From Octopus bimaculoides (Eukaryota), in contig NC_068982.1 in assembly GCF_001194135.2 (NCBI RefSeq), forward strand, positions 153,898,078 to 153,955,976: DNA of 57,899 bases, in the 5' to 3' direction. Each line of letters starts with the position of its first letter. Position 1 is the stretch's first letter. Both the position numbers and the translations under genes were made by a program. Positions 1-57,899 of the stretch are shown here, piece after piece. The notes under the pieces were generated by a model. The model had not been told where the DNA came from, ran no database searches, and worked only from the letters and a program-made list of their open reading frames with translations.

Positions 1-79
1 TATACATATATATATACATACATATATATAAACTCATATATATACGTATACTCAGATATATATATATATATATACACAC

Positions 80-124
<45 letters not shown>

Positions 125-274
125 TAAATACGTGCTTAGAAGTGTGCCTGTGCTTATGTGCGCACAGACAATGTGATTGTATATATTTTTATGTATGTGC
201 AATGGCCTTTGTTGCAAAGACAGAGAGAGAAAGAAGAGATGTGATTGTATGTGTATAAGAATCTGGGTTGTGAA

Positions 275-372
<98 letters not shown>

Positions 373-597
373 GATATACACATTATAGCATATCACAAGC
401 ATATCTAACAGTAGCATATCACTAGCGTATCACAGACTGCGTAAGAGTTAGTTAATACTAGCAACAATAACAATAGCGACGGCAACAACCACAACAACAG
501 CAACAACAACAACAACAACAGCAACAACAACAGCAACAACAACAGCAACAACAACAGCAACAACAACAGCAACAACAACAGCAACAACAACAGCAAG
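1..597. repeat. Microsatellite cluster: (TA)n, (GT)n at ~277-370, (CAA/CAG)n at ~470-597
   Basis: Read directly; explains the HT/CV/poly-L/poly-C ORFs in the track. Confidence 0.97.
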
Positions 598-618
598 ATG
601 ATTTTAAAAGAGTAGAGA

Positions 619-1410
619 NNNNNNNNNNNNNNNNNNNNNNNNNNNNNNNNNNNNNNNNNNNNNNNNNNNNNNNNNNNNNNNNNNNNNNNNNNNNNNNNNN
701 NNNNNNNNNNNNNNNNNNNNNNNNNNNNNNNNNNNNNNNNNNNNNNNNNNNNNNNNNNNNNNNNNNNNNNNNNNNNNNNNNNNNNNNNNNNNNNNNNNNN
801 NNNNNNNNNNNNNNNNNNNNNNNNNNNNNNNNNNNNNNNNNNNNNNNNNNNNNNNNNNNNNNNNNNNNNNNNNNNNNNNNNNNNNNNNNNNNNNNNNNNN
901 NNNNNNNNNNNNNNNNNNNNNNNNNNNNNNNNNNNNNNNNNNNNNNNNNNNNNNNNNNNNNNNNNNNNNNNNNNNNNNNNNNNNNNNNNNNNNNNNNNNN
1001 NNNNNNNNNNNNNNNNNNNNNNNNNNNNNNNNNNNNNNNNNNNNNNNNNNNNNNNNNNNNNNNNNNNNNNNNNNNNNNNNNNNNNNNNNNNNNNNNNNNN
1101 NNNNNNNNNNNNNNNNNNNNNNNNNNNNNNNNNNNNNNNNNNNNNNNNNNNNNNNNNNNNNNNNNNNNNNNNNNNNNNNNNNNNNNNNNNNNNNNNNNNN
1201 NNNNNNNNNNNNNNNNNNNNNNNNNNNNNNNNNNNNNNNNNNNNNNNNNNNNNNNNNNNNNNNNNNNNNNNNNNNNNNNNNNNNNNNNNNNNNNNNNNNN
1301 NNNNNNNNNNNNNNNNNNNNNNNNNNNNNNNNNNNNNNNNNNNNNNNNNNNNNNNNNNNNNNNNNNNNNNNNNNNNNNNNNNNNNNNNNNNNNNNNNNNN
1401 NNNNNNNNNN
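619..1410. other. Assembly gap (others at 30891-30980, 35140-35228, 38343-38624)
   Basis: Runs of N, mostly flanked by microsatellites. Confidence 1.
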
Positions 1411-1497
1411 TATATATATATATATATATACATATACAATCATTCATACATATATGTATACATATATATACATATATACATATGTATGTATATACAC

Positions 1498-1550
<53 letters not shown>

Positions 1551-1630
1551 TGTGTGTGTGTGTGTGTACATATATATATATATATACACGCACATACACA
1601 CACTAAAACACACACACACACATACACACA
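1411..1630. repeat. Compound (TA)/(TG)/(CA) microsatellite
   Basis: Read directly. Confidence 0.95.
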
Positions 1631-2195
1631 TAAAGCACTTTTATAATCACATAGGCATGAACACATGAACAGCGAATAAAATTTGTCCATCTGACACTCA
1701 TGTTAACTGCGGAACCGATATAGTTTGAACGGAAGCCACCTACCTATTATTGTCAATAGTTTAGTGTCAGCAGCATCGTCGTCGTCGTTGATGCTGTCGC
1801 TATCGTCGTCGCCGCCACTGTCACCATCACCGTCATCATTACCACCATCCCCATCGTCGTCTTTGTTGTTGTCGTCGCTGTGGTGGTCATCATTTATGTG
1901 GTCAGTATCATTATCATTATCATTGGTATCATCGTCTCTATCGTCTTTATTAATACCATCCCCATTTATAATCTCAGACATGCAGACATTTTTTTATTTT
2001 TTATAATCCTTATTTTCCAACATGAAGCTATTGCAGTTCTTGAAACTATACCACATGTTTGAGTCATCCTCCAAAAGAGGAACTTTCTGATCTTGCAATC
2101 GAGTTATCAGGCTCTAGTTTCTAACATCGGATATGTGGAAACAAGCTTTTAATCTTTCTTTCTCTCTCCTACTCTCTCTCCCTTATCTCTCTCTC

Positions 2196-2252
<57 letters not shown>

Positions 2253-2628
2253 GACACACACACACACACCCTCTCTCTTCCTTTCATCGCTCTGTAGTTG
2301 CATGGCTTTAAAAGAGCAGGGAATAATGGAGACCTTCTCACCCATGTTACTCATCAGTCAACTATTCATGAATTTAAGTTACAACTTAAACACTTTTATA
2401 AGCCTTGCTCCTAAACCTTCAACTCTAGAATATCTTTTTCATTGACACAGACGTCTACCAAATGTTGTTGTGGCTAAACATTTTCAACATAGAACTCACC
2501 AAACTACGAAGTTTTAAAACGGTTATGACTAGTCTACATCTTGCTCTTGTTTGGTTGCTCTTGAGAGAATTTTATTTTCACGCTGACCAAACACCAGTGC
2601 TTTTAGCGTAGCATAATTTCATGAAAAG

Positions 2629-3300
2629 CTACCAACCACATTTCAAGAGACCTTTGTAAAGTTTCCTCCCACAAACAGAAGTATTTCCCATAGCACCAGC
2701 AGACAAAATGGAAAAGGAGTTGCCCCGGAGAATAGTGAGGGAAATGTGCTGGAACTGCCACTCTGATTCATGGGCTCCGCACTTGCGGACAACCGTCTCC
2801 GCCCCGATCGTAGTGAGCAGATATGGTCCGGTGGGGCTAAGAACGCCAGAGGTCTCAACTACCACAGGCTTGGCCATAAAACTTTCGAAGAGCGACCGAT
2901 ACCTTAACAGTTTTTTTTTTTTTTTTTGGAGGGGTGCTTATTTGTTGGGTTTTTTTCTTTTTTCTCAGCCTGACAAGCAGCGGAGCCTGGGCTGGTAGCT
3001 AACAACACCAAGTTGCCGCTGGAGATGTTACAGCATGTGGCTTCTCAGATGAGGGGCCTACCGTCACGGAACGGGAAAATTGTCATACCATCTGGCCTTC
3101 TAACGTCCCCTCGATCGAGCCCCGCTGGCTCGAGCTGGCAAGGGAAGTCTGCGACGTGTAGGCCATGCTTTCTGATCTTGTTAAAGGCGGCATGACGTGG
3201 AAGGCGGCTAGCACTATGGCAGCATGACAGTGAGATTCCACTTCTACGATATCTTCTCACAGTTTCTAGACTTCTGTTGATTTAACTGGTCATTGGATTG
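2629..3300 (-). mobile_element. 5'-truncated CRE-like non-LTR retrotransposon, C-terminal zinc-finger remnant and restriction-like endonuclease (RLE), decayed
   Basis: Minus-strand pieces [61 protein letters not shown] / RYRSLFESFMAKPVVVETSGVLSP..QHISLTILRGNSFSIL match the CRE-type RLE pattern (RH..EPxGL.R.DG.RPDG..WDAT..KY..P.AVETxG..QRxSxAIxRGN); one stop and an A-rich insertion at ~2910-2960. Confidence 0.85.
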
Positions 3301-3498
3301 GTGGCATACTGAGTGTATTATATTCAACTGATTATATTGACCGCAGTACTTTGGCTGACATTTATTTTCTCAATCACGCAATGGATAAAACATTGTTTGA
3401 CATTATCGCAAAGGGACATGCCTAGGACCGAACTAAATACTAGGATGTACTTTTGTTTTATCCAACGATTTTATTCATCCCATGCCGCTGTTTACACA

Positions 3499-3531
<33 letters not shown>

Positions 3532-3926
3532 GCATATATACATGCAAACACACACATACTCACACATACACACACGCACTTCAATGATGTCAGCCCTGCC
3601 TGTCGTGAATCCCTTATTCCGTCAGACATAGTTGACAGTATCTGGTACTGTTTACTGTCCTGGGTTACAAATCTGCAACTACGATTAAATAACCTCACTG
3701 CTTCGTGAGAAAAAGGCAAGGGTGTAAACGGTATGCTAAACATGGACTGGAGTCCTTAAGGAGAACTAATTTTTGACCCGATACAGTCTCGGCAAATATC
3801 GCAGCCAAACTGATACTAAATGCTTTCATTCTAAGAAGGGCTCTTATTGACAATCGTGTAAAACTCCATTATACATACACACATATACATATATTGGTGA
3901 ACGTGTGTGTATAGAATGTATGTTAA

Positions 3927-4303
3927 TGGCACTCTGTCGCTTACGACGTCGAAGGTTCCAGTTGATCCGATCAACGGAACAACTTGCTCGTGAAATTAAC
4001 GTACAAGTGGCTGAGCACTCCACAGACACGTGTACCCTTAACGTAGTTCTCGGGGATATTCAGCGTGACACGGTGTGACAAGGCTGGCCCTTTGAATTAC
4101 AGGCACAACAGAAACAGGAAGTAAGAGTGAGAGAAAGTTGTAGTGAAAGAGTACAGCAGGATTCGCGACCATCCCCTGCCGGACCCCCGTGGAGCTTTAG
4201 GGGTTTTCGCTCAATAAACACTCACAACGCCCGGTCTGGGAATCGAAACTGCGATCCTATGAACGCGAGTCCGCTGCCCTAACCACCAGACCGTTGCGCC
4301 TCC
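3927..4303 (-). mobile_element. tRNA-derived SINE, family B (full length)
   Basis: Minus-strand head GGAGGCGCAACGG..TGGTTAGGGCAGCGGACTCGCG..TTCGATTCCCAGACCGG has A/B-box-like motifs; body nearly identical to copies at 38625-38920 and 53359-53704. Confidence 0.9.
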
Positions 4304-4344
4304 ACAGTATGTATGTATGTATGTATGTATGTACACATATACAT

Positions 4345-4419
<75 letters not shown>

Positions 4420-4729
4420 TGTACATATTTATTTATTTATGTGTTTCAGCCAAGTGGCTGCGGTCATGCTGGTGCACCATACACATACATATCTCTATAC
4501 AAATGCATTCAATGAGCTTCCACAGCTTTTCTGTACATAAGTCTGCCTCACAAGACTTTGGTAGAAGACCCTAGGCCAAAGTGATGTGCAGTGAAATCTA
4601 ACCCGGGACCACGTATTGCGAAAAGAATTTCTGTACTACAAATTCCCGCTGGCTTAGTACACGTTTAATGTAGATATTTTGAGGATGACTCCTTTTCTAT
4701 TAGCATACAAATTGAAAACAATATTATTT

Positions 4730-4872
<143 letters not shown>

Positions 4873-5085
4873 CCAGTTGGCAGAACCGTTAGCATACCGG
4901 GCGAAAATGTTTCGCGGCCTTTCTTTGGGTTCTTTACGCCCTGAGCTAAATACCGCCTAAGTCGACTTTAACTTTCATCCTTTCAGGGTCGATGAAATTA
5001 GTACCAATTGAGCACAGAGATTAGTGTAATACATTAGTCCCTATCCCAAAATTTCAAGCCTTGTACCTATAGCAGAAAAAATTAT
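4873..5085 (+). mobile_element. tRNA-derived SINE, family A (diverged), with (ATT)n tail
   Basis: TGGCAGAACCGTTAGCA..GTCGACTTT..CATCCTTTC.GGGTCGAT..CCTTGT.CC; same family as 6814, 7061, 17161, 33705, 57400. Confidence 0.85.
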
Positions 5086-5545
5086 TATGATCGTTATTTA
5101 CTTTTAATCTGCATGTTTGTCACAGTCACTTACCGAAACAATGGCGAGTGAAGGATAAGAGTCCCAAGGCGAGTGAAGGATAAGAGTCCCAGGGCGAGTG
5201 AAGGATAAGAGTCCCAGGGCGAGTGAAGGATAAGAGTCCCAGGGCGAGTGAAGGATAAGAGTCCCAGGGCGAGTGAAGGATAAGAGATGTTGCAGTATGA
5301 CTGAAAGTTTGGGGAGGGAAAGTGGCAAGGGCAGTAGCGAAATATCTTGTAATAAAACACATACATTTAAACTGATAGGGTTTCTCTAAGGATGAGGGCA
5401 GCACTTGTCAGGACAATCTTTTGGATTTCTCAGAGACATGGTTCTCCTGAGTTGTTGTCTAGATGTTTCTGACATCCCGTTTTTATCATACCAAGGGCAC
5501 CTACAATAATAGGAACAGTTCTTGCCCTAAGATGCCACGCCTGTA
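5086..5545 (-). mobile_element. 5'-truncated R4/Dong-clade non-LTR retrotransposon (RLE C-terminus plus 3' UTR) inserted in the (ATT)n SINE tail
   Basis: Minus strand reads AWHLRARTVPIIVGALGMIKTGCQKHLDNNSGEPCL*EIQKIVLTSAALILRETLSV*, the typical R4/Dong end (P.I.GALG..QK..L....ILR); (ATT)n on both sides (~5083-5090 and 5554-5571). Confidence 0.8.
5143..5286. repeat. Tandem 25-bp minisatellite GGCGAGTGAAGGATAAGAGTCCCAG, ~5.8 copies
   Basis: Units start at 5143, 5168, 5193, 5218, 5243, 5268; no spacers; one substitution in the first unit. Confidence 0.97.
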
Positions 5546-6813
5546 GTAGAATGGATTATTATTATTATTATTCAGTAGTCTTATTTTTATTATATGCATT
5601 CGCTGCACCACCAATTGCAGTTCTGTATATCTTGGGGATGTGCCGTGGTTTGTTTTGGAGTTATTTTTACTGTATTCAAAGTGCTCTACACGTAAGATTT
5701 GTGCGGTACCTAGCAGTGCTATTTTCTGTACGCTATATATATATATATTTCTTATATATTTCTAAGTGTTATGTACTTGTGTGTGTCTGTCTGTGTGTGC
5801 GTCTGTGTGTGTGTGTGTGTGTGTGTGCGTATGTGTGCGCGCGCGTGTGTATGTGTGTGCGTGCATGCGTGTGTGTGTGTGTTTTTTTTACCATACCTAA
5901 AGCATCTATTACAGGATAATTTCTGTCTTCAGATTCCACGTTCCGGTTATCTTTATTTCCAGATCTTTGTATTTTGAGTTTCTCCATTTTTTTAGAGATA
6001 CATTGTTATCTGTTGGATTGTTGCTTGTTTTTGTTGTTGCCGCTGCTGTTGTTGTTGTCGTTGTTCGTTGTTGAAATTGTTGTTGTTTTCTGCTATTCAT
6101 CAATGCTGGAACGATATGCGACTTCCAATTTTCATTTTCTTAAAACTCTTTTGCAGAATATTCAATAATTTAGTAGGTTCTTTCATTGCTGTTCTTGTCG
6201 TTGTTGTGGTTTAGCCCCGGGCACAGCCAAAGATCAGACTCACTGCATTGTATTTTTTAATTAATTTTAATTAATTTAATTTCAGGTAATGTCTCCTTTG
6301 TCTTTTTTGACCAAAATTAGTCATAAAGATAATTATTTTTCTCGTCCCTTATGGTGTAAATTTAATTAATTAAAATTTCTTAGGTCACTACATTAATTAT
6401 GTTAACGCCCAGTTTACTATAAGTGGAGTTCGTAGTTTAGATATTGCTGGATATCAATACGTTTGCGATTTCTAGATTTGGCATACATATTTTCAAATAA
6501 GGTAGTGTCTCCTGGAAAACAAATGCCCTAAAGTCTGAAGCAATTACAGGAAAATGGGACATGAAGATAGAAGCTAGTATATTATATTTATAATGTGTTG
6601 TTCGTATTGTTTTTCATTTGCGATGTAGCACCTGCGCTTTGAGTATAAATCAAAGAAACGTTGCTTCTTTTCTCATATGGCAAGTGAAAAAATACAATGT
6701 TGAATATTGTTCCTTGTGTTTCTCCAGAAAGAAAATATATCTAGACTTTCATTCATAAGCTACAAACAAAATATGAATAGACAAATCGTTACCAATATTT
6801 TCATGATATAAAA

Positions 6814-6970
6814 CAGCGAGCAGGCAGAATCGTTAGCCCACCGAGCATTTCGTCTGTCTTTACGTTCTGAGTTCAAATTCCGCCGAGGTTGACTTTGCCT
6901 GTCATCCTTTTGGGGTCGATAAAAAGAATAGCAGTTGAGCACTGAGATTGACTTATCCCTGGCCCAAAAT
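6814..6970 (+). mobile_element. SINE family A copy
   Basis: GGCAGAATCGTTAGC..GTTCTGAGTTCAAATTCCGCCGAGGTTGACTTTGCC..CATCCTTTTGGGGTCGATAAAA. Confidence 0.9.
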
Positions 6971-7060
6971 TATAGGATAATTTCTGTCTTCAGGTTCCAC
7001 GTTCCTGTTATATTTATTTCCAGATCTTTCTATCTGTCTATCCAGTGCAGAAATTACAAA

Positions 7061-7268
7061 GGCGGAGAGTTGGCAGAATCGTTAGCACGCCGGGCAAGAT
7101 TCTTATCAGCATTTTGTCCATCTCTGCGTTCTGGGTTCAAATTCCGCCAAGGTTGATTTTGCTTTTCATCCTTTCGGAGTCGATAAAATAAACACTTTGA
7201 ACTCGATTTAGTCAACTTGGCGCCTCCCACAGAAAATTGCCGGCCTTGTGCCAAACTTTGAAACCAAT
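7061..7268 (+). mobile_element. SINE family A copy
   Basis: GGCGGAGAGTTGGCAGAATCGTTAGCACGCCGGGC..GGGTTCAAATTCCGCC..GGCCTTGTGCCAAA. Confidence 0.9.
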
Positions 7269-8233
7269 ATATAGGAATTACAAATAGTTTCCTGTCATGC
7301 ATTAAGACATACAGGTGTTGTGAGGGAAACGACACTTATAGATGCTTTTCATTAAGCTAGGTAATTTCCCTTCTTGACAACATTTAAAAAGAGAATTAAA
7401 ATGAGTACAGTGTTTTGTAAAAGTTTCTAACATTAAACTTAGTTCGGGAAAAAACGTGCGTGAGGTTCTAAAACATTATGTTGTACTGAAATATATGTCC
7501 TATGTGTGTATATGTGCGTGCGTGCATAATTGTGTTCAGATAAGTGATATTTTGTAAAGAAATTTTGATCTTATATTCAGAGGAAACAATGCCATAATGG
7601 ATCTGAAATGTGCAACTTAAATACAACTGGGAAGAGGCCAATAATGAATCAACATTTTCCGGTAATTTTCTAGGCACAAGATCTCAGATTTTTCTTTTTC
7701 ATTTTTATTTATTTTAGATACAAAATGTTGCCACCACATGAAGAACTTCAAAGTTTTTTTCCTCTAAGAACATAATTTATCATTGACAGTTCGTTCTGGG
7801 ATTGATTGTTTTTTTTTTGGGGGGGGGGTCTGATAAATGAAATCAGAGATGTATGTAATTTTAGGATCTGCTCCCTGATACATAATACACTGAGTTCCCC
7901 TTTAGCTTTTGCAGAATCTTACCACGGCAAAAGATGTTAATGGAAAATATATAACGTGTGGTTTTGGCGAGAGCTTTTTCTTAAGTTTTTAATAGAATCG
8001 TTGGAAAACTACAAGAAATTGTAACTAATTTCAGTCTCATTTTATTCACACTAGTGCTGATTCCATTTAATTGTCTATGACATTCGTATTTTATTTTAAC
8101 AATGATTGTTGTTGTAACTGTTTAGTTCCCGTTTGACACTAATTGAGCATAAGTATGATCAAAGCATACTTACGTTTCAACCGTAACCATCCTGTCTTAT
8201 CTAGAGTATTTATTGTTACATTACTTAGTGTAT

Positions 8234-8264
<31 letters not shown>

Positions 8265-8434
8265 AAGAAAGGTAGTGTGTGGTTGAGATAAATTAAGTTG
8301 CTGTTTCTATCAATTCGAACTACTTCATCGATAACACACTGCTTCATTTTATTTATTATACGCCAGTTCTAATCCAGTAGACTTATAATAAAAAATGCTC
8401 CGGCCATGGCCATCCCTTTCTGTATTTATAGATA

Positions 8435-8750
8435 GTGTGCCTACAGCTACATTATTAGCGGTTAGTGTATTTGGTTCATGATCATAAAGACGTGAGTTCG
8501 ATTCCTTGCTGCGCGCTGTAGTAAGACACTTTATTTCACATTGCTTCAGTCCACTCATCTGGTAAAAATAAGTACTAGTTGTATTTCAAAAGGCCAGCCT
8601 TGTTACAATCGATGTGTCACGCTGAGTCGCCCTGAGAACTACGTTAAGAGTACGCGTATCTGTGGAGTACTCAACCATTTGTATATTGATTTCACGATCA
8701 GGTTTATCGGATCAACCGGAAGCCTCGTCGTCGTAACCGACGGTGTGCCA
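8435..8750 (+). mobile_element. Older SINE sharing the family B body and 3' end
   Basis: B-box-like GAGTTCGATTCC; GGCCAGCCTTGT..CCTGAGAACTACGTTAAG..CTCGTCGTCGTAACCGACGG.GTGCCA matches the family B 3' half. Confidence 0.75.
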
Positions 8751-9415
8751 GATTTTCAATGTAATTTTAGACACAGTCTTTTGTTAAGGACGACAGAGTT
8801 TGAGCTGAAGGAGTGTTTACTGCTAATTCTAGCTGGTTGATTAACGACTTAAACACACCTTGTTATTAATGATAGTAGAGACAGGAGTGTTTGTGAGGTC
8901 ATCGATGCAACAATGAAATATAAGTTGCTGATGACTTTATGGAATTACTCTCTTCGTGTGTGTTTGCATCTGAGCGAATTTCTTAATATACATATATATA
9001 AGGATGCTTGAAGATGCATAAATAAGAAATATAGCTACGTAAATGGCCTAAAGTATATTATATTGATTGTAAAAGAGTAGTGGTGAAAGGGAATAATGGT
9101 TTAATTAAACTGAAACATTTGAGTGGTAAGTTGATGACTAACACGGTGTGGTTGAAAGATGATTCTAATGGATTTAAGTACAGATAATAATATATGGAGA
9201 TTATTTATTATATTTGAAAATATGTCTTAAATGCATGACTGTTGTGTAAGTGTATGTATGTGTACAGGTGTGGGCGGTGAAACGCTGACTGTCATAAGTG
9301 AACGTTTCTATTGTGATTTAGATTATTATGGCGAGGCAAGTTGCCTTTGATACTTGGCGAAGAAGTAGGGTCTCCCAAGACATATAAATAGAGGTAGTCT
9401 GACCGTGGTAGGAGT

Positions 9416-11334
9416 GTTGAGCAGCAGGTTTTTTTTTTGGAATTTGAGTTGTCGATGACGTAGAGTTTTTTATGTGAGTTGCAAAGTTGAGTATTTTTGT
9501 TGTAAAATTGAGTGTTAATTATTGCTCTTAATTGTTGTTATTGTTCGTGTTTTTGTGTCTTCCCGTTGTGGAAAATGGAGAAAGCACCGGTAGGTGGCCA
9601 GAGTTATGCGGCCGCGACTGGAAAAGGAACAGAGGAAGGAAAGCTGGAAATAATCGAAATTAAGGTTGATCCGAAGAAGATGAAGGAATGTGAGAAGTTG
9701 CTGGCGAGGGTCGGAAACACGCTGACGTTGACACCGCCTGTGGAACTGATAGAAGGTGTAAGAAAGAGAACTGTGGTTTTTAAAACCATGAAGGTGGCAA
9801 CTAGAAGGATAGAGCTCGCGACAGTTGAGGAGATCGTGGAGTGCCTGAAAGGTATCAGAAAGCAAACAACCTTTGTAACTAGAGGAAAAAAATATGCCAC
9901 CGTGGAGGTACGATTTGCAACAGAAATAGAAGCAATTAAGAACTTTACGGAAGCTATACGATCGGAGGAATGGGTGCTGTGGCCGTCGTACTGTGGTAAA
10001 CGTGTGGCCAGAGTGCGAATAGGAAAACTACCCCCAGAACTAGATGAAGGATGGCTCATGACAGCAATAAAGTACATCATGAAGGAAGAGGCCAACATAT
10101 TGAAGGCCACAAGAACACAGAGTGTGGATTATTGGGGATATGGGATCGAACTCACTATCCAGGCAACAGTGGAAGACCTAAATAGAATTGTTGAGGAGAT
10201 AGCGCTACCCGACGACCAAATATTAAGAGTGAAAGTGGAGGGCAGACTGCCTACATGTTTTGCATGTGGCGAGAAAGGCCACATGAGGGCGAGATGCCCG
10301 CATAGAGAACCAACAGGAAAACAGGAAGACACGAACCAGGAAATAGAGACAGAGACAGAAGAAAACACAGCGGAGGAGGGATTCACGGTAGTGGAAAGAA
10401 AACGAAGGAGGAGTGGAAGAACAAACTCACCACCAGAGAAACAGAAAAAGAAGAAAGAAGAAATGGAAAAGGAAGCTGTAACCAGAGGGAAGGCAGATGA
10501 AGAGGTGACGGAGAAAGAGAGAAGGCAACTACTAAGCAGGTGGATTTACAAGAGGAGGGAACAGCTATAATGACGCAGGTTTCCCCAGCGAAGGAAGAGG
10601 ATTCGAGAGTTGAAACATCTGACGATGAATGGGATAAATGGTATGGAGTTCGAGAAGGAAATACATCAGTAACAGGAGAAGAAAAGAAAAAACCAAGAAG
10701 ATGGAAAAACAAGTGGAATTTTGTAACTTACTCAAAAAATAAGGAGACAGAGAAGAAGATTCTTAAATTCAAGCACATTATAAGAATTCAGTTACCAACA
10801 GATGTCTATTCTGAAAATGTGAAGGCCATTGTGGTCGATAGGGACACGTACGAAAAACTAAAAGACATGTGCGGAGATAAAATTGATCCGCCCGGAGTAG
10901 CGGTGATGTTCGACGAGCTGCCACCATTGATCGAACTCAGGGACTTGGAGCCGTTTATGAGGTATTAAAAAAAAATTTTTAATCTGAAAAAAAAAAGAAC
11001 AAAAAAGAAGGAAAAAAAGTGTTTTATGTTATAAATATATTTTTTTTTTTTTTTAAAGAGAGAAAAAACAGATAATTAAGAAAAACACATAGAAAAGTGA
11101 ACGATAGTAAATAGTTTATATAAACGATTCAAATGGTACTGCATGGTTATGGGGCCCATGCAGCCATTTCATTTCTTCATTATATAACATCTCATTGTCA
11201 TTCGTTTTATGTTTTGTGTCCCCATTGTGGTGTTGTGTCTGTCCTTGTAGTGTCCCCCTCTGTGGTATGACCGTAGTGCCAAATAAAGAAAACGTTGAGT
11301 AGCGGTTGAGTAGCAGTTGTGTAGCGGTTGAGTA
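9416..11334 (+). mobile_element. Non-autonomous ORF1-only non-LTR element (Tx1/L1-type ORF1, HAL1-like organisation)
   Basis: T-rich 5' leader, ORF1, A-rich spacer, ~200-nt 3' UTR, AATAAA (11282-11287) and an 11-bp tandem tail; GTTGAG(C/T)AGCAG at 9416-9427 and 11305-11316; no endonuclease or RT sequence between ORF1 and the tail. Confidence 0.65.
9575..10968 (+). pseudogene. Gag-like ORF1 protein of a Tx1/L1-type retrotransposon with CCHC zinc knuckle, one frameshift
   Basis: First ATG at 9575 (MEKAPVGGQSYAAA..); VKVEGRLPTCFACGEKGHMRARCP with CX2CX4HX4C at 10256-10297; K/E-rich tail; removing one AG from the GA run at ~10511-10523 joins ORF 9512-10570 to ORF 10540-10968 (..EKEKATTKQVDLQEE..), stop at 10966-10968. 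Confidence 0.85.
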
Positions 11335-11339
11335 AAGAT

Positions 11340-12330
11340 CATCCGAAGGTGCTAGATAGCAGTAGCTTGAGACAACAGATACATCAAAAGCGCTTGAGAG
11401 AGTATGACATGTCTTTCCACAAGCTTGAAACTCAAATGGAGTTTCTAGAATGATCATCAGGATCTTTTTTAGATGATCGTAGCATTAATGATGTTTTACA
11501 TGGCTTCATTCTTCTACTTACACTATCTTACTTTGAGTTTCTCAAATGTCTAGTCTTGGTTGTTAATGATCCTCCGGAAGATATCATATCTAACCTTACT
11601 GATAACACTTCTTTGTACTCTTGCTTAAATAAGAGGTTTGATTTGTATGACCGAGTGGAAGTGACTGGTTCTCTTGAGCGTCAGCTGCATTTAATGATTG
11701 AGTGGTTGACTACTTTTAACTCGGCGAAAACTATACTTCTTTCCTTTGAGCTTTACAGGAAAACTGAAAGTTTTCCTGGGCCTTCTAATCTTCACTTTTT
11801 AGGCTTAACTTTTTCTAATGATGTTACTTGGAATGAATGTATTAGATCTATTGATTTAGTATCCGCTATGAAAGTTGGGGGTCTATATATGACCCATTAT
11901 CTTTCCTTGAGCATAATCTTCATCTTGATAAGTCGTTTAATCGTCTCTGCATGAAATACTCTTGTCAAAACTAGATTAGTACTTCAGCTGGAGTATTTTC
12001 ACTCTGTGAATGAGTTCAAAACCGAGTTTCTAACATTGTTAATCACATTTTAGCAGCTAAATTTCAATGCTGTCTCTTATAGCCAGACACTGCTTCTTTA
12101 TCACTCTTCTATAAATATTCTTTATGATCATTGTTCTGCCGAACTGTCATCTCTTGTTTTTTCTTATTCAGGTTAAAATTGAAAAGTACGTCTTTCTACT
12201 AATTATCATTCTTTGACTATTGTCGTTCCATCTCGCAAAAGAGTTTCTACTAGAATAGAAACTCTTTTCTTTTCTGTTTTTTTTTCTTTTGTTTTTCCTG
12301 ACAGATAGAAACTTGTTCTAAATGTTGTGT
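11340..12330 (+). mobile_element. Decayed CR1-like LINE reverse transcriptase and C-terminal fragment
   Basis: DTSKALERV*H (DxSKAFDRVWH), FLDDRSINDVLHG, VNDPPEDII..DNTSLYSCL..IEWLTTFNSAKT, LGLTFSNDVTW..AMKVG, CMKYSC; many indels. Confidence 0.8.
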
Positions 12331-13449
12331 TGATAGTTTTAAGGTTTATCGGGCAGCTTCTCGTTAGAGTTTTCTTTTATTTTATATATATATATATTCC
12401 GTTTCTCCCAACAAACCAAGTGGTTGCTTGAGGCCTCTTCCTTGACATTTTGTTAGAAGTGACTTTCCATATAGGAAGATATTTTAATACTCTGAAAATT
12501 CTATATCTGGACAATGACAATAATTCTGAGTGACGGTTAAGTAGACAGAAGTAACGAAATATGATTTGATAGGATTCAGAAATACAGAGATGACAAAACG
12601 TTTTATTGGTGATGTAAGATTTTTCAGAGCATAGTATTTCCCAGTGTATATTAAAAGATCTATTATTCGACTGTGTATCTCATACATAATTCGAAAGCGA
12701 CGTGCCTGGTTTCTTATTCTGGTCTCTGAAAGTATAAGTACTGATAAAACACCGATTTAAACGAGTTTGTCATTAATCCGATATAAAATATTACTGACTC
12801 TTTGATTTTTAGGGACCAGTTTTTTGTTGCCGATACAATTATACTTTGGTGTTTAAGAGTTTACTGACAATGCATTTGAAATATATTTGTTATTACTAGC
12901 TCCTTTCTGGGAAACATTTTTATATCATTTTTATTAAAAAGTCTGTTATTATTCACAGAAAAATGTTTAAGGAGGAATTTGAAGAATAGTTTCAATACAT
13001 ATATTAGTACCCCTAAATTAAACGGCTGATTTTGCCACACTTGATATTTTTCTACGGTAAGTTGGTTGAATTATTTTTATAATTATTGTATTTCCGTTTT
13101 CGTATTTCCATTTCTAAGTCAAGTGCTTTGTTATAAGCGGGTGATAAATGTTTGCTCATTAAAAGATAAATTAGTCTTCATGCTTCATATTTTACTGGAT
13201 TCTTGTTTGAATTATTTGGGAATTTAATCATTTATGGGCATCTTATATTTTTTATTCAGCTTTTCGTATAATGAATACTGAAAGATATTAAGGTGAAAAG
13301 AAAGCACTGTACGATTTTTAGGTGGACTTTTACTCTAAAGGAAAAAAATGAAATTTTTAACAAATTATGAATAATTTTATGTATTCTGTGGATTAAAATT
13401 CCATAATAATAAACGACGGTCATCTCTGTAAAACCCTTCAAAAATAGAT

Positions 13450-16400
13450 TGTATAAAATGAATAGAATCCGGTAGCTAAGACGTTTAAAGTTAATAATCT
13501 ACCTAGGATTATGACCAGATTAAATTGTTTGTTAAAGTGAATAAAATTACCACTCAGTTTCCGAGTTTTATAAAAGCGAAAACTTGATCGCTGCATGATC
13601 TAGATAGTGCATCAATAGTTACGTTGACTCATATTTTACAACATTCTCTGGTGACTCGAAATACAAAACGAGGAAATGATAATAGATTATTTTAAAGGCA
13701 AGCAGTGAATTGAAGTAATTCAATGTCTGAGACGGAGACGATACGTTACTTTTATAGTTTCCTTTGGTCTGGAGTACAAATAAAGGAAAGCAATAGTTAT
13801 TTGACATTTAGCATCAAATTCAGGTAAATTTATATCATTATTATTAGAGCTGGAATGTTTAGTGTTATCAGTTATAACGTCGAATTGTCAAGTGGGATCT
13901 TCATAAGAACCAAAAGAGGACAAATCACTTGTTGAGATCATATCAAGTCTTCCTCCAAAGTATTATTTTCTTTTTCATTACATAAGTTATAGCGATTTTA
14001 TTAAAGGACCTATTTTAAATTGACAAATATATTTCTTTAATAGAACAGAATATGTTCGCTATTGTTAACCATTTAAGTAAGAGAGCAAGAATGGATGTCC
14101 CATGATTAAAATGCTTTAGATATACATGAAGAGTTTTGTTGGTTATAGTCAATATTAATGTCAACCGTAAATACGAGGATATTCTAAAATATATTTCCAA
14201 TGAGATTCAGACAATTTACTTATGGAAGTACAACCTCATTACCTTTCAGATAACTCCATAAAATCTCTTACATTGAACGTTACCAACAGAGCCATGATAC
14301 GTAGTCTGCGAATGTAATCTTTTCGATGTAACAAAGAAATGAGAAAAGCTCACAGAATTCGAACTGAATGATACGATCAAATGTACTGTAGATGGATTTC
14401 TAAAAATAGCAAAATTAGAGACATGTTTTCTTAGCAAGGTGCCTGGTGTAACATCTTTGCAGATGTAATCAAAAAGGAATCTTGAAATCTTGTTTATCTA
14501 CAGTCCTGTGAAGTCAATAGAAAGTCATTTAAAGGTCGAGCGGCTTTAATCGTTTGAAAAGAAATCCTTTGTTAAAAGCAAAGTTTGAATTCGCAGAAAT
14601 GTTAACAAGTTGCACATACTCTACGGACATCATCCAATGCGAAGGAGAGGTTGTTTTCGTAAACATTATGGTTTTCTTCTAACTCCTGGATGTCAACTAT
14701 TTTGATGAAGCTAAAATAGTAATTTACAAAATATTATTGCATCATTGACAGAGTATCAACCGGAGAATGGCATTTTAACCTGTTCGGTATGAAATTTTCT
14801 AGTCATAAGCTACAAGTTCGTGTCACCATCTGAATAGTTTATGAGATGAAAAAAATTACCTGCTATTTATGAACCGACTGCACAAAGCATCATCTTCCTT
14901 TTCCACGAAAGAATGGTGTTGCTCACATTTATTAAGTGATCATGAAAAGAATATAAGAGTTATTACATTGTTAATTATATCTAATTGGAGAAACTCAGAC
15001 TGAGTAAGCCAAAAGATAAAAGTGTTAATTTGTAAAAATCATTTGTGTATACTCTGTGCGGAATCTTTTGAAGCCAGGCACAAAAATAGTACAAATGCTT
15101 TTTATTTTTACATTTCTCTTTTCATGATTAAAACATCATGTTTTTTATTCTTTCTTTACACAAACTGATTAAATAAAATATCGAAATAGAATTAATAACA
15201 AAAGAGATAATGTGAATAGAAGCTAATGCGCTAAAACTTGACAAAGAAATTAAGAGAAGCAACTGCAACAAAGTATCAGCATGAGTCTTTGCGGAAGCGT
15301 GAATTTGTAATGTAAAAGTTAAACATTCATCAATAAAAAAAAAAGCTAGGCAAGATCTTCAAATAATGCGTTTCAATAATTCAAAGCAATGAAGGGCTTC
15401 GTTAAGTAGGAACTGGTTTTCAATTAATAGAGGCTGACCAACTTGTAGGTATTTTGATATTCATTTATAATAGTATGGAAATATTCTGTTGATCTTTTGC
15501 GCTTCTTTGGGGTTAGATACTTGTCTCATTTTCATAAAATTGTCGAATCGTTTAATATCTGGCTTTAGTGAACCGTAATATATCTAGTAACACAAACATT
15601 AAATCATTATTAGGACTTATCTTTTTATAATAACCTAGATTTTTATAAATTCAAGGAACTCTTTTAAGTTACAGTCAATTAATCTACAGATGATGTCATT
15701 CAAATATCTAAAGGTATCGGTTAGACAATTGTATGATGTTATATCATCCCCAATTCTTTGAAAAACTGTTACGTGTTGGGGAGTCCAAAAAGAAACTTCT
15801 TGAATTGTTAAAGTTTAGAGTTTGAATAAGATATAGTATATTTTTTACCATGATCATGCAAAAGCATACAAAGTGGTGAACACTCTTCAAGTCAATTTTT
15901 GAGACAAATTTCTATTTTAGTACATTGACTGTTATTCATTCTGCTACATATGTGTCGAGATTAGCAAATTGATTGATGGCTTTAGAAAATCTATAATTAT
16001 ACGTCCTTTGTTTATTCGACTACAACTTGGGCGCGCCAGAAAAAGTGAAATTTTTGAATAATTCCTTCAGTAAGAATCCTTATAATTGTTCTTCGTAATA
16101 TCAGTTCTTTTTCATGCAAAAGATATTTTCACTGAGTTTTAGTGATAAGCCTTATCGACTCAGAAATATATTTGAAAATTCTTCTAAGGTTGATTCTCAT
16201 TTATTTGAACGGACGTAATACTTGAGGGTCTTCCTTTCCTTTGAATACAATTTCAATAGTTTTGTGTCAAAACAAGAAGTCAGTACTGACAATCCTATCT
16301 GAACTGAGATTACGAATTGCCAGCAGTTTTTCATTATCTTTCAGAATAAGAGATAAGATACATTACACACATTTCTTATTCATAGTGACATTAGTAAAGA

Positions 16401-18050
16401 TGCAAGAGAAATAAATATATTACATTTCTCAACAGGGAAAAGTAACAGTAACAATCGACAAATGATGAGTTGATAAAGCTGAAACTTCTACCTCCGTTGA
16501 GAAGAGCACGTAACTTGACATATCTAATCACTATAGAAATAAAAGAGCATAGGAAATGACCAAATTCACCAAATTCTACAGGTTGTTCCATTACAGAAAG
16601 TTATTTTGAAAAGTATCTATTGTAGAATTGAAAATAAAGGAACCTTTTCATACTTAAGAGAAGTATCCTCTCTTGCTACATTTATGGCAAATTGCTTTTC
16701 GTGTAGGGCATTTATTTTGTTGACGCCATTTACTTACGCTGAAACGACAGTTGAAATTTTTAGGATAATTTTCTCGCGTGGAGACTGCATAACTACACAT
16801 TCATCTTGCCTGCTGAAAGAATCCTTGTCATGTAGGATCACTGATGAATGCTGAGTAATTTTGACCACAAACATTGTTGTAAGGTTGTACGTGAACTCGA
16901 GCTTGTATCGAGATGTTTGTAGAGTAAAGTTTTCAAGTCACCTATAGAGACCAATTATGAAATTATTTTCACCCCTATTCTCAAAGGCAGTAACTTTCTT
17001 AAAATTAAAACTTTTGAAAGTTTTTCTAATACGATAAAACAGTCACGCATAGACCGACCTTGTTGTTGATTGTGTCTGGAGAGAAGGACACTTGCAAAAC
17101 TTTAATTTTTGGTTGTTACATAAGCGCTCAAAAGTTTCTACATTATCTAAGGTAGTGCAAGGCGGTGAGCTGGCAGAAACGTTAGCACGTCGGGCGAAAT
17201 GCTTAGCGGTATTTCGCCTGTCTTTATGTTCTGATTTCAAATTCCGCCGAGGTCGACTTTGCCTTTCATCCTTTCGGAGTCGATAAATTAAGTACCAGTT
17301 GCGTACTGGGGTCGATCCAATCGACTGCCCCCCCCCCCGCCTCAAAAATTTCGGGCCTTGTGCCTAGAGTAGAAAAGATTATCTAAGGTGGTGCAATTGG
17401 AGATGATGCTATGCACTGAAACTGAGATAATGCTTGAAACAAAGATAGTTTTAGAGGTTGGATTTTAGATGCGTCTGAGAAATCATGATGAAAATTTCAA
17501 TGATCTTTCTTCGAAGTGTACATTAATCAGGTATTAGTCGATGCTTGGAACAGTGAAAATTTCAGTTAGCTTTCTATGCTTCAATAATTGTTTCCCCAAG
17601 TTGGCAAAATTTATTTGTTCCAATAATTGTTAAGAAGCTACTGAGTAAATTGTTTAGTGAGACGAATAAGATTACGCATCAATATCCAGGTTTATATATA
17701 TATATATATAAGTGGAAACTCATTCATTACATGATACACAGAACAAAATTTGCATCAAGCAGTATTTCAAGACAATCACCTGCATTGATCCCAGCAAACA
17801 ACAATAAAGGACTGGCTTTGTGAGCTTTGAAAACTAGTTAGAATTATCATAAAATTCAATGGATTTTCACGATTGTAGGATAATGTTTATATCAGCATTC
17901 TTTCGGCTGTAGTGAGATTCGCAAAACTACCTACATCCAATGTTTCATCAATCGCATCACTCATATTCATAAAACTCAAGCAACTTAACTAATCAAAGGC
18001 CACCAGCATTAACGAACATAACTATATTCTTAGATCTATTGATACCCTTA
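13450..18050 (+). pseudogene. Possible decayed intronless leucine-rich-repeat-type gene
   Basis: Stop-poor plus-strand stretches with LRR-like phrases (IQTIYLWKYNL, IKSLTL, KLETCFLSK, ALENL*L, RARNLTYLITIEI..GCSITES, AIGDDAM, CFPKLAKFICSNNC); hand translation only. Confidence 0.3.
17161..17377 (+). mobile_element. Young SINE family A copy with 19-bp target-site duplication
   Basis: Intact GGCGGTGAGCTGGCAGAAACGTTAGCAC head; ATTATCTAAGGT(A/G)GTGCAA at 17142-17160 and 17378-17396. Confidence 0.93.
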
Positions 18051-19629
18051 GTTATAAGGGCTGTTTCTAAGAATAGGTTTAATTTTATATAGGATATATT
18101 TGTTATAGGCATTCGTAACAGCCTTAATAATAACACAAATATTTTAAATTATAATTTTTTAACGTCGATTGTATTTTAATTAAATATTTTTTTTTCAATT
18201 AGATATAAAATATGCCACAGAACTTCCCATTATTTAAGCGTTAATATTATTATCTATGAAGTATATCAACCAATATTATCATAAACCATGAATCCACAAA
18301 CACTTTCTGTTTCATGAGAATGAAGGACAAATCAGAATAACGAGACCCCAAAACATAACTGTTATAAAAATATATCTCTAATAAGAATCTTAAATATTTT
18401 AGTAATTTCAGCCATATACAATACACAATACTTTATACTAAACCTATTCCTTAAAACTACGTCATCTTTTTTTTTTTTTTTTCCTTTCTGTCACTTTATA
18501 CTGCCTTTTATTAAACCTTATTTTGTATACTTTAAGCTAAACCAACTACAACCAGCATCCTGTATTCCCACTTCACGTAGCAGTCACCATTCAACGTTTC
18601 ACACTCTTCATTGGCTATAGTAACAGTATTTCATAGCATTTTCAGATTTTATATTGAATTAATAAAATTTTTTTAGTATATTGTGTATGTTTTGTTTATA
18701 TTTGTACCTTAATGCACTACTTGTTCATTGATCTTTTGAAGTCATAAAGACTGCACACGTATGTGAGATTATGTAGTTGTGTGTGTGTGTGTGCGTGTGT
18801 CTGTAGTGTATGTTTAGCTAGATTTACGTTTATCTATTTTTTGAAAGATATGATTGTAAAAGGACATATTTTCCAAATTAATAATATATGCCCATATCAA
18901 TTTATAGCCTATTTTATAAAAATAATTAGACTAACTATAATAAATTACATTCAATAAATTTCTAGAATATAATTTTATTTTTTTTCTATATTTAAACTCA
19001 ATATGCAGTAATTACTCATCGTTAGTACTTAATGTTCACAACAGATAGCATGCTTTTAATAATTAATTTTTACACTCATTTATAAGGCATTATTTTTTTT
19101 TTTAATTTTCATTGTCATTTTTTATTATTTAGTGATCTATTATTTATGTATCTTTCACCAGAAATCTTTTGAAGTCGGTACATAAGAGTTGGCGGACAAA
19201 ATGAAAAGATTAAAATTACAAATACAAAAGGAGGGACATAGAGTCACGTAATAAGTAAATACCGGGCCAAGTATAGCACATCAGACAATCTAAATTGTTT
19301 TTACAGGGGTTTATCTGACGTATGTCACACGTAGCAGAACGTTTCCAAAGCATTCATTAAGTAAATTGAACGTTATTATCCCACATAATTATATTCTGGT
19401 TTACTATACTTGTTTAAAAATTATATTAAATTAAATGAAACACATCTGCCGAATATTAACGATTATTAATTTACTTTTCACTTTGACTCGATGCAGTTTG
19501 TGTCATTTTGTCCGCTATCTTACGTATACTACGTTCGAATGGTCGCTCTTTTGGTGATATACATTATATAGGAATATTAATTATATTCAAATAGTTTAAG
19601 TTCAATGTTTATTTATGGTTAGTTATTTT

Positions 19630-19797
<168 letters not shown>

Positions 19798-22339
19798 ACG
19801 ACATGGAAGAGTAGAAAAAATTGCACAGAAGGATGACAAAGAAACCCACAGAAAATTCATTTACAAAACGTGGGAGTGTTCATCCCGTTATCGACCAAAG
19901 CTCATATCAGTTTTGCGTCATTATCGATACGATGGTAAAGAGAAAAAAGCTGGTAGGATAAGTGAACGAACATAAACAAACGATAAACGACAACAGAATG
20001 CGAACGAAACATAGTGGAAAACGACGCAGGTAGTTGGTACATATATGAACATGTACATAGATATAAAGGCTATGAAACAGCATTAAGAAAAGACAAGAGT
20101 AGAAGTAGCGCGAAAGGAAAAAAGATGCCCTATAGGACTTAAAAAGGAAAGTACAGAGATAGAAAGCTAGTAAAAGTGGGAAGACGGAAGGTCGAGAAGT
20201 GATAAATTACAGAAGATAGAGTATTCTTGAATACGTTATAAATGAAAGTCTTATAATTTTGCAGTACTTCGAGTTTCACGTTTCCGATCCTTCAGCTGAT
20301 AATCAGAGCTTGTTCTCTCTTGCACTGGCTGTTGTTTGAATTTATTTTGAAATATACAAAAGTTATCAAGAAAACACTTATCCACACAGCGAATTAAGTA
20401 CTTTATATTTTATATTGTCTATTAACTAAAACATTACGTTTAATTTATTTACATATATATTAAGCTAAATGACGAAAGTCCCAGTTTTTGCCTCTAATAA
20501 TATACTGAAATTATATTTATCACTGTTGCTTCGTCTTGTAAGCTAATGCGAATAAACTTAAGTAACTTCTGCATTAACCTATTTAATTTCCAACGCATTT
20601 AAGACATTGTCAAATCTAAATTCACCACCTAAAACACACGCTCATACTTAGGCATTTAAGACATAAATTTTCAAACAAATTTCCTCCAATTATATATATT
20701 CTTACATTATTCTCTTAAAATCAATTTTAAACCTGATCATTATATAACCAACTCACACATTCCACTGTTTTTCTTTAACTAAACCATTCCTTTCTTCTCT
20801 GTTTTACGATCACTATAATACACTTTTCGTCAATCACATTTAAATACATTATTTATCCACCCCAAACACGTCATTCATCTCCTCATACATACATACATAT
20901 CTGCACACACTAACGCACATGCATATACATGCATGTATGCATGTATGTATGTATGTACATGTATACACATATGTTGGGGTATGTGCATGTATATGAAAAA
21001 TTATGAAAATCAACAGTCCAATTCATATACTATAACACCTGAATATTTTATAGACAGAAACAAATTTATATGAGAAACATTCCAAAATAAATTGTTAACT
21101 TTCCATGGTATTCGAAACCGCATAAAAAATTGTAGAAGATACGATTTCTAAATTAGGCATTTTAATAACCTCAGTATTCCAACAGGCAGAATTTTCTCTT
21201 TGGCGTCTAAAAGAGAACACTAAGAAAGGATGTGATATAGATAAAGACTTGGAGAGGGTAAAAAGGCAAGAATTGTGAAAAGAGGACTGAGAGGATTTAG
21301 AGAAAGTGAAAGTTAAAGAAAATCGGAATGGTCGACATCATAAACTAAGAACGTTTTTGAACACTTTTATTTTTCTACTGCTCCATAAGAAGACCCAATC
21401 CTTTCAACACCGCTTAAATCTTTGCTGTTATACTCCATGGGTATTCGAACCCAAGACTTTTTCTTCATGTAATATTCCGAGATGATTTTGAGTTTATGCA
21501 TAGGAAAAGAATTCTTAAGAATTACATCTATGAAGACAAACACCGACACGTCTGTGCAGCGGTATATGTATGTATGTGTGTATAAGTGTGTGTGTTGTGT
21601 GTGTGTGTGCGGAGAGAGAGAGGGGGGGAGAGAGAGAGAGAAATACACACACGCATATGTATATTGGTTTCCAATTATCTAAATATATATGAGTGGCATT
21701 TACATCTACTAAACTCATTAATTTATACTTATAACTACATAAAACTCTCATACGCCAACACATAATAATTCTCAAACTGCATTAATGTACTTTAGAATGT
21801 ATAGAATATATTGAACGATAAGATCAAAGCTAACATCAAGTGAGCAGACACTGAGTCTTGCCAACTGGAAGCTGCTGAGGTCAGGAACTCTTACAACATT
21901 TTCAAAGTCAACTGATGATGTTTTGAAACGACAAGAACTGACAGAAGGCTGAAATAATCCCAACGCTGCTAGTGATTGACATTCAATGCCTCAGTCTTGT
22001 TCACACAGGTTAGTCATTACTACATTAGTATGTTTATATATGGTATTGTTGTTGTTTATGAGTTCTAGACCAACTTTGAGTAAGCAGATCTTAGATTAAA
22101 GGCCTTCCGATCATGACTATCTCAAACGGTTTTTCCCCCCTTTCAAAAACATTTTTCTTTTCTTTATGGTCAGCAATATGTGATTAGAGAAAGATTTGAT
22201 GGCAGCATTTTACAGTCAAGCAACTAGATAGAGGTTGTCTGCTTGGATTGTGTTTATAGATAAATTTATTGAGCCACTCTTAAAAATAAATAGGACGTCC
22301 ATATGTTGTCTCTTCTTTGTATGTTTCTTTCTGTCATCT

Positions 22340-22622
22340 GATGCAGTGTTTCTTGCTGTTCTCATAACTATGGGACCAGTGATTCGCAGTCTTTTATTGC
22401 CATAATTTTATTACTAAAAAGTGAAGATTGTGATCATCATTTTACTTAATTTTGAAAATAATGAAAAAATCAATAAAAATCTTTGCCCTTATCAAGCTAA
22501 CGTTTGGAGCATGAATTAACATAAAATTTTGATGGATGGGTTAGGGTTAGATCACTTTAAAACAGGAACTTTGTATCATAGAATGAAGGGTAGTCTTAGG
22601 TGAGTATGCATCAAGAGGGTTA
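22340..22622 (+). mobile_element. Decayed non-autonomous DNA element (MITE-like); related inverted copy at ~51292-51540
   Basis: Ends in AAGAGGGTTAA; internal similarity (TAGTCTTAGGTGAG / CTACCTGAGAGCG; TTTTGAAAATAATGAA / TTCATTATTTTCAAAA) to 51292-51540. Confidence 0.5.
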
Positions 22623-23750
22623 AGGCAGAGTATTCTAGTATAGTATTAGGTCAGATTTAAGATAGTGTGCACTAGTATTAAGGCAGAATGTATAAAAATT
22701 AAAGTAGAGTAAAAATATTGTTATTAAGGCAGATTCTACAAGAGATGAATTAATGTATGCTTGAGCTAAGGGAAAGTATACTAAGATTAGGATTAGAGTA
22801 TAGTAATTTTAAGACAGAGCATATAAGAATTACTGCAGATTATACGACAAGGATCAGGACAGCATGTAAATGGATTACAGAGGGTTATACTAATATTGGA
22901 GGAGAATATACTAGTTACTAGAATTATGACTAGAGAACTGGTATTAAGGCAGAGAGTTCTGGAACAAGTTCAATATATAGTTGTATTACAACAGAGTACA
23001 CTGGGGTTAAGGCAGAGTATACTACAGTTCATGCAGTGTATTATAAAATTATGCAGAATATACTAGTAATAAGACATAGTATACAAGGGTTATGGCAGTA
23101 GATAATAGCATTAAAGCAGAGTACAGTAGGATTAAGGACAACTATATTCAAGGTAAGACAGATTATACTGGAATTAGTCAGAGCATAGTAGGAATTAGGT
23201 TAAGTATACTCAAGTTAAGACAGATTAATTTAGGATTAAGGCAAAGTATACTAAATTAAGGTAGTATGATGCAATGTTAATGAATTTTAAAAAGGATTGA
23301 GGTATTATGACAGCATACACTCATTATGACAGCATACATTAAAGTAGAGTCTATTAGCATTAGAGCAGAATATACTAGCACTAAGGTACAATATACAGAT
23401 CTTCAGCTAGTGATGTAGGATTAAAGGAGACTATAAAAGGATTAGATGAGATTATGTCAGTTGAAGTGTGAAAAGTCCAAGATAAAAGTTAGCTTAAATG
23501 AGTCTTTAGTCTACATTGATATCAATCTAGAGATGTAAAATATATAGCTTGTAAGGAAAATTATAACAGCAATAACATTTAGCAATTACAGCATTGTTAT
23601 TATGCTTTAATTGCATAAAATTATTACACTATGATCAAATTAAAGTGTACCATAATTAAGATAGAAATTACTTGTAGCATGGCAGCATATCCAAATATTA
23701 AGGCAGAGTGTATTAGTATTAAGGAGAATTATATCAGGATTAGGGATAAA
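22620..23750. repeat. Degenerate minisatellite, core ~TACTAGGATTAAGGCAGAGTA (~21 bp)
   Basis: TTAAGGCAGA and close variants recur throughout the interval. Confidence 0.8.
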
Positions 23751-24071
23751 GAATTAAAATATTGAGAAAAGTGCAGAAAATATGAAGGATGAATATTGAT
23801 CAGTAATTGCAATGATTTTAGATAAATTAACAAAATGACAAGATAAGGATTCAGATAGTGAAATTAAACTGAAGAAAAGAGAAGAAATTCTCTTCTTATG
23901 GTTATTTCTATAATTTACAATCAAGAATATTGTTCCATGAAATATAAACAAAAATTGGATAAAATTATATTAAAGTTTCAATATAATTACATAAATAGAC
24001 ACACAGTATTGATATGCTTATAAAAATAGTTATTACAAAAATTATTAATTACATACAGCCATTAATCAATA

Positions 24072-24077
24072 TTTATT
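24072..24077 (-). terminator. Candidate polyadenylation signal AATAAA of the hydrolase gene
   Basis: Plus-strand TTTATT, ~45 nt after the stop codon. Confidence 0.55.
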
Positions 24078-24121
24078 TGCCAAATAACAATTTGAGAACA
24101 ACTAACGGATGAAATTAAATT

Positions 24122-24790
24122 CTATTTGCTAATCAAAGATTCCCACTCAAATTTATCTATTACAGTAACACCAGCTTTTCGCATATCTGACACAGCTCTG
24201 TCAACTGGTGACTCTAGGGGTTCACCCAGGGTCTCGCATTGCCCACAAAAGAAATCCGAAACTCCATTAAGATATTTGTTCATGCAGAGAGAACAGCGTG
24301 GTTTATAATTTTGGTTACGAGCAGCACATAAGTTTAAATCAACAATAAAGTCTGGGGCACCAGATATATTTTTATAATGTTTGACAAGATTACTGGAAGA
24401 GTTACGAATACAGCTTGTTGTCACACATCCTCCAATGACAACAGTTGATATTTGGTTTCTCATTATCATATCCATCCAATTTTTAATGCCATCAGCATCC
24501 ATAATGTTTGTATCTGATTTAATTATACATTTATATTTTCTCTCAGCAACAATTGAATCAATTCCATCATAGAATTGAAAATCAGACTCTCTACCAAATG
24601 GCACCCTAGTGAATAATACTGGTAATTCCGGTGGTAGAACTTTTAAAAGGGATAAGCAGTTATTGAATGAAGACCTAATCTTTGTAATGTCTTGTTCACC
24701 AAAATACCTCATCCATCTTCCAGTGATAAATGAATTCTGTAGATCAATAAGGATGAGTGCTACGTTCTTTACAGACATTGACTGATTCAT
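24122..24790 (-). CDS. Isochorismatase-like cysteine hydrolase, 222 aa, uninterrupted CDS, with a CxxC-x12-CxxC insertion
   Basis: ALILIDLQNSF (D16), CIIKSDTN (K91), TVVIGGCVTTSCIRNS (C127): the D-K-C triad of the cysteine hydrolase superfamily; clean open frame in a repeat-rich region; acceptor TTTTGTTTTATTTGCAG ends at 24798, 8 nt before the ATG at 24790 (second Met at 24778). Confidence 0.9.
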   Translation of the reverse strand: MNQSMSVKNVALILIDLQNSFITGRWMRYFGEQDITKIRSSFNNCLSLLKVLPPELPVLFTRVPFGRESDFQFYDGIDSIVAERKYKCIIKSDTNIMDADGIKNWMDMIMRNQISTVVIGGCVTTSCIRNSSSNLVKHYKNISGAPDFIVDLNLCAARNQNYKPRCSLCMNKYLNGVSDFFCGQCETLGEPLESPVDRAVSDMRKAGVTVIDKFEWESLISK

Positions 24791-24797
24791 GTAGACT

Positions 24798-24820
24798 CTG
24801 CAAATAAAACAAAACAAATT
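24798..24820 (-). other. Splice acceptor (polypyrimidine tract plus CAG) for the hydrolase exon
   Basis: Minus strand AATTTGTTTTGTTTTATTTGCAG|AGTCTACATG. Confidence 0.7.
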
Positions 24821-26289
24821 CACTTCAATAATTGTAAGAAACAACAACATATTATACATTCACTTGATAAATAAAAAGAAGTAAAATAAATGGTCAAAAA
24901 AGTTAAAACATTATACTTGGAGTGGAGTGGGATAAATGGTTATTTATTGAGATAACAGGATGAAGGAAAAGAAGTTACATATTTTAAGAAATTTGAAAAT
25001 GTTTATTTTTTATATTTTGGACTTTTTAAAAAATAATTTATTTACTTGAGGAGAAGGAAAGATTGTTGATTCCCTGACGCCACCAGACCTGAAGACTAAG
25101 TATGGCTAGATGTGGTTAATAAAGTTAAACAGTTGGTAAGAAGCAATAAATTGTCAATAAAACCTACTCAGTTAAAATTTCATTGCAGCTTTTTTCCATC
25201 ACTCAGTCACTCCATATAAATAGTGCATATTTCTCTAGAATTTCTCATTTTATTAAGATAAATAACTTTTTAATGCATCTATTAAACTAGTTGTGATCTT
25301 AGTTACGTTATGTATTGATGATAACTCTTTACACATGTGTGTGTATGTGTGTGTGTTAACATTAGTTTGAACAAAAATCAAAACCTTCAATACACAATGA
25401 GGTATAAAATATATTAGAAAAATGAAGTTATACTTCCATGGAAACAGAATTTAAAAAATTCAGCACAGAGATATCTTTGTAGGTTCCTGCACTACATAGC
25501 ATAGCATATTCTTATCTATCATCCAGTAGTTGTAGCAGAGGTGGTGCTGGTGTTAGGTTTCAGTATTATAGCAAATGTTTCACAAACTGTTTACATTAGT
25601 TAAATTTCAGATCTTGTAAGTGTGTGTGTGTGTGTTCTAGATGTTGGGTATCTTCTCATTTGGTATGGTTTCTCATACTTTATTTCTATCTTTTTATACT
25701 TTGACCTTTCCAGTAGTCTTCACTTTATGATGAAGTTTTGGCCACTGTATTTTCATTTCTAGATGTGACTTAGCAGTTGGGGGAAGGGGTCTTTTTTTTT
25801 TTTTTACTATATGCTTCAGTGTAGCAGTGTTCTTGTATCACTGCTTGAATTTACTTTCTGTCATTCCTATATGACATTTTTTTTTAGTATTGGAGGTAGG
25901 GCTAATGGAATTTATTTTATTAATGACTACCCCATTCCTTTTCAGGCTCATCTTTTATTTTTGAAGGTCCTTAAATTTGTGTGATATGAGGGATATTTGG
26001 TTGTTATTACAACAGGGTGAGGAAGAATACAGGGTTCTCTTGTTAGCAAATAAATACATTGCTGTTGTAAAACCTTGAAAGGTAGAAGTGGAATATTAAT
26101 GACCAATAACCAGATAAAATTCAACTTAGTACCATATTCTCCGAGAGTAACAGCACAGATTAACTCAGACTGTGCCATTAGGTATCATTATCAAATCAAT
26201 GGAGAATGTTTAGTATTTACACCACAATACTGATTTATGAGGGAGGAAGTTGTGCTGGTGGCACTTTGGAAAATCATTCGAGCGAAGTC

Positions 26290-26570
26290 GTTGCCAGTGC
26301 CGCTGGACTGGCTCCCGTGCAGGTGGCACGTAAAAAACACCATTTTGAGCGTGGCCGTTGCCAGTACCATGTGACTGGCCCTTGTGCCGGTAGCACGTAA
26401 AAGCACCCACTACACTCTCGGAGTGGTTGGCATTAGGAAGGGCATCCAGCTGTAGAAACTCTGCCAAATCAGATTGGAGCCTAGTGCAGCCTTCTGGCTT
26501 GCCAGTCCTCGGTCAAATCGTCCAACCCATGCTAGCATGGAAAGCGGACGTTAAACGATGATGATGATGA
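26290..26570 (+). mobile_element. RTE-type 3' end or derived SINE (family C) with (GAT)n tail
   Basis: ..GGAAGGGCATCCAGCTGTAGAAAC..CCCATGCTAGCATGGAAAGCGGACGTTAAACGATGATGATG; a related tail ends the RTE fragment at 30987-32260. Confidence 0.85.
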
Positions 26571-26754
26571 AAGAAGAAATGAAATGATAATCATATAAAA
26601 AAAAAAAAACTAAAAAAAAAACAGTAAGAACTAATAGAAACCAACCATGAAAGCCAATAACAGGAACTAGTAAGAACCAACAATGGAAAGCAGAAGGAAG
26701 TAGTGGGAATCAGTCACAGGAACAAGTGAAGAAAGAGATTCTATGCAGTTGTTC

Positions 26755-26915
26755 AATCTGCTAGAAATAGCAACCATATCTCCTTCAAATTAGGACCTAC
26801 TACTTTTTTAAAAGTTAAAGGACACATTAGGGCATATAACTATGCTTGCATAAGAGGTGGGATGGTCATAACTGGAATGCTTTTAATTATAGGTCTACTG
26901 TTTCAAGATTGACCT
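26755..26915 (-). mobile_element. Old dispersed repeat, family D (other copies ~8150-8330, 22085-22240, 39110-39210, 41033-41180)
   Basis: Shared GACCT.TAAT.AAAG.CATTCCAG...TGA.CAT.CC .. GGTTGCTA.TT.T.GCAG. Confidence 0.6.
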
Positions 26916-28114
26916 TGATCTAAACAATAGTCATTTCAGATCAAACTGTGGTAAGAGCAACTAAAGTGATGGATGTTAATGGAAAATCTCAAAACACATT
27001 CAGCTATCAAATCATAGTAGATTACAGAAGTGGAGGAAAACATGTTGAATGAGATTTACATGTTAGAAATAAAGAAAAGTTCAATAGGTGATCAATGAAG
27101 AAATCAATAATCATTGCTACTACCTTTCCCATTTGCATAATCTAAAGATGTTATAGCTCCAATATTGTCGACTTTTGATAGGTGCCATTGTAGCATTGTC
27201 TGATTGACACATTCCTAAAGGATTTTCTCTATTTTTAATTTAGGCCAAATTTAAAGTTTTATTGTCCATTTTAATTTAAGCCTAAATTAGAAATGAATAA
27301 AAACCTTCAGGAACATGTCAATCACAACCTACAATATTTATAATCAAAAGTACATGATACCTAAGCAAAAACATTTTTAGAATATGCAAATGAGGAAGAT
27401 AGTAATAATGGAAATGAGTATAAATTCAAACAAAAAAAACTGTGATCATAAAAGCTGTAATAGATGAGAAGATAAATTAAGAAACGTAAATAGAATGCAT
27501 TTCCCTAGCATCAGCACAACCCAATAATTGAAACCTATAAAAGAATATATATATCTTTATGAAATTAAGTGTCTCGACATTCAGGTAAATGTATGTCACT
27601 GTATCAGAATAGAAGATAATTAAGTTACAATAAATTAGATTTGGGAGTAACAACAGATTTCAAACCAATAACAGCTAAAATAGGCTTAATTTGTCATCCT
27701 GTTTAACACCACCAGCTGTCCTCATGGGAACTTTTACTGGAGCCCGCTCTGTTGCAAGCAATCCAGTCTAGAGATAAATTCTTTTTTTGAGGGCCACCAT
27801 TTTGGAGGCCCTAAAAAAGAAAAGATCATGGGAGTTACCTTTTTTTTCTGAGGGTCATAGAAAAAGATTATAAAATGAAAAATAATGATGAGCTAAATAA
27901 AGGGAAAGAACAATGACATTTGGGTCAATGTCAAGTGAAGCTGAAAGAGAAATGATAAACTACCATCCATATTTGATGGCATAAAAGATGCACAGACATA
28001 TTAGATGCATCCCAATCTCTGCAGTGCATATTCTGGAAAAAATAATGTTTAGTGCATTAAAGCTTATGGAAGATTGAACTTCACATAAAGGACCTGGAAT
28101 CATGTTTTTAGGCC

Positions 28115-28568
28115 TTTTTTGGTGGGGTGGCAGAAACAATCTTTTTCACTCTAAAACAGAGGTTCCTAACCTTTGAGTCTCAACTTAAATGCTGTTATGG
28201 TTTAATTCTAGTATGTTTACAAAGCCCAAATCTTTTTCCTCCTCCTCCTCCTCATCATCATCATCATTGTTTAATGTCCTCCTTCCATGCTGGCAAGGAT
28301 TGGACAAGAGTTGGTCACGCAGGAGCCTGCACCATGCTTTTGTGTCTGTTTTGAAGCATGGTACAAGCTCCTGCCTGGCCAGCTCTTGTCAAACTACCCA
28401 ACCTATGCCAGCATGGAAGGAGGACATCAAATGATGATGAAGAAAAAAATTTGGACTTTGTAAGCATACTAGAATTAAACCAGCTTTTGCATTGAGACCC
28501 AAAAAATGGGAACCTTTGTTTTAGAGTGATAAAGATACTGTTTCCACCCACTCCACCCCACCAAAAAA
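28115..28568. repeat. Imperfect inverted duplication (foldback), arms 28115-28339 and 28354-28568
   Basis: Reverse complement of the right arm aligns along the left arm (TTTTTGGTGGGG..CACTCTAAAACA.AGGTTCC..GGTTTAATTCTAGTATG.TTACAAAG.CCAAAT..ATGTCCTCCTTCCATGCTGGCA..GACAAGAG.TGG..GCAGGAGC.TG.ACCATGCTT); ~14-nt loop. Confidence 0.9.
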
Positions 28569-30475
28569 GAAAGTTTCTTTTGAAATATTTGATAAAACAT
28601 TTACTGCAAACAAAAGTAGAGAAATATTTCTCCAAAGAGTATATGAGTATATGTTAATTTTATAAAATTAGCAGATTTTTCTGTTACTAATCTTTAAACA
28701 AAAGTGTCACAGTATATTATTGATTTTACAAAATGGATCAGTATGATGAAATGTTAGAAAATGCTGATCTAAATGAAAGGGATCTCTACAGCAAAGTGGA
28801 TATTCTAAATATTTAAAGTTAGACTGACAAATTAGTATGATTCTAAACAAGTATATCGGAGGAGAAAACTGCAACATTAACTTTTCCAACTTTGTAGAAC
28901 ATAGATGCAAAACAGTGAGAGAGAAAATTAAAACTGGAGAGATACTATAACCAAACATCAGATATATTCCAGACACTTTAAGAAAACTGAATATTTGATG
29001 TGCATCATGTCTTGAAGATATACAGAGTTATCTGTAGAAGTTAAAAGTTGTACAAGGAAATCAATGAGTCTTTCATTGCAGGAATGACTTCTTTATCCAA
29101 ATGTCATAGTAAATTAAATTGCAGACAGTCAGACTGTCATACTTCCTCACATTAAAAAATGAACTTGAATCTCATTCAGTCAACAAGAAACTTCTACATG
29201 GGCCAAATAATAGTAGCCAAATCTCATTCATACCACATCCCCTTGTTTTGAAAAATAAGATACAGTGGAAAATGTAATCCTAGAAGTGCTATGCCTGAAA
29301 AAAAAATGGATTGATGATTTTGACTGAGATATCTTTCATTATAAGTTGGCTCAATCCGGATTGATACAGAATTGCTACTACTACTGCAGCTGCTGCAGTT
29401 GCTCTACTTTCAACCACAACTTCTAAAACTACTATTAATGCTACTACATAAACCACAATACAACTACTTCTAAAACTCTTATACAACTATTATTACAACT
29501 AGAATTGTCACCACTAGGAGCTTTTATGTGGTTGCAAGAAACTGTCACATCACACCTTACCAGCCTGTTATCTTAAAAAGATCCTAGGTATACAAAGAGA
29601 AAAACTTGATGGCTATGCCCAGAATAACTTAAACCATGGGTCTGATTGGTAAGGACTGACAGGGGACTAAACAATAACCTACACCACAAGTACTACCACA
29701 GTTTATACAACCACTACTATATTACCCCCACCTTAGAAGAATTAGGAGCCACAATGTTTCTAAAGAGAGACAGACAGATAGAGACACAGAGAGATATAGA
29801 GAGAGATTGGTGAAACAGGTTTAGCAGTAAATCTAGCTAAGATGTTAACAATAGTGGCTAATTACAGATCAATAACTCAATAAACCCACAAATATTTGGA
29901 ACTCTCCATATATTTCTTCCTTTCTTTCTTTTATCTTATTGCATATTTTGACTTTTGTTAGAAATTTTTAGGTTCTGAGTTTTCAGTTAATCTTTTTTCT
30001 TTTTTTTTGCTTCTTTAGAGATTCAGACATTTTTTAAAACATTCTATATATATATATTTTTTTTGTCTTTCTATCTTTAAAAGCAGTTCGTTATATATCA
30101 TACCCTCAGGATAAATTTTTCAAGAATTAACATGATGTCTATACAATATCTACTCCTCTACTTTTTCTATATGTGTGTACCTTTGTGCACATGTCTGTTT
30201 TTATGTGCACATATATGTGCTTACACATATACATTTGTGTGTACAGGCATGTGTGTGTGTCAGTGTGTGTGTAGTATTGTATTTCGTGCAAAAATGCAAA
30301 ATGCTCAATATACAGCAATGTTACAAACCTGTAGAATTACTTCAAACTCCACCAATAAGTATTATTGACTAACGTCTACTAGATAAAACCTTTAGGTATG
30401 AAGAAATAATCTGGTTTACCAACACAATAACATACATCTATTTATTTGTGAATGAAACATAAATAGATATACAAT

Positions 30476-30559
<84 letters not shown>

Positions 30560-30589
30560 GTGTGTGTATGCATGCATATATATATATTA

Positions 30590-30870
30590 TCATCATCATC
30601 ATCATCGTTTAACGTCCGCTTTCCATGCTAGCATGGGTTGGACGATTTGACTGAGGACTGGTGAACCAGATGGCTACACCAGGCTCCAATCTGATTTGAC
30701 AGGGTTTCTACAGCTGGATGCCCTTCCTAACGCCAACCACTCCGAGAGTGTAGTGGGTGCTTTTACGTGCCACCGGCACGAAGGCCATTCAGGTGGTGCT
30801 GGCAACGGCCACACTCGAAATGGTGTATTTTACATGCCACCTGCACAGGAGCCATTACGTGCCACCTGCA
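30590..30870 (-). mobile_element. Family C (RTE tail) copy next to a (GT)n tract at 30477-30570
   Basis: Near-identical inverted match to 26400-26570. Confidence 0.88.
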
Positions 30871-30986
30871 CATGAGCCTATATAAATATANNNNNNNNNN
30901 NNNNNNNNNNNNNNNNNNNNNNNNNNNNNNNNNNNNNNNNNNNNNNNNNNNNNNNNNNNNNNNNNNNNNNNNNNNNNNNNATATAT

Positions 30987-32260
30987 ATCATCATTTAAAC
31001 TTTGCCTTCCATGCTGACATCAATGGGACAGTTTGCCAGAAGGTGGCCAGGCAGAAGCCTGCACCAGACTTTGCACCATGCTTCTGTAACTGTTTTGGCA
31101 GGATTTTTACAGCTCGATGCCCTTCCTAACACCAACCACTCAGCAGAGTGGACTTAGTGCTTTTTACATGGCACAAGACAGGCACGGTCAGTTTTGGTAA
31201 TGGTTTTACAGCTGGATGCCGTTCCAAACACCAACCACTTTAGAGTGTAGACTGGATGCTTCTTAAGTGGCATCTGGACTGACTAGACAGAAACAGGTGT
31301 CTTGCTGTAGCGGAGGTACAAGGTTACCTGACCAGAGAGCGATCAAGAATGAAGACAGAAACAGGTGTGCTGCTCTAAAGGAGATACAACCCAAGGGAAG
31401 TGCAGAAGGAGAAAGGGAGTGGGAGACAGCAGGATATACATGGTGGCAAAGTGCAGGGCATACTCACAAGGGGCGGGGATCAGAATATAAATGGGATAGT
31501 TGAGTAAAGGAAGAAAGATATAGATATAGATGGTGGGAAGTGCCAGGGCATACCCTTGAGGTTTGAAGGTAGTAATATAAGTGGCAGGATATTGCAAAAG
31601 GAGCGGGATTAGAGAGTGAGGAGGGGTGAGGAAGTGAGTGGTAAAAACCTGCATATATATATAGAATGGGTGGGGAAATGCCAGATAGCAATGACACAGA
31701 GAAACAAAGTCATGATTAGGGAGTGAGAGGTAGGCATAGTGTATGAAGGAGGAAATGTGAGGAAGAGATGTAAAGATGTAGATTGGTTTGTTGGGGTAGG
31801 GTGTGTGAAAAGTTTCCTTGTAATGTGTGGGTGGAACACACAGGTTGGGGGTTAGCGGATAGCAATGATACAATACAGTGAGACAGAGCCAAGAGGACAG
31901 GATCGGGGAGTGGGAGGTAAGCATAGTGCATGAAGTGGAAGGAAGAGAGATGTAGAGATATAGTTTGGTTGGTTGTGGTAGGGTGTATGAGAAGTTTTCT
32001 TGTTAAGTGTGGGTGGGACACACAGTGCTTCTAGAGTTCAGATTTGCTGATGTGGGCAAGTCTTCTCAAGAACCTCATATTGCCAGACATCTTGGTCCAC
32101 TATCATTTCCTCTATGAGACCCAATGTCCTGAGATCAGTCCTTATCACTTCATCCCATATCTTCCTGGGTCTCCATCTTCCACGAGTACCATCTACTTTC
32201 AGTGACAGGCACTTCTTTATGCAGCTGTTCTCACTCATACACAAGCTGTCCTCATATATA
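30987..32260 (-). mobile_element. 5'-truncated RTE-clade LINE: ORF C-terminus plus long 3' UTR with an internal ~185-bp tandem duplication
   Basis: Minus ORF ..SCIKKCLSLKVDGTRGRWRPRKIWDEVIRTDLRTLGLIEEMIVDQDVWQYEVLEKT (RTE GRPxxxW..DR..W end); 31719-31843 resembles 31906-32025; family C-type tail at ~30990. Confidence 0.8.
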
Positions 32261-32864
32261 TATAGAGAGAGAGAGAGGGAGAGGGGGAGAGGTAGGGCAA
32301 GCACAATGGTCATGCAGTTTGAGGTTTGCTTCCCAATCACATCATTTTGGGTTCAGTCCCACTTGGTGGTATCTTGGCCCAATACCTTCTACTATTGCTC
32401 TAGACCAGCCAAAGCCTTGTGAGTGGATTTGGTAAATGGAAATTGAAAACCTATATGTATGTATGTATGTATGTATATGTGCTTTCTTGTCTTTCTCTCT
32501 TGCCCTTTATCTCTTGGGTACATTTATTTATCTATTCATTTTCACTTTATTCAGTTGTTTTTGTATTTTTTGTTTATCCCTATTATGGTTGTCCAACCTA
32601 GTTTTTCTTTCATTTCTATTTTTTTAATTTCTTATTTTGTTTCTCTCTCTCTCTCTCTCTCTCTCTTTATTCTTTCTCCTTGTCTCTCTCCTTTTCTCTT
32701 GTTTCTTTATCTGACTTAATCTTTCTCTGCCAATTAATTTCATCCTACTTCCTTCTCAAAATACTTATAATAATCTGCATTGTAGTTAAGTATCCAATTG
32801 CATTCAGAACATCCAATGCAGAGTCGCAAACAAGCACAACAGTGAAACATGTATAGGAACAAAT

Positions 32865-33110
32865 AATCCTTTCTTCTATAGGCACAAGGCCTGAAAATTT
32901 GGTGGAAGGGGACTAGTTGGTTACATCAACCTCAGTGTTGAACTGGTACCTGTTTCATCCACCTCAAAAGAACTAAAAGCAAAGTCAACCTCAAAAGAAC
33001 TAAAAGCAAAGTCAACCTCTGCAGAATTTCAACTCTGAATGTGAAGACAGAAGAAATGCCACTGAGCATTTGGTCCAGCATGCTAACAATTTTGCCAGCT
33101 TACCATCATC
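32865..33110 (-). mobile_element. SINE family A copy, CpG-decayed, with a 27-bp internal duplication (32961-33014)
   Basis: Family A motifs with most CpGs converted to TpG/CpA. Confidence 0.8.
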
Positions 33111-33704
33111 ATAGTAACAAATTCTATAAAATTGTGTTAACAGTTGAGGATTTGATTTGGTTGGAGGTAAGAGTAGCATAAATATTTACACTTAGCATTA
33201 TATCAATGGAATTTGCAGCTGCAATTTTATGGTCAATAGTGATTTTTTTGAACATGTGTTTATCGAAGAATAGGTGCAAATTTTTCCTTAGTTTAACAAT
33301 TTGTTATAGATTTAGTTTATTGATATTTAGTAACCCATCATCAGTATAAAATCAACTTTCAACTCAAGGGAATTCCTTTGTCAAGTGTGAAAGCAGGAAC
33401 AGTTCAACAATATCTGAATTCATAAATTTCAATAACTGGGATTATTAACCTTCTGTCACAAAGGAATTACTGATGATGAAATCAAATTTTGCGAAAAAAG
33501 GTTTACAGAAATCATGGAGGACAAAACTGAAATAATGTTATTAGCAAAAAAAAAGCAATTCCCCAACATGGCATTACATAGGATCAAAAAAATCAATGCA
33601 TAGGCCATTTGAGGTTAGTATGGAAACCAACAATTTAACAAAACTTGCTGAGCTCTTAAAACTGTTCTTGCAACTAAAAGTTATAGGTAATATATAGTGG
33701 CATA

Positions 33705-33918
33705 ATAGCAACAAACTGACAGGATCTTTAGGATGCCAGGTGAAATGCTTTGCGGTGTTTTGGACATCTTTAAATTCTGAGTTCAAACTCCACCAGGTCC
33801 ACTTTACCTTTTGTCCTTACAGAGTCAATGAAATAAGTATCAGTTGAGTACTGGTGTCAATGTAATCGACTTACCCACTCCCCCAAATTCGTTGGTCTTG
33901 TGCCAAAATTTGAAACCA
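33705..33918 (+). mobile_element. SINE family A copy, CpG-decayed
   Basis: TGCCAGGTGAAATG versus CG(C/T)CGGGCGAAATG and CTCCACCAGGTCCAC versus TTCCGCCGAGGTCGAC in the 17161 copy. Confidence 0.8.
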
Positions 33919-35461
33919 ATAAATTGTGGTATAATTATTATTAAAGAGAAGGCTAGTGAATAATGTGTATTCCCTTTTTGTCAGAATGTCTCAAGAGTAT
34001 TTTTTTTTCCCACATGAAGCTTTTTGGTGACTTCACAAGGTGCCATCTCACCTTTAAAAAATGTCACCCTTTTTTCAAAAGTGATTTTTTGAAGGCAGTT
34101 TTATTATTCAATATTTTATGAACAGCTTGCACTGCAGGGCACTAACTTAATTGTCACTGATACAAGATCACAATGATTTTGTCACCTTCAGGCAATATTC
34201 CTCCCTCCTCCTGTGTCAAGCATCAGTGACACTACAAAAAATATCTGGGCTGTTTTGGCCCACACTATGGTATGCTTTTTCCTTCCATCAGCCAAGAAGT
34301 CATCACAGCAAACCAGGTACAAGTATTTTTACTTCTCTTCTTATTTATATTTAAACCCAAGACATAAAATAGAATAAAGTAATGAAGAAAAGATTACTAT
34401 TATCATTGCTAAAATTATAGGACTTTACTGGTTGATTATTAAAATTACAATAATTTCATTGTTATGTTAATGTATTTGTTTTGCAAAATTCCTGATGCAA
34501 AATTGTGTGTTGAAATTAATCACATGCACTTATATACTCATTCTTCACTTCACCTTTATTATTATTCTTATTTTAGTGGCCTTTGTCTGAAATCTTTTGT
34601 CACATATCCAGTGACCCCTTCAGTGGTTCTCCATCCCATGTGTCTTCTGTTAATTGATATAAAAATATGACCATCCCCAAATATAACAATAATTTCATTA
34701 TTATTGAATAAAGCTCAATGCAAAGACAGATTTCCATTCAATCAAATATTGTGGGTACATGTATTTATCCAGATCAGGAAGTTTAAAAAGTAAAATATCT
34801 AGAACATTGACAAAAATTGAGTATAGCTATGAAGACACACACATCCTAGACTATGCTATGCTGCTTGTCTCACATCCATGCATGATATGTATCTTCTAAG
34901 TTGAGTTGTTGCACCATACTACACCTAAATGGCTGAAGCTGCAGCAGGCAATAGAGATATAAGACATATAGCTACAACAGAGCTAGCACATGCACTTGCA
35001 TACATATATGTGTGTCTGTGTGTGTGTGTGAGAGAGAGAGAAAGAGAGAGAGAGAAAGAGAGAGAGAGAAAGAGAGAGAAAGAAAGAGAGAGAGAGAAAG
35101 AGAGAGAGAGAAAGAGAGAGAGAGAAAGAGAGAGAGAGANNNNNNNNNNNNNNNNNNNNNNNNNNNNNNNNNNNNNNNNNNNNNNNNNNNNNNNNNNNNN
35201 NNNNNNNNNNNNNNNNNNNNNNNNNNNNCTGTGTGTGTGTGTGAGAGAGAGAGAAAGAGAGAGAGAGAAAGAGAGAGAGAGAAAGAGAGAGAGAGAAAGA
35301 GAGAGAGAGAGTGTGTGTGTGTGTGTGTGCGTGTGTGTGTGTGTGCGTGCGTGTGTGTGTGTGTGTGCGTGCACACATGTAAGCAAAGACATGGTTGTCT
35401 AGTTAAGAAATTCACTTCCCAACCATATAGATAGATAGATAGACAGATAGATAGATAAATA

Positions 35462-36110
35462 GATGTGTCTTTTCAAGTACAGCAAATTGCCACATCTGGT
35501 CTCTTGTCATTTCCTCAGTGAGGCCCAGCATCCGAAGATCCTTTCTCACCACTTCATCCTACATCTTCCTGAGTCTACCCCTTCCACAGGTTCTATCCAC
35601 AATTAAAGCTCACCACCTTTTACACAGCTGTCCTCATCCATATGCATCACAACCTCTGATGCTGCTTATACCCAGTTTTCATCTTCAACCATTTACACTC
35701 TGTCATGCATGCACACTGACATTACCCATCCAGTGGAGCATGCTAGCTTCATTTCTTTCAACCCTTCGCAGATCTTCTCTAGTCAAAGCCCATATTCCAC
35801 TGCCATGTAACAGCTGTATGTACACAGGCATCATACAATCTACCTTTCACTCCAGGGCAAAGCCCTTATTTACCACCATAAGTAGAAGTTCTCTGAACTT
35901 TTCCCAGCCCATCCTTATTCTAGCAACTACACTTTCAGAACCTCCTCCTACACTGCTTACTTGGTCTTCTAGGTAACAGAAGCTATCAACTACTTCTAAT
36001 GATCCCCCTGAGCATTTGAGTCTTAGTGCTTATTGTGCATGCACATTTGCCAAACACAAAGACTATATTCTCTGTTAACCTTCCTGTGATACCACTACAC
36101 CTCTTGTGTG
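35462..36110 (-). mobile_element. Decayed RTE-clade LINE, RT C-terminal region
   Basis: Minus strand LEDQVSSVGGGSESVVARIRMGWEKFRELL..LHGSGIWALTREDLRRVERNEASMLHWMGNVSV..GRGRLRK..DEVVRKDLRMLGLTEEMTRDQMW. Confidence 0.85.
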
Positions 36111-36128
36111 TCCAAAGCTATATATATA

Positions 36129-36280
36129 TATCATCATCATCGTTTAACGTCCGCTTTCCATGCTAGCATGGGTTGGACGATTTGACTGAGGACTGGTGAA
36201 ACCGGATGGCAACACCAGGCTCCAATCTAATTTGGCAGAGTTTCTACAGCTGGATGCCCTTCCTAACGCCAACCTGCCCT
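36129..36280 (-). mobile_element. Family C (RTE tail) copy; a further diverged copy at ~36720-36960 (+)
   Basis: CATCATCATCGTTTAACGTCCGCTTTCCATGCTAGCATGGG.. Confidence 0.85.
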
Positions 36281-38624
36281 TCCTGTGTGTGTGTGTGTGT
36301 GTATTATATAAATTATATATACAAGACTTTCTGTGAATTCAAGAGATTTTGTGTTTTCATCCAAAATGGAGATGAACACTGTTCCCCTACGTGATCAGCT
36401 TGAAAAATTGTTAATATATTAAGATCTTTTTCTTAACATGGAACCAAATAAAGAAATTCTATCCGCCAATGCGGTGTTGAGCACTCATTCTCATCATTCA
36501 ACATTAATGTATATAACTCCCACTCTCTCTCTAGGTTACTGTTTCTGCCCTCATTCTAGTTAACACTTACTCTCTTTCTCTTCTTTCTCTCCCTCTCAGT
36601 GGCTGGTTAACCATGGACCTCCTCTACAGCAAGACATCTGTTTCTGCCTCTCTGTCACACTCTAATCTTTCATCTGACAGAAGATCGCCTCCTCCAATGC
36701 CCCCTCTCCGCTCAAAGACATTTTGTCTTGCAAAGTCACTTAGTGACTAGTGCAGGTGCCACTTAAAAAGCACCCAGTCCACACTATAATGTGGTGGGCA
36801 TTTGGAAGAGCATCCAGTTGTAAAAACCATGCCAAAACTGACCTCGCCTGTGCAAGTACTATGTAAAAAGCACTCAGCCCACTCTACAGAGTGGTTGGTG
36901 TTAGGAAGGGCATCCAGCCATAAAAACCATGCCAAAACAGACACAGAAGCATGGCACAAAACAAGTAGGCTGAAGAGAACAACATACAGAGAAACCTTAA
37001 GTACCCTATTAATGGTCCACAAAGAGATTGTAATCAGAGTACCAAGGGGCAGAAGTTATTACAACCCTGCTATTACAGTTGGTGAATGGTCAGTTGTGAT
37101 ACCAGGATTGGTACAACAGGTTCACATGGGTGGTAATGCATTATTCCTTGTACATTTTACTAAGACTTGCAACAATGTGCAAGTGTCTAGCTGTTTGGAT
37201 TCTGAGATCATTCAGAACAAGGAAAAAGCAAATTGTTTATCCTATGGAGAACATTTTTTTTCAGTCATCTGGACTACCACCAATCCTAAATATGTTCATC
37301 TCAAAGTATCAAACACACAGTGAAACTCAAAGCAATCCAACACCGCTGCACTGAAAGGACTACATCAGTGTAACAGATGAGCTACTGAGAAAAAGCAAGA
37401 AGAAATGAGATTCTACTCCCTAGAGAAATGTGAAAGATATGGGCTGGATTCCACAATAAGGTGCCAGGAGTCCTTCGCTCTCTATCTTAATGTACTATGG
37501 AAGTTTGGAGTTCAGGAGCCTACAACTTCTCAGTACTTTGCCAGGGACGGGCCTGAGAGATCTGTGAGGAAATGTCCAAGGAACATAGGGACAAATTTTT
37601 ACCTGAGATGCTGGATGAGCCCATGTCACTATGATGGCTTGCTGCTTCACCATGAATTTGAGGTAAACTAGCAATAACACTAATAAAGATTCCCCAGCAT
37701 GGCTACATGCACTGGCTTAAACCACTGAACGATAAAAGACACACACACACGCACACACACACATACATACATATATACATATTTATGAAGAAAGATTTTT
37801 TTTTTAATTAAAATTATTATAATTATATGTATATAAATATATTTTTTAAAAATCTTAAAAATAAAACAGAAAGACATGTACCTTTTGAAATGCGTCCACA
37901 CACACTATGTCATTACTGTTATTACCATTTAGCTTAATATAATATAGTTTCAGGCTACAAAAAAGTAACAAAATTAAAAAAGGAAATTAAGCTTTATTAT
38001 AATATGACACTGGGTATGTTGAAAAAAATACATTATTACGTTTTTCTTTTCTCTTTTTTGTTTTTTTTTTTTTTGGAATAAAAAGAAATGTTAATAAAGG
38101 AAGTACAAAGCTTAATTTTCTACGTTTGTTTTCAGTTTGTTTTTTCACTTCCTGAAACTTGAAAAGGTCGAGTGCTAGACTACATAACATTTTTAAATGT
38201 ATTCATAATTTTTTTCAAGCACTTTGTATTATATTTTCTTTAAACATTTATTACTTCTTTCCTCAGCTAACTTCTCGTTTTCTATCCATTCAAATTCTTT
38301 ATTTTAACTGTTTGTTTATATTTGGCATTACATTAAGGAATANNNNNNNNNNNNNNNNNNNNNNNNNNNNNNNNNNNNNNNNNNNNNNNNNNNNNNNNNN
38401 NNNNNNNNNNNNNNNNNNNNNNNNNNNNNNNNNNNNNNNNNNNNNNNNNNNNNNNNNNNNNNNNNNNNNNNNNNNNNNNNNNNNNNNNNNNNNNNNNNNN
38501 NNNNNNNNNNNNNNNNNNNNNNNNNNNNNNNNNNNNNNNNNNNNNNNNNNNNNNNNNNNNNNNNNNNNNNNNNNNNNNNNNNNNNNNNNNNNNNNNNNNN
38601 NNNNNNNNNNNNNNNNNNNNNNNN

Positions 38625-38920
38625 GCGAAAACACCTAAAAGCTCCACGAGGCTCCGGCAGGGGATGGTGGCGAACCCTGCTGTACTCTTTCACCACAACT
38701 TTCTCTCGCTCTTACTTCCTGATTCTGTTGTGCCTGTAATTCAAAGGGTCAGCCTTGTCACACTGTGTCACGCTGAATATCCCCGAGAACTACGTTAAGG
38801 GTACACGTGTCTGTGGAGTGCTCAGCCACTTCCACGTTAATTTCACGAGCAGGCTGTTCCGTTGATCGGATCAATTGGAACCCTCGACGTCGTAAGCGAC
38901 GGAGTGCCAACAACAACAAC
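38625..38920 (+). mobile_element. SINE family B copy (head lost in gap), (CAA)n tail
   Basis: Near-identical to the reverse complement of 3927-4230. Confidence 0.9.
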
Positions 38921-40189
38921 AAACTACGTTACTGTATAAGTCCTTGATCAATGTTCAATGAACGGACGTATTACGATACACGAACAACCAGGTGTCATCA
39001 ACAGAACTATTGTAGCAGGCATACCATTCCTATGTCTAGCTGTTGTGAGAGGTGGGGCACTGACAATTAGATATACTCTAGGATATTACTAGACTCGATG
39101 AGTGGTTTACCAATTGGAAATAGCAGCCAAATTTCTTCTAAATCATACTCCCCAGCGTCTTAAAAATGATATCTAAAACTGCGGTCATTGCTGGAATGTT
39201 ATGACCATGTGTTTATGTATCACCATGTGTGTTCATATGAGTGTGCTGTCAATTGTGTGCTTGGGTTGTGTATGTGTGTGTGAGATTTACTTTATATCTG
39301 CGTCAATATGACCCCATGTACAAATAATCAGATATGTATGCCTCTGTTAATGTGTGTATACATGCGATCATGTGAAAGCATGTACACTATCTTAAGTTGC
39401 TTGTTGAATAAAACTAGTAGTGTATTGATTCTGAGAAAAACTTAATTCAATCGATGATACAACACAAACAGAAACGGAGCGAAGAGAAAGGAGAGGGTCG
39501 AAAGGTATAATTTTAATTTAATTACTTTTTTTTTTAGGATAATTTACTTTCACTTTTTTACGTCGGAATCTTAGACTGTATCACGAACATCAGATTTACC
39601 TGACAGAATCTTGACATAAACAATATGGTTTTGACTCCGCTAGTTTTCCAGTTAAGTGCGCTACATATGTGTCTGATAAAATATATATTGTTTTCTATTT
39701 ATCTTCAGTGTGCAGCTACTTTGCAATAATAATTTGTTCTTAAAAAAATATATGAATTACATATGAATTATCTTCTACGTAACCAGATTTAGTTAGCAAG
39801 TAGTCAAACAAGTTTTACCGGTGTAAGCTGATCACAACAGATATTAAGCGGTGTAAACATAAGATTGTTTCTCATTAATTTAATTCCAGAAAATTAAGGA
39901 ATTGTTCGCAATTACACATTTAGGTATTACCTTATAGAAACATTTAATATACTTTATAGTATATTGTGGTTGCATAACGAAATACCACGTACTTACAAAT
40001 CATTACACTTCAGAAGTCTTCCGTTTTGCATGAATTAATTAAATGAGAACTGGCTTAAAATTAAATACCCGACTTCTTCTTGGTAATTAATTAAGAGAAA
40101 AGTTTTGCATTTATGTGATGGTGTGAGGAAGAAGTTTCTCATAAAGCTGAAGATCTTTCTATCTATTCATCTATGTATCCATCCATCCA

Positions 40190-40227
<38 letters not shown>

Positions 40228-43200
40228 TATCTGATTTTTCTAGATAGATAGATAGATAGATATGTAGCAGAAGCATGTTCACAGTGTGCCTGTTTTCTGC
40301 AAGTAGTTACATAACCTGGTCACACATCAATCTAGCCCTTCTGGCTCTCCATCCCATCACCCGACAGACCAGCTGAGCACGGGAAATCTGTCTGTTCGCT
40401 GTAAGCCTACCCGGAGCTATGTAAGGAAGCCTTTCCCGTAATTTCTTCAGCGAGGTGGGTTTGCCCGATCGAGTTCGGATCTTCGGCAGACAGCAAGTTT
40501 ATTTTGCAGGCAACCTCCGGTGTACCTTTGACGCATACGCTTATTCCCGTCTGCTAGCAGAAGTTTTGTTACGTATTTGTTTTCCTATTCTACATCGCAT
40601 ACATCATTATAATGTACCAACTGCATGTTAAACTATTGTGTATATATATTCTGACCGTACTTTCAGGATGTATCTCAATAGCTTTGCCGTGTTAATTCTC
40701 TTTAACGGGTTTAATATATCGTCACATTTTATCTTTCTGGTTTTTCTATTTCTTTTTTTTTTTTTTTATCTACCCGCACATATATATTGTAGTTCAAACC
40801 AGCCTTGTTCATCAACGCAACTTCAACCATTAAAGATAAATAGACAAATTGCATTTATTCTTTGAACCGACTAAGTCAGAGCCTGGCAGTTGCTCTGTTC
40901 CTACGATTTGGGTGTGTTTATCCCCAGTACAGAATTTGATGGGACAAATAAAGTTTTTTAACATTACTGTTATTTTTGTGTTTTTATTTATTTTTAATTT
41001 ATGAGAGCGGCATTGGCTTTAGGATGATTGTGTAGCAGACCTGTAATCAAAGACATTCCAGTCGTGATCATTCCTTTTACTTATATGCAAAGTACTCAGG
41101 ACCACATTATGCGCCGTCTTCTTTTCTCAAAACGACAGTGAGTAATTTAAGAGAGACTTGGTTGCTAATTTTTGCAGGTCAAGTAGCTAGGTAGCAGCTC
41201 CCTAACTGACTCAGATACTGCTGATATTGCGTAGAAAGATTTGCCTAAGCAGACGAATTGCAGGATGGGGAGTGAGTGGGGAGGGAATTTGAACCTTAAG
41301 AAAGTGTGTGCGTGAAATGCGTGCGGCAGTACAGCTGCGAGATAGGAATGGAAGGCAAGCAGTGTCAACGACATGTTGTGGGTACTCTTCTAAGAGTAAA
41401 AATAATTCATTTGCTTCGACTTGGAAATGAAATCAGAGATTCTGACGCAGCCGTTGGGAAGCCGAAAGAATTCAAAGAAAGGGAAAGCAAGTTTTATGTA
41501 AGTGGAAAGTGAAGAAGAAAAAGTAAAGCAGCATCAATCGTGTCGTGGATGTAACTCAAGGATCGACAAATGAAATCGGCGATAATTTAGACTTCAAAGT
41601 GTTCAATGAATAAGGCGACATAACTGGTGTCCATGGTTCATCGTTAGTGCAAAGTATGAAAGGAGTATTCTGTCAAGTCTGATCTGAGACCAAACAGCGA
41701 CGACGACGACAACGACGACAACCACTTATCTTTTGCCATAATTTCATAATTTTCAGGTGGCATTTTGCTTTTTATGAATCTCACAATTTGTTTACAAGTT
41801 GTTATTCTACATAGCTTCATACTTCCACTTTGATACAATACAAAGGCATCCAAAATATCTTTTTATACTTGATGTCCAGTTAATACATTCATTTTATTCA
41901 AGATTCTTTGGCCATTTTGGTGAATCTAGTACTTCGGGGCAATCTGGAGGATATAATGTGCCCCTATGTTTTCTTTATATGGTGAAAGTAGAACTATATA
42001 ATACTATTGTTATATAAAATTTGATCCTAAATTTTTCTTCAGACTTTTCCCCAGTACTACGGCTTTATTCCCTATTGTTCTTCTTCATTATATCTGTAGA
42101 AAGACAGCCCAAATTATACCAGCATTCAGATTCTTGAAATTTATTATTTCTTCCCCATATAAATTTCTTATAGCTTTCAACTTGTTCTTTTGATGCGAAA
42201 TCTCTTTCAGTAATTGAGCTGTTTACATTGAAGATATGACAGACGAATTTAGGGTGTTTTACAGAGTTTACCATGCACTTTGCATGAATATATTCATGTT
42301 AAGTGGTCGGAAAGTGGAATCCTCCCCTATTATTTATTAGATCATGTCGAAACCAAAATAGCAGAGATGTCTTACAAGGAAAACAAGCAACTCTTTCCCA
42401 AAATTACGTCGACCACATATACAAATAACTGCAGAAATATATTGACTAGGATACAAATCCCTACATTATTCTGCTTACTTTCTACACCTCCCTCCGACCG
42501 ACTACCACTTTTTCAAACATCTCAATAACTTTCTTCAAAAAGAAGTTTACATCAACCAAACAGTTACTCGAACCGTTTTCGAAGAATTCATTATTATCAG
42601 GACTTCAGAATTTATATGATACTGAAATAAATAAAATGGTTGGCAAAAAGTGTGGCTTCTAATGGTTATTATCTCGATTAATAGAATTTATTCCGAACTG
42701 AAATGTACTGCTTTACAGTTTTAATTAAAAACCGCAATAATATTTAAGACCAGCCTGATAATTTTCATGCGATTATTAACCATAGTTCATCGAACAAGAA
42801 AATCATCGGTAAATATAAATTGTTTCTTTCTTCGTTTCAAAGGCTTGAGTATCATCGTAACTAAATTTTTTTCATTTCTTTGCAAACTTGCTGGATTTAC
42901 AATGGGAATCACTGTTAATTGAGAAACTGTTATTCAGAAACTATCGATATTTATAGTGTGAATCATGTATTCGGTATTTTCCGCAACATCGCTTCCCAGC
43001 AACAGTGCTGAGTAACCACCAGAAATATTCTATTTAGTTTACTCCACATTTTAGCACGCCTGTTTTGGTTTTGTTTTTAATCGCTTATCCCTGCAGTTAC
43101 TTCGCCAAACTCTGGCAGCTGCTTCCACCAAACAGTTTACCCGCTGAAGACTTGTTCTTCGTTTGTAGCTTTAGTCTTTTTCTCAGATGACTCGGCCGTA

Positions 43201-43819
43201 TTCATAATGGAACGCTTTCTCTTTTCTTCTACAGTTTTCCAATTTCTTCTTTCCTACCTTAACTGCCATCCTTGCCCCTCTAGAAATTCTGTAAGCCCTT
43301 AAAATTTTCTTTCACATGCTCCTCCTTTCTATATCATTCCACCAAAGTACTATCAACTACCAGGATTATGTTTATCATTACAATATTGTTTGGGGAAATA
43401 TGAGCTTCCTTCAACTCCGCCTGCACTTTCTAATTATTCAAGCCATTAAAACATTTCTATCATGGCCTCCGCTTCCTTATACTCTTGCATTACCCTTTGT
43501 TGCTCTTCTTGTTAAAAATAAAATGCAACTTCGTATTGATTCTCATTACTTTTATTTTTATATGTTGTTGTTTTAGTGTACCTGCAACAATGTTCAAGAC
43601 TTGGTTAAGACACCAGAAGTATTCTTTATGGAATGACATGCTCGCTGTTCTAATATACTTCACTTAAGCGTAACCGCCTCACTGATGGCAAGTAGTCATG
43701 TCACTGAAGCTCCACTGTTTAATATATCTAAGACACAGAAGCTTATTGTGTGTCACTCTCATAAAGAATTGCAACCGAACTGAAAGGGCTTCATTTTGCA
43801 CAACATCCTTCATAATAAC

Positions 43820-44330
43820 TCCCTTCGTTTAACTGTCTCCCATACGTATTATTTTCTTAACCCTGCCGCTTTAGTTAGAGAGTCTTTTGAAATCCTCTAG
43901 TTCAAACATCTCCCTCTAGTTCAAACATCCTCTAGTTCAAACATCCTCTAGTTCAAACATCTCCCCCTCTCGCTGTTCTTGCAGGAGGCCATATGTCCAT
44001 TTGTTCTGTTTCAGTTCAGCTATGTTCTGTACAGATATCATCTCTTTCATTTGCAGTTTGGACATTATCACCTCAACGTCTCTTCTCACACGTGCATCAT
44101 TCCTTCCTCATCAATATTATTGACTGGGTCGTGCAATTTGTCCACAGAACCCTGCAGCATCAAGCAGTAGTGTGTTTTTACTAATGTAAACCTTTCTGTC
44201 AGCGATGTTCAGAGCAGCTGGCTCTTCCTTTTGTTTTCAATAGCTTAGTCATAGGATGAACAGTAGTGCCTAAGACTATTTTCAGAAACTCTTACAGTGG
44301 CAGGAAGAAGCGAGTAGGTTATCTCAAGAG
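43820..44330 (-). mobile_element. Highly decayed LINE remnant, probably RTE C-terminus
   Basis: Weak similarity to the RTE ends at 32038 and 35462. Confidence 0.3.
43895..43961. repeat. 16-bp tandem repeat CTCTAGTTCAAACATC x4
   Basis: Units at 43895, 43914, 43930, 43946. Confidence 0.95.
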
Positions 44331-44771
44331 TAGATATCAAACGTGAACGCTTGCAACAAACCGAACTCCGCTAAGTCATATTTGGAATAACTAATGATTT
44401 TAAGTCTTGTGACAAGCTAAGTCTACCAACCAAGAACATCAATGGGCCTTCTGACGGGGTTGCGACATGTTCCCATTTACCAAATTTAATTAACAAGGAT
44501 TTCTTCAACTAGAGGCTATAGTAGAAAACACATGTTCAAATTACCGTGCCATAGGCTCGAACCAGAAAACACGTATTTGCGAAGCAAAACCACGTGGTTA
44601 CGAAATAAAAACTTTGTATTTGCGAAGTTTGTCAGCTGCACTACATAATATGTAAAAACTTACTTTTTAAAATAGGTTGTTGGAAAGAGATTAACAGTCT
44701 ATTTTAAGATTCTTCATTAATACTGTGTGCTAATGCATTAGTTTAATGATGATAACCCATGAAAGAAGATA

Positions 44772-46020
44772 TATTGGGTTGTTCGGAAAGTTCAGACCGA
44801 TTTTTTAAGGGAAATTAGAAGACAAAACAAAATTATGCCATTGACTATTTATTCAACTAAGTATGAACCATTTTGTTGCACAACCTTTTTCTATCTTTCC
44901 TTCAACTTAAAGATTCCGTCTTCCCAGAATGTTGGTGGTTTCTTGGCAAAGAATTCATTTAGGTGGTTTTTATGTCCTCCAATGAATCAAAATTTTTACC
45001 ATTGAGATTATTTTGCAAGGACCTGAACAAATGAAAATCCGAAGGAGCAACGTCTGGTGAATATGGCGGGTGGGGTACCACATCCCAACCAAGCTGTAAC
45101 AATTTTTGACGAATCCCCAAAAACGCGTGAGGTCTGGCATTATCCTAATGGAAAACAACACCTTTCCTGTTCACCAATTCTGGACATTTTTCTTGAATTG
45201 CTGCCTTTAGATCCTCCAGTTGCGAGCAGTACATCTCAGAATTGATTGACTGCTTATTTGGCAGGTCATAGTACAGGATTCCTTTCCAATCAACCAGATG
45301 CAGAGCATAACTTTCTTAGAAGGAAGACCTGCTTTGGGGTGGCTAAAGGAGGCTCATGTCTCTTACCCCAGAATCTTTTTCGCTGAACATTTGTTGTAAA
45401 CAATCCATTTCTCATCACCTGTCACAATTTGCTTTAAAAAGGGTGCATTTTCATTGCGTTTATACAGCAAATCACAGATAGAAATGCGATCCAAAATATT
45501 GTTTTCATTCAGACTATACGGAACTCAAACATCGTAGCGATTTGAGCACTCAAACTTCACTAAGTGCTTATGGAATTTCTGCCAATTCTGCGGGTTATTC
45601 TCAATCAATGTCTTGATTTGATCGTCATCTGAAGTGGAGGGGGGTCTGCCTGAGCATTCTTCATCAATAAGGATACAATCACCAACTCTAAACTTAGCGA
45701 ACCACTTCCGTACAGTTCTGTCAGCTAAAGCACCTTCACCGTACACAGGACATATATTTTTTGTTGCTTGCAAGTATTTTTGCTTTTACGGTAATAAAAA
45801 AAAGTGTCTAAAATACACCTTATAATTTTTCATTTGCATAGGGATGCAAAATTGACATGAATTAAGTAATTTTGAACTTTCTTTCTCAAGAAGAGACAGT
45901 TTGAAGTGTGCGCTAACCGGAAATGTAAGCATATTATATGTATCGATAAATTTGGCGTGCTCTAATTCGTTGGAACATGAGCGACTAAAAATCGGCATGA
46001 ACTTTCCGGACAACCCAATA
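44772..46020 (-). mobile_element. Full-length but decayed mariner DNA transposon (~1.25 kb)
   Basis: TIRs TATTGGGTTGT(T/C)CGGAAAGTTCA(GA/TG)CCGATTTTT at both ends, TA flanks; transposase pieces MQMKNYKVYFRH and ATKNICPVYGEGALADRTVRKWFAKFRVGD..DEECSGRP; frameshifts and stops. Confidence 0.93.
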
Positions 46021-47527
46021 TATTGGCAGTAGACTATGATTGCTGTAGATGACTTTGTGATATGTTTATGTTAAACAGAAATGAGATCTGTTGGGACCTG
46101 TTAACAAAGAAGGATAATATTGTCTAAAAAAATTTTTTTAAGAGGACTAAATTATATTTCTCCAGAGACATAAAACGCAAACTTTTCTGAGATGAAATGT
46201 ATTTCATCATTAAATGTATTTAAATGTCCTTTTAATAGGTATACAAATTCCAGATAGGTAAAAGCCAACATTATATTTCAATGAAAATTAACTTTGTTAT
46301 ATCCGGTTAAACAATATGGAATTATCTTATACACTGGCGATCCCTTTAAATATTTGCTTAAGGACAATATGCTTAAGTAGAATTTTTTCTGAGCCCTTTC
46401 TCAATTCAATCTGTTAATTTGCCTATTTTTAATTGGTCATTATTAATTCTTTCCTCCTTCAATTTTCCAATAGCAGTTATCTTTTTCAAGATAATGCTGA
46501 AAAATATTCATTCGGTCTGTGAGAAATGTCAGATCAACCTTGGTACTTTTACTATTAGCATGACATTTACAGAAAAATCAGTGTTTAATTACTCCAAATC
46601 ATTGGTTGTTAGGAATTAAAATTTGAAAAGGTTTCCAATTATGTTAATTCATTTTTTTTTTCTTCCAAAATAAAAATTATGGAATTTCGTGTACTTAAGA
46701 ACATCTCAAAAAATCATTCTTATTGTTAGTTGTTTTTGGTCGAGGAGAATAAAATCAAATAAGTGAAACAGTAAAAAAATTATTTGACCTTTTCAGTCAG
46801 GAAGGATCTGAATATGATAATTACAATGTGTAAGGAAACGCGATTAGATTAGTCCAATGTTTAAAATGTTTAAGATTTCTGTAAGCGTTCCATAAGGAGA
46901 CATTCTTGAAATGTGCTTAGAAATAAATGTGTTTTATTAAAAGCAGGAAAAGCTCCATGAAAGACAAACAAAGACTGGAGCTGAAGTTTCAGGGCCTATA
47001 TTTTTCAACCTTTCTCAAATGAATAGATAAGTAGATATATACTTGTGTGCACGTGTGTATGTGCGTGCGCCTGAGTGTGTTTCTTTTTAAAAAAGAATAT
47101 TGACAGGTACTTCGAAGTTTCAACCAGTTACGCTATCGTCAGACTGCGATGCATCAAAATTAATCTTGGCTTTATATAATCTCTGTTGAGTTGAAGACTT
47201 CCTTGGATGTGTGGGTTTGAGTGAGGTGGTCATTAGATTTTAGGATGGATTGTTATGGAGAGGTGTTTTGGAAAATTTGTTATTGATTAAATTTGGGGTT
47301 ATTCTATTGTTTAGAATTTATCCAGGTATGTAGAGCTTTGTAAGTAAATGTGTATGTTTAGCTGTTCCGTTGGCTAGGTAAGCACAGGGTGTATTTGTAG
47401 TTCAGATATTTTGGGGTTTATTGGATTTAATCCTTTGCTTTGACAAGGTAAAGTTCAGAGGTACAAAGTCTAGTATTCAGAGCCTTAATAACTGAGTGCG
47501 TCAACTCTTTGTAATGGATTTTTATAA

Positions 47528-47745
47528 CCCTTTAGCATTCATCTTACTCTAATCAAATATAATATTTATTCACATTGTTTTAAATTAATCATGCATTGTG
47601 TTGTAGCTTTAAGATTTCGTTGATGTAATAGCTTATTTTTCAGAATGATATTGTGCAGTAGGTGTGAGAGACCAGATCTACCCAGTTTGAACATAAAGCA
47701 TGTGAAATGTTTGGACTTGATATGGCCGGTTTGAATGCTAAAGGG
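47528..47745. mobile_element. piggyBac-like MITE (218 bp)
   Basis: TIRs CCCTTTAGCATTCA / TGAATGCTAAAGGG; flanks ATAA and TTAA (piggyBac-type TTAA target and CCC ends). Confidence 0.85.
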
Positions 47746-48265
47746 TTAAGGGTTCACAAAGCAATGTAAGTAGATGGTATGTTTTCGCTGGTCAGTTGCT
47801 ATACTTCTTGTTGTTATTTGGGAGTATTTCCTATTTTTATTTGGAAGATGAAGGTTATTAGCCAGGCATGTCATAGTGATATGCTTACACCATTGTGACA
47901 ATCGATCCATGCAACATTTAAAATACGTTTATATATGTATATATCTATGTATGTGTCGAGGACACATACATATATATATATACATATATAAACGAAGGGC
48001 TTCTTTCAGTAGGAATAGATGTTTTTAAGAAACAATTTTACTTCCTGCTGTCCGCGGTCCCAGATGAACTTACATCACAGCAAGAAACTAGAACCGTAAC
48101 AACAATGTTGAACTCCCTCCTTTACCAAAAGCCAATCAAAAATGAATGGCCATTGAAAAAGTGATAATACTGGTGGTGCCCCAACATGGCCACAGCCTTT
48201 GGATTAGAACATATAAAAGAATAAAAGAAAAGAATGAAATAATATATAGATAGAAACATACATAC

Positions 48266-48298
<33 letters not shown>

Positions 48299-48329
48299 CG
48301 CACATACATACATACATACATACATACAT

Positions 48330-48816
48330 TAAAGATCAGCGAAAAGAGTTGTGGAAATCAGCTGCCCAGCGGATATTAACATAAAGCTGAATATCAGTGA
48401 AAAGGAGAATACCTACGCTGAACTATTGAGAAATCTACAGCTACTCTATGCAGATTACAAGTTCAGGTTTATGCCTATAATTATTGAGACACTGGGATAT
48501 GTAATACACTGCCTAGCTTCTCAAAACCAGAAAGGAGAAAGCTGATTCGAAGACTACAGATCCAAGCCATCACTGTAAAAATCTGTAAAACTTTCCAGAA
48601 GTTTATCACTTAAGTATATATTAGTATGTCTAGACATGCAACTATACGCATGAGAATACGTACATAAAACAAAACATACAAATTTGCACGCATACATATA
48701 TACAAAAATACACTGTTGTTGTTGATGATTTTAAAATTCCAATGAAGGAGCCGTGGATCTAGGTTAGAAACCAACTCCTTCTGTACTGACAAGAAATCTT
48801 GAAACAACTGAATAAT
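48330..48816 (+). mobile_element. 5'-truncated RLE-type (R4-clade-like) non-LTR fragment embedded in (CATA)n
   Basis: VVEISCPADINIKLNISEKENTYAELLRNLQLLYADYKFRFMPIIIETLGYV..TVKICKTFQKFIT*; (CATA)n on the left (48255-48329) and CATACATACATA on the right (~48819). Confidence 0.75.
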
Positions 48817-49127
48817 GACATACATACATATATACATGAGAGCATGAGTATGTTAAAATTCATCTACTATGATGAAAATTTCCTTCACTGCACCTTGTTT
48901 TTGTCAACTACCAATATAATCATGTTTATAGAAAACAATAGCTAAAACTATTCTATAGATTCCTACACATTTTACATAATCGAATAGAACTAACTGACCT
49001 GAAGGCAGACGACTAAATAGACCAATTTCTATCTAGTACGTTTGCTAACATCTGCATCCAGTTTTTATCCTGATGCGTAAATGGGAGTGTGTATGTGTAT
49101 GTGTATACGAAGAAAAGAAAGAATATC

Positions 49128-49161
<34 letters not shown>

Positions 49162-49369
49162 GTCTTTACTTATATATTATATACATGTGTTTAAGTATGT
49201 GTGTGTAAATTTTATATTCGCCAATACAGAATATTTGGAAGCGAATAAAATTAAACAGCCTAGTGGACGTCTGTAGCTGTTTTCTAACAAACTTAAGAAT
49301 ATTTCTATTACGAACTTCGAGTAAGAAGCTAACTCACGAACATACATAGGATTTACATTGTATAAGAAA

Positions 49370-49526
49370 TAATAATAATAATGATAATGGCTTCAAATTT
49401 TTACACAACGCCAGCAAGCTTAGAGCAGAGGGTAAGTCGATTATATCGAGCCTAGTGCTCAACTGGTACCTATTTTATTGACCCCGAAAGCGGTCAAGGT
49501 GCTAACGATTCTGCCTGCTCGCCGTT

Positions 49527-49527
<1 letters not shown>
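49370..49527 (-). mobile_element. SINE family A copy with internal deletion
   Basis: Minus GGCGAGCAGGCAGAATCGTTAGCA..TTTCGGGGTCAATAAAATAGGTACCAGTTGAGCAC. Confidence 0.75.
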
Positions 49528-49563
<36 letters not shown>

Positions 49564-49571
49564 TGATGATA

Positions 49572-49861
49572 GTCGATAGATATAATAGGTTAGCTTGGGA
49601 GGTTAAGCAGTTGTCGCTGAAAAAGGTGGTAGTAGTACCAATAATTGTCGGAGCACAGGGAACAGTGAGTAAATATCTTGAAAAGTACATGGAACAAATA
49701 GGGGCTGCAATAAGGGTGGCGCACTTGCAGAAAACAGCACTGCTTGGAACCGCTCGAATTCTCCGGATGGTTCTCGAAAAATAAGGGGTGTTACCTTAGT
49801 TTACTGGTAGTGAACAGCTAACAACGTAGTACATCTCCAGCATTAGAAGCTGTGCAAAGAC
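49572..49861 (+). mobile_element. 5'-truncated R4/Dong element (RLE C-terminus plus short 3' UTR) inside (TAA)n
   Basis: VDRYNRLAWEVKQLSLKKVVVVPIIVGAQGTVSKYLEKYMEQIG..LQKTALLGTARILRMVLEK*; (TAA)n at 49530-49562 and 49862-49895. Confidence 0.85.
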
Positions 49862-49895
<34 letters not shown>

Positions 49896-49904
49896 GTAAT
49901 AAAC

Positions 49905-50175
49905 TGAACTGACTTCTTATCCCCAGCTAGAGGCTACCCGCTTCACAAAAGACAGTGTCAGAAATATGAGTAAAAGGATAAGCAATTGAAAAGCAGCAGA
50001 ACCTGATGGTGTACAGGGAGTTTGGATTAAAAAAAAGTTCAGTAGTTGCCATAAACTGATCGCAGAACAATTTAATGCATTGATCAATGGAGCAGATGAA
50101 ATCCCGGGCTGGTTGACAAAAGGACGAACGGTGTTGTGCCTGAAGGATGCTTCAAAGGGAAATGTTACTGACTAC
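49905..50175 (+). mobile_element. R4/Dong-type RT N-terminal fragment
   Basis: ISN*KAAEPDGVQGVWIK..SSCHKLIAEQFNALINGADEIPGWLTKGRTVLCLKDASKGNVTDY (NWKAPGPDG..P.W.T.GRT.L..K..NYRPI pattern). Confidence 0.8.
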
Positions 50176-51057
50176 AAAATGTGAACCTTGGCCGGAAGTG
50201 AAAATATATGGTCCTGATTGCATATCATCTTTGCATGCCCGGTAAATGGATATTATTACTTAATAGTAGTGGACCACTACACAAAATGGCCTGAGGTAAC
50301 GAGGTGTAAACAACCAACCTTATATACGATAATAAACTTCTTACACGAGCAGTTCGCAAGATTTGGTGTACGGATATAACTGTCTCTAATAACGGAACAG
50401 TTTGTATCCAGTGAGTTTAAAAGATTCTACGAGATGTTTGTGTTATAACATAAAACTATTGCACGATATCACTCTAGATCGAATGGAAGGGCCGAACGGT
50501 TCGTGGACACTTTCAAGAGAACATTAAAGAAAGCTAATAAGGAAGCCACGAACGAGGTTGCTATCCAAATGTGCCAGCAAAATTAATGTTTGCCAGAAAG
50601 GTGAAGTCAGTATTCGATAAACTGTGACCAGTGAAGAAAAAAATACGCGCTAGTAAAGAATTGCCAAAATACTTTAGAATTGGTGATAAGGTAGATGTAA
50701 CAATGTACAAAAATGGCAAGCAATACTGGGAAGAAGGAGAAATTTTAACATACATTGGAAGAATGATGTATGGTGTAGGAGCAGAAATAGAATGGAAAGG
50801 AAACATACAAATCAGCTTAAGGAAAGTGTCATAGAAAAGGAACCAACAAGAGTAGAAATACCAATGGATTGGCTATATGAAACTTTTCAGGTTCCAACAC
50901 CGTTACAAGAATTCGAAACCACACGTACAAGGAAATGAAAGAATACTGAATTCCTAAAAATAGACCCTAAGAAGAAAATATTATATATATATAAAGGAGG
51001 AGGTTGGGTGAATAAAAGAAAGTGATTGTTAATAAAAAAAATCAAAAGGGGAGAGGG
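50176..51057 (+). mobile_element. Decayed Gypsy LTR retrotransposon integrase and 3' internal region with PPT
   Basis: LHIIFACPVNGYYYLIVVDHYTKWPEV..FARFGV..SNNG..FVSSEFK..YHSRSNGRAERFVDTFKRTLKK (rve core); PPT AAAAGGGGAGAGGG at 51044-51057. Confidence 0.88.
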
Positions 51058-51260
51058 TGTATAGTGAAACTGTACACTCCTCCCGGTAAAATGTGGTAGT
51101 AGCCAGACATTATAAATAGACAGTAGCCGGTCGACATAGAAGAGGGTCGAAAGTACGTGAAGTTGTGTTGATAGTCTTATCTGTGCTGACATAGTGATAC
51201 TGAGTGGATGTTATATCAGTCCAACCTATTGAGGATAATAACATTGTACGACCGCTTACA
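51058..51260 (+). mobile_element. 3' LTR of the Gypsy fragment (~203 bp)
   Basis: Starts TGTA directly after the PPT, contains TATAAATA, ends TACA. Confidence 0.7.
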
Positions 51261-52061
51261 AAACTAGGTTGTAGTACTTGCAAAAAGTGCTTAACTTTTT
51301 AGTTCCACCCTACCTGAGAGCGCCTTTGGTCTTATGATGCAGCTTCTTCATTAAAGTTGATTCTTAATTAAAGATGATTTAAATTATAAACTTTCGGCAA
51401 AATTTCATGGTAATTTATGTTGAAAAAATAAAAACATTAATAATGACAAGGTTATTTAGCTAAATACTTCATTATTTTCAAAATTAATTCAAACGAAGGC
51501 AGTGTATTTCAACAAAAATATGATAACGAAAGAGCTGATAGTTCTTTTATGCTGGAAGCAATGTGTTTCATATAAAGTTGGGATCCAGATTTTTGTGTCT
51601 TGTTAATACAGTAGAAAGTCTAAAGTCTGTTGTTTCTAGTAAAGGTGAGTTTAAGCTCAGTGCGGAGGATATCGGCGATTACAACCCAAGGCAATATTCA
51701 TTATATTTGGGATGAGAATTAATATGCCGTCTGTGATATTAGAGTATAATTTCTTGTTAAAGTGTTCTCTTGCCGTCTCATCAATAGACACAGATCTAGA
51801 ACCAAATCTAAGCAGGATCCTAAAGCGCTCAACACCTGGCCTCGTGTACCTGCTTCACCAGATAATGCCGTTGACAATCTCATTCTCACATTTCGTACTG
51901 AAGTAGACAAAACATTTGATGTATTTGCTAATATTGCGAACCACATGGATCTCGGCGTCTAACAGAACTAATCATGTAAGAGCTATTTTGATACACACAC
52001 ACATACTCACTTACATATATATACATATATATATATATATATCTGACAAATGTCTCCCTTT

Positions 52062-52092
<31 letters not shown>

Positions 52093-52537
52093 TGCACAGT
52101 TTACGTCTGTCAACTTCTCCTCTCTAGGTGTGATCAACCCAAAGCTGGCTGCATTGTAAGACATTTGCTCGAGAAGCTGCAGTGTCAAGTGTGAGATAGA
52201 ATAGCTGCGAAGAGAATATTTTAACCATGTAGCCATGCCCACACCCATTCCATATTTTATTTAGATATTAAGCATCTAGAACTACACTATCTTCTGTGTT
52301 CTTGTCCTTTTATATGGTGAGGTATGATTAGTTGCTTTGTGTTTTTTCTAGAAGGTCAAGCGACTATGTAGTCTTCTTTGTTAACTCTTTGATTGCTATT
52401 AAAGTTGTTGGAAATCTTTTTATTTTTATATAAACAAAGGAAAACACAAGAAAATCTTGAAGTAAACCAAATATCTTCGAATATCTAAAAGTCACTCCTT
52501 GTTTTTAATGAATTATAATGACCTTCTCTGCTCCATT

Positions 52538-52585
<48 letters not shown>

Positions 52586-52806
52586 CCTTACACACACACA
52601 CACACACACACACACTTTCTCTCAACGTCCTACTTTTACTGGCAGTATTTACGTAAATAAATCCAAAAAGAACCAAAGTGCTTTTGTTTGGCATTAAATC
52701 TGATTGACGCGAACATTTCGATATTAAACATTTGAAATGGAAAGGAAGGAGAAAGGAAAACTTTTAGGAAGGTTTTGAAATGTTCAATTATTAAACAGAG
52801 CAATAA

Positions 52807-52838
<32 letters not shown>

Positions 52839-52984
52839 AGAGAAAAGATTTTAGATATTGATATACATAAATTCTTTTTCTGCCTCTTAAGCATTATGTA
52901 TTTCTTTTTGTTTGTATATTTTTCCTTGCTTTTTGCCTACAATTCGTATTTCTTTACAATATAGAAACCTTCTCGGCATATTAT

Positions 52985-53021
52985 TCGCTGACGAAGTCTA
53001 ATAAGGTCGGAACATGTCCCG
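52985..53021 (+). ncRNA. Decayed minimal type I hammerhead-like motif (Penelope/retrozyme type); related motifs at 53117-53154 (+), 20261-20299 (-), 47103-47147 (-)
   Basis: CTGACGA-AGTC-TAATAA-GGTC-GGA-ACATGT-C: core order CUGANGA..GAA..GUC with palindromic stem III; core and stem mismatches present. Confidence 0.4.
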
Positions 53022-53358
53022 TGTTGTCACCTTACTGTCTAAATTACGCTCATTTCTCACTGCATTACTCACTCTCGATTCTTATTTAATTTTTAATTCC
53101 TTAAAATTTCTAATTTGTCGCTCATGTCGTCCTAAGCCGAAACTGATCGTAAGCAAATGATTATTTTTTCTCACCATCGGAGTAATTCTAATTAATTAAA
53201 ATTTCTTAACTCATTATTCAATGTTAGCCCTGGCCTTCCTATTTAGTTTTTATGTAAAGTTAGCCACTGAGTGTTTTTCCTTGCTTATTAACCACTTAAA
53301 AACAGTAAGAATTTAATAAGCTAACATTACGCATGGGACAGTGTGTGTGCAAGCACAT

Positions 53359-53704
53359 GTTGGCACTCCGTCGCTTACGACGTCGAGGGTTCCAGTTGAT
53401 TCGACCAACGGAACAGCCTACTCGTGAAATTAACGTGCAAGTGGCTGAGCACTCCACAGACACGTGTACCCTTAACATAGTTCTCGGGGATATTTAGCGT
53501 GACACAGTGTGACAAGGCTGACCCTTTCAATTACAGGAACAACAGAAACAGGAAGTAAGAGTGAGAGAAAGTTGTGGTGAAAGAGTACAGCAGGGTTCGC
53601 CACCATCCCCTACCAGGTGTTTTCGTTCAATAAACACACACAACGCCCAGTCTGGGAATCGAAACCGCGATCCTATGACTGCGAGTCCGCTGCCCTAACC
53701 ACTG
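53359..53704 (-). mobile_element. SINE family B copy
   Basis: Near-identical to 3927-4303, with a short internal deletion. Confidence 0.9.
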
Positions 53705-53757
53705 CGTGCAAACACATACACACACACTAACTCACATACATGCAGGCTTACACAGAT

Positions 53758-54050
53758 GCATGACTTAGTGGTTAAATTGTCGCATTCACGATTGTGATAT
53801 CGTGGGTTCGATTCCCAGATCGGACGTTGCTTTGTGTTCTTGAGCAAAGCACTTCATTTCACGTTACTCTGCGATCATTTCGACATCTGACATGTGGCAC
53901 CCGTTGCACCTGTACAGTTAATGTCGATCTGATAGAGGGAGTAAGCTTATGTCTAGACAAACATCTGATCACTATAAACAAATTATTTGTGTGGTTGTTC
54001 GGTAAGAAATTGTCGAACCCTCATATGTCGTCTAACGACGGAGGAGTCCA
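53758..54050 (+). mobile_element. Another tRNA-derived SINE (different body, family B-like 3' end)
   Basis: A box TGACTTAGTGGTTAA, B box GGGTTCGATTCCC, end GAACCCTC..GTCGTCTAACGACGGA. Confidence 0.7.
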
Positions 54051-54918
54051 TCATATATAGACATATAACGTATGAATGTAGGTAAATATGTATTCACACA
54101 CACACATAAATATGTGCGTGCGCGCGTGTGTATGCATGCATACATACATAATGATTGCTATCATATTTTCAGATGTTAGCCATCTCATTACACACCACGC
54201 AGGTAATATAAAGAAAGAATTAACAAGATGAACTCATGGGACATCTGCACTTCATCAGATAGTGGTATGCATTTGTGTAACATGCATATCACTCTCTATG
54301 TATTAATAGTAGCAATTAAGAAGAAGAAACTATCTCCTCCGCTGATTTTATATCAGAGAGTCTTCTCTTAAATTTATCCAATAAAAGAATACCTACAAAC
54401 CAGTAAAGGTTCAATTTTAGAGTATTCCCTTTTCCAAATTGTTAACAGGGCACCAAAACAAATCTAGTCATTTTCTTATCCCTGAGCAAAACGTAAATAT
54501 TAAAATATATACGTGCTTCCATTGTGTATACCATCATTTTAATATCTGCATGAGACTCCGAGAGTAAGACTGATACTGAAGAACAATTTATCAAGTTTTA
54601 TTGTGAGATCTATCATGTTACATGGCATTAGAATTTTATCGAAAAGTGTTTGAATGTATTTTTCATGATATGTGACTCAGTAAAATCAGTATTCCAAAAT
54701 ATATCCTATCAGAGATAAGAGATATGTTTATAATTAAACCGTTTAAGGTTGAGTATCTTATCAGTTACGTACTGCAGTATACAAATACCCTTAGAGCAAT
54801 CTTTGAAAGCGACTGCAAAGAAATATTGCAAGTAGAGTGCATAAGGTTAGATTATCTTGTTTTACACTACCAATCGAAAATGGGTCAGAGCAGTTTCTCC
54901 TAATTATATTACTTACTC

Positions 54919-55161
54919 TTATATCATCATGAAATGATTTGGTAATATAAATTCATTAGGGCAACCAACTTCTTTAAGAACTGCCAATATCACATCTTGA
55001 TTCACCGAATCAAAAGACTCAGTGAGATCAATGAAGAAATTACAGAGGATATCTGTACTAGCTAACGAGGTGAACACAGCCTGGAACGTGTTACTTGTCC
55101 AGCGCGAAAACCTGATTGGCACACGGACGAGAAGACAGCACATGTTTAATGAGACTGACAA
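54919..55161 (-). mobile_element. Decayed RTE-type RT fragment
   Basis: FFIDLTESFDSVNQDVILAVLKEVGCPNEF (FIDLxKAFDSV..L...GCP). Confidence 0.75.
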
Positions 55162-56429
55162 GAATAATTTTGCTCAATATTTACTTCACAACTCTGAGGA
55201 TAGAAATGCTTCGAAAATAACCACATAAGTTCTTGCAGTATTTTTCTTTTGCTATCAGCGCGAATCTCTTTCAGAAGATTATATAAGATTATACAGAAAA
55301 TTCGTCATCCTATGTGAGTAGTTCTGCTAAAATACTATCAATACCAAACTTTCTCTTTGAAGTTTCTTTACTGAATGAGCCAACCAATTAACAAGTAATT
55401 TAACTAACCTCACCATCTTTGAAAGCTGTCATTTGAAATTTTAATGAGTGTTTTGCTCTTGTTAGCCATACACAAAATTAAAGGTGGAAATAAAGTTCTT
55501 GAAGTTAATTTTTCTTACGTTTTAGGAAGGACAAAGGCAAGCTGGATCCATAACTTACTTTCATACTTCTGAAATATTTCTAAATTTTTGATTTAACAAT
55601 TTTTCCTGTAATCAGCAAGCTGGAGAGAAAGTAAAGTAGTTTTTCTTTCGGCAGATATCTCGCAATCAATCAAGGGCCTTACATTTCAACAGCCTATCAC
55701 AAAATCAGGTATGTGCGTTTTGACAAACTATTGATAACAATCTCTGACACGTTACTTGTTTTCAGAACTACTGCCAAACGAAACTCGCGAATGGGAGTCT
55801 CACAAACACTTTTATGCTATTTACATTACCTTGAATTATACATTTCAAAAATTTGATTGCATGTTTGTGCTTTAAACTTACCACCATCTACGTATTTCTC
55901 ATCTACTAAGATTCATAACAATAAACAATATATAAAAGAATACATTTCTCAAAATCATTCCAGTAACTTTTTAAATAATTGAACACAAAATGGCTGTTAA
56001 CATATAGCGCTTGTGATGAGTATGATCCAAGCTTTCTTTATTTCATAACGTGATTTCTGTATATGTCACCTTAGTGTCGTGCACTAATACAGAACGATAT
56101 ATAGTATCACGGAACGGGATAGACACCAACTGTTTCCACTTGATGTATTCCCAAATGCTCTGCCAACAACTGTAACCAATCCAAAACAACTCTCAACGAA
56201 CTATAATAATTTCTCAACAATTTCTTGCGACTCTACGAACTCACGAACACCTTTCGACTTCCTGCGATTTCTCATCTCCTTTTCTTTATTTGGCACGCAG
56301 GTCATAACATAGAGGGGACAGATCAAAGACAGACAGAACACCACAGTGGGGACAAAAAAACAAGACTCCATCTTAAGGTCGTAATTCAACAATATCGTAC
56401 TTCAGCGTTGTAACCTATTTGCAGTATGA

Positions 56430-56720
56430 GTAGGAATTCCTTTCTTCGACCCCAAAATTGGCTATAGTTTTTCTCTGCTTTGATCGGAGAATGCGAGGCA
56501 CGAGCCACAGCCTTCGTATCAGCGTCTTTATATTTGTGTAGCATTACTGCTCCCATGCTGTATTTATATCGCACCCACTTCGTGTAATCTATCGAGATGT
56601 CTTCTTTCACGTTTTTATTAAGTAGATACATGTTTTGATTCAATTCAGAAGTGCACTGAAATGTCTCTTGGAAGTTTCGCGACCTGTAATAAACGACACT
56701 GGTTGTCCATTTTGCCAAGT
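56430..56720 (-). mobile_element. Decayed Gypsy RT-connection/RNase H fragment
   Basis: LLNKNVK..YSMGAVMLHKYKDADTKAVARASHS..AEKNYSQ matches GAVL.H....AVAHASRSL..AEKNYSQ. Confidence 0.75.
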
Positions 56721-57399
56721 TACATGTAGTATAAATTCACATATCAGTATAATTTCGTGGCTTGATTACTGCTTTGAAGTTTTTAAATAAATAAGCGATT
56801 CCTTTTGCATTTATTCAGTTAGATTTCTTTCACATGATGTTGGTGTTAATGACAATTCAGAGGATAGTATTTATCACACGGAAGAATCAATGAATAGACT
56901 CTTGTGCCACCCCGATTTAATTAAACGCCAGATATGTATGTATCGCTTTCTGATATATTTTGGCAAAGGATGTAAACATCGCCGATTAAAAAAAGACAGC
57001 GAATCATGCCCTCCGAAGGATATTTGCGATATTTTAGTTCCTTTTTACCGTTGTCATTAAAAATGTTGAGAGCAGATTGCAAGTTGTTCACCAACTGAAA
57101 TATTAAACAACAAAATAAGGATACACATTACGTAGGAGTTCATTGTATAGACTGCGATGCTTCATGGTCCATTATTTTTATCAACATCGGAAGAATGATA
57201 GACAAAATGGGGTATAAACGCAACCCTTAAAATAATTATAACCTCATGCTACAAGTCTTCTATTCATCCTCCGAGTCTTCTATTCACTCCCACACCGTAG
57301 AAATAAGAACGACTATAATAATAACAATAACAACAACAACAACAACAATAATAATAATAATTATTATTATTATTATTATTATTATTATAGATTCAAAAT

Positions 57400-57583
57400 T
57401 TGCACAAGCACAGCAAGTTCGGTGGAGCGGTTAAGTCGATTATGTGTACCAGTGTTCAACTGATATTTATTTTATCGACCCCGAAAGGATAATAGGCAAA
57501 GTCGACCTCAGCGGTATTTGAACTCATAACGTAAATACGGACGAAATGCCACCACGGCGTGCAAACAATTCTGCTGGCTCGCC

Positions 57584-57585
<2 letters not shown>
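57400..57585 (-). mobile_element. SINE family A copy between (TAA/CAA/TTA)n tracts (57318-57389, 57584-57641)
   Basis: Minus GGCGAGCCAGCAGAATTGTT..GAGTTCAAATACCGCTGAGGTCGACTTTGCC..TCCTTTCGGGGTCGATAAAATAA. Confidence 0.88.
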
Positions 57586-57639
<54 letters not shown>

Positions 57640-57899
57640 TTATGTTTGACTTTTGCTTTGCATTTGTACAAGTTGGATCCAAGTCTCACCCAGAGACCTC
57701 AAGAGACAACAAGTTAGAAGTTCATGTAGGTGTTATGCCTAGGGTACCATATATTTCGATTTGTACAGTTTTGTTCTAGTGAATGTTTAAGAAACCATAA
57801 GAAAATTATGTGTTTGTTTTAAAATTTGAGATCACATAGACAGTAGTTTACGTAGGATATGGGCAGTTCCCATGAGCACTATCTTTTGAACTTCAGTTA

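Follow-up and report, generated by a model that had tools for sequence, protein, structure and literature searches.

Isochorismatase-like hydrolases (Pfam PF00857) are enzymes of a common alpha/beta fold with an Asp-Lys-Cys triad, represented among solved structures by the Oleispira antarctica hydrolase 3lqy, YcaC (1yac, 4wgf) and PA1677 (8cib). Two groups within this superfamily, N-carbamoylsarcosine amidase (CSHase; 26st, 3eef) and the triuret and biuret hydrolases TrtA and BiuH (6xix, 6azo), hydrolyse small amides and ureides through a cysteine thioester. The nicotinamidases/pyrazinamidases (PncA and the animal Naam) combine the superfamily fold and triad with a metal-binding Asp/His/His site, whose Asp and two or three His lie in the segment linking the Asp and Lys strands. 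Transfer has been proposed for members of the same superfamily in animals: the isochorismatase genes of plant-parasitic nematodes, mentioned in PMC4901422 and PMC5664098, are regarded as bacterial transfers. The nematode cases concern one parasitic lineage, whereas the octopus gene analysed here is common to molluscs, cnidarians and amphioxus and falls in no donor clade.

The gene lies in a 57,899-nucleotide stretch of the Octopus bimaculoides genome (contig NC_068982.1), called the window below, to whose first letter all octopus coordinates refer. Its coding sequence is intronless and occupies 24122..24790 on the minus strand, from the ATG at 24790-24788 to the TAG at 24124-24122; the 222 codons preceding the stop specify an isochorismatase-like cysteine hydrolase (P0001), and the clean 222-residue frame described in an earlier note on this DNA, which did not name the strand, is borne out. 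Extended upstream, the stop-free frame reaches another ATG at 24859, and the resulting frame of 245 residues is longer than any open reading frame obtained by shuffling the whole window 100 times (maximum 202 residues) or the local 11 kb 200 times (maximum 145 residues). As read from the sequence, a predicted 3′ splice site at 24798..24832 (minus strand) precedes the start codon: the block attattgaagtgaatttgttttgttttatttgCAG comprises a possible branch point, a pyrimidine tract and a CAG that ends at 24798, 7 nt 5′ of the ATG. The 7 nt in between (agtctac, 24791..24797, minus strand) are attributed to the 5′ UTR by homology. Downstream, the proximal 3′ UTR (24060..24121, minus strand) carries an AATAAA at 24077-24072, 45 nt past the TAG; the hexamer region is aligned with that of Argonauta, and the blastn alignment continues to 24060. 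Both the acceptor directly before the ATG and the polyadenylation hexamer after the stop had been pointed out earlier, and both are found at these positions. It is predicted that the Octopus transcript would start in an upstream non-coding exon, joined at the acceptor 7 nt 5′ of the ATG. An upstream coding exon may also be compatible with the sequence in Octopus and Argonauta, since no in-frame stop separates acceptor and ATG in either of them. The window contains no second copy or pseudogene of the hydrolase gene. Contamination was considered and rejected, given that the gene lies on the 192-Mb chromosome CM046602.1 (assembly GCA_001194135.2), resembles its host in composition and is matched by an orthologue in Argonauta.

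Elsewhere in the window, several features of mobile or repetitive character were observed. At 9512-10968 (plus strand), a gag-like frame of 352 residues contains a CCHC zinc knuckle (22 bits to Pfam zf-CCHC) and overlaps a 142-residue frame that comes after it; on its sequence, this is probably a retrotransposon remnant. At 56386-56718 (minus strand), a 110-residue frame has weak, sub-cut-off Pfam matches to RNase H-like domains of reverse transcriptases and is probably a decayed fragment of an LTR element. A SINE-like dispersed repeat of ~150-190 bp occurs in three copies in the window (26411-26594, 30589-30752 and 36130-36279) and in several copies at the Argonauta locus (L002 1826-1977 and 7862-8043), at 72-93% identity. 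Runs of N (1253 in total) at ~430-1400, ~30900, ~35100 and ~38330-38630 adjoin CA/GA/TC microsatellites and long homopolymer-like tracts; they are assembly gaps at simple repeats.

Single-sequence searches of PDB sequences and of NCBIfam with the octopus protein returned nothing significant; a family profile and a fold search were the only routes tying it to solved enzymes. The PF00857 model scores P0001 at 26.0 bits against a gathering cut-off of 27 (E 1.2e-5, residues 11-131 only) and matches 25 of 34 family members at E<=1e-3, with a best E of 3.2e-12. The AlphaFold (AF2) model had a pLDDT of 85.8 when built with 8 sequences, and a pLDDT of 95.0 and a pTM of 0.91 when built with 34. Its comparison with the PDB by Foldseek gave 124 matches at E<=1e-3, and the best 50 of these 124 were all isochorismatase-like hydrolases. 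Among the matches listed, TM ranges over 0.45-0.59 and identity over 11-18%; they include 3lqy, YcaC, TrtA, BiuH, maleamate amidase, RutB, CSHase, nicotinamidases and VibB, with E values down to 4e-9 and TM of 0.55-0.59 for the group of 3lqy, YcaC and PA1677. On the strength of the model, the octopus protein is assigned to the isochorismatase-like cysteine-hydrolase fold, which has a three-layer alpha/beta architecture. With a Pfam score under the cut-off and 11-18% identity to solved enzymes, its chemistry therefore rests on analogy.

In the alignments, Asp16, Lys91 and Cys127 stand at the catalytic positions of TrtA, 3lqy and CSHase, homologous to the triad of the superfamily. Asp16 (codon 24743..24745, minus strand) aligns with the catalytic Asp of the VVIDMQ motif of the triuret hydrolase 6xix and is D in 90 of 94 family sequences, while Lys91 (codon 24518..24520, minus strand) aligns with the K of 3lqy and is K in 92 of the 94. 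Cys127, the putative catalytic thiol (codon 24412-24410), closes the nucleophile loop C122-V-T-T-S-C127 (24410..24427, minus strand) and is C in 91 of the 94; in the profile alignment it matches TrtA Cys162, which is Ser in the C162S entry 6xj4, and the loop GCTTSGCVR of N-carbamoylsarcosine amidase. Fold search and profile alignment agree with the earlier note in placing this protein, as a divergent member with a D-K-C triad, among the isochorismatase-like cysteine hydrolases; the three residues are present where it had placed them, and its motifs GGCVTTSCIRNS and VDLNLCAARNQNY occur as given.

Likeness to CSHase and TrtA is local. The Asp-strand motif IDxQxxF is common to the octopus family and the CSHase/TrtA/BiuH group. 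The loop VGCTTSGCVR of CSHase is the most alike to the family loop GGC(T/V)TTSC(V/I)R, which reads GGCVTTSCIR in octopus; yet 26st matches the family profile at the nucleophile loop only (22 bits over 27 residues, profile 101-127), and 3eef compares with the family at E 0.8-1.3. The TrtA loop reads AGVTTEVCVQ, and likeness to TrtA amounts to two short stretches. Full-length matches to the CSHase/TrtA group are weak (E 1e-6 to about 1). The nicotinamidases, at Foldseek ranks 26, 34 and 49, have fold and triad in common with the octopus protein but differ in their metal-binding Asp/His/His site, which is missing from it: its sole His, H138, falls outside the nicotinamidase metal-site region, which agrees with the earlier observation that ligands of this type are lacking. 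In contrast to the superfamily at large, the octopus protein has motifs of its own, namely a GxW after the Asp strand and LC(G/A)ARxxNY, as well as a Cys4 insertion that was not found among the solved structures retrieved by the search.

The family to which the octopus hydrolase belongs is rare. An exhaustive profile search of 1.84 billion protein cluster representatives recovered 128 of them at E<=1e-3, of which 76 reached E<=1e-10. Word-index searching was far less productive, yielding only 8 proteins with the octopus query (the query itself, Argonauta hians at 79% identity and six at 52-58%) and 15 with a 26-sequence alignment, in the latter case missing members of the query itself; the exhaustive profile search and a Haliotis query were relied on instead. 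Named members comprise, in molluscs, Argonauta and the abalones Haliotis rufescens, H. cracherodii, H. rubra and H. asinina; in Anthozoa, Nematostella vectensis and the corals Oculina patagonica and Desmophyllum pertusum; in cephalochordates, several Branchiostoma species with two paralogues; among algae and protists, the green algae Pyramimonas and Mesostigma, the dinoflagellates Breviolum and Symbiodinium and the amoebozoan Pelomyxa; and in bacteria, a Geobacteraceae MAG. A scan of GTDB (one genome per bacterial or archaeal species) with the bacterial sub-alignment as query found the bacterial form in 66 species, mostly MAGs of Desulfobacterota, Myxococcota and Planctomycetota. All named members are annotated as uncharacterised, hypothetical or isochorismatase-like domain-containing; no ISOC annotation was met on the named relatives retrieved, and a full-text literature search returned nothing on the subfamily.

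Nineteen positions are nearly invariant in all branches: D16, Q18, F21, G24, W26, K91, G121, C122, S126, C127, R129, S131, D151, L152, C155, R158, N161, S194 and M203. This set marks the family as a distinct subfamily, small in size and defined at the sequence level by IDxQxxFxxGxW, GGC(T/V)TTSC(V/I)RxSS and VDLxLC(G/A)ARxxNY. The last of these contains the signature D151-L-x-L-C155-A-A-R158-x-x-N161 (24308..24340, minus strand), which hardly varies among animals, protists and bacteria and may contribute to the pocket or to substrate binding.

In the bacterial members, the hydrolase is fused at its N terminus to an EF-hand domain, and a calcium-regulated cysteine hydrolase would be unusual. 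The bacterial gene neighbourhood, with two-component signalling genes, desulfoferrodoxin and trehalose genes, gave no functional clue; on the Geobacteraceae contig, the EF-hand/hydrolase gene (L013 8001-9035) comes after a block of two-component signalling genes. Two eukaryotic gene models were also observed to depart from the usual length. In Breviolum minutum, the hydrolase domain sits inside a much longer protein (P0151, 658 residues), which may reflect either a fusion or the merging of gene models. On a gene-dense eukaryotic contig with Tctex-1, actin and TMEM138 as neighbours (L080 9900-10576), the called product P0016 begins at an internal Met; this gene call is too short, because the conserved LLIDLQQSFTVGSW strand is encoded in frame directly upstream of the called start.

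The Cys4 insertion, C166-x2-C169-x12-C182-x2-C185 in octopus (24236..24295, minus strand), follows the last core strand, precedes the C-terminal helix and resembles a zinc knuckle or ribbon; the earlier note makes no mention of it. Its consensus in the animal branch is CxxC-x(10-20)-Cx(1-2)C. The four Cys are kept in 44-45 of 45 sequences of the insertion-bearing group, a group chosen by the Cys4 motif itself and composed of all named animal members and several further eukaryotic contigs; named carriers outside cephalopods are Haliotis spp., Nematostella, two scleractinian corals and Branchiostoma, which has two paralogues. None of the 14 bacterial sequences has the insertion, and those of algae, dinoflagellates and the amoebozoan lack it as well, the motif match in P0047 falling outside the insertion. 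Pfam DZR_2 (double zinc ribbon) matches one family member (E 3.9e-4), and the insertion region of the AF2 model has a pLDDT of 87-88. Judged by its sequence, the insertion most likely binds a structural zinc.

Relationships within the family were examined with a neighbour-joining tree (200 columns, 100 bootstraps). The octopus protein falls in a cephalopod clade with 98% bootstrap support, within which Octopus and Argonauta group with a paralogue A (99%). P0009 is sister to the cephalopods (81%), and the point-estimate tree then places Haliotis and amphioxus paralogue 2. Further clades comprise Anthozoa (87%), dinoflagellates (85%) and the bacterial EF-hand forms (94%). The backbone of the tree is weak, a single clade of all insertion-bearing sequences being recovered in 3% of bootstraps, so that the monophyly of the animal sequences rests mainly on the shared insertion. 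Identity to the octopus protein is 43% for Haliotis and amphioxus, 38% for cnidarians, 32-38% for algae and 32-34% for bacteria. Paralogue A and a second cephalopod-like paralogue, B, lie on one contig (ERZ21867824 ctg114833l; L001 10001-10669 and L012 10001-10672) in the same orientation, ~27 kb apart; this contig, like the other ENA and Logan contigs used here, is assigned to a taxon by its tree position only. No copy of paralogue B is present in the octopus window.

Gene structure adds a second line of comparison. No intron interrupts the coding sequence of Octopus, Argonauta, the two cephalopod-like paralogues (A and B), Haliotis rufescens (663 nt) or Nematostella (684 nt). The same holds for a further contig with the insertion-bearing form, whose neighbouring gene carries a SLED domain; we take this domain to be metazoan-specific and read the contig as animal. 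The Branchiostoma paralogue P0014 (L011 7951-9882) has two introns in its coding sequence, one of them within the conserved domain. Several N-terminal isoforms were observed in the Branchiostoma P0014 group, and the P0179-P0181 group is 45-48% identical to Haliotis.

Argonauta, both paralogues (A and B) and Haliotis share with Octopus a pyrimidine tract with AG situated 7-50 nt 5′ of the start codon; the earlier description of an intron-free coding sequence preceded by an acceptor is supported. In paralogue A, paralogue B and Haliotis, the upstream exon would be non-coding, because an in-frame stop separates acceptor and ATG. Between Octopus and Argonauta, the alignable sequence within +/-10 kb consists of the coding sequence, ~35 nt at the acceptor and ~60 nt of 3′ UTR, plus dispersed repeats; apart from matches of the latter kind, the acceptor block is the only upstream stretch that aligns. 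Logan contig L004 departs from the genomic contig exactly at the acceptor, the two contigs being from different species, and Logan contigs L005 and L006 keep the pyrimidine tract, terminate in microsatellite and look genomic.

Coding sequence and host agree in composition (GC 35.6% and GC3 29.6% in the coding sequence, 33.6% in the flanks). The gene is selectively maintained: dN/dS is 0.18 between Octopus and Argonauta (dS 0.71), and 0.11 and 0.15 within paralogues A and B. Distribution, tree, shared gene structure, composition and dN/dS together mark the gene as old, host-like and constrained. We therefore consider it likely that the locus is a functional gene with a single coding exon, inherited vertically within cephalopods and from old animal stock rather than recently acquired, and that it encodes a probable cytosolic amidohydrolase with a putative zinc-binding insertion. 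Inheritance within cephalopods is vertical, and the gene very probably stems from an early animal ancestor and was then lost in many lineages.

The alternative with most in its favour is that the insertion-bearing gene came from a microbial eukaryote or a bacterium, either before the split of cnidarians and bilaterians or into several marine lineages. It would account for the very patchy distribution among animals and for the coding sequence being intronless in Octopus, Haliotis, Nematostella and the SLED-linked contig, and it accords with the scatter of a rare family over eukaryotic supergroups and a narrow bacterial set, with the insertion-bearing form on the gene-dense eukaryotic contig L080 and with the 3% support of the backbone. 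A tblastx comparison of the Nematostella, Branchiostoma, Haliotis and Octopus loci likewise detected no cross-phylum microsynteny, only the hydrolase gene itself matching. Against such a history, branching within phyla tracks that of the species (with 87% support for Anthozoa and 98% for coleoid cephalopods), introns interrupt the domain in amphioxus, and the coral sequences group with the non-symbiotic Nematostella rather than with Symbiodiniaceae; moreover, the tree holds no bacterial or other donor clade containing animal sequences. We regard an ancient or repeated transfer as unlikely. It is equally doubtful that the zinc-knuckle form is a gene transferred in this way and retained in few phyla for a particular small amide or ureide metabolite; were it true, a new enzyme activity would reside on a patchily kept foreign gene.

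A transfer confined to the cephalopod or mollusc lineage fares worse. The earlier note had put the gene forward as a candidate for horizontal transfer, and a bacterial cysteine-hydrolase gene would, on this account, have entered cephalopods or molluscs and been domesticated by gaining a 5′ UTR intron. The intronless coding sequence with an acceptor directly before the ATG, the bacterial members of the family and the few relatives returned by the word-index search are in keeping with it. The proposal is nevertheless unsupported for octopus, cephalopods or molluscs, since Cys4-bearing homologues occur in Haliotis, in Cnidaria (Nematostella and corals) and in the cephalochordate Branchiostoma, while the bacterial members lack the insertion, are fused to an EF-hand and group in a clade of their own. 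By identity, the octopus protein stands no nearer to bacteria than to green algae and is closer to Haliotis and amphioxus, and its gene shows no compositional anomaly. Nor does an intron-free coding sequence behind a predicted 5′ UTR intron signal a recent transfer here: the intronless state is old and, being common to a cnidarian and molluscs, is no mark of a recent event. The earlier note had named nesting in a clade of vertical descent, introns being shared, as an outcome that would speak against its own proposal, and this outcome is largely observed. A lineage-specific transfer is thus very unlikely. That the locus is a decaying retrocopy or an unexpressed frame devoid of present function, as a single coding exon amid transposon remnants and repeats could suggest, is extremely improbable in view of the low dN/dS against Argonauta at a dS of 0.71 and in the paralogue pairs, the intact frame in all species examined, the invariant triad and signature residues, and the finding that between the octopods only the coding sequence, the acceptor and the proximal 3′ UTR are still alignable.

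Under the favoured reading of an old animal gene, the octopus protein is probably a cysteine amidohydrolase, and by analogy with its solved relatives a course of reaction can be proposed. The thiolate of Cys127 would attack the amide or ureido carbonyl of a small substrate, giving a thioester acyl-enzyme with release of ammonia or an amine, and water would then hydrolyse the thioester; Asp16 would act as acid/base and Lys91 as its electrostatic partner. This is the cysteine-thioester mechanism of CSHase and of TrtA/BiuH. The pocket is probably lined by the family-specific residues W26, R129, C155, R158 and N161. As the protein shows neither an N-terminal extension nor an evident signal sequence, it is likely to be cytosolic.

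The gene is not a bacterial acquisition specific to cephalopods, and a false lead is thereby removed. The finding is of modest significance, since both its fold and its probable chemistry are familiar ones. What is new is a sharply conserved and uncharacterised subfamily of cysteine hydrolases, with an animal form that bears a putative zinc knuckle and a bacterial form that bears an EF-hand. The subfamily has survived patchily, in octopus, squid-like cephalopods, abalone, anthozoans and amphioxus, and so offers a tidy case for weighing gene loss against ancient transfer; it is also a candidate for a new amidase activity.
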